Below, in pieces: positions 1 to 60,800 of a stretch of 60,800 nt of DNA. Numbering within the stretch: the stretch's first letter is position 1; every line of letters starts with the position of its first letter. The stretch comes from a virus (lineage: Duplodnaviria > Caudoviricetes). A model generated the notes under the pieces. The model did not search any database. It was not told the DNA's origin and worked only from the letters and a program-made list of their open reading frames with translations. The DNA lies in the IMG/VR virus record IMGVR_UViG_3300038400_000021, positions 1 through 60,800 of that record; one strand, 5' to 3'. The translations under genes and the position numbers were made by a program.

Positions 1-224
1 CGCGCGACGACGAGGAGGTCTGGTTCGCGCTCGGCGTCGGCGAGTACTGGACCGATCGCGAAATGACGGCCGAGGCGATGCGCGATGAGGCCGTGCTGGC
101 GCTGCACGCTGCTGACGAGCTCGGCGGACGGGTCGTGGTAACGGTGGGCGAGAGCGCGTGGCACGGGTTGGAGTTGACGGATGCGCCGGTCAGTACGCCT
201 CCCACGGACGACACCGGCATGTAA
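1..224 (+). CDS. 3' part of GhoS/DUF2622-like protein (starts at GTG 60692, spans the junction)
   Basis: Joined ORF MAIVRIHLDSQSYDQIDATMERFGYHRKIPGTRDDEEVWFALGVGEYW...RVVVTVGESAWHGL resembles the DUF2622/GhoS pattern; TAA at 222-224. Confidence 0.6.
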   Translation, partial: RDDEEVWFALGVGEYWTDREMTAEAMRDEAVLALHAADELGGRVVVTVGESAWHGLELTDAPVSTPPTDDTGM

Positions 225-471
225 CGGCCTGCTCGGAGCGCCTGTGGTTGTGCAGGACGGCCAGCGTGAAGCCCGCGGCGAACAGCCGCCGCAGCGCCTC
301 TCGGTTGTACTCGACGCCGAACACGTCGATGCCCCATCGGCTGCCGACGCCAGCGATGAACCGCCAGCGCTCCCAGCGGCCCGCGAAGATCTCGTTCAGC
401 AGCGAGTCGACCCGGTGCTTCGCGGCGCGATAGGCGCGGTCCGCGTAGCCCATGGTCGACGCGATCGTCAT
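190..471 (-). CDS. Hypothetical protein (93 aa) at the end of the late operon
   Basis: ATGA overlap with the endolysin stop. Confidence 0.55.
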   Translation of the reverse strand: MTIASTMGYADRAYRAAKHRVDSLLNEIFAGRWERWRFIAGVGSRWGIDVFGVEYNREALRRLFAAGFTLAVLHNHRRSEQAVTCRCRPWEAY

Positions 472-1022
472 GCACGAACTCGCAGCATCGCCGTCCGATG
501 CTCCGGCTTGGGCCACAGCGTGTCGTGATGCGACCAGATCGACCCGTCGCTCGCGATGATGCCAGGCTCGCGACCGTTGGGGCCGCGGCACTGGCAGACG
601 TCCAGCAGGGCGTAGTCCGGGTGGTCGTGGTCCCACTCGAGGCAGCGCGATACGCCGACGACGATGCCGATGTGGCCGATGAACACGTGGCCCTGCAGGC
701 GGATCGTCGGGTACGCGAGCAGGACGCCCGGCGCCGGCGTGAATACACGCTCGAACAGCTCACCGGCGTGGTCGGCGTCCTCGATCGCGCTGTTGCAGTT
801 CATGTCGTCGCTCACGGTCGCCCATGCGCCTCTGTTGAAGCCCGGACGGTGGCGCTTGATCCCGTAGACCTCGCACACCGCGAAGCCGAAGCAGTCGCGC
901 GGCTCGTCGCCCTTGCTGGTGATGTCGCCTGTGCCGAGTGTGTAGACGCCGCGCCCAACAAGGGCACGCGCCTGCGCGACGGCCTGCGCCGCCGTGTACA
1001 GCGGGCGCGGTCCAGTGCTCAC
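468..1022 (-). CDS. Endolysin, NlpC/P60-CHAP-like cysteine peptidase
   Basis: Y.LG..RDCFGF catalytic Cys and GHIGIV His; located in the lysis cluster. Confidence 0.75.
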   Translation of the reverse strand: MSTGPRPLYTAAQAVAQARALVGRGVYTLGTGDITSKGDEPRDCFGFAVCEVYGIKRHRPGFNRGAWATVSDDMNCNSAIEDADHAGELFERVFTPAPGVLLAYPTIRLQGHVFIGHIGIVVGVSRCLEWDHDHPDYALLDVCQCRGPNGREPGIIASDGSIWSHHDTLWPKPEHRTAMLRVRA

Positions 1023-1435
1023 GGCAACCTAACCTCGGCCCCGCCGCTCAGCCGCGCGAGCACAGCCTGTCCCTGGACCACGACGTCCGGCTCGCCACCG
1101 AGCGACGCTACCTGGGGCTCCGGCTGCTTCTTCAGCGCGTCAAGGAACGCCGCCACGGCGCACGAGCCGACCTCCTTGCCGAGCGCCAGCGCATCCTTCT
1201 CCACGGCGCCCCAGTCGACCTTGCCCTTGGTCGCCGCAAGCGCCCCGTAGCGCGCCACCGCGGCGAGCAGCGGACCGGCGTACTCCTTGCCGCAGTCGAT
1301 CACCGCAGCCTTGCCGGCGTGCGCGTACTCCTTGGCCTCGGCGCACCCCGTCACGCAGGCAACGGTGCTGCCGATGGCCCCGATGAACATGCAGCACATC
1401 AGAAAGGTGAGAGCGATCTGCTTGTGGAGATTCAC
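1019..1435 (-). CDS. Putative lipoprotein in lysis cassette (possibly spanin-like)
   Basis: Hydrophobic N-terminus with TVAC/VTGC lipobox-like Cys; lies between holin and endolysin. Confidence 0.55.
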   Translation of the reverse strand: MNLHKQIALTFLMCCMFIGAIGSTVACVTGCAEAKEYAHAGKAAVIDCGKEYAGPLLAAVARYGALAATKGKVDWGAVEKDALALGKEVGSCAVAAFLDALKKQPEPQVASLGGEPDVVVQGQAVLARLSGGAEVRLP

Positions 1436-1677
1436 GATGCACCTTCGATCGTCCCGCTCGTGACGCCCTTGGGCGCGTTCGCCGCAACGGTCGCCGCGCT
1501 CTTGCCGACATCGGCAAGGCCCTGACCGCCGACGTACACGAGCAGGGCAGCGAAGATATGATCGAGCGCCGCGGGGTCGATATCGAAGCCGAACCGACCC
1601 GCGACGTACACGACGATTGCCGCGAGCGCGGCGAGAAACTTCTTGCTGGTCAGCAGTTCTGCGAGAGTTGCCTTCAT
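1432..1677 (-). CDS. Holin (81 aa, two TM segments)
   Basis: MKATLAELLTSKKFLAALAAIVVY...LLVYVGGQGLADVGK, typical S.KF...Y..GQG..D holin pattern. Confidence 0.75.
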   Translation of the reverse strand: MKATLAELLTSKKFLAALAAIVVYVAGRFGFDIDPAALDHIFAALLVYVGGQGLADVGKSAATVAANAPKGVTSGTIEGAS

Positions 1678-1808
1678 GGCGCCACCGTGCTTTCCGTTGC
1701 GACGTCCGCGTGCGCGACGGCCATACACGACAGCGCGTCGAATCCCTTCCAGACCGCGGCGATCCAGAAGATCGACCACGCCCATTTCTTGATGCATTGC
1801 AGTCTCAT
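1674..1808 (-). CDS. Small membrane peptide (44 aa)
   Basis: ATGA overlaps on both sides; Trp-rich hydrophobic segment. Confidence 0.5.
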   Translation of the reverse strand: MRLQCIKKWAWSIFWIAAVWKGFDALSCMAVAHADVATESTVAP

Positions 1809-2449
1809 GGTGTCGGTTCCTTCTGCAGCGCCGCTGGGCGCCACTCGTGACGTTCTTTCTCGACGGCCCGCAGCCGGTACTCGGTCTCCGTCTCCTTCGC
1901 AGACCGGTTCCAAATCGCGTTGCCGACCGCAACCACTGAGCCGACCGTGGCGATCACAACCATCCAGATCACCTTGTCGGCCAGCTTCCAGCGCCCCTCC
2001 ACCTTGGTCAGCCGATCGCTTTGCTCGCGCGCGGTGTCGATGTGCTTCTGCTCAGCAGCGGTGACCCGCGCGACCAGGAGCGACATCTGCCGCGCCTGCT
2101 CGGAGATTGCCGCGACCACCTGCTTCTCGACGTCCTTCGACCCCGAGCGCTCCTTCTCGCGGTGCCGCGTGACCGCCCGCGCGAGGTTGAGCAGCAGAAC
2201 GTACGGGTCGTCCGACGAGCGGCGCAGTCTCTCAGCTTGCGCATAGTCGTCCGCGTCGAGCTGGCCGTTGAGCAGCAGTTCAATGGGCGCGGTCACCTCG
2301 TCGCTCGGCTCCGGCATCACGGACGGCACTCCGCTGACCCAGCGCTTATGCCGGTTCCGCTCGCTGTCCGACATCCGCCACGCGCGCGGCGAGGTTCCCG
2401 CCCGCGGCGGCGTGGGTTTCTGCTCGAAATCGTCCTCGTCGTCAGCCAT
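1805..2449 (-). CDS. Coiled-coil protein with C-terminal TM helix (lysis-associated)
   Basis: Coiled coil followed by VIWMVVIATVGSVVAVG. Confidence 0.6.
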   Translation of the reverse strand: MADDEDDFEQKPTPPRAGTSPRAWRMSDSERNRHKRWVSGVPSVMPEPSDEVTAPIELLLNGQLDADDYAQAERLRRSSDDPYVLLLNLARAVTRHREKERSGSKDVEKQVVAAISEQARQMSLLVARVTAAEQKHIDTAREQSDRLTKVEGRWKLADKVIWMVVIATVGSVVAVGNAIWNRSAKETETEYRLRAVEKERHEWRPAALQKEPTP

Positions 2450-2455
2450 GGGACC

Positions 2456-3754
2456 TCACTGCGCGCACGCGTCCTTCGGGGTGAAGCGAAACACGCGCCC
2501 ATTGACGAACGTGGTCCCGTACAGCGCGCAGTCCGATCCGCGCACCAGGCCTCCGTACGGATACCCAGAGTCGAACCCGAAGCTGTGCAGCAGCCGGAAC
2601 CGCGTCCCGTCACGCGCGATCTGATAGACCCCGCCCGTGCCGCTCGCGCCGCCGTACAGCGCCGTGCCGTAGAGCAGCCCGTCACAGCCCTCGACGAGGT
2701 TGCCGTTCGGCATGGCGCCGGTCGTGTTGCTGAACCGGATCGTCGGGCCCGGCACGTTGGGCGCGACATCGTCGAGCTCGCGCAGTACGCGAATGCTGGC
2801 GTCCAGCCGCACGATCATTCCGGTGCCGGCCGGCCCGCCGATCTCGCGCGGGACCAGCAGCGCATCGCCGACCAGCACCGGCGCCTGAATCTGCGTGTTG
2901 TCGTCGCAGCAGCGCGGCTTTCCGCTGTCGGGAAATGAGTCGACCACCGTGATCGCGAGCGTCTCGGGATCGACCGTGAAGTACGTGCCCTTGCCAGCCG
3001 TGCCACCCCAGTCGGTGACGCCGTGCAGCTTGCCGCGGGCAAACGTGAGGCCACCGCGCGCGCCGCCGACGGCCGCGGGAATCGGCTCGTAGGTGAAGTC
3101 GCCCTCGGACCAGCACCACACCGCGCCGGTGCCGTATCGACTGCCAGCCTTCGAGGTGCCGCAGACCCGGCCATCGGGCGTGACCGCGACCGTGCCCATT
3201 GGGAACTGGCCGTCGAACGCCCACTGCGCCGACGGGAAGTGGTGCAGTGCCTCGAACGCACCGCCCGTCGGGTTGTAGCGGAACAGGACGCCTGCGCCGC
3301 GGAGGCCGCTGATCTCGGGCGTGCCACCCATCTGCGTGATCCCGTAGAGCCAGCCGCCGGGGCCGACCACGAGCGATCCGTAGGGGTGGTAGCCGTCGTA
3401 GTTGTGGTACGCGTCGTCGAGCTGCGTGAAGGCGTGCTCGACCTGGTAGCCGCCGTCGCGGCCGACCGAGAACAGCGCGCCCGGGCAGCGCATCGTGTGC
3501 TCGGTCGTCGGCCAGTTCGAGCTCGAGTTGCAGTAGTCCGTGCCGTTGGGTCCGCCCTCGCCGGCGAGCCCGTACAGGCGATCGCCGACCGCGACCATGG
3601 AGCCGCGCACCGAGTTACCATCGGCGCCGAACGTGTGGAGCCAGGTCAGATCGGACTCCTCGAGCGTGGCAACGAGCGTGGCGGTAGGGGTCGAGGCTGG
3701 GGCGGTCCAGCAAGCGGCGAGGCAGAGCGTGAGTGCGATGTGTTTCATGGTCAT
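2456..3754 (-). CDS. GloVer (TIGR03803-like) tandem-repeat beta-propeller lipoprotein
   Basis: Repeats such as G..P.G.LV.G.DG.LYG.T..GG..G.G.V(F/Y)...LHSF; signal MKHIALTLCLAAC. Confidence 0.8.
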   Translation of the reverse strand: MTMKHIALTLCLAACWTAPASTPTATLVATLEESDLTWLHTFGADGNSVRGSMVAVGDRLYGLAGEGGPNGTDYCNSSSNWPTTEHTMRCPGALFSVGRDGGYQVEHAFTQLDDAYHNYDGYHPYGSLVVGPGGWLYGITQMGGTPEISGLRGAGVLFRYNPTGGAFEALHHFPSAQWAFDGQFPMGTVAVTPDGRVCGTSKAGSRYGTGAVWCWSEGDFTYEPIPAAVGGARGGLTFARGKLHGVTDWGGTAGKGTYFTVDPETLAITVVDSFPDSGKPRCCDDNTQIQAPVLVGDALLVPREIGGPAGTGMIVRLDASIRVLRELDDVAPNVPGPTIRFSNTTGAMPNGNLVEGCDGLLYGTALYGGASGTGGVYQIARDGTRFRLLHSFGFDSGYPYGGLVRGSDCALYGTTFVNGRVFRFTPKDACAQ

Positions 3755-5334
3755 GGCTTGAATGCGATCACGGCGTCGACTGCGAGGACGTTGACGTTAA
3801 AGGACACGCTGGCCGTGCCGGTGCTTCCGGCCGTGGCCTTGAAGCCCTTCCAGATCGAGATCAGGCCCCAGTCGCCGTCGGGCATGTTCGTCGAGAACTC
3901 GATCACCTTGGCGACGTTCGTGAGTCCCGCCGCAGTGAACGACGTCACGGTCGGATTGGCCGTGAAGGTCATACCGCCAACGATGTACAGGATCAGCTCG
4001 TTGGCCGCGGTCGTCGTCACCGCTGAGATCGTCTTGGGCCCAGTGCTGTTCGTGTTGAACACGTCCGAAGTGCTCGTGTCGACGGCGAGGGTCGCGCCGT
4101 TGGGGCCGCGGACCGTGATCCGCTTGAGCATGTTCTCGATGCCGTTGGTGTACGTGCAGGTCACCTGCGGCGGCGATCGGTCATGGCTGTTCGCAACGGT
4201 GTCCGTGGCGATCTCGCCGACCGGGACCTTGCGCACGTTCACGTCCCACGTCGCGTTGATGATGCCGGCGGTGGTCGTCTGCTCGATGATCTTCGTCCAT
4301 CCGGCCGGGTCGCTGATTGTCGGTACTCCAGATGCCGTCCCGCAGCCGCTGTGCCCGAACAGCACCTCGAAGTCGTTATCCTGCGAGCCCTTATACGCGT
4401 CAGCCGTGAGCGTTGCCGTGTTGCCGAACTTCGTCACGCCGAATCCGACGACATCGGGGAACGTGGTCACAGCAACCGGCGCGATCGCAAGCATCTCGCG
4501 CGCGGCCTCGGCGACCTGGGTTCCGATCGTCAGACATGACGGGTCGTCCCAGTGCGAGATGTCCGGCATCGTCGCGTAGTCGACATTCGGCATGAAGAAG
4601 TAGCTCGGCGCCGTCGCCGAGTACGCGAGCATCGCCGTGCGCACTGTGTTGCGAAATGCCGTGTTCGTCGCGAGGCTCAGCAGCGGCCAGATGATGACTG
4701 CTTGCGGAAAGTCCGCGTGCAGCTGCGTGACCATCGTGCCCATGTTCGCCTGCATGTTGCCGGCGGGCCCCGCATTGACACTGTCGTTCGCGCCGAGGTC
4801 GCAGTAGATGACCCGGACAACTCGTCCGGTCGACGCCTCGAGCGCTTTGAGCCGAGTCTTCTCGATCGTGTAGAAGTTGGAGCCGACGGTCGGGAAGTTG
4901 GCGGTCGGCAGCCAATGCGACTGCAGTTCCGCCGCCGTGATCGCGCAGACGGTCACGTAAGCGAAGGCGGATGAGATCGCGTAGAGCTGTTTGCCGAAGG
5001 TGATCTCGGTGCCGAACCGCTGCGCTACGCCCGAGGCCGCATGCGATCGCAGAGGTACGGGACCAAACAGAGTTCCGAACGACCCGCCTGGTGTGTCGAC
5101 GGGTGTCGCGCCGCCAGTGTCGGCGATCTTTGAGTTGATGGTCACCGCCGTGAAATCGGTGTCGACGCCGTGTTCGAGAATGCGGTTCGTGTTTGCGCTG
5201 TTGCTCGTGCCCTTCGTGATGCCGTTGCTGTCCATGATCAGCGCGGCGATACCGGGCTGCAGTGCGCCCAACGCCGTACCGATCCCGACGCCAATCTTCG
5301 GGCCGATTCTCAGAGAGCGAAAACCGAACGGCAC
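3751..5334 (-). CDS. Tail-associated SGNH/SASA-type esterase with C-terminal beta-sandwich
   Basis: IMDSNG (Ser), FGTEITFG, LGANDS, DISHW (DxxH) blocks. Confidence 0.65.
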   Translation of the reverse strand: MPFGFRSLRIGPKIGVGIGTALGALQPGIAALIMDSNGITKGTSNSANTNRILEHGVDTDFTAVTINSKIADTGGATPVDTPGGSFGTLFGPVPLRSHAASGVAQRFGTEITFGKQLYAISSAFAYVTVCAITAAELQSHWLPTANFPTVGSNFYTIEKTRLKALEASTGRVVRVIYCDLGANDSVNAGPAGNMQANMGTMVTQLHADFPQAVIIWPLLSLATNTAFRNTVRTAMLAYSATAPSYFFMPNVDYATMPDISHWDDPSCLTIGTQVAEAAREMLAIAPVAVTTFPDVVGFGVTKFGNTATLTADAYKGSQDNDFEVLFGHSGCGTASGVPTISDPAGWTKIIEQTTTAGIINATWDVNVRKVPVGEIATDTVANSHDRSPPQVTCTYTNGIENMLKRITVRGPNGATLAVDTSTSDVFNTNSTGPKTISAVTTTAANELILYIVGGMTFTANPTVTSFTAAGLTNVAKVIEFSTNMPDGDWGLISIWKGFKATAGSTGTASVSFNVNVLAVDAVIAFKP

Positions 5335-5338
5335 CAGA

Positions 5339-5836
5339 TCACATCTTCCCGTGGCTGCTCACGCGCAGTGGGCCGCCGGTCGCGCCGACGACGACCTTGA
5401 CGCGCGTGCGATACGCCGCAGTGTCGGCGACATTGAACCTCGCGCCACCGAGCCCTGCCCCAGTGGCCGCAAGCACTCCGTTGGTGGCGCTCCATCCGGT
5501 TCCATCGGCGCCGACGAACGCCGAACTTGGATCCTCGTCGACCCATTCCCCGACCGTGGAGCTGAAGTTGGTGACGTCCAGCTCGCTGTGGTCGCAGTCC
5601 TGGACCGTCGCCGACGTGATGATCAGACCGTTCGCCGCTGCAGCGCTGGCGTACGCGGTGATGTGCCCGCTGATGATCGGGGCATCAGGGCCGCCGAGGA
5701 TGTAGTAGTAGGTCTGGCCGGCCGCCAAGGGATACACACCCCGCGCGGCGTTACCCGTCGTGTCGGGGGGGACGAGGACACCGCTGCTGTCGATCGGCTG
5801 GACGTAGCGCCCGCCGGCGCGTGGCATTCTGGACAT
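5339..5836 (-). CDS. Putative virion structural protein
   Basis: Beta-rich Gly/Thr protein in the structural operon. Confidence 0.6.
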   Translation of the reverse strand: MSRMPRAGGRYVQPIDSSGVLVPPDTTGNAARGVYPLAAGQTYYYILGGPDAPIISGHITAYASAAAANGLIITSATVQDCDHSELDVTNFSSTVGEWVDEDPSSAFVGADGTGWSATNGVLAATGAGLGGARFNVADTAAYRTRVKVVVGATGGPLRVSSHGKM

Positions 5837-5841
5837 GGTCG

Positions 5842-8800
5842 TTACCTCATTGCTCGACGGTCACTCGCCGTCTGGTAAAGGGCGGTCACATTGGAGTTCC
5901 CGGCGATCGACGGCGCAGGAGGCTGCGCTTGTGCGGGCGCCGCGTCGGTGATCGGCGATGGCGCATGTGCGGTCGCCAGGATCGCGGCGTGCTCGGGCTG
6001 CAGCGAATCGTCGAGCGGGATCTTGAACACGAGCGACCCGCGGAGCCGCTGCTCGTACGGGACCGGCTTGCCCGCGTCGCCGATGCGCTCGATCAGCCGC
6101 TGCTGCGCGAACTCGAGCAGTTTCGGGAATACTGCGCTTGCCGTCTGCGCCTTCGCGGGCGTCGGGTCAACGAACACCTGCGTCGGGTCGTGGACCACGG
6201 ACAGGCGCTGCGCGACATCGTAGGCCGCGGCGGGCGACGGCACCCACTCGCGCTTGGAGTAGGGGTTCGGCGGCGGTGCCTTGGGCATGACCTTGTTGAG
6301 CGCCTCGAAGCGGGCCATCAGATGCTGTTCGGCTGCGGCGATCAGGTCCGGATCGGCCACGCCGCGCATCTCCTTGCGCACCAGCTGCGTGACCAGATCG
6401 GGGCGCGACACCGCGTTGGCGATCTCGCGGATCCGCACCGCCGCCAGCTGCTGCGCGTTGGCGTTCTTGGGCGCGTCTGGCTCGCCGTCATCGATCAGCC
6501 GGTGGCCGAGCACGGTAGTGGTCGCTACCATGCCGCCGCGAACCTTCGGCGCGGTCTCCGCGACGAGGCCGAGCGTCCGGTCGACCGCGTGGGCGATCTT
6601 GTCCTTGGTCTTCGCAACCAGCGCCGCGGCGCGCGCATCGCCTGTGGCGGGGATGCGACCCACGAAGCGGCCCGCAGCGGCCTTGATGGCGCGGAACTTC
6701 AGATAGGCGCCCAGGAAGGGGCCGATCACCGGAATGTCGTGCGGGTGCGGGATGCCCGGCACGCCGAGCTCGCCGGCAACGCCGATGGTCGTCAGGACAG
6801 AGCCGAGCGAGCTGGTCGATGTCGGCGCCGCGGTCGGGGCCTGCGCCCGTGACGCGCGCGCCGCCGCTGCGGTATCGGTCGCCTGCCGCGCGCCGGCCTT
6901 GGCCTCCATCTCCGCGAGTCGAGCGCGCTGAAGCGCCGTGTCCGCGGTGCCTCGAGCAGCCTTGGCCGCCTCGAGCGCCTGCGCAGCGGTCGGCGGCAAC
7001 GCGGGCTGTCCGGCGTACTTGCCGTACTTGGCCTCGAGGTCCTCCCATGATGGGCGTGACGAGGCAGCCGGAGCAGGCGTCACGGGCACTGCAGTCGACG
7101 CCGAGCCGGCCGCCATCTTCGCCTCGGATCGCTTGCGGCTCTCGCTGACCACCGTACGGGGCCGGCCCTGCGAGTCGACGTGGTCGTCGATCGCGCGCGT
7201 GGTCCGGTCCATCGTCTTGCGCTCTGCCGCATCCTCAGCGGCCCGGAATGCCTTGGCCGCTTCCTGCGCCGCCGGTGGCGCGTCAGGCCCGAGTGCTTCT
7301 GCGAGCCGCGCGCTGGACTTCTCGTACTTGGTCGCCGCCTGCGCTACCGCCGCGACGTCCTCGACGGCGCCGGGGCGCTTGCCAACGGCGGTCAACTGCT
7401 GCTCAATCGCGTGGACTTCGCGCTCGGCCGCGACCTGCTCGGCCGGCGACGTGGCTGCCGCAGCGCGCTCGACCGCGGCCTCGTGAGCCTGCTCGAGCTT
7501 GGCAACCGAGAGCGGGTGAGCCTCAGCGCGTGCCGCGCGGAACGCCTTGCCGGCCGGGGTCTGCGTCTCGCTCTGGACGATCTTCTGCCCCGTGGACTTC
7601 TCGACCGAGTCGTAGATCTTGGTCCCAACGCCCTGCTTCTGCAGCGCCGGCTCAATGTTGATGTGCTCCGGATAGAGCCCCTCGCTGGTGTGGAGGAATT
7701 CGGCGGTGCCTGCCGTGACCTCCTCGCCGTCGCTGAGCGTGCGCGTGAGCGTCACGGTCGTGCGCGGCTTGCCGCCTGGAACGAGCGGCTTGGTCTCTGT
7801 GGTCAGCTTGAGCTTCGTGCCACCGGCCTCGATGTGCTCGACGGTCGGTGCAGATTGCTTCGCAGCAGGCGCGGCGACTGGCTCGTACTTCTCGCCTCGC
7901 TGCACATAGGTCAGCCGGTTTTGGAGCCCCGAATTGCCGATCGGCCCTTCCGGGATCCCGGCCTCGATTTCCTCCTTGGAGAGCCGAACATGGCGTCCGT
8001 CCGGGCTGTCCATCGACCAGATCTTCTTCTTGCGCAGGTCGTAGAGCGCCTTGTCGAACTCCTCGCGCGGCATGTCGGGCAACGCCTTGCGGAGGTCGGA
8101 GACCTTGACGTAGTTGTGCCCGCCAGTCTTTGCGTCGATCTCGTGGAACGCCTGGTCGAAGCGTGACGCGAAGGACTGGGGCTCAGTCGCGGGCGCTGCG
8201 TCCGGCTTGGTCGGCCCAGCCATCTCGGCCCATTCACGCTCTACCTTGGCCAGCGCCTTCGCGTGCGACCCTTCCTCCTTCATTGCCCGTCCGATGTTCT
8301 GCGCGACGTACGCATCGCGAGTCTTCGGGCGCGTGAGGTTGGCGAAGAACGCAGCACGTTCCTCGTCGGCCATTGCCGACCCCGCGTAGTTCTTCGCGTT
8401 CGCCTGCGCCCTGAAATGCTCGCTCGCTGCCGCTGTTTTCTCCGCCTTCGCTGCGGCGTACTCCGCTCGAGCCGGCGCGCCCATCGCCTTCAGGTCAGCG
8501 CCCGCGCCGAGTTGCGACTCCATCGAGCGGAGCTGGCCGGTGAGGGTGTTGGTGGCGGCACCGTGCGTCGCCTGGCCTGCACGGCGCTGCATGTCGAGCA
8601 GGGACTCGAGTCCGGTTGGGGTCTCGGTCGGGGCGGTCGCGTTCGGCGCCTTCGGCGGCTCGTCCGGTTTTGGCTCCTGAACCTTGCCTGACTTGATGTC
8701 CTTTCGACGTTGGTCGATGCGGTCGAGGTCGTCGTTGATGGACTTGATCTCGGCGCTCTTCCTCCCCTCCTCGGTTCGATCGAGTTCTCGGCGACGGTCG

Positions 8801-11187
8801 TCGAGTCGCATGCCGCGCTGTTCAAGTTCTGGCAGCGTTAGTTCGTCGATGGTCTTGGCGTTTCTTCGATTGACCGCCGCCACGACCGACGCCTCGCCTT
8901 CCGCGGCCGGACCGGCGGTGACAAACACGACTCGGCCGCCGTCGTGGTCGACGACGCGAGTCACCGTGTACTTGGTGTTGCGAGGAAGAAGGATCTCGCG
9001 CTCGGCGCCGAAGATCTCGGACGGGACGGGCGCCGCCGGGTACCCCTGAGGAACCAGAATACGAAGCTCTACTCCCTTGCGCACGCCCATCCCTTGCGCG
9101 TAGCTGTTTCCTACGTGTGGCATCGCCGACGTCGACCCGAACCCGCGATCGACGATCGAGTCACCGACGGCGACGTCGTTCCATTCTCTCGTGGATCGAG
9201 TCCCAGACACGCCACGATGGACCATCATGTCTCGTGGCGCCGGCGCGCTTGCGATACCGGCGTCGAGGACCGGGACAGCGTCTCGCAGCTCCGGCCTTCC
9301 GATTCCGGACAGCCCCTTGCCGGCTCGCAGCGGACCGTTGACGTGGCTGTATGCTCCGTTAGAGGTGTAGACCTGCATCGCCCGCTCGGCTTCGGGCGCC
9401 AGCGACTTCTGCCAAGATTTCGAGAACGCCTCGAACTCGTCTTCGTTTAACGTCGACGGCGCGCCCGCGCCCGACTCGATCCTCGCCCGTGCCTTTCCGG
9501 ACGCGAGTTCCTGCCGCCGCGCGACCGCTTCGTCCCACTGACGGGACAGCTCGACATACTCCTTCGATCCGGACTTGCCCTCCGCCGAAAGCGCGTCCAG
9601 TCGATCACCGATGCCCTTCTGGGCCGCCGCGACATCCTCGACAGTAGCGAGCGACCCGAAGTCGACCGCGGCTGGCTTTGTGGTCGACGTCCCCACCGGC
9701 ATCGGCGACAGTTCCGACGTGACGGACACCTGTGGCGGCTCGTGCGGGCCAGGCGTGCCGAGCGCACTCCGCTTGCCGGCCACCGTAAACTCGGCCGGTG
9801 TGCCCTCTGCGAGCTTCTTCTTGCCCACCGCGGTAACGTCGCCCGTTGCAGCCTCGACAACCGACGGCGGCCCTGGTGCCTTGACGTTGCCCGGGTCGTA
9901 GCCCCGCATTCCAGGCGGGCCCCACTCGGCAATGGGGACTGCTGGTCCAGTCGCCTGCCCGGTGGTCAGTTCGATCGACGACGGGTCGAGTCGACGGAGC
10001 ACATCCTCGAGCTCGGCGCGTGCCGCATCGTGCTCGGCCACGGCAGTTGACAGTTCCTGCTCTGCGGCTGGGTTCAGGGGCACGCGATCCGGCGTACCGG
10101 CCGTGATGTGGCCCATCGCCATCTCGGCGTTCGACTCGTGGACGATTCGGATCGCATCAGCGAGTTCCGCTGGCTTCGCGGCAGCGATATCTGCGTCGGT
10201 GAGCCCCAGCCCGTACAGTCCCTCGCGAGTCTGCTGGTCGATGGCAGGCGCGGCTGGCGTTTGGGGCGCAACAGGGGCGGCCTCGTACGCCGCCTTCGCC
10301 GCGTCGCGTACCTGGTCGCGTTCGACCGCTGCCGCCTGGTGCGTGGCGTCGATCTGCGGAGCCGCCTGCTCGGTCTCGACGACCGACAGTTTCGCGCGCT
10401 GCTTGGCGATCTGCGCCTGCTCGCGCATCGCCCTCGCCTCGGCCAGCTTCGCGCGCGCGATGTCCGCCGCCGCGTCGTTGGCGTCAAACGCGGCCTGCTG
10501 CGTCTGCTTCCATGCAGCCTCGGCCTCCATCGCGGCCTTGTCGGTACCGGCCGCGCGCGAGAACAGCCGCCGCGCCGCGATCGTGCCCTGCTCGATGCCC
10601 AACGCCGCAGCGCCGCCCGCCACGCCGAACGCGAACCCAGGCCCGAGCGATGCGGCCAGTCCCTCGGCCGACAATTCGCGATCGCTGAGCGCCGTGTCCG
10701 ACAGGTACATGCCGGCGTTCTGGACCGAGCCTTCGATGCCGCCGGCGACGAGCTGACGTGCGACGCCTTCAGCGCCACCAAGAGCACGACCTGCGGCGAC
10801 GGTATCGGCTGTGGCGTGCCCAACGAGGCCGGCGGGGCTGAGTCCGAGCAGCGAACCAGGCGCAGCGAGCGTTGGCGCGATGGCGCCGATGATCTGACCG
10901 GCGCCGCCCGCGATCGGGTGGGCCTCGCGCTCCGCGGAGAGGCGTTCGCCTTGGCCCTGGTTAAGGACCCCCTTGAGGAGATAGTCCGACCCGCCGAGGG
11001 TGATCCCGCTGAGAACTCCGGTCGCCGCGGCGTTGACGCCACCAAGGACGCCGCGGTCGGGCGACCCAGGCGAGGCGATCGCGGACGCTGCCCGGGCGCC
11101 CTCGACGGGCTCATAGCCGACGTAGTTGCCGACCTGCTCGTCGGGTACGTCAACAACCGCGCCGTTGGGTGAGCGGAGTAGCGGCAT
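5842..11187 (-). CDS. Giant internal virion/ejection polyvalent protein with ADP-ribosyltransferase, wHTH-like and GNAT domains
   Basis: 1781 aa Ala-rich; ART motifs VHRG, FGSTS, AEREILL; GNAT motif EPALQKQGVGT; third of three internal-protein genes after the nozzle. Confidence 0.8.
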   Translation of the reverse strand: MPLLRSPNGAVVDVPDEQVGNYVGYEPVEGARAASAIASPGSPDRGVLGGVNAAATGVLSGITLGGSDYLLKGVLNQGQGERLSAEREAHPIAGGAGQIIGAIAPTLAAPGSLLGLSPAGLVGHATADTVAAGRALGGAEGVARQLVAGGIEGSVQNAGMYLSDTALSDRELSAEGLAASLGPGFAFGVAGGAAALGIEQGTIAARRLFSRAAGTDKAAMEAEAAWKQTQQAAFDANDAAADIARAKLAEARAMREQAQIAKQRAKLSVVETEQAAPQIDATHQAAAVERDQVRDAAKAAYEAAPVAPQTPAAPAIDQQTREGLYGLGLTDADIAAAKPAELADAIRIVHESNAEMAMGHITAGTPDRVPLNPAAEQELSTAVAEHDAARAELEDVLRRLDPSSIELTTGQATGPAVPIAEWGPPGMRGYDPGNVKAPGPPSVVEAATGDVTAVGKKKLAEGTPAEFTVAGKRSALGTPGPHEPPQVSVTSELSPMPVGTSTTKPAAVDFGSLATVEDVAAAQKGIGDRLDALSAEGKSGSKEYVELSRQWDEAVARRQELASGKARARIESGAGAPSTLNEDEFEAFSKSWQKSLAPEAERAMQVYTSNGAYSHVNGPLRAGKGLSGIGRPELRDAVPVLDAGIASAPAPRDMMVHRGVSGTRSTREWNDVAVGDSIVDRGFGSTSAMPHVGNSYAQGMGVRKGVELRILVPQGYPAAPVPSEIFGAEREILLPRNTKYTVTRVVDHDGGRVVFVTAGPAAEGEASVVAAVNRRNAKTIDELTLPELEQRGMRLDDRRRELDRTEEGRKSAEIKSINDDLDRIDQRRKDIKSGKVQEPKPDEPPKAPNATAPTETPTGLESLLDMQRRAGQATHGAATNTLTGQLRSMESQLGAGADLKAMGAPARAEYAAAKAEKTAAASEHFRAQANAKNYAGSAMADEERAAFFANLTRPKTRDAYVAQNIGRAMKEEGSHAKALAKVEREWAEMAGPTKPDAAPATEPQSFASRFDQAFHEIDAKTGGHNYVKVSDLRKALPDMPREEFDKALYDLRKKKIWSMDSPDGRHVRLSKEEIEAGIPEGPIGNSGLQNRLTYVQRGEKYEPVAAPAAKQSAPTVEHIEAGGTKLKLTTETKPLVPGGKPRTTVTLTRTLSDGEEVTAGTAEFLHTSEGLYPEHINIEPALQKQGVGTKIYDSVEKSTGQKIVQSETQTPAGKAFRAARAEAHPLSVAKLEQAHEAAVERAAAATSPAEQVAAEREVHAIEQQLTAVGKRPGAVEDVAAVAQAATKYEKSSARLAEALGPDAPPAAQEAAKAFRAAEDAAERKTMDRTTRAIDDHVDSQGRPRTVVSESRKRSEAKMAAGSASTAVPVTPAPAASSRPSWEDLEAKYGKYAGQPALPPTAAQALEAAKAARGTADTALQRARLAEMEAKAGARQATDTAAAARASRAQAPTAAPTSTSSLGSVLTTIGVAGELGVPGIPHPHDIPVIGPFLGAYLKFRAIKAAAGRFVGRIPATGDARAAALVAKTKDKIAHAVDRTLGLVAETAPKVRGGMVATTTVLGHRLIDDGEPDAPKNANAQQLAAVRIREIANAVSRPDLVTQLVRKEMRGVADPDLIAAAEQHLMARFEALNKVMPKAPPPNPYSKREWVPSPAAAYDVAQRLSVVHDPTQVFVDPTPAKAQTASAVFPKLLEFAQQRLIERIGDAGKPVPYEQRLRGSLVFKIPLDDSLQPEHAAILATAHAPSPITDAAPAQAQPPAPSIAGNSNVTALYQTASDRRAMR

Positions 11188-13605
11188 CTACTGCGCCCTC
11201 CGCCTGTCATAGGCCTCGCGGTTCTTGCGGAAGAACTCCTCGTCCGAGGCTCGCTCGGCCCCCATCGTGCGCTCTCGGCGCTGTGCATCGAACTGGGCGC
11301 GCTCCTCCGGCGAGAGTTCGCTGAGCGTTCGCTGTGGCAGCGGCCCGGTCACCTGCGGCGGCGCGATTGACTGCGAGAGTTCGGCCCGCGTCGGTTCGGG
11401 CAATGCTGCCATCACGTCGGCGAACAGCTTCGGATCGGTGTCGCGCACGAGCTTGGCAATTCCTGTCGCGAGCGATGGCCGATCGCCCTGCAGCGGCGCC
11501 GCGATCTTGCTGACGATGTCGGCGTACTTTGCGTGGCTGACCTTCGCGGACTGCGAGACCAGTGCGCGGATCTTGTCGTCGGTCTCCGGCGCGAGTCCGT
11601 AGGCGCTTGACTCGCCCTTGGCGTTCTTGCGCGCCGCGGCCTCGTCGAGTGCTTCGTCCTGCGGCGCCTGGATCTTCTCGGCCGCGGCGTCGCCGAGCGG
11701 ATTCAACAGGTGCGTGAGTCCGCGCGAGATGATGCCGGGCTTCGCGTCGGCAGCGACCTCCTGCGCCGTCTTGCCCTCGGCCAGTTGGTCGGCCGGAGCT
11801 GCGGTAGCTGGATACCAAGTCGCTTTCACGCCCGTATTGCGGATCGCGACGTTGGCCTTCTGGACCAGCTCGTCGTTGAGGATCTTGAGCGAGGCGAGTG
11901 CCTTGCTCTTGTCCGCGAAGCGCGACAGCATGCTGTCGGTGTCGATGCTGAGAACGTCGTCGAGCGCCTCGAGCGCACGCACCGACAGTCGCTCGCCGAT
12001 CGTCGACGCGTAGTTGATCTTGACGTTCTGGAGCCCGACCTTGGCCTTCGCCCACCGTTCGCGGTCGAACGAACTCGGGTCTCCGCTGAGCAGTTCCTTG
12101 GCGCTGTCGATGTCGTTGACGAGGTTCTGCGTCATTCCGACGACCTTCTGCGCGGCTTCGGCGCCGCCCTTGTTGAGCGCGAGCGCGACGTCGTTGACCT
12201 GCGCGCTGTCGCGTAGCTGCTGGGCGTACGCGTTCAGCTTCTGCGCCTGCGCTGGGTCCTTTGCTGCGCGTGCCGCTGCCTCAGCCTTGTCCGCGTCGGC
12301 GAGCTTCTTCTGCCCCTCGGGCGTGAGCATCAGATTGCCGGTCGCCGGGTCAACGATGCCCTGCTCGCTTATCTGCTTGGCGACCGCGTCCTTCGCGACG
12401 CCCTTCGCCGTGGCGATCTTCGTCGCGATCTCGTCGACCTCCTTCTGCTTCTGGAACTCCAGCTGCTGATCGAATCGCTTCTGCTCGAGATCCTGACCGC
12501 GGCGCTGCGTCGCATTCGACATCTGCGCGATCTGCAGCGTCTGCTTGCGCGCGAGTTCTGCGTCGCGCTGTGTCTGCCAGCGGTTCTGCGCCGTCGAGAC
12601 GGTCTCGGCGGCTTTCTGCTGAAGGCCCGCGAGCGCCACGTCGGCATTCGCGCGCACGACGTCGCTCGTGGTCTGCTGCTTGATCGTTTCGACCTGCCGC
12701 TTGGCCTGCTCGATGTACCCGAGCCGGTACGCGTCCATCTCGGTCAGTCGGTCCTGCCCTGCCTGTCGTGCCATCCCGAGCGCATCGCGCTGTGTGGCCA
12801 GCCCCTGACGCTTGATGTCCAGGTCCTGCATCTGGCCAGCGACCTTGCGATCGATCGCCTTGTAGAGCGCATCGAGGCCCGGGTTCGTCAGGGCGCCGCC
12901 GTTCTGCTTCTGCATCATCGCGCCGCCGATCGCGCCGAGTGCCACGCCGATCGCCGCGAGGATTGGATGGTCGACGCTGCGATCGATCTTCGTGTCGGCG
13001 ATCGCCTTGGCGTCCCGGAAATACGCCTCGGTCCGCGCCTGCATATCGCGCGCGTTGTCCTCGGCCGCCTTGCGGCGCGCCTCGAGCAGCCGACTGGCCT
13101 CCTGCTCCGATGCCGCCATCGCGGCGCCGACCTTGTCGGCCTGACTCGCGAGCGCCGCGCCCTGGCGCTGCGTGGCCGCCGCCTGCGCATCGTTCGCGGC
13201 GAGCTCGGCGTTGAGGCCGCCGGCTACGCCCATCTTGGCGAGCTGCTCGTTCGTGACCGGAGCGCGCGCTGGTGTGTTCGGCGGCCCCGCATCCGAGGCC
13301 TGCGTGGGCGACTCGACCGGTCCGAGTGGCGCTTGCGTCCCCGACGGCGCGACTTGGCTCGGTGACGTCACGGGCGCCGCTGCCGCGGTGTCTGGAGGCG
13401 GCGCAGTACGCTGTGCGATGTCCGCCTGGTCTGCAGGCGTCGACACGGGCGGGGGCGGCGCAACGGGGAGTGCGGGTGGCTGTGCGACCTCTGGCGGCGC
13501 CGGCGGCTTGAGCCCGGGGAACTGCTGGGCCAACTGCTGCGGCAGCGTGATCGTCCGCCCATCAGGCGTGACGAACTGCCCCATTGTATCCCCGAAAAGC
13601 GCCAT
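11188..13605 (-). CDS. Internal virion (ejection) protein, 805 aa
   Basis: Ala/Gln coiled coil with one hydrophobic segment; position in operon. Confidence 0.65.
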   Translation of the reverse strand: MALFGDTMGQFVTPDGRTITLPQQLAQQFPGLKPPAPPEVAQPPALPVAPPPPVSTPADQADIAQRTAPPPDTAAAAPVTSPSQVAPSGTQAPLGPVESPTQASDAGPPNTPARAPVTNEQLAKMGVAGGLNAELAANDAQAAATQRQGAALASQADKVGAAMAASEQEASRLLEARRKAAEDNARDMQARTEAYFRDAKAIADTKIDRSVDHPILAAIGVALGAIGGAMMQKQNGGALTNPGLDALYKAIDRKVAGQMQDLDIKRQGLATQRDALGMARQAGQDRLTEMDAYRLGYIEQAKRQVETIKQQTTSDVVRANADVALAGLQQKAAETVSTAQNRWQTQRDAELARKQTLQIAQMSNATQRRGQDLEQKRFDQQLEFQKQKEVDEIATKIATAKGVAKDAVAKQISEQGIVDPATGNLMLTPEGQKKLADADKAEAAARAAKDPAQAQKLNAYAQQLRDSAQVNDVALALNKGGAEAAQKVVGMTQNLVNDIDSAKELLSGDPSSFDRERWAKAKVGLQNVKINYASTIGERLSVRALEALDDVLSIDTDSMLSRFADKSKALASLKILNDELVQKANVAIRNTGVKATWYPATAAPADQLAEGKTAQEVAADAKPGIISRGLTHLLNPLGDAAAEKIQAPQDEALDEAAARKNAKGESSAYGLAPETDDKIRALVSQSAKVSHAKYADIVSKIAAPLQGDRPSLATGIAKLVRDTDPKLFADVMAALPEPTRAELSQSIAPPQVTGPLPQRTLSELSPEERAQFDAQRRERTMGAERASDEEFFRKNREAYDRRRAQ

Positions 13606-14636
13606 CAGAACACCGGCCTCCGATACGGCGCGAGCGGGTCGTCGTAGGACGGCAGGGTGATCGGCCCGTTGACCGCTGGAGCCGGCGCCTGACCTCCGCC
13701 GCCCTGAGAAAGCGCCGACGACGCCCCGCCAGTGGCATACGCGCCCGCGACCTGCGCTCCGCCCGCGATGAGCCCGGGCAGGATGCCCTTGTCGCCGGCC
13801 GCGATCTGCGCGCGCTGGATCTGCGCGTTGATGGTCGCCTGATCCCAGCCGAGCATCTGGCCTAGCGCCTGGATCTGCTGCTGGTCGTTCATGCCGGTCT
13901 GCGCGAGTTGCGCCTGCAGGTTCGCGATCGCCGTCGCGTTGCCGGCCTGCGCGTTCGCCAGCGTTGTCTGCTGGTCCATCGCGCCCTGCTGGAGCATCGC
14001 CTGCTGGCTGAGCTGTGCGTTCTGGCCGGCCTGTGTGACGTCGCTGCCCAGGAGCGTGCCGTACGCCTGCCCCAGCTGCTGATTCGCGGCCTGCTGGTCG
14101 GCCATCTGCGCCTGCGCCGCCATCCCCGCGCCGGCCAGCCCGTTGTCCATCGTGTTGCGCGCGGCGGTGCGGTACGCGAGCGCCGAACCAGGACCGCGCG
14201 CCATCCTCGCCATGGCCTGCTGCGCGGCGTTCGCCTGGCCCAGCTGGCGATTCACGGCGAGTTCGCCCGCGCCTGCCTGCTGCCCCGTGGCGACGCCCTG
14301 GAGTCGGTTCGCGACGCCGAGCATGCCACCGCGCGACTGGTCGATCTGCGCGGTGCCGAGCTGCGACGGCGCCCCCAGCTGAACACGACCCGCGTTCACC
14401 GCCTGCGCGGTCGGGGCGGCGCGTCCCGCAGCGCCCTGCGCCATCTGGCCCAGCTGCGTTGTCGCTTGGTCGTAGTGCTGCAGCCGCGGATCGATGCTCT
14501 TGGTGGCATCGCCGCCGAACAGCAGATTCTTCGTGTAGTCGGAGCCGGCCGCGGCGTCGAGCGCAGTGCGTCCGCCGCCCAGTTCCGACATTCCGCCGGT
14601 GGCGATTCCGAGTCCGATGCGTCCCCAGTCGACCAT
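13605..14636 (-). CDS. Internal virion/pilot protein (Gln/Ala/Gly-rich)
   Basis: Start MVDWGRIG by TAATG overlap; composition typical of podoviral ejection proteins. Confidence 0.65.
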   Translation of the reverse strand: MVDWGRIGLGIATGGMSELGGGRTALDAAAGSDYTKNLLFGGDATKSIDPRLQHYDQATTQLGQMAQGAAGRAAPTAQAVNAGRVQLGAPSQLGTAQIDQSRGGMLGVANRLQGVATGQQAGAGELAVNRQLGQANAAQQAMARMARGPGSALAYRTAARNTMDNGLAGAGMAAQAQMADQQAANQQLGQAYGTLLGSDVTQAGQNAQLSQQAMLQQGAMDQQTTLANAQAGNATAIANLQAQLAQTGMNDQQQIQALGQMLGWDQATINAQIQRAQIAAGDKGILPGLIAGGAQVAGAYATGGASSALSQGGGGQAPAPAVNGPITLPSYDDPLAPYRRPVF

Positions 14637-17600
14637 TAGAGGCTCCTTGAAGTCGTGAATGGCTTGATGGCGTTCGCCTTGACCCCGCCGGTCAAAATGA
14701 GTTCGGTCAGTTCGAACGAGGCATCCGCGAAGCCCTCGGCCTCGAAGTCCTCGAAGCGGAACTGGATCGCCTGGCCTGCCTCGTCGAGGTGTAGTCGCCA
14801 CTCGTAGAGGCCCGGCGCGGTACCGCCGTAGTTGCCGTCGCCGTAGTTGCCGTCGCCGTAGTTCGTGCCGGTGATGGGCTCGAGGCCGATCGTTGCGGCA
14901 TTTGCCCCGGTGATCCATCCGGTGCTCGACGAGAGCCCGGTCGCGTCGTACCAGTAGCTATCCGTCCAGCCCGGCGTGTAGTCGGTCTGGTACTGGATGC
15001 CCAGCTGATGCGGCGACACCCACGTGCCGAGCAGGATGAGGTGCCAGATCCGCTGAAACCCGGCCAGTTGCGGCAGCATGTGGATCCACGCGGTCTCGAG
15101 CCGTAGCCGGATCCGCGCGTTGTCGTCGAGGTACACGCCGGGCGTCTCGCGGAACACGCGGCCGTCGGTTCGAAGATAGTGATACTGGCCATTCACCACT
15201 GCGGCGTCGAGGCCCTCGTGGTTCGTGAAGGTCGACCACTGCTGGTGATAGTGGTCGTAGAGCAGCGAGAGTCCCGAGTCGGTCAGGAACACGATCTGCG
15301 TGCGATCCGGCATGACCGTCGCGCGCCGCACCGTCTGGGTGTTGTACGCCTCGACGTTGGCGCCGACGTACGAGACCGAGCCGTCGCGCGCGAGCAGATA
15401 GATGCCCTTCGCGCTCTTGAACATGTGCCCGTTAGGCGTCAGAACGATCGACGATGGATCGGTGCAGCCGACGTCCGACGTGATGAGCTGCGGCGTCGAG
15501 AACCCGCTCGTTGAGGTGTCGCCGTTCGGCGCCGGGCCATCGCCCTGGAACAGGAAGATGCTCGACGCCTTCCAGATCACACCGCGCCCGTCCTGGAACG
15601 CGCCGGCCGTGATGTCGCCGCCGAACGGGTCGACGCCGATCGCGAGGTCGGGCGGGATCTCGAGGCCGTATCCTGGATCGAGCGGTTGCGAGTAGCGCAG
15701 CGTGAGCCCGTCGCTCGGGTCGGTGAAGAACAGCCTGCTCTGACCGCGGAACACGACCGAGCCGAGCGCCGACGGGTCGTTGCTCAGGATGCCGCCGTTC
15801 GTGTAGAGCGGCTCCTGCGTGCGCAGCGTCGCGTCGCTCATCCGGTCGATGAACGAGACGGTGTCGACGCTCGTCGAGTTCGCGACGTAACCGTTCGCCG
15901 TCCCCGCCGTGGTCGGGTCGAGCGAAGTGACGCGGAACAGCTCGGCCGTGTCGCCGGTGTCGGCCGCGAGCGACCGAGCCACGCAGATGCGCGTGTTCGT
16001 GCCCTGCGTGACCCGCAGCGTCGGTAGCGTCAGCGTGACCTGCGTGTCGCCGCCACCCATCGTGACCAGCGTGCCGATGCTGACCGGTCCGCGATGCACC
16101 TCGCCCTGGAAGTCGGTGCGCTCGTACCAGGCTCGGTAGAGATACGTCGTGCCCGACGTTAGCGACCCTCCGCCTGCGTTGACCGTGACGATCAGCTCGG
16201 GCCCGAAGTGGAACCCCTGCTCGGTCCACTGCCGGCCGTCGTAGTGCTGCGGACACGCGCCGGCGAGATAGAGCCCCGCGCCGATCTGCGCGTACTGGTG
16301 CGAAGCGTCGTTGTCGAAGTCGAGCGTGAACAGTCGGATTCCGGTCTCGCGAAACTTGTCGTTGTTCTCGCTGACCAGCCGCTCTCGGAACGGCAGCGCG
16401 ACCGTCGCGACGCTGCCGACAACGGGTGCCGATGACAGATGCCTGCGCGGTGGCGCGCCTGCTGCCTCGGCTGGCGCGTGGCGACCGACCGAGATGCCGT
16501 CCCTGAGTCGCAGCGTGACGTACGTGTTGAAGTACGTGGTGTCGTGGACGAACGTCGCGAACGCCTCTCCGTCGATCACAAATGCTCGGCTCGCGAGTCC
16601 GACCGAGCGGATCGTCAGCGACGTGAGGGAGCCGTCGAACAGGCGCGTCGCGGTGAATCGGTTGGAGGCTGCAGCCGCGGCCTCTTCCCATGCGGTTGCC
16701 GTCGTCGTGGCATTCACGATCGCGAACGCCACGCGCTGGATGCTGGTGCCGCTGTAGACCGATCCAGCCGTGGACGCGCTGAGCGGCGTCGACGGGCCGC
16801 CGCCATTGAACAGCGCGAACGAGCCGGCCTGCGCCGTGCTCACGAACGCGATACCGATCACGTCGGCGTTCGCTCCGTCCACGTCGAGGAACGCGACCGC
16901 GAGTGGCGTGCTGGCGATTCGAACCGCGGCATAAGTCAGGACCGACGGGTGGCCGCTGGCCGGACTGCCAAGAACGCCCGACTGCTCGACGTAGCCGAGG
17001 CGGATGTTTGTGGTGCCGTTCTCGAACCAGGTGATCGCCGCAGGCGTGGCGCTGCGTCCGGTCGGGCAGACGTCGTACACTGGGTCGGCGCTGCTCAGGT
17101 CGTCGGTGAGAATGACCGGCGAGACCGCCGCGCTCGGCGCCGCGGGGTTGACGACGATCACGTAGATCCGGCTCGATGCCGAGACGGCGTAGTAGATGTG
17201 CAGGTTCGCCCCGCACGGCACACAGCGCGGAGAGATGCCGCTCGCATCGGCCTGTGTCGCAGCGCGGTAGATGCGCCCGCTCGTGGCGTCCTCGACGGAC
17301 CACCACACGCCGCCGTTTGAGTCCTCCCACGCGGCGACGGTGACGCCGCTGAGCGTGGCGTGGTCGGGCTGCAGCTGCTGTGTGCCCGTCTTGACCAGCG
17401 GGCGGTCGCTGCCGACGACGCTGTAGACGGCGCCGGTGTCGCTCAGCTGGTCGGTGCCGGTCTGACGCGAGTAGCAGCGGTTGGCCGTGAACTCGAGCAA
17501 CTCGCCCGGCTCACGAACGGCCATGCGGATTCGGTCAGTGACGACCGACGCGGAGCCGTCGACGACGGACGAGAGAGACTCGTAGCCGTTCCGCTTCTTG

Positions 17601-17731
17601 ATTGAAGTGGCGCGCGAAAAAACGCCGTTCTCGAGAACGAGCAGCTGCGTCGGCGGAACGGCCTTCGGATCCGAGCGAGTTTCCACACCGCCGCGAAACG
17701 GCACATGAACTTCAACCGGCCGTAGCGCCAT
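14636..17731 (-). CDS. Tail nozzle / tubular protein B-like (P22 gp10/T7 gp12-like)
   Basis: 1031 aa beta-rich; LENGVF..ATSIKKRNG N-terminus; SDVGC..P.SIV; RLFF. Confidence 0.7.
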   Translation of the reverse strand: MALRPVEVHVPFRGGVETRSDPKAVPPTQLLVLENGVFSRATSIKKRNGYESLSSVVDGSASVVTDRIRMAVREPGELLEFTANRCYSRQTGTDQLSDTGAVYSVVGSDRPLVKTGTQQLQPDHATLSGVTVAAWEDSNGGVWWSVEDATSGRIYRAATQADASGISPRCVPCGANLHIYYAVSASSRIYVIVVNPAAPSAAVSPVILTDDLSSADPVYDVCPTGRSATPAAITWFENGTTNIRLGYVEQSGVLGSPASGHPSVLTYAAVRIASTPLAVAFLDVDGANADVIGIAFVSTAQAGSFALFNGGGPSTPLSASTAGSVYSGTSIQRVAFAIVNATTTATAWEEAAAAASNRFTATRLFDGSLTSLTIRSVGLASRAFVIDGEAFATFVHDTTYFNTYVTLRLRDGISVGRHAPAEAAGAPPRRHLSSAPVVGSVATVALPFRERLVSENNDKFRETGIRLFTLDFDNDASHQYAQIGAGLYLAGACPQHYDGRQWTEQGFHFGPELIVTVNAGGGSLTSGTTYLYRAWYERTDFQGEVHRGPVSIGTLVTMGGGDTQVTLTLPTLRVTQGTNTRICVARSLAADTGDTAELFRVTSLDPTTAGTANGYVANSTSVDTVSFIDRMSDATLRTQEPLYTNGGILSNDPSALGSVVFRGQSRLFFTDPSDGLTLRYSQPLDPGYGLEIPPDLAIGVDPFGGDITAGAFQDGRGVIWKASSIFLFQGDGPAPNGDTSTSGFSTPQLITSDVGCTDPSSIVLTPNGHMFKSAKGIYLLARDGSVSYVGANVEAYNTQTVRRATVMPDRTQIVFLTDSGLSLLYDHYHQQWSTFTNHEGLDAAVVNGQYHYLRTDGRVFRETPGVYLDDNARIRLRLETAWIHMLPQLAGFQRIWHLILLGTWVSPHQLGIQYQTDYTPGWTDSYWYDATGLSSSTGWITGANAATIGLEPITGTNYGDGNYGDGNYGGTAPGLYEWRLHLDEAGQAIQFRFEDFEAEGFADASFELTELILTGGVKANAIKPFTTSRSL

Positions 17732-17757
17732 GCGGCACCCCCGATCGAACGTTCAGG

Positions 17758-17792
17758 TTGCGCGCGGGGCGAGGACGACTCAGTGTAGGTGC
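17758..17792 (+). promoter_or_regulatory. Leaderless sigma70-type promoter TTGCGC-17-CAGTGT-6-ATG
   Basis: Same geometry as the other phage promoters. Confidence 0.55.
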
Positions 17793-18053
17793 ATGCTGAG
17801 AGCGTTGATGGCTGCGGTGTTGCTGGTTGGGTGTGCTACGTCGGACGGAGAGAGCGAAGTCGATGCAGCGGTCAAGTCGTGCCACGCGAGCGCACGGGAT
17901 GCCTGCGAACGGATAGGGTACAGCAACAACGAGACGTGCCTCCTCGCGTTCGCGCAGGACTGCTCGCCAGAAGACGAGGCCGCAGCCAGTGCCGTGTGCC
18001 GCGCAGCCGATGGCCTGCCGCCCGGCGCCGAGTGCCGGCTCACGTGGCGGTGA
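17793..18053 (+). CDS. Cys-rich lipoprotein moron (86 aa), antisense within the tail operon
   Basis: MLRALMAAVLLVGC lipobox plus 6 further Cys; fills the gap between two minus-strand genes. Confidence 0.75.
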   Translation: MLRALMAAVLLVGCATSDGESEVDAAVKSCHASARDACERIGYSNNETCLLAFAQDCSPEDEAAASAVCRAADGLPPGAECRLTWR

Positions 18054-18055
18054 CA

Positions 18056-19360
18056 TCACGGGCTCACCGTCACGGTGACTTGGTACTGGATGATCGTGTC
18101 TCCGGTCGTTCCACCGCCGGTGACGTCGATGCGATATGATTTGTCGTTCGCGACAGTGGCGGACAGTCCGGACTTGAACATCAGGATGAACCCAGGGCTG
18201 ACCGCACCGTTGGTAGCCGCGGTTCCGATGTTCGCGTCCACGAGGCTAGCGTCTGTCTCGACCAATACAGCGCTGATCGTCCCGGTAGCGCTGGTTTTCT
18301 GGACCCTGATCGACCACGCCGTAATTACCTCACCGACGCTCACCGTCAGTGGCAGCCAGTTGACCCCGGTGGAGGTTCCAAGAGTGATGTAGCCGCCGCC
18401 GGTCGTCGCGCCGGTGTTGCGCGTCCCTCCGAGGCTGGACGGGACGCCGAACGTTGCCCCAAACGTCCGCGTCTCGGATGCCGACGCGGCGGTCACGACA
18501 CCGGTCGAACTCAGGCGCATGACCTGCGTCGCTGCCGGCAGCGCACCCGGCATCGTGATGTCGTAGTCGGCCGCGAGCGCAGCAGGCGCCTTCAGCTGGA
18601 CTCGGTGCCCGTTGCTGGTGAGGTTCGAGCCTGTCGTCGCGACGGTGCTCGTGCTTGTGACGGCGGCGTTGACCTGGAGGGCAGACGAGAGCGTCAGCGC
18701 GTTTGCAACCGTGTTGCTCGCGCTCAGCACGCCGCTCGAGTCCATCTGCACGAGGCTCGTCGAGCCTGGCGCCGCGAGCGGCATCGTGACCGTGTACGAG
18801 CCTGCGAGCGCGGCGGGTGCCGCGAGTCCGACGAAGATCGTCTCGCTCGTGCCGGTCTCGAACAGGCGCAGGTCGCCGCTCGCGAGGCGCGCCCAGCCGG
18901 TCCCGCTGTTCTGCTTGAACGTGTAGCGGTCGCCCGCGTCGTCGAAGTTCAGCGCGGCCGAGACCGCCACGTAGTCGCCGCCGATGCCGCCCGCGAAGGC
19001 GGCTACGTTGAGGGCAGAACCGTTGGTGAGGCGAACTTGGTTGCCGGAGTTCGAGCGCCAGTAGAGCTCGTTTGCGGCCAGCCCGCTGGTGCCGTCGCTG
19101 ACAAAGAGCGACTTGTTCGTCGAAGTGGCCGCTACTGACGCGAACGAGATGCGATTCGCGGCCGTGATGCCCCATGAACTGTTGAGCGGAAGGTCGGCGT
19201 TGATGTTGATCGCGGCCGGCGTAATGCGAACGCCCTTGCCTGGACCATGATCGTGAGCGTCATAGTTTGCCCACGCGTCGTTGGTCTCGGACCCCCACAC
19301 TCCGGCGTCACCGCCGAGCGTCGGCGTCACCACTCCGGTGTTTGGAAGCGTCGTGGTCAT
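18056..19360 (-). CDS. Tail fibre/tail protein
   Basis: DAHDH..GKG..ITP N-terminus; duplicated L.APAALA..Y..TMP module. Confidence 0.7.
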   Translation of the reverse strand: MTTTLPNTGVVTPTLGGDAGVWGSETNDAWANYDAHDHGPGKGVRITPAAININADLPLNSSWGITAANRISFASVAATSTNKSLFVSDGTSGLAANELYWRSNSGNQVRLTNGSALNVAAFAGGIGGDYVAVSAALNFDDAGDRYTFKQNSGTGWARLASGDLRLFETGTSETIFVGLAAPAALAGSYTVTMPLAAPGSTSLVQMDSSGVLSASNTVANALTLSSALQVNAAVTSTSTVATTGSNLTSNGHRVQLKAPAALAADYDITMPGALPAATQVMRLSSTGVVTAASASETRTFGATFGVPSSLGGTRNTGATTGGGYITLGTSTGVNWLPLTVSVGEVITAWSIRVQKTSATGTISAVLVETDASLVDANIGTAATNGAVSPGFILMFKSGLSATVANDKSYRIDVTGGGTTGDTIIQYQVTVTVSP

Positions 19361-19702
19361 CTACCAAACCTCCACCCGCGCGCCGGGCTGCGCGGCGCCG
19401 ACGACGGTGACCCAGACCTCGAGATCCGGCCGTGGGTTCGAGTCGCTGATCGCGTGCGCGAACGCGGCGTCCGCGACGGTCGCGACGAGCGTGTATCCCG
19501 CGGCGGCGCGTCCGAGCCCATGGCGCACCTTGTTGGTGCCGATGACCAGGTCCTGGGTGACGACGACGCGCGACCGAGACGCCTGCAGGCTCTGGACGGC
19601 GTCGCTCACCTGGTCCAGCGCCCGCGCAGTCTGCGGGTCATCGACCTGCACAGGACCGAGCGTGCGGAACGACGAGGGCCGCCTGATTGCGCGCCCCGCC
19701 AT
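19361..19702 (-). CDS. Small tail/virion protein
   Basis: V.HGLGR motif; TGATG coupling. Confidence 0.6.
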   Translation of the reverse strand: MAGRAIRRPSSFRTLGPVQVDDPQTARALDQVSDAVQSLQASRSRVVVTQDLVIGTNKVRHGLGRAAAGYTLVATVADAAFAHAISDSNPRPDLEVWVTVVGAAQPGARVEVW

Positions 19703-20358
19703 CACCGCCACCTCTCGTCACGGTCGATTTCCTGATCCCACATGCACTCGCGGATCGGGATGTAGTCGGGCTCCTGCGCCTTGCGCTGGCTCGCACCGGC
19801 CGTGATGACCGCGCGCGCCTTCTCGAGCTGGCGCTCCCACGCCGTGATGTCGCGCTCGCTGTTCGCCGCGAGCCGGACGAGCGCGCCGTAGATGACGAAC
19901 TCTTCCCAGCCGTTGTAGAACTCGCGCGCGGCGCTCAGCGTCGGAGCGACCGGGGTGTAAACGAAGCGCAGCGTGTACACCGCATCCGGAGTCGGATACA
20001 GGTCCACGCCGCGATCGGTGGGGCGGAATGCGATGGGCTTTCCGCTCACCGAGAACGAGTCGATGTCGTCGATGCCGATCTGGTCGATGGGCACATACGA
20101 CGACCCGTCGAGACGGCTGATCTTGCGGATGATCCAAGTGCCGGTGGGAAGCGCCACGAAGTCGACGGCCGCTGTGGTGGTCGCCGTTCCCGTGGTGTCC
20201 CAAAAGCCCTGGTTCGTCTCCGCGATCAGCTGATACAGCTCCGCCCACGCCGCTTGGATCTCGGTCGTCAGGTTCGCGTCCGGGAAGCGGATGCTCGAGC
20301 GCATGTCGCCGCGGAAGCGGACGATCGAGATGATGCTGGCGAGGGACTGGAGGCTCAC
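19702..20358 (-). CDS. Head-tail adaptor (tubular protein A-like)
   Basis: GTG start overlapping upstream stop; LYPTPDAVYTLRFVY and WEEFVIYGAL motifs. Confidence 0.7.
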   Translation of the reverse strand: MSLQSLASIISIVRFRGDMRSSIRFPDANLTTEIQAAWAELYQLIAETNQGFWDTTGTATTTAAVDFVALPTGTWIIRKISRLDGSSYVPIDQIGIDDIDSFSVSGKPIAFRPTDRGVDLYPTPDAVYTLRFVYTPVAPTLSAAREFYNGWEEFVIYGALVRLAANSERDITAWERQLEKARAVITAGASQRKAQEPDYIPIRECMWDQEIDRDERWR

Positions 20359-21080
20359 GACAGCGTGCAGCCGTTCTGGTAGATCACCGACCAGGCCGAC
20401 CCGGTCCACTCGAGGACGGCGCAGTCGCCGACCACGGTGGCCGACGCGACCACGCCGACCGCGCCGAGGTGCGTATACGCCTCGTTGATCATGCCCTTGA
20501 ACACGCCATCGATGCTGCCGACCGGGATCGAAGCCGCCGTTGAGCAGGTGACGATGCACCGCTCACCGACCGCGCTGCCGTTGGGGAGCGCGCTGGTGCC
20601 GGTCGACGACACCGTGCCGGTCACCGACAGGCAGTAGCGGAGCCACAGGTTGAGGCCGGTCAGCACGGTCGTGCCGACCACCACGTTGTCCGCGGCGCCG
20701 CCGGAGCGCTGGACGCGCGTCGCGCGCCAGAGCAGGCCGGAAGTGGCCTGCAGTTCGATCGCTTGACCGACGTCCGTGAACGTGAAGGTAGACGAGCAGA
20801 CGAACCCGGCCGTGGTGTCAGGGCTGGAGACCGTGACGGTACCGAGCGGCGTGGAGGCCGCCGAGACGCACACGATGCGCTTGCGCTGGCCTGCGACGGT
20901 CGGCGCGGCGAGCGTGTACGCCTTCGTGCCCGAGACGGTCAGCTCGGTCACGTAGGTGTTGAGGTCGAGCGCCCCGGCCGCGGAGACCGCATCCACGCCG
21001 CCGCTGAGCGCGGCGCGCAGGTGACCGATGGCCGAGGTGTCGAAGTTGCCGACGGCGAACAGTTCGGTTTCGGACAGCAT
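20355..21080 (-). CDS. Virion structural protein (capsid decoration/fibre-like)
   Basis: Thr/Gly-rich, downstream of the major capsid gene. Confidence 0.6.
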   Translation of the reverse strand: MLSETELFAVGNFDTSAIGHLRAALSGGVDAVSAAGALDLNTYVTELTVSGTKAYTLAAPTVAGQRKRIVCVSAASTPLGTVTVSSPDTTAGFVCSSTFTFTDVGQAIELQATSGLLWRATRVQRSGGAADNVVVGTTVLTGLNLWLRYCLSVTGTVSSTGTSALPNGSAVGERCIVTCSTAASIPVGSIDGVFKGMINEAYTHLGAVGVVASATVVGDCAVLEWTGSAWSVIYQNGCTLS

Positions 21081-21081
21081 G

Positions 21082-21471
21082 TTACGAGTTCTTTCCCGAG
21101 TCGCGAGCGACCCAGAGCAGGTGGATGGAATCGGTGGTTGCGGGGTCAGTGACGGTGTTGCCGACGCTCAGGCGGATCCGCCCCGTCTTCGCGGTGACGT
21201 CGAACGAGACCCAGCCGACCATGAGGCCGACGGTGGTCCCGGTGACGACGCCGATCGGGTTGCACTTGGGCTCGGGGAACGAGCGTCGAAAGACGATGTC
21301 GAAGAGGCCGGTCGACACGAACGTCGCCGACACGATCTCTCCGCCGCCCATGATCGCGCTGTCCGCGTTGACCATGCTGACGCCGGCACCGCCGCCGGTG
21401 AGCCGAGCCGTGGCGATGATCATGTCGGTCTTGAGACCGCAGACCGGCTCTTCGCGAGTTTGAGGATTCAT
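21082..21471 (-). CDS. Putative capsid-associated protein
   Basis: GAGGAG RBS; directly after the major capsid gene. Confidence 0.6.
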   Translation of the reverse strand: MNPQTREEPVCGLKTDMIIATARLTGGGAGVSMVNADSAIMGGGEIVSATFVSTGLFDIVFRRSFPEPKCNPIGVVTGTTVGLMVGWVSFDVTAKTGRIRLSVGNTVTDPATTDSIHLLWVARDSGKNS

Positions 21472-21482
21472 GACCGGTCTCC

Positions 21483-22757
21483 TCAGGTGCTCGGGTTGAT
21501 CTTCGCGTTCCAGTTCCAGCCCGGCGCCGAGCAGCCGACGTTCTGGTAGGACGCGAGACGGGCTTCCGCCGAATCCTCGTTCTGCGAGGGCTGGAGGCGG
21601 TTGCCGGTGTACGACTCGCCGAGCCAGTTGATCAGCTCGCCGGTGTACCAGACGGTCCACGTGTCGAGCTGCAGGCCGGTGAGGCGGTTCGAGGGGCAGT
21701 TGCGGTCCGGGTAGATCCGCACCGTGCGGCCACCGACGATCGCCTTGTAGCCGCTGAACCCGACGATGATGTCGCCGGTGTCCTCGCTGCGAAGCGACGT
21801 GGTGAGCTCGCCGATGATGCGCATCTTCGAGTTCGAGATCAGCTCGAGGTCGGAGAGCGACTCGGGATTGGCGAGGATGTGCGACGTCTTCGCGCCGTAC
21901 TTGCCGGCCTTGCCCGTCGCTTTGATGATGACCTCGTCGAGGCCACCAGCGGCGGTGCCGTCGTAGAAGATGCCGCCCAGGTAGACCGGGGCGATCGCGC
22001 GGCTCGGCACGCCGTTGAACGTCGCGGCAAGCTTGGTTGCGCGGTTGTCGACCGGAAGCCAGTCCTCGATGCCCGCAAGGCAGGCGTTGTAGTCACCGCG
22101 CGGGAACACGAAAGACGAAGTCGTGATGCCGGCGATCTTCACGCCGAGGTTGTCGGCGACCGTGACGGTGCCGGCCTCGTGGTCGACCGCGGTGACGGTC
22201 GTGGTGTCGCCGCCGTCGAGCAGCGTGCCCGTGCCGTCCGTGGTCGAGAACTGCAGGACCTGGTTGATCTGGTAGTTGAACACCGCCGCGTTGTCGGTGA
22301 ACGACAGCGTGGTCGTGTTCGTCGAGGCGATCGCGAGCTGGCCGATATTGCCGCCCTGGGTGCGGTACAGCCGGCGACCGATCTTCTCGCCGAGACTCTT
22401 AAAGCCGCGGTCGAACTCCTTCATGGAGCTGACGTACGCGTCGGACTTGCGGGCCGTCGCGAACAGCAGCTCGTGGTTCACCTGGATGCGCTGGTACTGC
22501 TTCTTGCGCGGGATGAAGAAGTCCTCGTACTGCGAGACGAAGTTGTCGGTCATCGCGTCGCCGAAGTCGGCGCTGGCGCCGCCCGGGTTGCCGAACTCGA
22601 CGGGCTGGATGTACCGGCGCCCGCCGGCCATCGTTCCCTGCTCCTTCGCCATGAAGGCGAACAGGGGGTTCTCCCCGTAGCTCTGCTCGAGGATTCGCTC
22701 GGTGGTGTAGACTTCCTTGAGGAAGGCGTCTTGATTCGCTAGCGTATGTGCGGTCAC
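21483..22757 (-). CDS. Major capsid protein
   Basis: 424 aa after scaffold; LKEVY..ENPLF, RI.PDRNCP, Y.N.GC.APG.N motifs; strong AAGGAG RBS. Confidence 0.85.
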   Translation of the reverse strand: MTAHTLANQDAFLKEVYTTERILEQSYGENPLFAFMAKEQGTMAGGRRYIQPVEFGNPGGASADFGDAMTDNFVSQYEDFFIPRKKQYQRIQVNHELLFATARKSDAYVSSMKEFDRGFKSLGEKIGRRLYRTQGGNIGQLAIASTNTTTLSFTDNAAVFNYQINQVLQFSTTDGTGTLLDGGDTTTVTAVDHEAGTVTVADNLGVKIAGITTSSFVFPRGDYNACLAGIEDWLPVDNRATKLAATFNGVPSRAIAPVYLGGIFYDGTAAGGLDEVIIKATGKAGKYGAKTSHILANPESLSDLELISNSKMRIIGELTTSLRSEDTGDIIVGFSGYKAIVGGRTVRIYPDRNCPSNRLTGLQLDTWTVWYTGELINWLGESYTGNRLQPSQNEDSAEARLASYQNVGCSAPGWNWNAKINPST

Positions 22758-22792
22758 GTGTTGTGCTCCTTGTGGGGAGCACCGCGAGTCAG

Positions 22793-24103
22793 CTACCGGA
22801 TCGGTTCACCCGAGTGCTTGGCGATGAGCATGCGGACACGCTCCTTTTCGTTGCGCCATGGCTTCGCGGGTGTCTGCGTCGGCGCTGGCTGTGCTGCCGG
22901 TGGTGTTGCGGGTGCAACACTCGCGCTCGCGTTCGTGATGGTTCGGGGCCCGGTTCCCTGTGGCTCCGCTTTTTGATCCGTCGCTACGGTTGCTTGAGTT
23001 GGCGTGGCGGTGCTGGTCGGTGCCTTCTGCGTTGCCTTGCTGATCTTCTCGGCAAGGACTTGGTAGTGAGACTCGATCCGGCGGGATGCCTGATCGATCA
23101 AAGCGTTGTCCTGCTCGCGCGTGGTGGGGTTCGCGTACTCGCCGGTCTTGAGGCCGCGGCTGATCTCTTTCCACAGCAGGACCTCGGGCTTCATGCCGTC
23201 GAAGTCCTCGCTGAGCGAGCGGAGCAGCGGGTACTTGGTGACGTGGTCGCCCTCGCCGATCATGCGCGCGACCACCGCGGACTTCTGCGCCAGCTCCTGA
23301 TCGACGGCCGGCTCGGCGGGCTTCTGCGCTTCCTGCGTGCGGTCGCGCTTGTCGCGAGCGAGCAGGTGCTTGACGCGCTCGGACTCGCGCTGGGCCTTGA
23401 TGCTGGGGTCGAGCGGCACGCCCAGCTCTCGCTCGGTGAGGTCGTGGTAGAGCCACGTCAGGTGCTTGTCGACGTCGGGATGCTTGGGGTCGTCGACGCC
23501 CAGTGCGGTCGCAATGACCTTGCGGACGGCGCCCACCGAGTCGTCGATGATGGTCCGCTCGGCCTCGTCCAGGGCCTTTTCGCGCGCCGTGGGCTCGCCC
23601 CGGGCCGATCGACTGCGCAGCTGCTCGAGCTCGGTCACGAGCTTCTGGTTGTGCTCGGCGAGCCGGTCCGCGCGGGACCGGTGCTCGGCGATCGCGTCCT
23701 CGGTCGACTTGTCGGGGGCCGCGGTTGCCGCAGCGGTCGGCGCGACCTGCGGGGCCCCTGTCGGGGTGGCCGGGGCTGCGGGCGCCGGTGCCGCTGCAGC
23801 AGGCGGCGCATCGTTGGCGACCACGGCGGGCGGGTCGTCGGACACCGTGCCGTGCTTGTCGATGTTGTCGAGCATCTTCTGCGCGCCGGCCGGCAGGGAG
23901 CGACCGAGGCGCTTGCCGATCGTCATGGTCTCCTGCTCGACCGGCGCGTTACCTGTGGTCTCGCGGACCGGCTCGGAGAACCCGGACGTGCGCGAGCCGA
24001 CGGTGATCGACTCGTGGAGCTGACCACGCGCGGTGTGCGAGTTGCCGACCGATGGACGCGATCCGCCGACGGGCGCAAGCTCCTCAACGACCTCGACGCT
24101 CAT
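22793..24103 (-). CDS. Scaffolding protein
   Basis: Between portal and capsid; charged helical with Pro/Ala linkers and basic C-terminal helix. Confidence 0.7.
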   Translation of the reverse strand: MSVEVVEELAPVGGSRPSVGNSHTARGQLHESITVGSRTSGFSEPVRETTGNAPVEQETMTIGKRLGRSLPAGAQKMLDNIDKHGTVSDDPPAVVANDAPPAAAAPAPAAPATPTGAPQVAPTAAATAAPDKSTEDAIAEHRSRADRLAEHNQKLVTELEQLRSRSARGEPTAREKALDEAERTIIDDSVGAVRKVIATALGVDDPKHPDVDKHLTWLYHDLTERELGVPLDPSIKAQRESERVKHLLARDKRDRTQEAQKPAEPAVDQELAQKSAVVARMIGEGDHVTKYPLLRSLSEDFDGMKPEVLLWKEISRGLKTGEYANPTTREQDNALIDQASRRIESHYQVLAEKISKATQKAPTSTATPTQATVATDQKAEPQGTGPRTITNASASVAPATPPAAQPAPTQTPAKPWRNEKERVRMLIAKHSGEPIR

Positions 24104-24378
24104 CGGTCACCCTCCTGGCCCTCGAGGGAGAGCGCCCGAACCCACGCTGGCATCGTCTTGCGCGGCAGGTTGCCGAGCGAGTCCTGCTCGCCCCAGTTCC
24201 AGTCCACATCGTCGCTTGGTGCACACTCGTACTGCTCGAACTGTCGACCGTCGGTGTCGACCATCGACTTCGCAGAGACGCGCGCGATGCACGGGATACC
24301 GAGCGAGTACTTGGACTCGTCGTGCCGCACCTGAATGGGGCGGGCCAGCGGGAACGGGTGGAAGATCTCGTCGTTCAT
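24100..24378 (-). CDS. Hypothetical protein
   Basis: Coupled ORF between portal and scaffold. Confidence 0.55.
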   Translation of the reverse strand: MNDEIFHPFPLARPIQVRHDESKYSLGIPCIARVSAKSMVDTDGRQFEQYECAPSDDVDWNWGEQDSLGNLPRKTMPAWVRALSLEGQEGDR

Positions 24379-24384
24379 TGAACC

Positions 24385-26358
24385 TCAGGCCGCCATCGGC
24401 ACTGGGCCGGGCAGCGGTGGCGCCCCGGGCGGGGCAAGCATGGGGGCGCCCAGCGGCGCGCCGATCGGCGTGGGCGGCATGACGGGGCCCTGCGGCATCA
24501 GCGGAACGCCGCCGGGCATGGGCTGCTCGGCAGGCGCCATCGCCGGCGGTGCGGCGGCGGGACCCTTCGCCTTGAGCGCCTCGGTGACGAGGTCACAGTA
24601 CGTGCGGTAGCGCTCCTGGATCTCGGGACCGGCGTTCTCGCACTGGATCCAGTTGTAGAACGCGACCGAGACCTTCAGCTCGATGTCCAGGTCGTTGTAC
24701 TGCTCGGGCATCGGCAGGGGCTCGTCGACCTCGGCGAGCAGGTCCATCTTGCGCAGGCAGTTCTTGAGCGGCGCGAGCAGGATGCGATTCGCCTCGGCCA
24801 AATCAGGCTCATCGAACAGCATCGGCACGAGCCACTGCGGGATAACGCCGGCCTTGGCCAGTTGCTCGACCACGGCGATCTTACCGGCGCGGGTGTCGGG
24901 GATGAACCCGATCGGCTCGATGCGAAGCCGGTAGCTGCCCTCCTTGAGCACGACCTTCGAATAGTCGAGCTGCTGGATGGCATCGCGGCTCTTCCACGTC
25001 GTGGCGACCCAGGACCGCTTCTCGCCCTTGCCCTCGTAGCGACGCCGGGCGACTCGTGCGCTCGCGTCGAGGTAGCACTGGCCGCCGTGCATCCGGTAGC
25101 GCGCGTAGTTCGCCTGTGGGATGCGGAACCGGTCGCTGTCGATGTCATACTGCGTGTCGAGCGCGACGCCCGAGGCGCCAGCGCCTAGCGAGGACTTCGA
25201 CTCGGCGTTGGCCCTCGAGACACCCGACAGGTCGAACATCCAGCCGATGAACTTGTCGAGCGCGCTCATCTGCGCGACGTTGTAGGGCTGCGGCGCGATG
25301 TATTGCGGTGGCTGCGGTCCGTTGAAGTTGACCTTGTAGGGCGACGCGCCGGCCAGCATCTCGACGGGGATGTCGTTGGCCTTGTTGACCATCCAGATCC
25401 CACGGCCCGTCGCGGCGAGGTTCAGCTGGATGTCGCGCACGATCAGGTTCACGCGGTGCTGGAGGCCGATCAGCAGGTCGACAAAGCCCTCCGGGTAGAG
25501 GCCCCAGTCCGGGTCGCCCAGCTGGAACATCGACCACGGGAACCGCGGCTCGTGCCACTGCTCGGACACCAGCGTCTTGCCCTCGACACAGAGCACGTGC
25601 CGGCCGATGTCGCTGTCCGGAACCATCGGCGGGAACCAGGCTTCCCAAGTGTCGACGTACTGATCGAGGTCGCCCGCCTTGGGCCCGTCGCCGTCCGCAT
25701 CGGAGTCGTCCTTGCGGCGCAGCGACGCGGGTGTCCGCTCGAGGATCCACTCGGCGTGCTTGGGGAATAGCTCGGCCAGGTGATCCCGGGCGACGCGCTG
25801 GATCCGGATCGCCTGGCGCGGCTTGCCGTACTTGAGCTCGCGCCGGTCGAACAGCAGATCGTTGACCGGAATGCGTTCGGCGATCACCGCCTCGTCGCTG
25901 TCGTCAACGCGCGTGAACCCGATGCCGAGCTTCACGCCGTCCTGGAGCGCGCGAGTCGACAGCGCGTCGAACTCGGTGTCTCGCATCTGGCCGACGATGA
26001 ACTCGCGGTACTTCTTGGCGCGCTTCTTCAGCTCGAAGTCGCTGTCATCGACGACGATGCCCGGCATCGGCCGGTCCTTCGACAGCCGCGATGCGAACGT
26101 GTCGCCGATCGCCTTGATCGCGTTGAGTCGCGCGATGCCGAGCCCGGCGCCCGAGAGCGCCGCGATCGCCAGCTTCTGGCTCTGTAGGTCGACGCCGCGG
26201 TAGACCCGCTCACGCGTCAGATTCTTCGCGTGAAAGTTCGCCTCGCGCGTGAGCAGGGCCCGGCCATACGGGACCACGCGCTCGTGCACGGGCTCGCCCA
26301 CCTTCGCGCGGTACCACTGTTCGTCGCGCTGAGCTGTGGGGTTGTAGCTTGGGGCCAT
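24385..26358 (-). CDS. Portal protein
   Basis: 657 aa; position after terminase; LSGVS..A.S...GASG.AL motif; Pro-rich tail. Confidence 0.85.
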   Translation of the reverse strand: MAPSYNPTAQRDEQWYRAKVGEPVHERVVPYGRALLTREANFHAKNLTRERVYRGVDLQSQKLAIAALSGAGLGIARLNAIKAIGDTFASRLSKDRPMPGIVVDDSDFELKKRAKKYREFIVGQMRDTEFDALSTRALQDGVKLGIGFTRVDDSDEAVIAERIPVNDLLFDRRELKYGKPRQAIRIQRVARDHLAELFPKHAEWILERTPASLRRKDDSDADGDGPKAGDLDQYVDTWEAWFPPMVPDSDIGRHVLCVEGKTLVSEQWHEPRFPWSMFQLGDPDWGLYPEGFVDLLIGLQHRVNLIVRDIQLNLAATGRGIWMVNKANDIPVEMLAGASPYKVNFNGPQPPQYIAPQPYNVAQMSALDKFIGWMFDLSGVSRANAESKSSLGAGASGVALDTQYDIDSDRFRIPQANYARYRMHGGQCYLDASARVARRRYEGKGEKRSWVATTWKSRDAIQQLDYSKVVLKEGSYRLRIEPIGFIPDTRAGKIAVVEQLAKAGVIPQWLVPMLFDEPDLAEANRILLAPLKNCLRKMDLLAEVDEPLPMPEQYNDLDIELKVSVAFYNWIQCENAGPEIQERYRTYCDLVTEALKAKGPAAAPPAMAPAEQPMPGGVPLMPQGPVMPPTPIGAPLGAPMLAPPGAPPLPGPVPMAA

Positions 26359-26402
26359 GGCAAGGGACGCGTGGTCCCTTTGCCTGTGGACCGATGTGAT
26401 TT

Positions 26403-26437
26403 GCGAGTAGGCTTACACGACTCGCGGTGGAGTGCAA
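26403..26437 (-). promoter_or_regulatory. Candidate late promoter TTGCAC-17-AAGCCT with GCGAGT/ACTCGC inverted repeat around the -10
   Basis: Intergenic region upstream of the portal gene. Confidence 0.5.
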
Positions 26438-26446
26438 GAGGGTCGT

Positions 26447-28493
26447 TCAGGTGCGGCGCGGCATGCCGTGGGGCGCATAGACCTGAGAGAGGGCTTCGGT
26501 CGCGGACCAGACCTCGAAGAACCACGGACGGTCCGGCCAGATACCGACCATGCTCCGCTCGAGGATCGGCGTGATGGCGTCGGCGAGTCCCTCGACGTTC
26601 GTCCACTGGCTTTCAACTCGCGCTGTCATGTAGGCAGCAATGGCGATCTGCCGGAGCGTAGTGCGCGAAGCTGGTCCGCTGGTGACCTCGAGTCCCATCT
26701 CGATGCTGCCGTCTGGAATCTCGACGGAGCAGCGGATGTAGCGCTCGATGGGCGGCGCCGGGATCGGGATGTATCCGGCAAGTCCGGTCAGTTGCGATGG
26801 ATCAACCTGTACGTTGTCCACGCCCCAGAACGGCTCACGCCGCGCAGCGGCGGCCATCAACTGATCGTCGGCGTCGCAACGCTGCTTCGCGACTTCCATC
26901 TCGCGGTCCCATGCATCCTGCATCGCGGTCTTGCGGATCGGCCGCGTGTCGATGTCGTCAGGGGCGAAGACTGGTTTGTCGATGTCGGTCTGGCTCATTC
27001 GTCTCCCTCGTACCCGGCCGCGCGCCACGGCCCTGGGTCGTTCTCCGCGCCGCCGCCGCCCTCGTCTTGTCGAAGGTCGGTGATCTGCGTCATGATCGAT
27101 CCGACCTGCACCGTCGGGCCGATGCGGAACCCGCGCTTGCGCCCGTACTCGAGCAGCGCGATCAACTGGGCGAGGTCGGAGTCAGCCGACGGGACGGGCA
27201 GCGCATTGCCGTCCTCGTCGGACTCGATGGGGCCGGTGGGAGGCTTCATGGAAACAGCTCCGGGATGCGGGCCAGGGCGGCGGCCATCCCACTCTGCACG
27301 GCGTCGATGCACCCATCCACGTATCGGGCGTGTTCACGGCGCTTCCATCGACGGAAGGCGTTCTCGACGATCGCGTACGCCGCGCGCCACTGTCCGCTGG
27401 GCTGAGGCTCAGCGTCGTTGGCGGCCTCGAGTTGGTCATGCGCGGTGTTGATCAGTTCGCAGATGCTATCCGCGTCCAGCGTGGAGTCCATCGCCGCTGC
27501 GGCACGGTGCTGAAGGTCAACGGCGCTGCGCCATGTGCTCATTGGAGCCCCTGTGCGGTCTCGTCGGCCATCTCCGCTGCGTCCTGCCAGGGCATCACGA
27601 GCGCCAGCGTCTTGGCGAGCGTGTTCGGCGTCAGCTGGACCGGGAAGCCGTCGCGCAGCCCGCGGTTCTGCGGGCAGGTCGCGTAGGGCTGCTGGTGTGG
27701 GTCGAGTACAGCGCGGCCATCGAGCGTGACGAGCTCGAGCGCTTCATGGGTGCAATAACCCGCAAACGCCGCAGCGAACCACTGCCGCGCGAGTGTCTCG
27801 CCGGGCCAGTACGTGAGCACCACGTTCGAGATCGCGAAGTCCCGCATCGTGTGGCCGTCGGTCGTGCACGCGGTCGCGTCCAGGCCGACGTACAGGACCG
27901 GTGGATCGCCGTCGCTGACGCGCAGCACGACCTTGGACCAGCCGTTGGGGTGGCGCACGGTCAGCGCAGAGAGCGCTGCGCGCCACTGGTCGGCGAGGGT
28001 CATCGGTCGCCTCTGCCAAGCCTCGTGAACTCGATGCGCCCAAGCTTCGGCGCCACGAATGTCCCGTCCTGCTTGCTCATCCGAACGCGGACGTCATGCG
28101 GATCCATCGAACAGTCAAAGCACCAAACCACGCCCGGCCGCTGGCAGCGCCCCGCGGGCATCGGTTGTTCGCACCGTGGGCAATTCGGCAAGCTCATCGC
28201 TCGCTCCTATCCTCGTCGCCTGGGTCGTGGCCATCCGGCATCCACCGATGCATGTCGACGTCGGCGCATTCGCGGTCGTACATGACCAGCGCGACGGCCT
28301 TGTCAACGACCGCGGACCGCATGTCGTTGGACGGTGGGTAGTCGATTCCGAGTGCGCGACAGGCGACGAGACGAGCGCCAGCATTGGCCATCGACCGGAA
28401 CGCCGGATCGCTCCGCATCGCTGCACAGAACTGCTCGCGCGTTACCAAGAACGTGCCGTCACTGGTAGTCGTAGGCATTGAATACTCCTCCAT
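26447..28493 (-). CDS. Cluster of six coupled hypothetical genes (26447-26998, 26995-27249, 27246-27542, 27539-28003 with HEALE motif, 28000-28197 CxxC, 28194-28493)
   Basis: Successive ATGA stop/start overlaps. Confidence 0.6.
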
Positions 28494-30213
28494 GTCCGAT
28501 GCTCGGGTCCAGTTCGTCGCCCTCGTCGTGCGCGCGCTGCTGACGGGCCATGCGCTGGTCGAGGTCCTGCTCGGCGCGCTCGGCCTCAGCCAAGAGCGCA
28601 GCGCGTGAGCCGACGGGTGGCCTGTCGCGCTCTGGCCGGTTCGTGTAGTGCGTCAGGTGGCGGAAGGCATACAGGCCAGCATCCGAGCAGTGGTTGCCGT
28701 GGATCTTTCCGTCGCTCGCCCGTCGCCCCGCATCGTCCTTGAGCGGCTTGCCGGGCTTCGTGGGCAGGTAGACCAGGTGCTTGTGCTCGACGAGCAGCGG
28801 CGAGTTCTCGCGGTACCGCACGCGGCCCTTGCGGATGTCGCCGGCCATGAGCGCTTGCCACGTCTGCTTGCTGCTCTTGTCCGCCTCGTCGATCGGCAGC
28901 CCGATGCGCTCGCGCCATCCGGCGAGTTGCGCCGCGACCTGCCCGGCGGGGTCGCCGACGAGCACCACGACGTTGTCCAGGCCCTCGTAAAGCGCCTTGA
29001 GGTAGTCGCGCTGGTCGTCGGGCACGACCTTGTGCTCCTTCCAGCTGAAGACCTCGTAGATCTCGGGCCGGTCGGGCGCGTGGGTGAACGCCCAGACGCA
29101 GAGCGCGAACGGGTCTTGTGCGTACCCGAAGTCGGCGCCGATCGCGTAGAGCCAGTCGTACGGCCGTCGACCGCGCGGCGGCATCGGCAGGTCAGCCAGC
29201 GCGGCGTGCAAGTCTACCCACTTCGGATGCTCGAGGTTGATCGGGTTCTCGGTGAGCCGCTGCGGCGCGTAGCAGAGCTTGACGGTCGGCGGCACCGCGT
29301 GGACCGGGTAGACGTAGCGCGCGTCGCTCTTGACCCACTTGCCGAGCCACTCGCGGACGAACTCGGGCTCGAGGCCAGTCCAGCCGTTCTCGGTCATCGC
29401 CTCCCCGGCCGTGCATGCGAAGCGCTCCTCGGGCGTCGACCCGAACCACGGGTTGTCGATCACCGACCAGCGGTGGACTTCCCAGTTCGGCAACGGCGTG
29501 TCACCGCTCTCCGGCTCGGGCGTGCAGTCGTAGAAGTACCCGGCCGCGTCCTCGCTCGGCGATCCGGTCAGCTTGAGCTTGCCGCTCTTGCGCGCGCCGG
29601 GCGTGTTGTTGTGCTTGCGCTTGTCCTTGAGGCACGCCTGGGCAACCTGCAGGATGAACGCGCGCAGGTGCCGCATCTTCTGCGCCTCGTCGACCCAGAT
29701 CTCGTCCTTGGTCTGGCCGCGCAGCTTGCCGATTGACTGCTCGTCGTCAGCCCCGAATAGCGCGATCTGTGAGCCGTTGGAGAAGTTGATCTCGAGCGTC
29801 GTGTCGTTGGTCCGCGCGACCACGTTGCCCAGCTTCCAGCCGTCGCCCGTCGCCGTGCCGTGGTTGGCGATCAGGTCACAGAAGCCCTGGCCCATGTCGT
29901 TTCGCCACACGATCTTGCGCGCCTCGGGCTTGGTCTCGTTGACGTACACGCCGCGCCAGCCAGGGACCTCGAGGGCGAGCGCCAGCCACTCGTGCACACC
30001 GCCATCGCTCTTGCCCGCGCGCCGGGTGCACAGCGCTGCAGCCTGGAGCGCCTCGGTCTGCCAGAACGCGCGCTGCTTGGGGTGCTGCGCGAACCGCGCG
30101 CGCAAGGTCTCGCAGAGAACCGCCGTGGCGTCCGGCTCCGAGCTCGCAACCTCGACCGGACGCAGCTTCGCGAGCCGGCTCAGGGTCGTCAGGACACTCG
30201 GGGAGAGGTGCAT
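28459..30213 (-). CDS. terL: Terminase large subunit
   Basis: Walker A TRRAGKS, Walker B IWVDEAQ, TGSP, nuclease AIGADFG and NHCSDA. Confidence 0.92.
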   Translation of the reverse strand: MHLSPSVLTTLSRLAKLRPVEVASSEPDATAVLCETLRARFAQHPKQRAFWQTEALQAAALCTRRAGKSDGGVHEWLALALEVPGWRGVYVNETKPEARKIVWRNDMGQGFCDLIANHGTATGDGWKLGNVVARTNDTTLEINFSNGSQIALFGADDEQSIGKLRGQTKDEIWVDEAQKMRHLRAFILQVAQACLKDKRKHNNTPGARKSGKLKLTGSPSEDAAGYFYDCTPEPESGDTPLPNWEVHRWSVIDNPWFGSTPEERFACTAGEAMTENGWTGLEPEFVREWLGKWVKSDARYVYPVHAVPPTVKLCYAPQRLTENPINLEHPKWVDLHAALADLPMPPRGRRPYDWLYAIGADFGYAQDPFALCVWAFTHAPDRPEIYEVFSWKEHKVVPDDQRDYLKALYEGLDNVVVLVGDPAGQVAAQLAGWRERIGLPIDEADKSSKQTWQALMAGDIRKGRVRYRENSPLLVEHKHLVYLPTKPGKPLKDDAGRRASDGKIHGNHCSDAGLYAFRHLTHYTNRPERDRPPVGSRAALLAEAERAEQDLDQRMARQQRAHDEGDELDPSIGHGGVFNAYDYQ

Positions 30214-30215
30214 GG

Positions 30216-30290
30216 TCAGCGCTTTCGAGCGGACCACATACCGATCAACGTCAGCGCGGCGCCGATCCACATGAAGGCGACATCTCTCAC
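30216..30290 (-). CDS. 24-aa single-TM peptide MRDVAFMWIGAALTLIGMWSARKR
   Basis: GTGA overlap; fills the gap before terL. Confidence 0.45.
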   Translation of the reverse strand: MRDVAFMWIGAALTLIGMWSARKR

Positions 30291-30942
30291 CTCGCCACCT
30301 TCCTCGGCGCCGTGGCCCGCTCCAGCTCCTCGTCACTCAGCACCGGCGCTGCCTTCGCGCCCATCGGCTCGCTGTCGTACTTCACAAGCTGGTCGACCGC
30401 GTCCTCGCCCTCCCACTGGCAGATCGCGTCCTTGATGGGCCCGTAGATGCGACGCGGGCCGGTCACCAGACGGTGCGCAGCGGCCAGCCCAGGTTCCCAG
30501 CCGGGCGGACTGACGAGGAAGACAGCGGCGCCACGCACGCGCACGGACCAGCCGAGCATCGCGGCTGGCGGCTTGTCGCACACGACGTTGCCCAGCTGGC
30601 CCAGGATGGGGAGCATGGGCAGGTGGATGGAGTGGAGCTTCACTTCAGATCCATCTTGTCCGCGAGCGTGCGAAGCTCCGCCGCGAGTTTGACGCGCGCA
30701 ACCTTGCACGTCTCGCTGAGCAGGCTCAACGCGGTGGCGTCATCGTCGAGTTCGTCATGCTCGAAGAACACGCGATGCACCGGGCGCTCGACGGTGATGC
30801 GCATCTCGTACCCATCCCTCTCAGGATGCGGCAGGATGCAGACACCGAGATACTGCAGCCCCACGAGTTGAACGCCGGTGCCCTGGGCCATCTCTCGCGC
30901 GGCGTTGGAAAGCTTACTCAACCGGTCAGCATTGCAGCTCAT
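30287..30942 (-). CDS. Two hypothetical genes (30287-30643, 30640-30942)
   Basis: Coupled stop/start overlaps. Confidence 0.55.
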
Positions 30943-31457
30943 TCGACCCACTCTTTCAGCGGCACATACGCCGCAGTTACGCCGCGCCTTGCGAGCCACG
31001 GCACGATCCATTCGTCGGAGCGTCGTGCCCCGCGATGCGTGTAGACGAGCTTGGACTTGAGGCCGGCCGCATCGACGAGCGCGCGCATCACACCGCGGCG
31101 GCGCAGGTGCTCGCCCGACCCGATCCGCCAGCGCGTGTGCGCCCAGTGCACCGTGTCCACGCGTCGCCCGTGGACCAGCGCGAGCCAGCCAGCGATCAGT
31201 CCTTCGTGGTCGGCCACCAAGAGCCTCGTGTCGTCGCGATCGAGCACAGCCTGCAGGCGCGGCCGCTCGGTCCGCTTGTAGTCGGGCCAGCGCATGTCGT
31301 CAAGCCTGCGCGTCGAGACCTTGTGACCCTCGGACCAGGACCCGAGCACATAGCCCATCTCGGTCGGGTCGTCGCGGTGCGCGGCGCGGATGCGGACGGC
31401 GAGCGGTGCGGTGCCGGACAGGCGATCGGGCGTGACGTGGTGGGACTCGGAGATCAC
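30939..31457 (-). CDS. GNAT-family acetyltransferase-like protein
   Basis: VRIRAA, IAGW, RRRGVMRALV acetyl-CoA-binding motif. Confidence 0.6.
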   Translation of the reverse strand: MISESHHVTPDRLSGTAPLAVRIRAAHRDDPTEMGYVLGSWSEGHKVSTRRLDDMRWPDYKRTERPRLQAVLDRDDTRLLVADHEGLIAGWLALVHGRRVDTVHWAHTRWRIGSGEHLRRRGVMRALVDAAGLKSKLVYTHRGARRSDEWIVPWLARRGVTAAYVPLKEWVE

Positions 31458-33053
31458 CCGACTACCTCGAGGTCGCAAATGTGCTCGCACACACCGAGCC
31501 GCTGCCCTCGCTTGCCCCATGGCGGGTTCGGTCCGAGGTACCGCACCAGCGCACCACCGCTGATCACCTCGATGACCTGAGCACGCGAGTCGTCGCCGGT
31601 GCGGTACTTCACGCGCACGATGTCGCCGACGCGTGGCCTCGTCGCCCTCACCTCGTCACCGCCTCCAGGAACTGCCGCAGCGCCTCGTCCTTGCGCTTCT
31701 GCGCCGCCTTGAGCGCGGTCTCGGCCGTCTGCAGCAGCTTGTACGCGCGTGCGGCATCGCCCGTGAGCGTGACGCTGGGCCCGGCCACGATCGGGCGCAC
31801 GTTCGAGGACGGGTCGTCGTCCACGGGCTCCACCGGTGCAGGTCCGTCGCCCTCCTCGCAATCGCACGCGAGCGGCTGCTTGAGCTGCGACTCGTCGAGG
31901 TGGCCGTAGAGCGTGAGCGCGCAGTCGGGGGCGTGCATCAGGTGGACTCCTGAGCTTGGCGTCGCGCAATCGGACTACGCATCCACGCCTGCTGCGCCAC
32001 GGTCAGTTCGAGTCGCCGCAGCTCGTGCCGCCCGAACGCCACGCCCAGCGACTCGAAGCAGCGCTGCCAGTCGAGGCCGAGGCGATGCACGGGGACAGCG
32101 GGCAGACCGACTGAGCCCGCGAGCACGCCCATGTGCGCCCAGAACGCGCCGTCGGTGTGCGGCATGCGGGTGCGCGAGAAGGAGCGGGGCGCGCGAGAGA
32201 AGTCGAAGGCGCTCACTCGACTACCGCCTTCGCAAGCGCCAACACCTTGCCAATTCGGCACTCGGCTGCTCGCAGATTCGGTGAGTGTTCCTCCTTGATC
32301 CAACGCTTCGCGTCGACGTGCAGCTTCACCAGCTCACCGCGCATCCTTCGCAGAGCGAACAGTTCCTCGCCGATCTCATCGGGAACGTCGAACTCCGCTG
32401 GTCCCTGCGCGATCTTCACCCCGTCACCATCCCCGGCTCGATGCCGATCGCGCAGGTCGAGCCGGCCCAGGGCGAGGAGCGACCACACGTGTGCCGACCA
32501 CACGACTTACACCCGAAGTCCTCGTCCGCCGTGCAGAACGCCTCGTCCGGAACATCGCTCACCGGCACGCGCAGCTCGAACGCCCCGTGCACCGGGCATC
32601 GGTAGCTATGCGGCACCAGCTTGTGGGTGTCGCCACGCTCGCGGATGCCCCAGGTCTTGCCGCGCGGCACGACCGACGAGGAGCCGACGGACTCGCCGGG
32701 GACGACGAAGATCGGCGGGCGCTCGACGGGCTTGGACTCCCAGCGGAGGCGGGGTGGAGGGCGGCTCACTTGGTCTCCGTGCGGTCGAGTCCGAACACGA
32801 TCGGCGGTGGCCGCGACGCCAGCTCCTCGAGTGAGCCGATCGGGTGTGGGCCGTAGGTCTCATCGAGCGCCGCGCCAGACAACAGCGCCATGTTTCCGGT
32901 CGCGGTGCCGTACGGCTGCAGGAACTGCCACTTCGAGTAGGTCAGCGACTGGACCGCGTTCGCGAGTTGCTCGATGCGCGCGGAGTCCCACTCCAAACTG
33001 CAGAGGTCGAGCACATGTGCGATGGCCTGGTCGAGTTTCTCGGCGATGTTCAC
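31454..33053 (-). CDS. Six small coupled genes (31454-31651 KOW/SH3-like, 31648-31938, 31938-32216, 32213-32419, 32416-32769 FmdB-like zinc ribbon, 32766-33053)
   Basis: Stop/start overlaps; YRCPVHG.FE motif in 32416-32769. Confidence 0.55.
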
Positions 33054-33547
33054 TGTTCGGTCTCCGTGGTCTTGGGTGCAGCGATCGCGTTCGACTGGTT
33101 CGCTTCCCACAGCTGGATCGCGTACGCGCGCTCCGCCGGCGAGAAGCTGGCCAGCGCCCGGTCGAGCTCGGCGCGGAACTGCGCCTGCAGCTGCTCGGGT
33201 GTCGGCTCGTCGCCCTTGAGCCGCGCGCGCTCGCGTTGCTCCTTGAGCAGGCCGAGAAGCGCGGCTTGGTAGTAGCGAAACGCCTCGAGAAACTCCGGCG
33301 AGGGCAGCGGCTGCTCGTCGATCGGGTTGCCCGCCTCGGTGTTCAGGCGCGCGGTCCGCGTCAGCCAGTAGTTGAGCCGCTTGCCGATGCGCCTGCAGAT
33401 CGACTCGAGCTGCTTGGACTGCAGCGTCAGGTCGTGCGTACCGACCACGACGCTGTCGAGCGAGATCGAGGGCAGCGCAGGAATCCCATCCTTGGGGCGC
33501 CCTGGGCCAATCGTCACGCCGGGATTGCGTTCTGCCAGCGCTTCCAT
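33050..33547 (-). CDS. Putative terminase small subunit
   Basis: Helical 165-aa first gene after a non-coding gap, upstream of terL; GRPK motif; positional inference. Confidence 0.4.
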   Translation of the reverse strand: MEALAERNPGVTIGPGRPKDGIPALPSISLDSVVVGTHDLTLQSKQLESICRRIGKRLNYWLTRTARLNTEAGNPIDEQPLPSPEFLEAFRYYQAALLGLLKEQRERARLKGDEPTPEQLQAQFRAELDRALASFSPAERAYAIQLWEANQSNAIAAPKTTETEQ

Positions 33548-33768
33548 CTGCTCGCGGCCCTTGCTTGCGCCATTACAAGGGGGCGTAGCACGAAATGACC
33601 ATACGTGACCATACGGACATTTATGTCATAGCGCCAACCATGCGTCTTCACATGCTCGCCAGCGTCATGGACCGATACTATCGGCCACCATGTACGTAGA
33701 GACTTGCTCCCACCGTCTCCCACCTGCTCATCTCTCAGGGTCTGCTCGACCCCCTCTGCCGCCCGTGC

Positions 33769-34188
33769 TCAGCGACCGGAAGGAGCGCTCTTCCAGCTCT
33801 TTCGCCACGGGATGACTCGGCACGGCTTGTCCCTCGCTACCATGCGCGCGCACATGTCCGCGGAGCCACCGCTCTCACCGTCCCAGAAGATCAGCGCCGC
33901 GCACGCTCGCTCCGCCATCCTGCGGTTGCGCACCTTCGGCGCCACGTAGCGCCCGTGATGCGTGTAGTCCTCGTCGGTGACAGGATCCTCGTGCACGTAC
34001 AGTCCTCGACGTAGCGCCCATGCTCGGCCAGCGAGGTCCGCACCTCGAGCCATCCCGCACACGACTTCCTCCCACTCGTCTGGGTTCCACAGCAACCTGC
34101 TCGGGTCGATCGCACGAATCGCCTCGTCGATCTCGTCCGGCGACGGGCTCACCGACCGCGACCCTGCAATGATCACCGACGTGATCAC
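33769..34188 (-). CDS. SLOG family (DUF2493/YspA-like) protein
   Basis: IIAGSR, VVCGMARGAD, RNRRMA, FWDGESGGS motifs. Confidence 0.85.
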   Translation of the reverse strand: MITSVIIAGSRSVSPSPDEIDEAIRAIDPSRLLWNPDEWEEVVCGMARGADLAGRAWALRRGLYVHEDPVTDEDYTHHGRYVAPKVRNRRMAERACAALIFWDGESGGSADMCARMVARDKPCRVIPWRKSWKSAPSGR

Positions 34189-34299
34189 GCGGGCCAGCCT
34201 TGTCTCCGAACGCTTCGCTCCGCTCGCTCCAAGTGTTCCAGTCATTGGCACTCTGATTGACCACCTGCAACGTGGTGCGTAGTCTCACTCAGCCGCCTC

Positions 34300-34334
34300 T
34301 TCACAGCGCGCTCGCCTCGGCCGATACTGGGTAC
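34300..34334 (+). promoter_or_regulatory. Leaderless promoter TTCACA-17-GATACT-6-ATG
   Basis: Exact geometry. Confidence 0.6.
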
Positions 34335-34586
34335 ATGACCGACATCAACACCGTCCGCCTCGTCAATGGCCGCAAGGTTGCCTCGTTCACCACCGTGCGC
34401 GGCACTGGCGCCTGCACCGCCGTCGTGGGCCGTGCGGTCCAGACCATGACGCTGGCGGCTGGCCGTGATCGCATCGCGGCGCTCCTCTCGGACGGCTGGC
34501 GGGTCACCGACGACGAGCCCCAGGTTGCCGCGGTCGAGCCGGCCTCGCTCTGCCAGTGGCCGCAGGGTGACGCGCTATCGCGGTAG
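34335..34586 (+). CDS. Hypothetical protein (antisense islet)
   Basis: Own promoter; GC-rich third codon positions. Confidence 0.6.
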   Translation: MTDINTVRLVNGRKVASFTTVRGTGACTAVVGRAVQTMTLAAGRDRIAALLSDGWRVTDDEPQVAAVEPASLCQWPQGDALSR

Positions 34587-34587
34587 C

Positions 34588-34767
34588 TCACGTCCACCCT
34601 CGCGGCCGCTTCCACCGCCACGCCACGCTCCACCTGTCGCAGCGCGCGCATCGCAGTACGTGCAGGTTCGCGTCGTTGCACTCGACCTCACGGTAGCTGT
34701 GCCCGCTGACCAGCGCGAGCGATCGCAGAGATGGCCAGATGGCGGCGAGCCAGCAGAGCAGCGTCAC
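34588..34767 (-). CDS. Hypothetical 59-aa protein (GH..Y...LRCARC)
   Basis: Fills the gap between two plus-strand islets. Confidence 0.4.
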   Translation of the reverse strand: MTLLCWLAAIWPSLRSLALVSGHSYREVECNDANLHVLRCARCDRWSVAWRWKRPRGWT

Positions 34768-34818
34768 GTGTCACCTCGCGTATTTGCACCGCGGTCTCGA
34801 ATCTCACGCAGCGGCCCA

Positions 34819-34853
34819 TTGCGCTTGTTTGATTCTGTGGCTACAGTCTGGAC
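34819..34853 (+). promoter_or_regulatory. Leaderless promoter TTGCGC-17-TACAGT-6-ATG
   Basis: Exact geometry. Confidence 0.65.
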
Positions 34854-35189
34854 ATGACGAACTCGACGAACGGACTCGCGACGACCTACCCCTACGAGCA
34901 CAGCCCTGAGGTTGCTCGTAACCAGTGCCTCGAGTGCGGCGCATGGGAGCGCAGTGACAAGGCCGGCGGGCAGCTTCGCCACAGCAAGCGCTGTGACTCT
35001 AAGCCGCAGCCCGCCTGCGCCGTTGCGGCTGTCGAGCAGCGTGCTGCCGAGGCCCGCTACGCCGACCTCCGCACCTTCGCCCGCCAAGTCCGCAAGACGG
35101 GCATGACCAATGGTCGCGACCAGGACGTGCTCGACGCGGTCCGTGCCGGACTGCTCAGCGAGTCCGACGCGATGAACACGGACGACTAA
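34854..35189 (+). CDS. Zn-finger-like protein (CLECG...HSKRC)
   Basis: CxxC..H...C pattern. Confidence 0.65.
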   Translation: MTNSTNGLATTYPYEHSPEVARNQCLECGAWERSDKAGGQLRHSKRCDSKPQPACAVAAVEQRAAEARYADLRTFARQVRKTGMTNGRDQDVLDAVRAGLLSESDAMNTDD

Positions 35190-35213
35190 CCCGAACCATG
35201 AGGGGTTCCGACC

Positions 35214-35426
35214 ATGACCAAGCTCACCGCCGACACGATCACCGATGACCAGATCCGGGAAGTCCAGGCCCACGCGCTCGAGATCGAGGACGCCAAGACC
35301 GAGGATCTCTGCCGCCACGCTCTCGGAATCACCCCGACGATCGCGTGGAATTTCTCCTCGTACGGCGCACGTGCGCGAATCGCCGAGGAGATTAACGACC
35401 AGCGCGCAGTTTGGGGCCGCCAGTGA
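35214..35426 (+). CDS. Hypothetical protein
   Basis: GAGGGG RBS, clean ORF. Confidence 0.65.
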   Translation: MTKLTADTITDDQIREVQAHALEIEDAKTEDLCRHALGITPTIAWNFSSYGARARIAEEINDQRAVWGRQ

Positions 35427-35602
35427 CCAGAGGCGGCCCCCGTCCCAACGCCGGCGCCAAGCCCCAGGCCGACACACCACGTTCCCATGTGCTGCGCTTC
35501 CGGGTCGCCGAGTCCGAGCTCGCGGAGATCTCCGCTGCGGTCCAGGAGGGCGAACTGAGTGACCTGTGTCGAGAGTTGTTGCTCGCGCACGTGCGCCGCT
35601 GA
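35423..35602 (+). CDS. Ribbon-helix-helix DNA-binding protein
   Basis: RGGPRPNAGAKP...VLRFRV..SE....LSDLCRELL. Confidence 0.65.
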   Translation: MTRGGPRPNAGAKPQADTPRSHVLRFRVAESELAEISAAVQEGELSDLCRELLLAHVRR

Positions 35603-35605
35603 TCA

Positions 35606-36134
35606 TCACCTGACGAGCCTCCTTGCCCGCCACAGCGCGCTCTGGTCCTCGCTGGTCATGTAGCCGCCCTGGCGGTCCAGCACGTCCACGAGCGAGCGTA
35701 TCGCCTCGTGCAGGGCGCCAGCGCGTGCCGGGTCGAACTGGTCTGGCGTGTGCGGCTGGACAACCACTGCGCGGGCCGCGCCCATCTCGGCGAGTCGCGC
35801 GTCATGCTCACGGCAGCTCGGGCATGAGCAGACGTTCACGACCTCACCGCCCTGCTCGCCACCTGCATCTCGTACACCTCGAGTAGCGCCCTTGGGACAC
35901 CGCCCAGCCATCGCGACCACCGCGGCTCCGCGCCGAACCTGACCTCGAACGTCATCGGACTAACCTCGCGCTCGGTGTGAAGAACTCACGCAACTTGACC
36001 ATCTTCTGCATGCACTTGATGCGCGCGCCGAGCGGGGCGTCGATTCCGTGCCACAGAAGCGTCTGCCACTCGATGCACTCACCGTGCAGACCGCGTCGCC
36101 ACCACCACAGCCGGACCTTGTCGAATGCACTCAT
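35606..36134 (-). CDS. Three small coupled genes (35606-35839, 35836-35955, 35952-36134)
   Basis: Stop/start overlaps. Confidence 0.5.
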
Positions 36135-36553
36135 GCCAGTTCCTCCACGAGAACATGCGTCACGTCCACCGGGGCCCGTTGCTGGAGCACATGCAACTCC
36201 AGCCACGCCGGCTTGTCGTCGTGCAGCGCCCCCTCTTGCACGAGAGCGTCCACCAGCATCTTCACGCCACCGAGCAGGTTGTCGCGATCCATCTCGCGGC
36301 ACCGCCCGGAGTAGCGGCGGGTAATTGTCACGCGGCGCTTCCCTGTGGCCTCGAGCACCGAGCGGTCAAAGGCCGCGGCTGCCCTGATCAGCAGGCACCA
36401 CTCGCCGCGCTCCTTGGCGTAGCGCCACCTCGATGCGCCAGCGTTGACCGTGCGGAGATTGGCGCTCGAGACGCGCTTGGGAAGCGACAGCCCCCATCTT
36501 CGTCCGACGGCTTGGTCGGCCGAGAAGCCACACATCGGACAGGCGTCACCCAC
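36131..36553 (-). CDS. rusA: RusA-like Holliday junction resolvase
   Basis: DRDNLLGGVKMLVDAL...LHDD. Confidence 0.8.
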   Translation of the reverse strand: MGDACPMCGFSADQAVGRRWGLSLPKRVSSANLRTVNAGASRWRYAKERGEWCLLIRAAAAFDRSVLEATGKRRVTITRRYSGRCREMDRDNLLGGVKMLVDALVQEGALHDDKPAWLELHVLQQRAPVDVTHVLVEELA

Positions 36554-37558
36554 GCAGTACCTCTTCCGCGTAATCGCTCAGCGACAGGTCGCCTCGCTGC
36601 ACCGCATTCACCGCCCGGTCCGCGGTCGCCATCGCTCGCACCGCTCGAGCGCCATCGTCGACGTGGCCGGATGGATTCCCCGTCGACTGGTGCCATGACG
36701 CGCCGAACACGGCGAGCCAAAGGGCGCGCTCGCCGGGGGTCATCGTCCACCTCGCTTGTGCATCGACCCGCCGCCGATGCCGCGCTGAAAGTTGCCCTCA
36801 CCGAGTCCTGGTTTGCTACCGCCGAACAAGTGGTCCCGCTCCGGTACGCGATCGTTGCGGCACGGCGCGCACACGACGACCATCGCGTCATTGCGACCGA
36901 GTGGTTCACGATGCGGCTCGCCCTCGATGTCGGCGCAGCAGATCGCACAGAACGCGCTCACTTCTTCCTCGCTTTCCTGTTCAACTGCCGCCGGATCGCG
37001 GCCTCGATGACATCAGGTCGCGCCACGTACTCAAATGCCAGCTGCGCGATCGACTTTCCCTCGCAGAACAGCCGGGCGATCACGTCGGAGCTGGGCGTCA
37101 CATCGCACCTGTCTTCCTGAGCAACGTCAGGTAGCTCAGCTCCAGCGCCTCGTCGCGCCGATCCTCCTCGCGGATCCTGCGCAGTTCATCGGCCGCGTCG
37201 CGTGCAGCATCACGCTCGGCGATGCGACGGTTCATTTCTTCTGCGGTGATGGTCACAACCCACCTCGCTTGCTGAGCAGTGCCGGGACGCCCGGGTACAG
37301 CTTCGCGAACTGGTGCCGTGCCGCACTTTCGCTGCACCCGAACCGACGAGCAGCGAAGGCCAGCGATCGGCCACGCTCCATGGCAAACCGTGCCGCCTTG
37401 GCGCCGGTGCCGCGTTCGACTTGCAGCGGACCGCGAGGTCGGTTGCTGGCCTCGAGTCGGAGACGTTCGGCCTCGAGATCAGCAGCGCGAGTGCGCGCGA
37501 CGAGGTCGGCGACCTGCTCGGGTGTCATGGGTTGCGGCGTGAGGAGAGGGTGGGTCAT
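36546..37558 (-). CDS. Five small coupled genes (36546-36743, 36740-36961 CxxC, 36958-37101 HTH-like, 37098-37256, 37253-37558 HTH)
   Basis: Overlaps; SLAFAARRFGCSESAAR HTH. Confidence 0.55.
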
Positions 37559-38904
37559 GAGATGCACGTCGTCTCGCCTTTCCAATGGGCGAAGATCGCC
37601 CCGGTTCTGCCGTTGGAGTTCTTCATCACGATGAGCTGGGCCGTCGCCTCGAACTCGTCGCGGTCTGGTTCGTGTCTGTGGCCTTCCCAGTCGGGATGCC
37701 AGTCGATGCCCTTCACGGGGTCGCCGTACATCGAGCCGCGGTAGATCGCGACAGCGCATTTCGCGCGCTCCTCGAGCGAGCCGCTCTCACGCAGGTCGGA
37801 GAGCTGTGGTCGCTTATCCTGGCGACGCTCGAGCTCGCGATTGAGCTGCGACATGACGACGTATGCGATCCCGTCGTGCTTCGCGGCGTCAGCGAACGTG
37901 GTCACGATCTCGCTCAGCGCCTCGTGAGTCGACAGCCTTGGCCGGCGATCGGGATGCTTGACGAGTTGCACGTAGTCGACGATCGCGACCTTCGTGTCGT
38001 TCGACTTACGGTGCCGGCGAACGCTGCGCACGATCTCCTCCGCGCTGATTCCACTACGACCGTCGACGAGCCAGCGCCGGCCACGCGCCTTCGCCGCTGC
38101 ACGCACGATGCTGTCGTAGTCGCCACGGGTCAGCTCCGCGTTTCGCAATCGCTCGGCATGCACGTCGCTTCCTCTCGAGATCGTCCGGTCCGCGTAGGCC
38201 TCTTCGGTATCCTCGAGCGAGAACAGGTGCACGCCGAACCCAGCGGCCGACGAGGCATCCGCAGTCGCCAGGCCAAGGCTCGACTTGCCCATACCAGGAC
38301 GTGCCGCGACGATGCTCACAATGCCCGGCTGCCAACCGCCCATCTTCTCGTCGAGCTTCGCGACGCCGGTCGGGAACCCGGTCATCGTGCGCACCCCAGT
38401 CCGCCGCTCCTCCGCGATCTGCTCGAGCTGCTTGAACCGCCGGCGCATCAGCTCAGCGATCGCGACCGTCTTGTCCGGCTGGTCCTCGTCTATGCGCGAC
38501 AGCATCGCCATCGTCATCGAGAGCAGCTCCGAGCCGTCAAGGCCCTCGGACTTCTCGATGACCTCGGACAGCGACACGACCACACGTTGCGCGAGCGCTG
38601 CCTCGCGGATCTGGCGCACGTACTCGACCGCGTTCTCGACCGTAGGGACCTTTAGCGCGAGCTCACCGAGGAATGCGAAATCGACGGTGTCTCCGTATCC
38701 ATGCTTTGCCAGCTGGGCCTGCACGGTGACGACGTCGATCGGCCGGTTCTCGTGCTCGAGGTTGCGCATCGCGCCGAACACGAGCCGGTGGGCCGGGTGC
38801 GTGAAGTCCGCGACCTCGAGCCGAGGGAACTGCGCGAGCGTCGACGGCTCGAGCAGGATCGCTCCGAGGACAGAGGCTTCGAGGTGTGGGTAGTTTCTGG
38901 TCAC
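37555..38904 (-). CDS. dnaB: Replicative DNA helicase
   Basis: AARPGMGKS, FSLE, VDYVQL, SQLNR, SDLRESGSLE motifs plus DnaB N-terminal domain. Confidence 0.95.
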   Translation of the reverse strand: MTRNYPHLEASVLGAILLEPSTLAQFPRLEVADFTHPAHRLVFGAMRNLEHENRPIDVVTVQAQLAKHGYGDTVDFAFLGELALKVPTVENAVEYVRQIREAALAQRVVVSLSEVIEKSEGLDGSELLSMTMAMLSRIDEDQPDKTVAIAELMRRRFKQLEQIAEERRTGVRTMTGFPTGVAKLDEKMGGWQPGIVSIVAARPGMGKSSLGLATADASSAAGFGVHLFSLEDTEEAYADRTISRGSDVHAERLRNAELTRGDYDSIVRAAAKARGRRWLVDGRSGISAEEIVRSVRRHRKSNDTKVAIVDYVQLVKHPDRRPRLSTHEALSEIVTTFADAAKHDGIAYVVMSQLNRELERRQDKRPQLSDLRESGSLEERAKCAVAIYRGSMYGDPVKGIDWHPDWEGHRHEPDRDEFEATAQLIVMKNSNGRTGAIFAHWKGETTCIS

Positions 38905-39692
38905 ATCGGCCTCAGGTGACCGCGGATCTCTCCGCGCTGTGCATTGGTCGGCATCTGCGCCCTCGCGCGCCTCAGCCAACCTCGCCAGGTTGCCGGCCAG
39001 TCGGCCTTCTTGGCCGCGTTCGCGACAGCCCAGTCCCGCATCTGCGCGAGTTCAGTAGAGACGTCGACTCCGCGCGCGGCAGCTTGGCGCTCGGCTTCCA
39101 GGATGGTCTCGCTCCGGGGAGGAGTCCATGCGGGATCGAGGGGTCTGCGGGGCGCGGAGCGAGGTTCCTTGGCTGGAGCAGGTTCGGGCTTCTGGGGCTC
39201 CGGGGTCAAAACCAGAGAGAGCGGCGCAGCCGTGCCTCTCTCTATCTTCTCTTCTCTTCTCTTCTCTACTGCGTGACTGTCACGATCGTCACGATCGTCG
39301 ACGTGACCAATCGTGACATCACGTGACTCAGTGTCCGAAGTGTCCGACTTCCTTGACTTACTGCGCTGCTTAGCCTTGCGCTCCGCAGGAGTGAGTGCGC
39401 GGCCTCCCCAGTCGTCATCCCACCCCGAAATCTCCACTTCCAGGGGTGTCACGAACAGCAAATCGGCCGTGACACAGCGTGACAGTCCCGATCGCGCTTC
39501 GGACACCGTGACCATGAGCTGCTCGGCCAGGTAGGTCGGGTCCACGTAGGACGCCGGGATCTTGCCGCCGCGCCCCAGTGCCGCGTTCTTGCGCAGCACG
39601 AACAGGAACACCTCGCGTCCGTCTCGGCCAGCCTTGCGGATCTTGGGGTGGCTGTCCAGGTTGATGTCCATCTTGGCGAACAGCGGGCCCAT
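38901..39692 (-). CDS. Phage replication initiator/replisome organiser
   Basis: HPKI N-terminus, AERKAKQR, C-terminal DWPATWRGW; directly upstream of dnaB. Confidence 0.75.
   Translation of the reverse strand: MGPLFAKMDINLDSHPKIRKAGRDGREVFLFVLRKNAALGRGGKIPASYVDPTYLAEQLMVTVSEARSGLSRCVTADLLFVTPLEVEISGWDDDWGGRALTPAERKAKQRSKSRKSDTSDTESRDVTIGHVDDRDDRDSHAVEKRREEKIERGTAAPLSLVLTPEPQKPEPAPAKEPRSAPRRPLDPAWTPPRSETILEAERQAAARGVDVSTELAQMRDWAVANAAKKADWPATWRGWLRRARAQMPTNAQRGEIRGHLRPM
39236..39350. repeat. Putative replication origin: GTGAC/GTCAC iterons next to a (CTTCT)n strand-asymmetric tract inside the initiator gene
   Basis: Clustered direct and inverted GTCAC copies; lambdoid ori layout. Confidence 0.6.
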
Positions 39693-39695
39693 GGA

Positions 39696-40196
39696 CTACT
39701 TCCCGGCCGCAGCGCGCGGCCCTTTCCACTGCGTGAGGTTGCCCGCCTCCCTCCAAGCCAGCAGCGCACGCGCTCGAGGCACCATGACCCATGGGCCCCA
39801 TCCGCTGCTCGCATCGCCAACGATGCTCTGCACGCCGATCTCGGCACCGTGCTGCACTGGGTTGCTATCCCAGAGCGTCGAGCCAACGATCGCAGCCGGG
39901 CCGGTCCATCCTGATTCCTCGATCTTTCCGACGTGCTCGGTGAGCAGCAACGGATCGATCGCCGGCTTGACCTCGACGAGTCGGCGCGTGCCGGGCGATA
40001 CGCCTGGAGCTGCCGGCGCGGCGAGCCAGTCCGTTGTTGGGTGCTCGACGATGAAGTCAGGGATGTAGCCCTCGAGATCGAGAGGCTCGTAGTGCCAGGT
40101 CCAGCCGACCAGATCGAAGAAGATCGACCATCTGGCCTCGAGTCGAGAGCGGAAGCGAACGCCAGCGATCGTGGTCGGAATTGCGTTGTACGTCAT
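39696..40196 (-). CDS. PD-(D/E)XK nuclease
   Basis: FRSRLEARW, YEP..YIPDF, VEVKP. Confidence 0.85.
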   Translation of the reverse strand: MTYNAIPTTIAGVRFRSRLEARWSIFFDLVGWTWHYEPLDLEGYIPDFIVEHPTTDWLAAPAAPGVSPGTRRLVEVKPAIDPLLLTEHVGKIEESGWTGPAAIVGSTLWDSNPVQHGAEIGVQSIVGDASSGWGPWVMVPRARALLAWREAGNLTQWKGPRAAAGK

Positions 40197-40770
40197 CGCT
40201 TCTCCATCGCCGCCACGTGGCGAGCGCCGCCGTTGCGGGCGGAGCGCGGGTTCGTCTTGTTAGGCCCGACTCGACAGCACGAGCATCGCCACCAATAGAT
40301 GCGTGGCAGGAACCACCGGGCTCCGCGCCTCGTAGTGCCTTCGGCGGGGCCCTCGGTCCCGATCTCGATCACGTGCGCGCTCATCGCATCACCCCTCTGC
40401 TCGTCATGTCGTAGAGCGCCACCTCCGGCACCGCGTCGCATCCCCACTCGCGCTCCTCGGTCGAGGTTCGCGCCCTAGCCACGCCCGGCCTCATCCGCGG
40501 CGTCACGGTCCTCGGCGCCAGGTCCGCCAGCATGCCGACCTCCCCCGCGTACGGCCCGACCTCAGCGCCACGGGCCAGCTTGCAGTCCAGGTCGCGCGCA
40601 CAGGCCGGGCACAGGAGCTGCGGGCCGGGGCGCGTCGCGGTGAGTGTGACAGGCGAGGTCGCGTCGATCGAGACGAGACGGCAGGCGCAGATGTGGTGCG
40701 TCACCCCGACCGTCAACAGCCGATGGAATCGATCGGAGCCGCGCCCTTGAATGAACACCGGCGAGTTCAT
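40193..40770 (-). CDS. Two Cys-containing hypothetical genes (40193-40384, 40381-40770)
   Basis: ATGA overlaps. Confidence 0.55.
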
Positions 40771-41813
40771 GCGGCCTCCAGCGCCGCACGGATGAACGCC
40801 GCTGCTACTTGCGGGACAATCGCGTTGCCGAGTCCGCGCAAGAGACCCACTCGGCCGGGTACCCCATGAGCCAGCGGGTGTGTTCCGGGTTCAACTGGCC
40901 GCGAGACGCCGTCGGAGCAGGGGATCCATTCGGCGCAGCCCCACGGGTCAACAACGCCATGTCGTTCAGACATGACTGGTGATCTGTTTGCCCCATCGCT
41001 CGCTTGATCTGACCGCCCTGCATGCCGTCCCTCGCCTGAGGAGTCGGCCATGGCTTGACCGTGCAAGCTATCCCGAGCATGGATGGGTTCCCTCGCCCGT
41101 ACGCCATCGGTGCTTTTGACCCGTCGGTCGCGATCGGCGTCGGCCATCCCGCGGTCGAACACGAAGTAGGTACAACTGCACTCTCCGCATTCCTTGTGGC
41201 CTTCGCTGTGCCACTCATGGGCATCGGCGACATGACCGCAGTCGCAACGGTGCGCAGGTCCGGCGAACCCGAACCGTGCGAGCCCGGCCCGTTGCTGTCT
41301 GACTTCGTCGGAGTAGGCCACGAAGTACAGCCGCTGGCGGATATGCGGCGCGCCAACGCCCGCAGCGCACAGATCCGATGCCCCGAAGGCGTAACCGCAT
41401 CGTTCCAGGTCAGCTCGAACAAGGTCGAGCCATCCAAGTCCGTCGCGGCTCGCAACCTGTTCTCCAAGGACGACTGTAGGGCGACACTCGCGGATGAGGT
41501 CGAACCATGCTGGCCAAAGATGTCTAGCGTCGCGAACTCCGCCCCTCTTCCCCGCGCCCGAGAACGGCTGACACGGGCAGGAGCCGGTCCACACGTTGGC
41601 GTCGTCCGGGACCCCGGCGAGCCTAAGAGCGTAGCTCCACCCACCGATGCCAGCGAAGAAGTGACGCTGTCCTGGCCCGTGGACGTCTGTGGCTTTGAGG
41701 TCAACGATGGAGCGGCGATCGACCGAGCCTTGCGCAATGTGTCCTCCAGCGATGAGTCCATCCAGCCATCGCGCAGCGAATGGATCGATCTCGTTGTAGA
41801 TGGCCTCGCTCAC
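40767..41813 (-). CDS. DNA (cytosine-5) methyltransferase, alpha subunit
   Basis: FFAGIGG (I), SCPCQPFS (IV), GEQV (VI), HIRQRLY (VIII), LGNAIVPQVA (X); no motif IX in frame. Confidence 0.9.
   Translation of the reverse strand: MSEAIYNEIDPFAARWLDGLIAGGHIAQGSVDRRSIVDLKATDVHGPGQRHFFAGIGGWSYALRLAGVPDDANVWTGSCPCQPFSGAGKRGGVRDARHLWPAWFDLIRECRPTVVLGEQVASRDGLGWLDLVRADLERCGYAFGASDLCAAGVGAPHIRQRLYFVAYSDEVRQQRAGLARFGFAGPAHRCDCGHVADAHEWHSEGHKECGECSCTYFVFDRGMADADRDRRVKSTDGVRAREPIHARDSLHGQAMADSSGEGRHAGRSDQASDGANRSPVMSERHGVVDPWGCAEWIPCSDGVSRPVEPGTHPLAHGVPGRVGLLRGLGNAIVPQVAAAFIRAALEAA
40805..41761 (-). CDS. Nested alternative-frame beta subunit of the methyltransferase (start uncertain)
   Basis: Three WPTP repeats and motif IX-like QLNPEHTRWLMGYPAEW; M.EcoHK31I-type architecture. 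Confidence 0.75.
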   Translation of the reverse strand: MDSSLEDTLRKARSIAAPSLTSKPQTSTGQDSVTSSLASVGGATLLGSPGSRTTPTCGPAPARVSRSRARGRGAEFATLDIFGQHGSTSSASVALQSSLENRLRAATDLDGSTLFELTWNDAVTPSGHRICALRALARRISASGCTSWPTPTKSDSNGPGSHGSGSPDLRTVATAVMSPMPMSGTAKATRNAESAVVPTSCSTAGWPTPIATDGSKAPMAYGRGNPSMLGIACTVKPWPTPQARDGMQGGQIKRAMGQTDHQSCLNDMALLTRGAAPNGSPAPTASRGQLNPEHTRWLMGYPAEWVSCADSATRLSRK

Positions 41814-42302
41814 GGCGCACCGTCCCAACGAAGCCCGCCCAGCGCCGCCGCAAACAACAGTACCCCGAACCCCAGCACCGCCACGATCGGCCACGCGCCG
41901 ACGCACAGGTACAGCACGACGTAGATCGCGAGCGAGAGGACTGAGGCGATGGAGATGGCGGCGGTCATCGGATCCTCACAGCCGCAGCGCTCTCGCCGAT
42001 CCATGGCGTTGCCTTCGCAACCTCAAGGGCGCGCTCCTCGGAGAACCACGCGTATGCCCAGTCGATATGGAAAGAGATGTTGTCCCTGATGTCCGGATCC
42101 TGGACGTAGGCGCCCGAAGAGAGGCGGAGAGCGTATGTGCACAGACCGCCGGTCGATTGGTCACGGGTGGTCATGCCCCTGCCTCCCCGAGATCCAGCTG
42201 CCCGTACTCGACGAGTGTCTCGAACCGAGCGCGGCGCACCTGACGCCGCAGCATGCGGATCCAGCGACGCACGTCGGCGTCGGTGTAGACGTAGTGGGTC
42301 AT
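41810..42302 (-). CDS. Three small genes (41810-41968 membrane protein, 41965-42174, 42171-42302)
   Basis: ATGA overlaps. Confidence 0.55.
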
Positions 42303-42319
42303 TGGACGCCTCGACAAGT

Positions 42320-42529
42320 TCCCTGATCGAGCCGCTGTTTCATGCGGGGACTCCACGAACCCGGTCGCGTCTTCTCGACGCGAACCATGGCGGCTCGATC
42401 AGAGGGATAGGGCACCCCGCCCACATGCATCGCGACGCAATCGGAGGAAGGCGCCAGTCTCGCGGAGTCCGTGCGGGTAGGTGACGCCGCGGACTTCGAC
42501 GCGAGACGCGAGTGCAGTGGGCGGAGTGC
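42320..42529 (-). ncRNA. Candidate structured RNA (two multi-stem domains)
   Basis: 13-bp stems 42323-42335/42390-42402 and 42412-42424/42517-42529 with nested hairpins. Confidence 0.5.
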
Positions 42530-42543
42530 GAAAGGGGTGGCGG

Positions 42544-43158
42544 TCACGAGGATTTTCTCCTCGCGCGCTCACGTGTGATTGGTCCTTCGGCGTGACGCCA
42601 CAGCCGTCCAGTACAGATGCCGCTGACGTTGGACTTGTGAGTCCCGAACCTCGATGCGAGATCGTCGAGCGAAGCGCCGGCCGCCCTCATCGTTCTGAGG
42701 GCCAGAACGACATCCTCTGTCAGTTTGGAATTATAGACCTTTGAGCCTTTGGCGTGGCGCGCCCGGCCTCGGTCTCGCATGTCCTGCAGGTTGTCCGCCT
42801 GTGTTCCGACGAGGAGATGGGACGGCGACACGCACAGTGGGCGATCGCATGAATGTCGGACTACCATCCCGTCGGGAATGGGGCCGTTTGCGATGATGTA
42901 CGCAACTCGATGGGTTTGGCGTCGGCGGTTGTTGGAATGAATGACGCCGTATCCCTTCCTATTCTTGGCGCCAGACCAAAGAAGGCACTCGCCGTCCGGC
43001 CTCGTCCTCGACCAAAAGTCCGCAACGCGGGCCGGCGTCATACCAATCCGGAGTGCAGCGTCGGCGCTCACTGCGCGAACGTCCCGTTCTTGCGATCCTG
43101 CGTCGGCGGATTCATCATGCGCGCCATGCGAATTGGCCTGAGCATCGAGCGGCGTCAC
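42544..43158 (-). CDS. HNH endonuclease with C-terminal HTH
   Basis: CLLWSG..GYG, THRVAY, RHSCDRPLCVSPSHLLVGTQADN, SKLTE. Confidence 0.9.
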   Translation of the reverse strand: MTPLDAQANSHGAHDESADAGSQERDVRAVSADAALRIGMTPARVADFWSRTRPDGECLLWSGAKNRKGYGVIHSNNRRRQTHRVAYIIANGPIPDGMVVRHSCDRPLCVSPSHLLVGTQADNLQDMRDRGRARHAKGSKVYNSKLTEDVVLALRTMRAAGASLDDLASRFGTHKSNVSGICTGRLWRHAEGPITRERARRKSS

Positions 43159-43382
43159 GATGCGCCCTCTCCGAACAGTTCGCCGATCGTGCAGTCGAGG
43201 GCGCGAGCAACCTCGATGATCATCGAGCCGCTTGGAATGCTCCTGGACTTCTCCCAGTGATTCACGGCACTCCGGACGACGCCAAGCTTTGCTGCGAGCT
43301 CGAACTGGCGCATCCCGATCGCCACCCTTCGCCTTCGGATCCGTTTGCCTACAGCGGCTTGCTTCCCAGTGAGCGTCCTCAT
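43155..43382 (-). CDS. Cro-like XRE HTH regulator (leaderless)
   Basis: GMRQFELAAKLGVVRSAVNHWEKSRSIP. Confidence 0.85.
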   Translation of the reverse strand: MRTLTGKQAAVGKRIRRRRVAIGMRQFELAAKLGVVRSAVNHWEKSRSIPSGSMIIEVARALDCTIGELFGEGAS

Positions 43383-43441
43383 CGTTCTCACAGTAGACAT
43401 TGATTCAACCACGAGTCAAGCCGAGTCGAACCAAATTCTAC
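43383..43441. promoter_or_regulatory. Leftward promoter TTGACT-18-TACTGT-7-ATG with operators O1 (43393-43409) and O2 (43425-43441)
   Basis: 17-bp imperfect palindromes GTAGAC-N5-TTCAAC and GTCGAA-N5-TTCTAC. Confidence 0.75.
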
Positions 43442-43461
43442 CGACCCACGTGATATCGCGT

Positions 43462-43842
43462 ATGTACATGGCCGATCACCGCTCGCACAAAAAGTACCCA
43501 CGCGGGCCACGTTTAGGAGTCACGAAGGAATGGAAGTCCAGGGTGCTTGAGGCGCTAGCGTTAAATGCCGAAGCCGGCCGTGTTCCAGCGAACCCGACTG
43601 ACCTCGCCCGACTGCTCGGTAGCGACAAGGCCGGCATCCACAAGTTGCTGTTCACCGATCAGCAGGCGTCCAAGTACATGCGGGCTATCTCGCAGATGCT
43701 CAACATCAGCGAGGCCTACGAGCCCGTCGTGGATGACGAGTGGGCCGGGCTGGTAGCTGAGTTGCGAGCGCAGCCTAACGATGTGCAGCAGCATGCACTG
43801 CAGATTCTGAGGACCTTTGTTAAGCGACTCGACAAGCCGTAG
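43462..43842 (+). CDS. CI-like repressor (HTH, no S24 peptidase domain)
   Basis: Divergent from cro; PTDLARLLGSDKAGIHKLL HTH; start at 43462 or 43468. Confidence 0.7.
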   Translation: MYMADHRSHKKYPRGPRLGVTKEWKSRVLEALALNAEAGRVPANPTDLARLLGSDKAGIHKLLFTDQQASKYMRAISQMLNISEAYEPVVDDEWAGLVAELRAQPNDVQQHALQILRTFVKRLDKP

Positions 43843-43885
43843 CGCGCCCTTGACACAGTGAGCGCATCGGCGCAATCCTGGCTCG

Positions 43886-44032
43886 ATGCGGGGACGCGAT
43901 GTGGTGATGTCCGAAATCGCCGAGTTGCTCAAGCGGCTCGAGCATGAGGACCCGGTCGCGTTCAGAGCCTGCGCTGAGCGGATTCGCACGCTCTATCGGG
44001 CGGTTGAAAGAAAGTCTACCAAGAGGGGTTGA
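43886..44032 (+). CDS. 48-aa helical protein with leaderless promoter TTGACA(43850)-18-AATCCT-6-ATG
   Basis: MRGRDVVMSEIAELLKRLEHEDP...; consensus -35. Confidence 0.5.
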   Translation: MRGRDVVMSEIAELLKRLEHEDPVAFRACAERIRTLYRAVERKSTKRG

Positions 44033-44063
44033 CGTCACGGGCTGGTAGAACTAGATTCTACCC
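44003..44063 (+). promoter_or_regulatory. Rightward early promoter TTGACG-17-TAGATT-6-ATG with operators O3 (44003-44019) and O4 (44045-44061)
   Basis: GTTGAA-N5-GTCTAC and perfect GTAGAA-N5-TTCTAC over the -10. Confidence 0.8.
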
Positions 44064-45523
44064 ATGCCTTCGACGTCACCCCTCGCGATCTCTCCGGTCG
44101 CCCACCTCCCCATCGGCTCCGTCGTCGTCTGCCCTGACGGCCTCGTCGGCGAGCTGACCTCCACCATCCTCGACGGCCGCGTCTCTGTGGTCCACGCGGA
44201 CCTCTCGAACGGTCGCGGCCCGTGGGAGTTCTTCGCCACGCAGCTGACCAGCGCGACGCCGACGCAGCGCGCCGACTACTGGTGGCGCGTCGAGCTGCAA
44301 CTCCGCAACGACCGCGCTCCGGTCACCGCGATGCGCATCGTCCGTCGGCTGTACGACGCCGCTCGCTCGGAGTTGGCGTAATGAGCGCCGCCTCCGACGG
44401 CCGTCTCGACGGTCAGGTCCACGCGATCCTCGGCAAGCCCTGCGACCCGACCGGCGCGTTCATTCGCACGCTCGGGCACATGGGGATCACCGAGACTGAC
44501 CGCGCGGAGTTCGTCGCAGCGTACAACGCCGCGTACACCAAGGAGTGCGAGTCGATGAGGAAGGAGGGACGGCTGTGACCGCCTCCCAGCTCACCGCCCT
44601 GGTCGTCCTGTTCGCGCTCTGCACCGCGCTCGCAGCCTCGATGAACGCAGCACTGCCCAATTGCTCGGCCGCGGACATCCTGACCAGGGCAGGCAACAAC
44701 GCCGCGATGGCGATCTCGTACCTCGGGGAGGAGTCGTGAGCGCTCGACGAATCGTCCTGCGTCGCCAGTACCTGAGCTGGCTGACAGCCTCTCGACGTCC
44801 GCTGTGGTCGTTCGCAAAGTGGCTGCGCGCCAAGGCGGTGCAGCCATGAAGCGCCCACTCCCCATCATCGACGTCGGCCAGCAGTTCCTCTCGTTCGCGC
44901 GTGACGAGCGCCCTACACCGCCGCCCGCTCCACGGTTCGCCGCCGACGAGACGGGACGCGCGTGGATCCTGGCGAAGGGAGGACGGTCGTGAAGGACGAC
45001 GCCGCGACGATCAGGATGCTCAAGCACGATCTCGCGGAGGCCGAGGACGGATTGCGCAAGTTCGCAGCCGATCTAGAGCGCCACCCGGCCAGCGCGTTCG
45101 AATGGTCCGGTCCGGCATTCGAGGCTGCCGCCGTCAAGTTCGTGTTCACCAAGGTACTGGGCATGCTGAAGGAGTCTCCGCACCTAGATGTACTCGACAA
45201 GGTCCAGCGCGAGGTCGTGATGCGCGCCAAGCGGGGCAGCCGCTCAACGAGCGACGCGTCGAACCTGATGCAGGCCGAGGTCATGACGGCATGGGCGCGG
45301 GCTCTGGACCTGCTGCAGTACACGGAGCGTGCGCCATGACCATCACCCAACTCCTCTACTACCTCGCCGGCGTCGCGACCTGCTACGTCGTCATCGGTCG
45401 GCTCGCCAGAGTCGCGCGCTGGTTCCGGAGGTCGCCATGAAGCGCCACCTCGCCAACGCGCTCCGCTACCACCTCATCGCAACCGTCGCGCTGCTCCTGT
45501 GGCTCGACAAGGACCGCAAGTGA
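44064..45523 (+). CDS. Eight small coupled early genes (44064-44381, 44381-44578, 44575-44739, 44736-44849, 44846-44992, 44989-45339, 45336-45440, 45437-45523), several hydrophobic
   Basis: Continuous stop/start overlaps with SD motifs. Confidence 0.6.
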
Positions 45524-45532
45524 ATCGACATA

Positions 45533-45627
45533 CGCTCCCGGGCAAGGCGGCGCCCTGCTTGGCGGTGCCGGGCTTGGCAAGCCGTGGCACGGCTCGGCTG
45601 TCCGATGCACTGCACTCCACACCAAGG
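45533..45627. repeat. Degenerate pentanucleotide array, 19 units of C-N-N-N-(G/C)
   Basis: C at every fifth base from 45533 to 45623; intergenic. Confidence 0.85.
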
Positions 45628-45635
45628 GTTTCTCT

Positions 45636-46370
45636 ATGACTGCAGCTCTCGATCTCGACCTATCCGACATTCACACCCGTCCGACGATGGACATGAAGCC
45701 GTTCCCGCTCGTCGACGTCGGCCCGCTCCCCGGTGCGTGCGAGCAGACCTTCGTCGGCCAGCCGCCGCCCGAGCGCCTGCCGTACGCCCGACCCGCTTGC
45801 ATCCTGCCGAGCCTCGACGAGCTAGTCGACGCCGACGGGGTTAGGCTCGAGGAGAAGCTGAGCGACTTGGCTGCCAATGTCGCCGGTGATTCGCATTGCT
45901 CCGACGACGACCTGTGGACGTTGATGGGATCCAAGATGCATGTCAGGGCCATCGCACAGCAGCTCGGCGCCACCGAGATGGCGCTCGCGTCCCGCGACGA
46001 GCGGATCGAGCGCCTCGGGCAGACCACTGCGCAGCTGTCAACCGACCTGCGCCGGACGCTGGACCAGCTGACGATCGCCCAGGGCGTCGCCGCAGCGCTG
46101 CAACGCAAGCTGGACGGTGCGGACCGGGCCGTGTCGACCACGGCCGCCGAGCTCTACGCCGAGCGCAATCGGACCTGCGACCTCGAGTTGCACCTGCGCG
46201 TCGAACGTCAGCGCCTCGAGCGCGAAGCGATCCTGCACAACGAGAACATGACGCGCCTCATCAAGCGCACGGCCGAGGTGTGCCGGCTACAGAAGGATGT
46301 CGCGCGGTTGACCGAGGATTGCAACGTGCTGCGGGCCGCGCTGGAGAAGTGCGAGAGGGGTGGCAAGTGA
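45636..46370 (+). CDS. Coiled-coil protein
   Basis: Heptad-rich C-terminal half. Confidence 0.65.
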   Translation: MTAALDLDLSDIHTRPTMDMKPFPLVDVGPLPGACEQTFVGQPPPERLPYARPACILPSLDELVDADGVRLEEKLSDLAANVAGDSHCSDDDLWTLMGSKMHVRAIAQQLGATEMALASRDERIERLGQTTAQLSTDLRRTLDQLTIAQGVAAALQRKLDGADRAVSTTAAELYAERNRTCDLELHLRVERQRLEREAILHNENMTRLIKRTAEVCRLQKDVARLTEDCNVLRAALEKCERGGK

Positions 46371-46672
46371 AGGTCTCGCTTACAACGCACGATGGGCCAC
46401 GACTAGTCGTGGCGAAGGTGTTCGGAGACTGGTGTGTTCACTCGGTGTTCTCCATCGAGTACGGGTCATTGCAGGCGGGCCTCGATGGCTTCCGTGTGTC
46501 TCACGTTCCGACCGGGTACAGCATAGCTAGCCTCGCCGACGACATGACAGAGGCTGACGCGGTCGCGGTCGCTAAGTCACTCAACAGGGCGAAGCTGGAC
46601 GTCTATGACTCCGACGCTGTGTGCATCGCCCAAGCTGCAGTCGGTGCTGCTCTCTCGGAGCCGCCGACCTGA
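46367..46672 (+). CDS. Hypothetical protein (SHVPTG motif)
   Basis: GTGA overlap. Confidence 0.6.
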   Translation: MKVSLTTHDGPRLVVAKVFGDWCVHSVFSIEYGSLQAGLDGFRVSHVPTGYSIASLADDMTEADAVAVAKSLNRAKLDVYDSDAVCIAQAAVGAALSEPPT

Positions 46673-46679
46673 CTCTTCC

Positions 46680-46746
46680 GCCACCCCTCGTCGCCTGACG
46701 TTGGAGGCATCTGCGAACGGCGGCGAGGGCTGGCACTACTTTTCAC
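46680..46746 (+). terminator. Long hairpin followed by short U-tract (terminator/attenuator candidate)
   Basis: CCCTCGTCGCC/GGCGGCGAGGG plus GCCA/TGGC, then ACTACTTTTC. Confidence 0.45.
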
Positions 46747-46758
46747 AGGGGGACTGCA

Positions 46759-47328
46759 ATGAACAAGGACAACTGGGCTGCGGTGTACGACGAGAACGGC
46801 AGGCACATCGCGACGAGGAACGGTCGCGGCGAGATGAAGTCACTGGGCTACTCGGACGAGTCTCCGCCGCACGTGGCACTCGAGATCCGCGCGGCGGAGC
46901 TGGCGCTCGGTGCGGACAACACGCTGGCCGAGCACGACGGCTACATGGCGCACTTCGATGGGAAGGACCCGTCCGACGATGGCTGGGCCGGTTGGCTCGA
47001 GCGCGAGATCGGGACCGGACTGACCGATCTCGAGCGCGAGAACGAGGAGCGGATCAAGGATCGGGTCAAAGAGGAGCTCGGCAAGCTGCCGCAAGATCCT
47101 CCGCCGCCCGAGTGGCAGGCGAAGGTGCACTCCGAGTGCGACAAGATCGACGCGGCACACTTCGACCTGCAGGCCGAGTCGTCGCTCGACACGATCGACC
47201 AGTCCGAGCCGGCGCCCGCGCCCGAGGCGCAACTCCACGACGTGCACAGCGACGACGAGACGACGCACGTGGGCGAGGCGCCGGTGGTGGTCGATGCACT
47301 CTTCGACCAGACGGAGAGCGAGTCGTGA
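46759..47328 (+). CDS. Highly acidic early protein
   Basis: Asp/Glu-rich 189 aa; AGGGGG RBS. Confidence 0.7.
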   Translation: MNKDNWAAVYDENGRHIATRNGRGEMKSLGYSDESPPHVALEIRAAELALGADNTLAEHDGYMAHFDGKDPSDDGWAGWLEREIGTGLTDLERENEERIKDRVKEELGKLPQDPPPPEWQAKVHSECDKIDAAHFDLQAESSLDTIDQSEPAPAPEAQLHDVHSDDETTHVGEAPVVVDALFDQTESES

Positions 47329-48001
47329 GTCGCCGCGGCAAGATGATCAGCTCGGTCCATCAGGTCGCGTGGCATCGCAACGGCGTCGGAGGCGAAGGCT
47401 TCCACGCGGTTGTGTTCGACACCGAGACCGAGCACTGCGCCAAGTGCAATGGGTTCGCGACTCTCGGCATCAACGGGCTAAAGCAGACCGTGTGCATGTC
47501 GTGCGGTCCGACGTCGGCGGAGACGTCAGCAACGAGGATGGTCGCGATCGTGTTCGACGGGCCGGGTCAGGTTGCCGTGCTCGACATCGCCAAGCTGTCC
47601 GACCCGGCTGTCGGCGTGGCGTTCGGCGAGAACTCGTGGCGCGGTGACCAGTACGAGGCCGAACTGAGGTCGGCCATCAGCACCGAGGATTCCGATGGGT
47701 CTGTGCGCATCGGCCCGTTCGCTGTTCCGACCAAGCGGAAGGCCAAGCCATGACCTGGTCCACCGCCGACGCGCTGACCTACGCGCACCACCTGCTGGAC
47801 TGCCCGATCGATCCCGACAAGTCCGGCACCACGCGACTGGCCGAGGCGTTCTTGGCGCTGCATGCGGAGACGGTGCGGTTGCGGCTCGCCGAGACCGACC
47901 GGCTGATCCTGCAGACGCTCGCGTGGGATCGGCAGGCTGGCGAGACGTGGCCGGTCGCGTGCGAGGTGATCCAGAAGTGGATCGAGAGGAATGGGCTGTG
48001 A
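47325..48001 (+). CDS. Two genes: 47325-47753 (HRNG...NSWRGD protein with CxxC-CxxC insert) and 47750-48001
   Basis: Overlapping stop/start. Confidence 0.65.
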
Positions 48002-48007
48002 AGTTTT

Positions 48008-48351
48008 CGCCGATCCATCCCGGTTCGGACTGCGCACCGCTGGTCGAAAGCCAGATCCTAACCGGCGCGCAGCGAGACCGCAATGCAGGTACGCGCGAGA
48101 GCGATGCCCTGCAGCTGGGATTGATTGGCGTCTCTTCTCGCCGGCCAGCACCGAACCCGTCGACGTGTCCTGCCCCCTGCGCGTCGATGGCCCCCACGGT
48201 TCCGGGCCGGCACTTCTCCAGTCGACCGGCCTCGCACGTCCTCCTTGTCAGCTGTGCGTTCGCTGGGGTCGGTAGGTCGCAAGCTGCGCCTGTGCAGTGG
48301 AGATCGCAGGAGGTGGGGCGCCGCACCATGTCTCGTGGCGCAACTTTCTTT
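48008..48351 (+). ncRNA. Candidate large structured RNA ending in an intrinsic-terminator-like hairpin
   Basis: Three consecutive multi-stem domains, GNRA loop, hairpin 48318-48341 plus U-tract. Confidence 0.55.
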
Positions 48352-48367
48352 CGAGTGAGGAGATGAG

Positions 48368-49201
48368 ATGACCGCACGACTGCTCGATGTGACGCCAGAC
48401 GCCTATCATCAGCTGCCAGGGCTCTCGAAGTCGTACGCGACCACGCTCATCCAGCGCTCTCCGCTGCACGCGTGGCAGGAACACCCGGCGCTCGGCGGCG
48501 GCACCAAGAAGCCCACGAAGCTGATGGACCGCGGGGCGGTCCTTCACGCGCTCGTGCTTGGCAAGGGCGCCAGCTTCGCGCCGTGCCCGTTCGACGACTG
48601 GAAGACCAAGGCAGCCCAGAAGACGCGGGACGACTACCGCGCGGCCGGACTGATTCCGGTGCTCAGCGAGGACCTGCACGCCTACGAGGTTGCAGCCAAG
48701 GCGATCCGCGCGCGTCTCGAGTCGTCGGGTCGGTTTCTGGCCGGCAAGAGCGAGGTGGCGATCGCGTGGCAGGAGCCCTCGAGCGTCGGCCCGGTCGACT
48801 GCCGGTGCATGATCGACCACCTCGACGTCGAGCAGGGGCTCTCGTACGAGCTCAAGATCAAGGACGACGTCAACCCGGAGAAGATTGAGGCGTCGACCGA
48901 GCGTGAGCTGTACTCGATCGGCGCCGCCGCGTACATCCGCGCGATCGCCGCTCTATATCCGGACCTCGCCGGCAAAATCGAATTCCGCTACGTGTTCGCA
49001 GAGCCGAACCCGCCCTACGCGATCTACGCACCCGAGCCGGACGGCGTGTTCCTCGAGGCCGGAGAGAAGCACTGGATGCGCGCCGTCGACGTATGGGGGC
49101 GATGTCTGAAGACGCAGTTCTGGCCCGACTACCAAGAGTTCAAGTACATCAGCCGCCCCCAGTGGGCGTTGCGGAAAGATGGGTACGCCTACAATGAGTG
49201 A
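48368..49201 (+). CDS. RecE/exonuclease VIII-like PD-(D/E)XK nuclease (DUF3799-like)
   Basis: YH..PGLSKS, G..LHALVL, SEV, CRCMIDHL, ELK, Q/GAAAY. Confidence 0.85.
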   Translation: MTARLLDVTPDAYHQLPGLSKSYATTLIQRSPLHAWQEHPALGGGTKKPTKLMDRGAVLHALVLGKGASFAPCPFDDWKTKAAQKTRDDYRAAGLIPVLSEDLHAYEVAAKAIRARLESSGRFLAGKSEVAIAWQEPSSVGPVDCRCMIDHLDVEQGLSYELKIKDDVNPEKIEASTERELYSIGAAAYIRAIAALYPDLAGKIEFRYVFAEPNPPYAIYAPEPDGVFLEAGEKHWMRAVDVWGRCLKTQFWPDYQEFKYISRPQWALRKDGYAYNE

Positions 49202-50249
49202 CCGATTCGACGACGAGCCCGTGGACGTCGACTTCGAGGATCAGGGCGACGAGGACCAGCCCCGCGCGAACCAACTGGTTCGACGCAGCTTCGAGGGCGT
49301 AGCGACCCTGATGAACAACGCGGCCACGCAGGCGCTGACCGCGAAGGCCACGGCCGACATCAATGCGCGCTGGATGATCGCGATGCACCGGCCGCGGCAG
49401 CTGATGGACGTGCGCTCGGACATGCTCAAGGAGTGCTCGCGTCCCAAGTTCGCAGGGAGCGCGATCTACGCCGTGCCGCGAGGCAAGACGATGATCCGCG
49501 GGCTCTCGATCCGCTTCGCCGAGGCGGCCATGAAGGCGATGGGTAACATGGGCGCCGAGGCTCAGACGCTCTACGACTCCGAGGAGGAGCGCACCGTGCG
49601 CGTCACGGTAACCGACTTCGAGGGCAACACCGCGTGGTCTCGCGACCTGACCATCAAGAAGACCAAGGAGATCCGGTTCCTCAAGAACGGGCAGAAGCCG
49701 ATCCGCCAGCGCACCAACAGCTACGGCGACACGGTTTACATCGTCGAGGCCACGGAGGACGACGTCACGACGAAAGAGGCCGCGCAGATCAGCAAGGCGA
49801 GCCGGACCGGCATCCTCCGACTCGTGCCAGCGTGGCTGCTCGCCGAGTGCCAGGAGCGGTGCGAGCAGACCATGGCGAACAAGGCCGCAATCGACCCCGA
49901 CGCCGAGCGCCGCAAGGTGTTCGACGCGTTCGCCGGGCTCAACGTGAAACCGTCATGGCTCGCGGACTGGCTCGGTCACCCGCTGGAGCAGGCGACGCCC
50001 GCGGAGATCGTGCTCCTGCAGCAGCTCTACCGAGCGATCCGCGATGGGGAGACGACGCTGGACGACGCGATGAAGTCTCGCAAGGCGCAGGCAGAGAAGC
50101 CGAAGGTCGAGCCGCAGCAGAGTGGTGTCGCCGCGGCAGCCAAGCCACGACCGGCGCGCGCCAGCAAGCAGGAGCATGCCACTGCCACCGACGGCCCAAC
50201 GCCAGAGGAGCAGGCCGAGATCGCGCGGCTGGAGAGGGAGGGAAAGTAG
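49194..50249 (+). CDS. Putative single-strand annealing/recombination protein
   Basis: Follows the exonuclease; HRPR...YAVPRG..IRGLSIRFAE..GN motif. Confidence 0.6.
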   Translation: MSDRFDDEPVDVDFEDQGDEDQPRANQLVRRSFEGVATLMNNAATQALTAKATADINARWMIAMHRPRQLMDVRSDMLKECSRPKFAGSAIYAVPRGKTMIRGLSIRFAEAAMKAMGNMGAEAQTLYDSEEERTVRVTVTDFEGNTAWSRDLTIKKTKEIRFLKNGQKPIRQRTNSYGDTVYIVEATEDDVTTKEAAQISKASRTGILRLVPAWLLAECQERCEQTMANKAAIDPDAERRKVFDAFAGLNVKPSWLADWLGHPLEQATPAEIVLLQQLYRAIRDGETTLDDAMKSRKAQAEKPKVEPQQSGVAAAAKPRPARASKQEHATATDGPTPEEQAEIARLEREGK

Positions 50250-50250
50250 C

Positions 50251-50835
50251 ATGACAAAGCCGATCACAATCTCCACACCGGTTCTCGCAGCCATCATCAA
50301 GTGGTCGTATCAGGAATCTGACCGACCACATCTGCGCACGGTGCTATTCGAGAATGGTCGAGCGATAGCGACCGATGGGCACCGTCTCGTTGTACTTCCG
50401 ATCAAAACGAACAGCCATCGCCTGCTCGTGGACAGCCAGCATCTTGCGGCTGCGATCGCCGCCCAGCGCGACCTGAAAGTTACCCGTGCCGAGCGCGAGA
50501 TCGGCATCGAGCCGTCTGGACCAAACGTCACGCTGACGATCGACAAGGGCATCAGCGTGACCGTCCCGGCGCGCAATCCCGAGAGCTTCCCACCGTGGTC
50601 GCAGGTCATTCCTAAGGTCGACCAGGACGCTAAGGCGCCGCACGGCTACATCCTGGATCCGCGGTACCTCGCCGCTATCGCCGAAGTCAACACGGCGCTT
50701 GCTCCACATGCACAGCGCGGCGTACGAGTGGTCGCTTGGTCGCCGACCGACGAGGACGGCCAGCAGCTCGGCGCGATGCTGTTCGAGGGATATGAGGGTG
50801 TTCGGTTCGTCGTGATGCCGATGAGGTGCGTGTGA
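50251..50835 (+). CDS. Truncated beta sliding clamp (DnaN)-like protein
   Basis: RPHL..V, ATDGHRL, FPPWSQVIP, DPRYL, VVMPMR. Confidence 0.75.
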   Translation: MTKPITISTPVLAAIIKWSYQESDRPHLRTVLFENGRAIATDGHRLVVLPIKTNSHRLLVDSQHLAAAIAAQRDLKVTRAEREIGIEPSGPNVTLTIDKGISVTVPARNPESFPPWSQVIPKVDQDAKAPHGYILDPRYLAAIAEVNTALAPHAQRGVRVVAWSPTDEDGQQLGAMLFEGYEGVRFVVMPMRCV

Positions 50836-53800
50836 CCCTTACCTGGCGCATCTCCGCCCAGACCGCCGCGGGCAACGAGGATGACGCGGCAAAACCGGTG
50901 TGGGCCGACGGCATCCCGCTCTGTGACGGATCGTGTCCTCTGTACGACGGCAAGCGCTGCACCGCTACCGGGTCTCGCCCGCATGGAATCTGTGAGCCCG
51001 TTGTGGCGCAGATGGCGAAGATGCTCACGGAGGGGCCCAGGTGAACGACGACCTCGACAAGGACGGGCGTGGTCTGGCCTACGAGAACGGATTCCGCGAT
51101 GGGCTCAAGGACGCGCGTATGGACCTTCAGGCTCGCATCGCCGTGCTTGAAGCCGACCGCGCCGAAGCCGTGCTCACAGTCGAGACGCTCAAAGAGCAGG
51201 TGGCTGAGGTGGCCAGCGTGGTTCGCGAGATCGAAGCGCGCACGGTGGAGGCGGTCGCGACGTGGCTGGACGGATTGGGAGACTACGAGATCTCGAAGTG
51301 CGCCGCCGACGTCCGTGCCGGCGCGTGGAGGCCCGAGTGACCGCCTTCGCCCTCACCGTCGTTGACCTCGACGTCTCGCACTACCGAACCCTCCGCGCGA
51401 TCGCCGACAACCCGCGCCACCACGTCCAGCCGCAGCGCCTCGCCCTGTTCCGTCGCCTGGGCCTCGTCATGCCCAGCGAGCCACCGCGCGAGCCTCACGA
51501 GGGCAAGCGCAAGGTGCCGGTCCGGGCGCACGAACTGACCGATCTCGGCAAGCAGGCGCTCGAGCGTCACGAGGCGAAGCACGGGCCAGCAGTGGCGCCG
51601 CCGACTGCGCATCGGCCGGTCGGGACTGGGTATGCGTCGCCGCGAGTCTCGTACGTTGGATCGACGGCCAAGAGAGGAGGGGCGCCGTGAGTGACATCGT
51701 ATGCTGCCCGCTCGAGTCCGGAGACGGCGAGTCACCTGAATTATTCTCGTCGAGCACAGTCACGGCCGCCAAAGATCACAGATGCACCGAGTGCCGCGAG
51801 ACGATCGCCAAGGGCGCGCGCCACGAGGTCGTCCGTGGCATGTGGGACGGCTCGTGGTCGACGTTCCGCACGTGCCTGTCGTGTGTCGAGATTCGTGACC
51901 ACTTCGCGTGCGAGGGCTACATCTACGGCCAGCTGTGGAGCGACCTCGAAGAGAACTTCTTCCCCGACATGAAGGCGGGCGGCCCGTGCATGGAAGGGCT
52001 GTCGCCCGAAGCCAAGGCGCGGCTGTTCGACCGCCGCATGAAGTGGCTGCTGGAGCAAGACCAATGACCGTCGAACCACCAACCCGCATGCCCATGCCGC
52101 GCGTCCTGGTTCTGTCGTTCATGGCAGGGCTGAGCATGGCGGCGGGGCTGTCATGCAGGCTCTACGTTGAGGAACTCGAATACACCCTCGGCATCGTCGG
52201 AGCACAGGAGAGAGCATGAGCGAGAAGATTGATCTGGAGAAGCTGGAGCAGATTGCGCGCGATTGGGCCGATGAGGATGCCGAGTGGTATCCGGGGCAAG
52301 GTCCGGCCGAGACGCTCGCCCTGATCGCCCGCATCCGCGAGCTGGAGTCTGCGTTCGGAGAGTTGCTCGCGGAGGTAGAGGAGCGGTCCGAGAACCCTGC
52401 CTGGTACGCCGAGCAGAACGAACTCCTCAACCGCGGCACGGTTCTCCGATGAGCGACTTCTACGCCGACCGCGTCGAGCGCTCCCTGCTCGACCGCTACC
52501 TCGCCGACGTCCGTCGAGGGCACCCGCGCTGGACATGGGCGCGCCAGATCGCAGCCGCGCTGGGCTGCCTCGACAGGAGCCGCCGATGATCCGCGACGAG
52601 ATGCGCGACGCATGCGACCGAGAGATCGTCGCGTTCGAGCCGACGTGCCAGGGGCGCGTCAAGCTCACCCAGGCGCACCTTTCTGACGCCAAGGGCGAGA
52701 CCTCTGCTGAGCTTCGACAGGACATTCTCGCAGAGGCCAGGATCGGCTGCTGTCAGAAGTGCGGGTGCCTCGAGGCAACGGCCTGGTTCGAGAAGCGTGG
52801 CGACATCGAGTACGTCGTAGCGCAGTGCGCTGAGGATCCGAGCGCGGCGTTTCTCGGGCATCGGGTCGAGCCGGATCCGGGGAGAGCGAAGTGAGCGAGG
52901 CTGACGCGGCAATTGGCTGCTGGACCAAGGGACCGCCACCTGGTCGCGGCCGCTACTGGGTCGTCTGGGCCTTGCGCTCCGGCGTCAAGGTCGAGGCCGT
53001 CGAACTGAGCCCAGCGCTGATCTACTACGCCGACCCCAACGCGAGGCTGCTCATCAAGACGATGTGGGGCGCGGCCTACGAGTTCGAGGCGAACAAGGCC
53101 GACATCTCTCATCACATGCCGCTCGATCCGCCGGAGGCGCCATGACCTTCTCACGCCCCGCCATCGAGCGCCTGATCGCCACCGTCGAGAGCGGCCTGCA
53201 GGTCGGCGAGTTGGGGCCGTATGCGGAGGGGTTGAGGGCGTGCTTGGAGGAGGCGGACGGCTGGCGGCGCAAGGCCGAGGTCGCGCTCAAGCTGTTTGGT
53301 GAGACGCAAGATGATGTCGCCCGCCTGACCGCCGAGCGGGACGGGATGGCCGCGGTTGTTGAGGCGGCCGAGCGGTGGGTCGACAACGGATCGGCGGACC
53401 TGACCGGAGCCGTCGACGCGTGGCGCGCCAGGAAGGCGGGTGGAGGGTGAGGCGCAAGAAGACGAATCCAGAGCAGCTCGGCCTCGACTACCACCGGACG
53501 ATCCGCGCACCCTCTCAGGAGGAGCGCCTTGCCGCATTCTCTGAATCACTCAGAACTCGTCGTGAATCCCGTGAGCGAGCACGCGCGGAATATCTCGCGC
53601 AGCCGGTCGCTCTACCCACAGCCGTAGACCTTGGCATCCCAGCGGCTCCACTGCGACCTGAGTCCGTCGCTGCATCCCGCGCACGCCGTATCCCGACCGT
53701 ACCAATAGCAGTCACGCTTACCGACGCAATAAATGGCCAGTCATTCCACGGCTCACAGTTGTTGATGCTCACAGGTGACTCACACATCGCCGAGCGTGCC

Positions 53801-54943
53801 ATCCAACTCGCAATTCGCGTCGGATGGATCGAGCGCGGCAACTTCGACCCGTCACGCGAGCAGCGGGCGTTCGGCGCCGGCGGCCTGGACGGCAAGGCGC
53901 TGCTGAAGGTCGGAGCCGAACACCACCCACCGCTCTGCTTCCACTACCTTACAGTAACCACGAAGTGGCTCGAGGTCGATCATGTGCACGAGATGCTCAT
54001 CGGCGGGGGCGTGCTGTGACGCTCGAGGAGCTTGTCGAGAAGTACGGCCTAACTCGCGACGAGGAGCGCAGGATCGAGATCTCCGGCCTGTTCATAAGCC
54101 GCGGTGTCGAGGGTTGTGATCGGTTCTTTCTGTCTCCGCAGTGGCACAACAAACTGGCGCGGATTGAGGCGAAGAAGTTCGGCCGGTGCATGATGTGCTT
54201 TCGCTGGCAATCGGTATCCGGGAAGTCGAAGTGCGCGCTCTGCATCAAGAGGACCGCCGATCAGCAACGCTCGCCATCCGGTCGGGCATCTCATCTTGAG
54301 GCCCTCCGCAAGTCGAACGCGAAGATCCGAGAGCGGCTAGAGCGCCTGGGAATTTGCACCTCGTGCCGTAGGCGTCCTGCGCGACCAAACCGGGTCGGCT
54401 GTCAGCAGTGCAAAGACGACGCAGATCGACGGAGACACGAGAAGCGCGAACAACTACGCAGGCAAACAGGAGTTATTTCATGACCGCCCCACGCCTCACC
54501 GTCCGCCTCCAGCGCGCGCTGATCCGCCTGCTCTGGGACTCGGTCGCCGACAACGCCGAGTGCACGTGCGCGCCGAAGGACCGCTGTCCGCAGTGCGATG
54601 CGATGCTCGCGCTGGGGCTTGGCAGGTGGAAGGGACCAATATCGGCGCAGAGGAAGCTGATCGAGAAGGGTGCTCGTATCGGAGGGCGAACGACGTGACC
54701 GTCCCATGTTCATCCTGCAGCGGTACCGGCCATCGCGAGCTGACAGTCGTCGAGCGCGACACGATCGCCGCGGTCGGCAAGACCTGGTCGCCGACGTTCG
54801 CGATCAGCAAGCGGCTCAAGCGCATCCAGGGGTACGAGACGTCGATCCCAGCGCTGGCCAATCGGCTCGTCGCACTGCTCGATCTCAAGCTGGTCGAGCG
54901 CCGGGCGAGGGATGGGAAGTCGTTCGAGTGGAGGGCGCCGTGA
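50832..54943 (+). CDS. Array of about 14 small coupled accessory genes incl. wHTH (51337-51690), Zn-binding (51687-52067), Ead/Ea22-like (52216-52452), Cys-rich (54016-54483), CxxC-wHTH (54695-54943)
   Basis: Continuous ATGA/GTGA overlaps; motifs as listed. Confidence 0.6.
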
Positions 54944-55506
54944 TCCTGACGGTCAATCAATATCTTGACGTCAGGCGTAGACTGATCGATCTCGGGCACG
55001 AAGGCGACTATGAATGGTCGGAGAACCTGAAACCGCCGTCGACGCCAGATGCTCTGTCCTGCGAATTTACCTGGGTCGTCTTGAACAGCGGCATGAAGAA
55101 CACGGTAGCCCGCAAGATCATGGATCGCGTATGGCCACTGCTTATCGCCGACCAGTCGATCGCATCGGCGTTCGGTCACAAGGGCAAGGTCGCCGCGATC
55201 GAGCGAGTCTGGAGACACCGCGAAGACTATTTCACGTGCTTCAATATCGCCACGGACAAAGTAGCGTGGTGCGAATCGCTGCCCTGGATCGGCGGCATCA
55301 CGAAGTACCACCTAGCGAAGAATCTCGGCGTCGACTGCGCGAAGCCTGATCGCTGGCTGGTCAAGCTGGCCAACGAGTCCGGCGAGTCCGTCGAAGGCCT
55401 GTGCGGTCGCCTCGCTGCGGCGACCGGAGATCGGGTGGCCACCGTTGATGTCGTTCTATGGCGAGCCTGCGCAGTCGGAATCCTAACGCCTGGAGCACCG
55501 CCGTGA
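54940..55506 (+). CDS. HhH-GPD DNA glycosylase superfamily-like protein
   Basis: LPWIGGITKYHLAKNLGVDCAKPDRW (HhH plus PD), VDVVLW. Confidence 0.65.
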   Translation: MILTVNQYLDVRRRLIDLGHEGDYEWSENLKPPSTPDALSCEFTWVVLNSGMKNTVARKIMDRVWPLLIADQSIASAFGHKGKVAAIERVWRHREDYFTCFNIATDKVAWCESLPWIGGITKYHLAKNLGVDCAKPDRWLVKLANESGESVEGLCGRLAAATGDRVATVDVVLWRACAVGILTPGAPP

Positions 55507-55537
55507 CCACCTCCGCCGCGCTGCTCGAGGCCAAGCG

Positions 55538-55837
55538 ATGAGCCGCCCGCTCACCGTCGACGATGTGCCGATGCTGGTGGAGGCGCTTGCGAGGCGACTG
55601 GAATCCGGAGGAACCTTCGCGCCGGGAATCGGCGCACGTGGTCAAGGAGACCAATGCGACGAAGAAGCGAAGGACCTAAAGCATATGGACCTTACAAGCA
55701 CGGAGACAAGTGGCGCATCCAGTTCGTTGCAGGACGCGGAGTCGATCGGACGTCGACATATGAGGCGTTTGATACGTGGGAGCAGGCCGAGCGCTGCCGA
55801 GCAGCCGCGACTGACGAAGCGCAAGGCGTCACGGTGA
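55538..55837 (+). CDS. Hypothetical protein overlapping the integrase 5' end
   Basis: ORF with GAGG RBS; overlaps int by 184 nt. Confidence 0.35.
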   Translation: MSRPLTVDDVPMLVEALARRLESGGTFAPGIGARGQGDQCDEEAKDLKHMDLTSTETSGASSSLQDAESIGRRHMRRLIRGSRPSAAEQPRLTKRKASR

Positions 55838-56721
55838 GCGACGCCATCGACGCGTTCATCGCCGCAAAGCTCGCCGGTGGACTGCTCGAGTATACCGTTG
55901 ACGGGTATCGCAACGTGCTGACCACGATGCTCGGTCACGTCACGCGGCGACCGGTTCGCTATCTGGTCAACCGCGGCGTCGAGCTCTACCTGAGAGCCCA
56001 GACGTATCCGGTTGGCCACAAGCGCGCCGGTCAGCGGAGGTCGGCCGCGTACCACCAGGCGGCGCTCGAGCGTGCACGCGACCTCGGCCGGTTCTGCGTC
56101 AAGCAGAAGTGGCTCAAGGTAAACCCGTTCACGGAGGTCGAGAAGATCGGCCGGCGCAACCACGGCTCGGACAAGGTCCGGCTGACCGTGGACGAGTCGC
56201 GCAAGCTGTATGAGTGGTGCTTGGCGCATACCGACCAGAAGTACGCGGTTCTGACGTTCGGGTACCTACTGCTCGGTGCACGAGCCTCGGAACTGATCAA
56301 GCGCAACGTCCGAGACCTGGACGACGGCGGGCGAATGCTGTGGATCGGAAAGACCAAGACGCTTGCCGGCCAGCGCTGCCTCATGATCCCGGAGCCTCTT
56401 GCCGTCGCGCTGACCGCGCTCACGTCCGGCGCGGCGACTGATGCTCCGATCTTCACGGACGAGCACGGTTGCCGCATGAGCCGTCAGATGGCGCGCATCC
56501 GGGTGCTCGAGGTCTGCGCCGCGGCGGGCGTGACGCAGGTGTCGCCGCAAGCACTACGCCGCACGCAGGCAACGCTCGCGACCACGGCCGGAGCGACCGC
56601 GTTGGACGTCGCCCGTCACCTCGGCCATGCATCGACCGCGATTGCCGAGCGGTCGTACATCGATCCGACCGCAGTCACGACGGCGAGGACCGAGCGGGCG
56701 CATCTCCGGCTGGTCCGGTAG
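55654..56721 (+). CDS. int: Tyrosine integrase
   Basis: GARASE (R), KTKT (K), QALRRT, HLGH, RSY; AAGGAG RBS. Confidence 0.9.
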   Translation: MRRRSEGPKAYGPYKHGDKWRIQFVAGRGVDRTSTYEAFDTWEQAERCRAAATDEAQGVTVSDAIDAFIAAKLAGGLLEYTVDGYRNVLTTMLGHVTRRPVRYLVNRGVELYLRAQTYPVGHKRAGQRRSAAYHQAALERARDLGRFCVKQKWLKVNPFTEVEKIGRRNHGSDKVRLTVDESRKLYEWCLAHTDQKYAVLTFGYLLLGARASELIKRNVRDLDDGGRMLWIGKTKTLAGQRCLMIPEPLAVALTALTSGAATDAPIFTDEHGCRMSRQMARIRVLEVCAAAGVTQVSPQALRRTQATLATTAGATALDVARHLGHASTAIAERSYIDPTAVTTARTERAHLRLVR

Positions 56722-56820
56722 CTGGAGAAAGTATGGAGACAGAACGCATCCGGTCAGCGTTAGTCATCGGTTTCTCGACGAAGATTCGCGGTTCGGATCT
56801 ACACTAGCAGTACACGGTCT

Positions 56821-57363
56821 ATGGGAACGCACGACGACAACAACCACAAATCAATCTCCACGGATGCCGATTCCCCGACGAGCGAGCCCATGGAGAAACG
56901 ATCCAGATGGCAGGGACTGAAGCGCCCAGCCGCCCGTGAACCAGCGACCTGCACGAACTGCAGCGACGCGTTCATGGCCCTCAGGCACGCGCGTCGTATC
57001 TCAGAGAACAGATTCTGCTCCAGCCGCTGCGTAGCCCAACACGCTGCTGCCACAGGCAAGTTCGCTGGAGCGAACAATCCGCGCTGGCTCGGAGGCGTGT
57101 CGACCGACAACATGAGGTACCGGAGGAGATCGAAGGAGCGTAACCCGGTCCACGAAGCTGCGCGCCGTGCCGTCCAGGTCGAGATCCGGTCCGGGCGCCT
57201 CGTTCGCCAGCCGTGTGAGAAGTGCGGCGCCGACAAGGCACACGCGCATCACGATGACTACTCGCGCCCGCTCGATGTGCGATGGCTTTGCCGGACGCAT
57301 CACGACGAGCATCACCGCCTGATGGGCGACAAGCAGAGCGGAGCGAAACCCACTGGTACCTGA
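56821..57363 (+). CDS. HNH-type endonuclease with Zn-finger N-terminus
   Basis: CTNC..FCSSRC, NNPRW.GG, CEKCG..AHHDDYSRPLDVRWLCRTHH. Confidence 0.8.
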   Translation: MGTHDDNNHKSISTDADSPTSEPMEKRSRWQGLKRPAAREPATCTNCSDAFMALRHARRISENRFCSSRCVAQHAAATGKFAGANNPRWLGGVSTDNMRYRRRSKERNPVHEAARRAVQVEIRSGRLVRQPCEKCGADKAHAHHDDYSRPLDVRWLCRTHHDEHHRLMGDKQSGAKPTGT

Positions 57364-57422
57364 AACCGGTGGGAATCGACGACGAGTACAGCGTTCAGGT
57401 TCACCCAGCGAGAGAGAATCAA

Positions 57423-59440
57423 ATGAACCCGAAAGAGGCACCGACGACAATGGACGAGCATCGAGAACGAGATCATCGCGACACTGGGTCCGACGACCGA
57501 CGACAACCGGGCGGCGCGGATGAGTTTCCCCCCGTTGTCACCACCGAGCACGGTCCGTTCTGCCGCAACTGCGGAGACCCGTTCAGCGAAGCCGAGGGCA
57601 ACCTCAAGTTTCGCGGGGCCGTCGGTCCGCGCTGGCGCCCGTGTCCAAATCCCTCGCCAGGGAGGCCGCTGGTCGACTGCGGCATCGGAGGCCACATGTA
57701 CACGCTGAGCGATCTGCCGGAGGCGCCGACCTATGACTGACCTGCCCGGATACGACGCATGGAAGTGCCGCGAACCAGACTTGGCCGCGGAGAATGCGAC
57801 CGAGCACGTCGACATCGACGAGCCCTCTGATTCGTCAATCGAGCGCCTGCTTGAGGACGCGAGGCTCGGCGACACCGTGGCCAGTGTGACGCTCGTCGAG
57901 GCGTGCGAGCGAGCCCTCGACGCTGAGTCTTCTGAAGAAGAAGCGCGGAGCGCGAGACAGCACATCCGCGACTACCTCAGCAGCCCAACGCTGACCACCA
58001 CCCGCCCCACGCAGAAGGATGGAACCCCGTGAAAGAGAAGAACCCTGTAGAGACCGCGATCGACCGCTACCATTCGTCCATGCTCGACATGACCGTTGCG
58101 CGAGTCGCCAAGGAGATGGCTGGCCGCGACCTCGATGAGGCAAAGGCCAGGTACGAGTCCGCCATGGACCGCCTCGCCGCAACGCAGGACGCATCAGATG
58201 CGGCCAAGGTCGCGTTGCGCGAACGCTTGATGCAGGCGCTCGCTGAGTCGATCGCACCCACGCAGAAGGATGGATGAGCATGAGCGATGAGAACAAGATG
58301 GTCAGATGGCACAACAACGGACGCGGGCCGCGCGTTCTCGTAACGCTGGGCGGCGAGGACGTCATGATCGACGTTGTGCGCGCCAGGAATCTGTACGTTG
58401 CGCTCGGTCAGGTGTTGTACCAGATCGAGGCCAGCGGCGGACGCACCGATCCGAGAGGAGATCACAGGGAATGAAAGTCATCGTGTGCAAGGACGACGAC
58501 GCTGAGGCGCTGATCGCCAAGATGAAGCTCAAGGAGCGCGAACTGATCGACAGGTTCGCACAGCAGGACGCGCACCAGCGGTACGTAGCCACCGAGGTGA
58601 CTCGCGGCCTGATGTACGTGCTCATCGACTGGCTGCAGGCGCAGGGGTTCAAGACATCATGACCATCACCACCTCTCAGCTCGACGAGCTCGAGCGACGA
58701 GCGCTTGTGCACAGAAACCACGGCAACAGCGCAACGATCAGCGTTCCACTTGACGTCACGCTCCAGCTTGTGGAGATCGCGCGCGCGGCGCTGGCGTGGA
58801 GCGAGCGACTCGACACAGTCGACGAGTACCGCTGGCATCCCTATGAGCGCGAACTGTATCGCGCATTGCGAGGCGCCCCATGACCACCGACGCACGCGCG
58901 CTCATCGAGGAGGGTCGCCGTCAGCTCGCGGTGCTGGAGACCAGCGGCCTGTCTCGGGTCCGCGCGGAAGCATGGGACTGGCTGTGCAAGCACCATGGCG
59001 AACTTATCGAGGGGTACAGCGCGGCGCTGGACGAGATGGAGCGACTGCGAACCGACCTCGCCGCAAGCCGACAGCGCGCCGGTGATGTCGAATCGGAGTT
59101 AGCCCGCGTCCATGCCGACACCTCGATGGTCGACGAGATCGGCCGTCTCCGCACCTCCCTCGCCGAGCAGGCCTTCCAGCTCGACTCCGCGCACCGCTAC
59201 GCCAACGTCCTCGAGCGCGACAAGGCGGAGCTGTGCACGGCGAATGAGCAACTGCGCTCAGATCTGGAAGCCTCCCGCGCTATCAACCGCCACTACGAAC
59301 AGGAGCACGACTCGTGGGGCGAGGCGTACAAGCAGCGCGCGGCGAAGACGGATGCAAGGATCAAGGAGCTGGAAGAGGAGGTGGATCGGATGCGGAAGGC
59401 GCTGCAGCGAGCGCACCTCCGCGAAATCAACAACCAATAG
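57423..59440 (+). CDS. Seven small coupled genes (57423-57740, 57733-58032, 58029-58277, 58274-58474, 58471-58662, 58659-58883, 58880-59440)
   Basis: Stop/start overlaps. Confidence 0.6.
58006..58274 (+). repeat. 18-bp direct repeat CCCACGCAGAAGGATGGA (58006-58023, 58257-58274) flanking one gene
   Basis: Exact match; both upstream ORFs contain PTQKDG at their C-termini. Confidence 0.85.
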
Positions 59441-59467
59441 CCGCGACCGCGGTAGAATAGAGACGAG

Positions 59468-60289
59468 ATGGACGAGACGAGATGCCAAAACTGCAACCAT
59501 GAGATGACCGTTGCCGCCTCGTTCGGGGAATGGCGATGCGAGAACTGCGGGACATGGACAAGCGACCCGTTCCGGTCATCCACCGCCACCACCTGCGCCC
59601 GCTGCCACCACGCCTTCACCGCCAAGCCAGACGGCTTCGTCGACGCGGACCTCGAGAACGAGATCGCCGCGCACCGGGCAACGTGCTTCGTGGTGGGGGA
59701 TGCCGTCAGGTGGCAGGTCGGCAGCCGCTGGCATGAGGGGACGATCGTTGCGCTCGGCTTGGACTCCGTGGAGATGAACTGCGAGCGCGGATACTTGACC
59801 GGGTACCCGTTCCCCATGGGCTACTATCGCAAGAACGTCCGCCGCATCCCGCGCCCGGGGCGGGATGTCGCGGCGCCATACGAGATAAAGGAGCAGGATG
59901 GCGACCTCGTGGTCATGACGCCGTCTGGTCCGATCAAGCTGACGACTGGCCCATTCGTCACGAAGTCCAAGCTCAGCGCCGAAGGACAGGCCACGTACGA
60001 CCGACTCAAGGCGGAGTACGGTAGACCACCCGACCCGCTCTCCACGACCTACGACAACGTCACCCTCCGCGACCTACTCGCCGCCGACGAGACGTTCCGC
60101 CGCGAGCAGACGCTGATCTCCGACATGCCGCTGTGGTTCCGCATCCAGGACGGCCTAACGCCGACACAGCGCACGGCCGTCTCTGCTCACCACAGCGCCG
60201 AGCTGAAGACCAAGATCTCCGCGAAGAGGGAGGCGGAGCGGTGCGAGGTGTGCGTGGACCTGCAGTGCGAGGAGGATTTCGAGTGGTGA
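59468..60289 (+). CDS. Zn-ribbon protein with SH3-like domain
   Basis: CQNC, CENCG, CARC; FVVGDAVRW. Confidence 0.65.
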   Translation: MDETRCQNCNHEMTVAASFGEWRCENCGTWTSDPFRSSTATTCARCHHAFTAKPDGFVDADLENEIAAHRATCFVVGDAVRWQVGSRWHEGTIVALGLDSVEMNCERGYLTGYPFPMGYYRKNVRRIPRPGRDVAAPYEIKEQDGDLVVMTPSGPIKLTTGPFVTKSKLSAEGQATYDRLKAEYGRPPDPLSTTYDNVTLRDLLAADETFRREQTLISDMPLWFRIQDGLTPTQRTAVSAHHSAELKTKISAKREAERCEVCVDLQCEEDFEW

Positions 60290-60660
60290 AGATGATGACC
60301 GACGATGAGCGCAACAACGTTGCGGTTCGCGATCGGCCGGCAGCGTGCCTCGCGGAAGTCCGCCGATGGCTTGCCGAACGTCGCGAGTGCAAGTTCACGG
60401 CGATGGAGCAGATCTGCGCCATGGACGACCTGTCCGGATGGGGCGCCAGCAATCTGCTGTGCGCGCTCATCGCCGTGCTGGAGAACGAGTAGATGGACCG
60501 ACGCATCAACCTCGAATTTCAGCGCGTCGCCTTCACGGTGACCGCGACCGGCAAGCGTGTGGACGTTACGCGACGGACAAACGAGTCAGCCGAGGACTTT
60601 GCGCGCAGGCTCGGTGACGCTGTTCGTGAGGCGGAGACGCCTACCGCCCGGTCCACTTGA
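60286..60660 (+). CDS. Two small genes (60286-60492, 60493-60660)
   Basis: Coupled ORFs. Confidence 0.5.
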
Positions 60661-60691
60661 TCGGCGCCACACTCCGGACGACCCTCCACGC
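60657..60691 (+). promoter_or_regulatory. Leaderless promoter TTGATC-17-GACCCT-6-GTG
   Basis: Same 35-nt geometry. Confidence 0.5.
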
Positions 60692-60800
60692 GTGGCCATC
60701 GTGCGCATCCACCTCGACTCCCAGTCGTACGACCAGATCGACGCCACGATGGAGCGCTTCGGCTACCACCGCAAGATCCCGGGAACGCGCGACGACGAGG
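60692..60800 (+). CDS. 5' part of GhoS/DUF2622-like protein (continues at nt 1-224)
   Basis: See junction-spanning ORF. Confidence 0.6.
   Translation, partial: MAIVRIHLDSQSYDQIDATMERFGYHRKIPGTRDDE
60786..60800 (+). repeat. 15-nt terminal overlap CGCGCGACGACGAGG identical to nt 1-15 (circularisation overlap)
   Basis: Exact match; reading frame continues across the junction. Confidence 0.9.

Follow-up and report, generated by a model that had tools for sequence, protein, structure and literature searches.

What role is played by the 366 nt that separate two early genes of an uncultivated, high-GC soil phage, directly upstream of its recombination genes? In the window, the 60,800-nt stretch of DNA analysed here, this gap (48002..48367, + strand) shows no codon periodicity, no protein homologue and no Rfam match. 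A first-pass annotation had described most of it as a large multi-domain RNA with a possible loop-terminator switch. The most likely role of the gap is that of a transcription control region of an ordinary kind, for which no family has been described.

The gap and its neighbouring genes

The gene upstream of the gap, orf83 (47750..48001, + strand), encodes 83 aa and has the codon-position GC of a coding sequence in this genome (0.63/0.49/0.92). It matched no Pfam or PHROG family, and a homologue of orf83 5' of the exonuclease gene is absent from the fetched loci. By sequence inspection, the Shine-Dalgarno sequence GAGGAGA and the ATG of the downstream gene occupy 48357..48370 (+ strand). This gene (48368..49201, + strand) encodes a PD-(D/E)XK exonuclease of the RecE/exonuclease VIII-like, DUF3799 type (phrog_412, E-value of 5.6e-42; PF12684, E-value of 4e-06), with 87 homologues and a codon-position GC of 0.65/0.45/0.87. 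A 2.5-kb contig encodes a homologue, P0001, that is 97% identical to it. It is followed by a partner protein of phrog_3657 (49179..50249, + strand; E-value of 3.3e-55), a family whose function is not annotated. The partner was matched in 40 phage records and had neither a Pfam match nor a PDB relative; we presume it to be the annealing protein, from its position only.

Near the early operon, one sigma-70-like promoter was matched, TTGACG-17-TAGATT at 44029..44057 (+ strand); it was the single site in 42300-45100, and the same consensus scan found none in 45000-50500. Although this is a consensus match only, we presume that the rightward early transcript through the gap starts there. None of the early proteins scanned was identified as an antiterminator, no N-, Q- or nut-like component was recognized, and no tRNA or tmRNA genes were found. 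The crude GC3-based gene list used here overlooks genes of lower GC3, and the other 'gaps' on that list were not taken as comparators.

The gap is non-coding

A 122-codon ORF spanning the region, raised as a caveat by the first-pass annotation, is indeed present at 47998-48366. It fills the gap exactly, as its GTG overlaps the orf83 stop and its own stop lies 1 nt 5' of the exonuclease ATG, and codon position 2 is low in GC over its first 40 codons. Against a protein gene, GC by codon position in this frame is 0.63/0.63/0.69, without periodicity, and a GC3 of 0.69 compares with 0.87-0.92 in the adjoining genes. Codon log-odds of the gap were negative over all six frames (-0.20 to -0.56), compared with a minimum of 0.133 in 71 coding chunks. 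The ORF product had no homologue among 1.84 billion representatives and no Pfam or PHROG match. In a variant from another metagenome (X3), insertions of 1, 3 and 1 nt inside 47 nt, net +5, break the reading frame. A frame on the opposite strand is likewise open across the gap, as expected at 66% GC.

Because a codon-position GC pattern is lacking, the log-odds are negative in six frames, the ORF has no homologues and the insertions disrupt its frame, we conclude that 48002-48367 is non-coding. Codon-level conservation of the ORF, which had been named as a sign against an RNA, was not seen, and it is extremely unlikely that this or another frame is a protein gene. We also considered a leader ORF of 12 codons that would begin with an AUG at 48328, inside the terminator loop, and would stop 1 nt 5' of the exonuclease ATG. 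This candidate was rejected, as a T>C change at 48329 in the X2 relative abolishes the AUG.

Two stable domains and an unstructured spacer

The minimum-energy fold of the gap recovers domain 1, domain 2 and a terminal hairpin, whose stems have pair probabilities of 0.75-1.0 in the whole-gap ensemble. All stems that had been named for domains 1 and 2 were located at the positions claimed. Domain 1 (48008..48130, + strand) is a 123-nt three-way junction of 43 pairs with an MFE of -61.3 kcal/mol. Its outer stem (48008-48015/48123-48130, then 48017-48021/48117-48121) is built by imperfect inverted ends of 16 nt (48008-23 and 48115-30). Within it lie CTGCGC/GCGCAG (48030-35/48067-72), CTGGT/GCCAG (48040-44/48050-54), TGCAGG/CCTGCA (48084-89/48108-13) and CGC-GAGA-GCG (48094-48103), the hairpins being capped by GAAA-type and GAGA loops. 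The phage carries a single copy of domain 1.

The sense strand of domain 1 is far more stable than its shuffles (z -4.78; 0/200 fold as well), and the opposite strand less so (z -2.58; 2/200). None of 110 random sense-strand windows of 123 nt from the genome reached z <= -3, the minimum being -2.43. Among 4046 overlapping windows, domain 1 came 23rd by GC-corrected energy and 111th by raw energy; some coding stretches outfold it by the GC-corrected measure. The domain borders were picked post hoc. Among fixed 100-nt windows, 48001-48100 ranked 5th of 346. Domain 1 is in the stability tail of this genome, yet it is not unique.

Domain 2 (48140..48211, + strand; MFE -38.3) is an irregular 72-nt hairpin with a base stem GCCGGCC/GGCCGGC (48140-46/48205-11), a 12-bp apical stem (48157-68/48179-90) and a C-rich 10-nt loop (48169-78), besides which it has a second, CCCCC bulge. 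Its sense strand gave z -3.36, with 2/200 shuffles folding as well, and z -4.22 with 0/200 when widened to 48131-48220, as opposed to z +0.07 and 93/200 on the opposite strand. Its pair probabilities in the whole-gap ensemble are 0.87-1.0. The proposed folding of domains 1 and 2 is thus borne out against shuffles, and both are stable and sense-strand-biased.

The same does not hold for the proposed third domain. Region 48212..48300 (+ strand), whose supposed loop is the UCCUCCUUG tract at 48240-48, is a weakly structured spacer (z +0.96; 168/200 shuffles fold as well on the sense strand). The gap as a whole is not beyond its shuffles either, with z -1.39 and 10/100 as stable on the sense strand, and z +0.69 and 74/100 on the opposite strand.

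Domains 1 and 2 are joined by the pyrimidine linker UCUCUUCUC (48131..48139, + strand), one of four pyrimidine runs of at least 9 nt in 44-60.8 kb. Its sequence complements that of the exonuclease Shine-Dalgarno element (48357-63), and the whole-gap MFE structure pairs it with 48357-48366. Occlusion of the ribosome-binding site by this linker was nevertheless rejected as a candidate mechanism: the pair probability is only ~0.5, and the accessibility of the exonuclease start (0.17-0.46 by context) is not unusual among 16 other gene starts, which span 0.00-0.65.

A terminator-like hairpin before the exonuclease gene

The gap ends in a hairpin followed by the U-rich tract CUUUCUUUC (together 48315..48352, + strand), found by a relaxed hairpin-plus-T-tract scan and by folding. 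Its stem of 7 bp (48318-24/48335-41) includes five G-C/C-G pairs and one G-U, and closes a 10-nt loop. The hairpin has an energy of -14.2 kcal/mol and a pair probability of at least 0.99 in the whole-gap ensemble. The U-tract at 48344-52 has six T in eight, broken by C; it begins 2-3 nt past the stem, or directly after it if G48315-C48344 pairs, and terminates 5 nt 5' of the exonuclease ribosome-binding site.

A standard terminator scan (loops of 3-8 nt) found no site in 45000-50500, missing this hairpin because its 10-nt loop exceeds the 8-nt limit. With loops of up to 10 nt allowed, it was the sole + strand match in 44-60.8 kb; genome-wide, the two strands together gave 19 matches. Within 44-60.8 kb, T-rich 8-mers form only two clusters, one of them at this U-tract. 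The surrounding segment 48300-48355 folds somewhat better than most shuffles (z -1.89; 8/200 fold as well). The element thus has the GC-rich sense-strand hairpin and the U-rich tract of an intrinsic terminator, without the short loop. The claim of a terminator-like hairpin with a U-tract at this position holds, and no other signal of this type occurs on the sense strand of the ~17-kb early operon.

Pairing between the domain-2 loop and the terminator

The most specific proposal for this gap was a switch in which the domain-2 loop pairs with 48305-48318, or up to 48321, and controls terminator formation, either by forming an anti-terminator pseudoknot or by acting as a 'zipper' together with the linker region 48126-48139. 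The partner of the loop is a G-rich segment with AGGAGGUG (48305..48321, + strand), which is complementary to the loop and whose 3' end takes in the first 4 nt of the hairpin stem. The 13/14 pairing between 48168-81 and 48305-18 exists as described. It grows to 16/17 pairs between 48165-81 and 48305-21, entering the terminator stem by 4 nt. At -31.7 kcal/mol, this duplex would be near balance with the alternative state, in which the apical hairpin contributes -18.5 and the terminator -14.2. A further tract, 48126-39, is complementary at 13 of 14 positions to 48310-23, and a leader of like logic is described for pLS20 (PMC13401043).

Pairings of this quality are, however, easily obtained in such sequences. 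At least one 13/14 pairing occurred somewhere in 76% of 200 shuffles, and a 16/17 pairing was reached in 17/150. With G-U allowed, the G-rich segment pairs with any pyrimidine tract, and the 13/14 form merely abuts the terminator stem. The pairing is at chance level, so the complementarity stands as an observation while the claim that it exceeds chance does not, and a functional switch is quite improbable. The variant contigs compared leave the domain-2 loop uncovered. The suggested link with an element at 42.3 kb, as an antitermination or antisense system, found no support: when the gap was compared with the rest of the window by short-word BLAST, neither strand of 42300-42420 was matched, and neither a shared nor a complementary stretch connects the gap with the 42.3-kb hairpin.

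Searches for relatives of the gap

We next asked how widespread the element is. Rfam 15 gave no match at gathering score for the whole window and none at E-values up to 10 for 47700-48700, in line with the expectation that no described family matches the gap. No match to 47750-48700 was found by blastn in 50,697 phage records. Against 106 fetched loci, blastn of the gap with word size 7 gave chance matches only and nhmmer gave none. Three exact gap patterns had no match each in IMG/VR, and locus searches by a single protein, the exonuclease or phrog_3657, returned none. A covariance model of domain 1 (R1) found only itself in the window and 99 further loci (L002-L100), where the next best hit had an E-value of 5.5. 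In three records, the model found nothing at E <= 0.1 (best 0.152), and it matched none of the 151 Polyangia genomes searched. Repeats shared with other early-region gaps did not touch this one.

BLAST of the gap against 401 Myxococcota genomes yielded matches of 20-83 nt in 47 genomes; most fell in the GC-rich domain 2, in one orientation or the other. As the four that were aligned with domain 2 keep neither its stems nor their partners, we judged these matches to be compositional. The searches yielded no distant homologues for a covariation analysis and only near-identical relatives. As far as searched, the element appears to be confined to a few near-identical phages.

Variation among close relatives

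Contigs from three other metagenomes (X2, X3 and X4) cover parts of the gap. Run X3 is labelled cDNA and is probably DNA, and it was not counted toward transcription. An X3 contig carries a variant of domain 1 that aligns over 48007-48130 and is ~92% alike, while the 16 letters before domain 1 fall under the 80% threshold. Of the six listed substitutions, five lie at unpaired positions and one replaces a C-G pair by U-G (A-C on the opposite strand); all three insertions are at unpaired positions, helix ends or loop edges. In domain 1, the listed X3 changes thus appear to avoid the helices. If substitutions fell uniformly, at least five of six would be unpaired with a probability of 0.011, a value that overstates the support, as the variant positions cluster into ~3 independent events. 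Three of the nine differences are unlisted and probably lie near the contig ends, which correspond to the outer stem. In this single variant, with those three differences unlisted, helix changes amount to one one-sided compatible change and no two-sided change.

Another X3 contig has an unchanged orf83 end and diverges right after 48001; domain 1 can therefore be missing from a relative or be replaced there. The X4 contig has four small indels at 48275-48283. While the exonuclease coding part of X2 differs by 47 of 783 letters, the block around the hairpin and the ribosome-binding site (48284/48299-48372) is near-identical in X2, X3 and X4, with 1/109 letters differing in X3 and 2/74 in X2. 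In X2, this block is preceded by a different ~465-nt stretch, and therefore would seem to travel as a control module. Across the contigs of other samples, homology breaks at 48001/48002, at ~48284-48299 and at 48372/48392.

Among the seven closest loci, three (L002, L028 and L052) have a non-coding gap with stable hairpins directly 5' of the exonuclease gene, with z of -3.42, -3.83 and -2.74, respectively. Both strands of these gaps fold about equally well, so DNA palindromes fit them as well as RNA does. In L028 and L052, 20-45 nt separate large hairpins from the exonuclease ribosome-binding site that follows, and the L002 gap contains repeated CGCCGGCGCC-type palindromes. The other four loci (L003, L004, L007 and L055) have no gap at this position, and a leader of this sort is therefore not required for the exonuclease module. 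The gene 5' of the exonuclease gene differs in every relative.

Proposed role and alternative explanations

We tentatively favour, at somewhat less than even confidence, a reading of the gap as an untranslated, structured leader or attenuator that acts in cis within the rightward early operon and controls access to the exonuclease/annealing module. RNA polymerase would start near 44.03 kb, ~3.9 kb upstream of the gap, and would transcribe orf83, domain 1, domain 2 and then the hairpin with its U-tract. The hairpin and U-tract would act as an intrinsic terminator or attenuator dividing the first early genes from the recombination module, that is, the exonuclease, its partner protein and later genes, which would be expressed only upon read-through. 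Read-through may depend on an antitermination function of the phage or on the leader adopting another fold. In RNA that ends at the terminator, the stable upstream domains may serve as a protective 3' structure, as an element that sets the level of read-through, or as both. Transcription from the 44-kb promoter, the stop at 48352, regulated read-through and a contribution of domains 1 and 2 are all steps that we infer. Of the first-pass proposal of an RNA or attenuator before this operon, the non-coding gap, the two stable domains, the terminator-like hairpin and the lack of an Rfam family stand, whereas domain 3 as a structure, the switch as more than chance and the 42.3-kb link find no support.

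The main competitor, though rather unlikely, is DNA at a mosaic junction that has no dedicated function: an exchangeable linker at a module boundary in which the last hairpin is at most a plain terminator, and whose stability reflects GC-rich palindromic DNA and the picking of the best-looking stems. The three homology breakpoints, the upstream gene that changes in every relative and the absence of the gap from four of seven closest loci all fit this, as do the whole-gap z of only -1.39, the unstructured domain 3, the rank of domain 1 (23rd of 4046 by GC-corrected energy) and comparator gaps that fold alike on both strands. It accounts less well for the sense-strand bias of domains 1 and 2, for listed variant changes that avoid helices, for a domain 1 kept at ~92% next to 16 letters under 80%, and for the 0/110 random windows at z <= -3. 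The gap might instead function as DNA, whether as an origin of replication, as a site for recombination or protein binding, or as a small mobile element bounded by inverted ends. The palindromic gaps of relatives, which fold alike on both strands and in L002 hold repeated palindromes, would suit this, and the X3 alignment limits coincide with the imperfect 16-nt inverted ends of domain 1. We consider this very unlikely: the gap has no repeats, iterons or AT-rich stretch, the sense strand folds better through G-U pairs, and the C-G to U-G change is a mismatch on the opposite strand. Terminal inverted repeats are present as in miniature inverted-repeat elements, while multiple copies are not, given the single phage copy, the 0/151 Polyangia genomes with the covariance model and no convincing BLAST match in 401 Myxococcota genomes.

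Two further explanations keep the RNA and change its function. Stable domains followed by a terminator-like 3' end could form a trans-acting, stable non-coding RNA of ~345 nt, as an early-transcript 3' UTR or a processed piece, in which the C-rich apical loop and the CCCCC bulge of domain 2 would base-pair with host or phage mRNAs where their ribosome-binding regions are G-rich. Small RNAs derived from 3' UTRs and small RNAs with C-rich loops, as in high-GC bacteria, count in its favour. It is unlikely all the same, as the gap has no promoter of its own and no Rfam match, known C-rich-loop families included, and the best complement of the loop is in cis, at chance level. Long irregular hairpins between genes of one operon, with comparable hairpins in L028 and L052 that precede the exonuclease ribosome-binding site by 20-45 nt, are also what would be expected if RNase III or RNase E cleaved the polycistronic early RNA there, giving the upstream message a protected 3' end and the recombination message a defined 5' end. 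Such a processing or stability element would make the U-tract past the last hairpin superfluous, and four of seven relatives do without any gap; we regard it as improbable. A similarly improbable extension of the favoured attenuator is that domains 1 and 2 represent a new phage RNA family which acts on polymerase (put- or EAR-like) or senses a signal (riboswitch-like) and decides read-through of the hairpin and U-tract, with the C-rich domain-2 loop and the G-rich 48305-21 as the switch.

Comparison with known systems

The proposed arrangement of an attenuator before recombination genes has a familiar counterpart. In phage lambda, the intrinsic terminator tL1 lies ahead of exo-bet-gam in the early operon and is overcome by antitermination. 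Like tL1, the present sense-strand hairpin and U-tract are in an early operon, 5' of recombination genes that they would delay. Unlike in lambda, no N-, Q- or nut-like component was identified, and the putative terminator has a 10-nt loop and ~300 nt of structured RNA before it. The EAR (eps-associated RNA) of Bacillus is a structured RNA of ~120 nt, intergenic within an operon, that is said to promote terminator read-through; the gap differs in having no Rfam match even at E-values up to 10, in belonging to a different phylum and in showing no homology. RNase III sites in phage T7 early RNA are single hairpins of ~60 nt with an internal bubble. The irregular long hairpins in gaps of a polycistronic phage early RNA are shared with T7, whereas the three-way junction, second hairpin and U-tract are not.

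The HK022 put RNA has ~70 nt and two stem-loops in a V shape, with putL just past the early promoter and putR ~270 nt past it (PMC9378689). As with put, a folded cis-acting phage RNA in an early transcript would pass polymerase through terminators without a protein factor, which is what the 'RNA-based antitermination' of the first-pass annotation amounts to. By these described features, the gap has neither the ~70 nt and two stem-loops nor, by the consensus scan, the promoter-proximal position: it comprises a 123-nt three-way junction and a 72-nt hairpin ~3.9 kb from the only promoter-like site. The pLS20 cATT is a zipper-type attenuator in a 456-nt leader that opens a Firmicutes conjugation operon (PMC13401043). 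The gap resembles it in its long leader (366 nt) and its long imperfect stem-loop. A candidate for the flanking tract that pairs with the terminator's 5' side is 48126-39, 13/14 complementary to 48310-23, although 76% of 200 shuffles hold such a pair somewhere and the complementarity is at chance level. Unlike in pLS20, the leader lies inside a phage operon.

The practical value of these results is at present negative, in that the ORF is not a gene and the proposed switch is not above chance. The finding would gain greater importance only if domains 1 and 2 modify RNA polymerase or bind a ligand. If the favoured reading is true, an uncultivated high-GC soil phage would gate its recombination genes by a long folded leader and a terminator, following the same logic as lambdoid early operons with unrelated parts, and another undescribed cis-regulatory RNA would be added to the many in phages.

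Genomic setting of the gap

The window, a complete virus record, comprises 60,800 bases with ~66% G+C; its genes lie on the minus strand up to ~42.3 kb and on the plus strand from 44.06 kb to the end. Close to where the plus-strand block begins, a consensus scan identified a single sigma-70-like promoter match (44029-44057); it identified none in 45000-50500. The gap studied here (48002-48367, plus strand, 366 nt) separates orf83 (47750-48001, plus strand; no family) from a plus-strand PD-(D/E)XK exonuclease gene (48368-49201; phrog_412 'exonuclease VIII', E-value of 5.6e-42; DUF3799). The next plus-strand gene (49179-50249) encodes a 356-aa phrog_3657 protein, which accompanies such nucleases in other phages. 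Neither a Pfam family nor a PDB relative was found for this protein, which matches 40 phage records, all annotated as hypothetical, the best being from Ralstonia and Acinetobacter phages (~40-43% identity). It is a candidate for a single-strand annealing protein whose family has no name. Annotation of the 194-aa product of 50251-50835 is ambiguous, as it matches two different PHROGs, 'RusA-like resolvase' (E-value of 2.7e-13) and 'DNA polymerase processivity factor' (E-value of 1.1e-07). Since the closest exonuclease homologue among named genomes sits in a Kofleriaceae MAG (52% identity), a myxobacterial host is possible, if weakly founded.

Several other features of the record were observed. 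In a 100-nt scan, no stretch of the early region folds more strongly than 44001-44100 (z = -5.1), where the palindrome GGTAGAAcTAGaTTCTACC overlaps the promoter-like TTGACG-17-TAGATT and resembles an operator for the early promoter; CTTTCTTTC is also present there, on the minus strand. By eye, 43.1-43.9 kb (43160-43850) is a candidate immunity-like region. Its minus-strand ORF, which ends near 43160, has a sequence resembling a helix-turn-helix, and a low-GC spacer separates this ORF from a divergent plus-strand ORF at ~43530-43842. Downstream of the integrase gene (55834-56721; phrog_1), a 38-nt direct repeat of family D5 (58006-58043 and 58257-58294, at a distance of 251 nt; 76% alike, with identity over the first 18 nt) could mark arm sites of an attachment site.

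The gap is non-coding

Flanking genes show the strong third-position G+C typical of this genome (0.87-0.92), a pattern absent from the gap in any frame on either strand. Codon log-odds, trained on 21 confident genes, ranged from -0.20 to -0.56 across the six frames of the gap, negative throughout, within the off-frame range and below the lowest (0.133) of 71 coding chunks. A search of 1.84 billion representative proteins found no relative of the 122-residue translation of the gap-filling ORF, and neither Pfam nor PHROG matched it. Such an ORF is unsurprising at 66% G+C, and a frame on the opposite strand is likewise open across the gap. A variant of domain 1 (48008-48130) from another metagenome run, X3, carries insertions of 1, 3 and 1 bases inside 47 bases; at 92% likeness, a reading frame would not tolerate these. 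The gap is thus non-coding, and it is extremely unlikely that the 122-codon ORF is a protein-coding gene. A 12-codon leader ORF starting in the loop of the last hairpin was also rejected, as its AUG is lost in the variant from run X2.

Two domains of the gap fold better than expected

All stems, loops and the ORF named in the first-pass annotation were present at their positions in the sequence. RNAfold predicted a 123-nt three-way junction of 43 pairs for domain 1 and an irregular 72-nt hairpin for domain 2 (48140-48211), and likewise recovered the last hairpin (48315-48352 with its U-tract). Sense-strand z was -4.78 for domain 1 (0 of 200 shuffles folding as well), -3.36 for domain 2 (2 of 200), -4.22 for domain 2 with short flanks (0 of 200) and -1.89 for the last hairpin region (8 of 200). 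Domain 3 (48212-48300), also proposed as structured, did not stand out: z was +0.96 and 168 of 200 shuffles folded as well. Because several pairs are G-U, the opposite strand folds less well (z = -2.58 for domain 1, +0.07 for domain 2). The whole gap is unremarkable (z = -1.39 sense, +0.69 opposite). None of 110 random sense-strand windows of the phage reached z ≤ -3. Among 4046 overlapping windows, domain 1 ranked 23rd by GC-corrected and 111th by raw energy, and a blind scan of fixed 100-nt windows placed 48001-48100 5th of 346. Domains 1 and 2 are thus real outliers, though not unique, and their borders were chosen after the fact.

The last hairpin has a 7-bp stem with one G-U, a 10-nt loop and -14.2 kcal/mol, and its stem is followed by CUUUCUUUC. 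A standard terminator scan missed it because of the loop size. A relaxed hairpin-plus-T-tract scan (loops up to 10 nt; 19 matches on both strands of the whole genome) bore out the proposed terminator-like hairpin with U-tract as the sole plus-strand match in 44-60.8 kb. Eight-base runs containing 6 T are uncommon in this genome, forming 9 plus-strand clusters, two of them in the early block. The hairpin plus U-tract ends 5 nt before the exonuclease Shine-Dalgarno. Masking of this ribosome-binding site by a linker is possible in the folding model (pair probability ~0.5), yet compared with 16 other genes its accessibility is not reduced, and we set this reading aside.

Natural variants and related loci

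No convincing gap homologue distant enough for covariation was found in phage records, IMG/VR patterns or 106 fetched loci. A covariance model of domain 1 gave nothing convincing in 100 sources and 151 Polyangia genomes, nor did BLAST of the gap against 401 Myxococcota genomes. The inverted ends of domain 1 suggested a mobile element, but no second copy was found in the phage, in 99 of the fetched loci or in the 151 Polyangia genomes.

Contigs from four other metagenome runs contain near-identical pieces of the gap. A 151-base X3 contig aligns to 48007-48130, exactly domain 1, with nine differing and five inserted letters. Five of the six listed substitutions fall on unpaired positions, while three further differences are not listed and probably lie near the contig ends, i.e., in the outer stem. 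The sixth changes C-G to U-G, an A-C mismatch on the other strand, and all three insertions are at loop edges. The uniform chance of at least five of six substitutions being unpaired is 0.011, a value that is too favourable, as the changes group into ~3 events. In a second X3 contig, the end of orf83 is unchanged and divergence begins directly past 48001; a third keeps 48284-48392 with one change. A relative in soil metagenome run X2 keeps 48299-48372 (two changes), and ~465 other bases then intervene until the exonuclease gene picks up again at 48368; they probably hold an additional small gene that shares this ribosome-binding site. Across 48194-48398, a contig from run X4 shows six changes plus four small indels. 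These patterns indicate that the gap is a mosaic junction in which domain 1 and the hairpin/ribosome-binding-site block behave as separate well-kept modules.

Of the seven loci whose exonucleases are closest, three carry a non-coding gap immediately 5' of the gene, each more stable when folded than its shuffles: L002 (388 nt, z = -3.42), L028 (144 nt, z = -3.83) and L052 (121 nt, z = -2.74). These share no sequence with the window gap, and their other strand folds about equally well. In the other four (L003, L004, L007 and L055), a gene adjoins the exonuclease gene without a gap. A structured spacer before the exonuclease module is therefore frequent, not required. The L002 gap (2421-2808) lacks codon periodicity and is made up of several long palindromes centred on repeated CGCCGGCGCC-type cores; the exonuclease of this locus is 45% identical, with an N-terminal extension of ~60 aa.

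Possible functions of the gap

The first-pass annotation had proposed a switch in which the domain-2 loop (48168-48181) pairs with 48305-48318. This pairing exists (13/14) and lengthens to 16/17 with 48305-48321, four bases into the hairpin stem, at chance level: some 13/14 pairing occurred in 76% of 200 shuffles and a 16/17 pairing in 17 of 150. The pyrimidine linker 48126-48139 is a further 13/14 partner of the G-rich segment. Such pairings arise because a G-rich tract meets several C/U-rich tracts once G-U pairs count. As the two modelled states are near balance (duplex -31.7 kcal/mol versus -18.5 plus -14.2), a switch is conceivable; nothing singles it out, and we give this specific version little credence. 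The suspected link to a hairpin at 42.3 kb found no backing: when the gap was compared with the rest of the genome by short-word BLAST, neither strand matched within that hairpin, and the two elements have nothing in common. That hairpin (42318-42406, ~89 nt) has a near-perfect stem of ~16-19 bp (TCCCTGATCGAGCCGC ... GCGGCTCGATCAGAGGGA) and sits in the gap past the last minus-strand gene; for 42301-42420, the MFE is -57.5 (plus strand) and -55.4 (minus strand).

The mosaic contig patterns could also mean that the gap is a functionless junction, which we consider somewhat unlikely. The well-folding domains might belong to a stable RNA acting in trans, an unlikely reading, or form a processing site, which is quite unlikely; a site acting at the DNA level is highly improbable. 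We tentatively favour a structured leader that is not translated and contains an intrinsic terminator or attenuator; it would partition the early operon ahead of the recombination module and be read through by antitermination or refolding. By analogy, the lambdoid early operon serves as the functional model. HK022 put and the pLS20 zipper attenuator are the nearest mechanistic relatives: the gap element differs in size and position from the defining features of put (PMC9378689), and its complementarity of the zipper kind (PMC13401043) is at chance level only.

The gap feature is real and partly structured. It has no described family and is most likely a control region of a familiar sort. If domains 1 and 2 were to act on the polymerase or bind a ligand, the element would be of greater importance.
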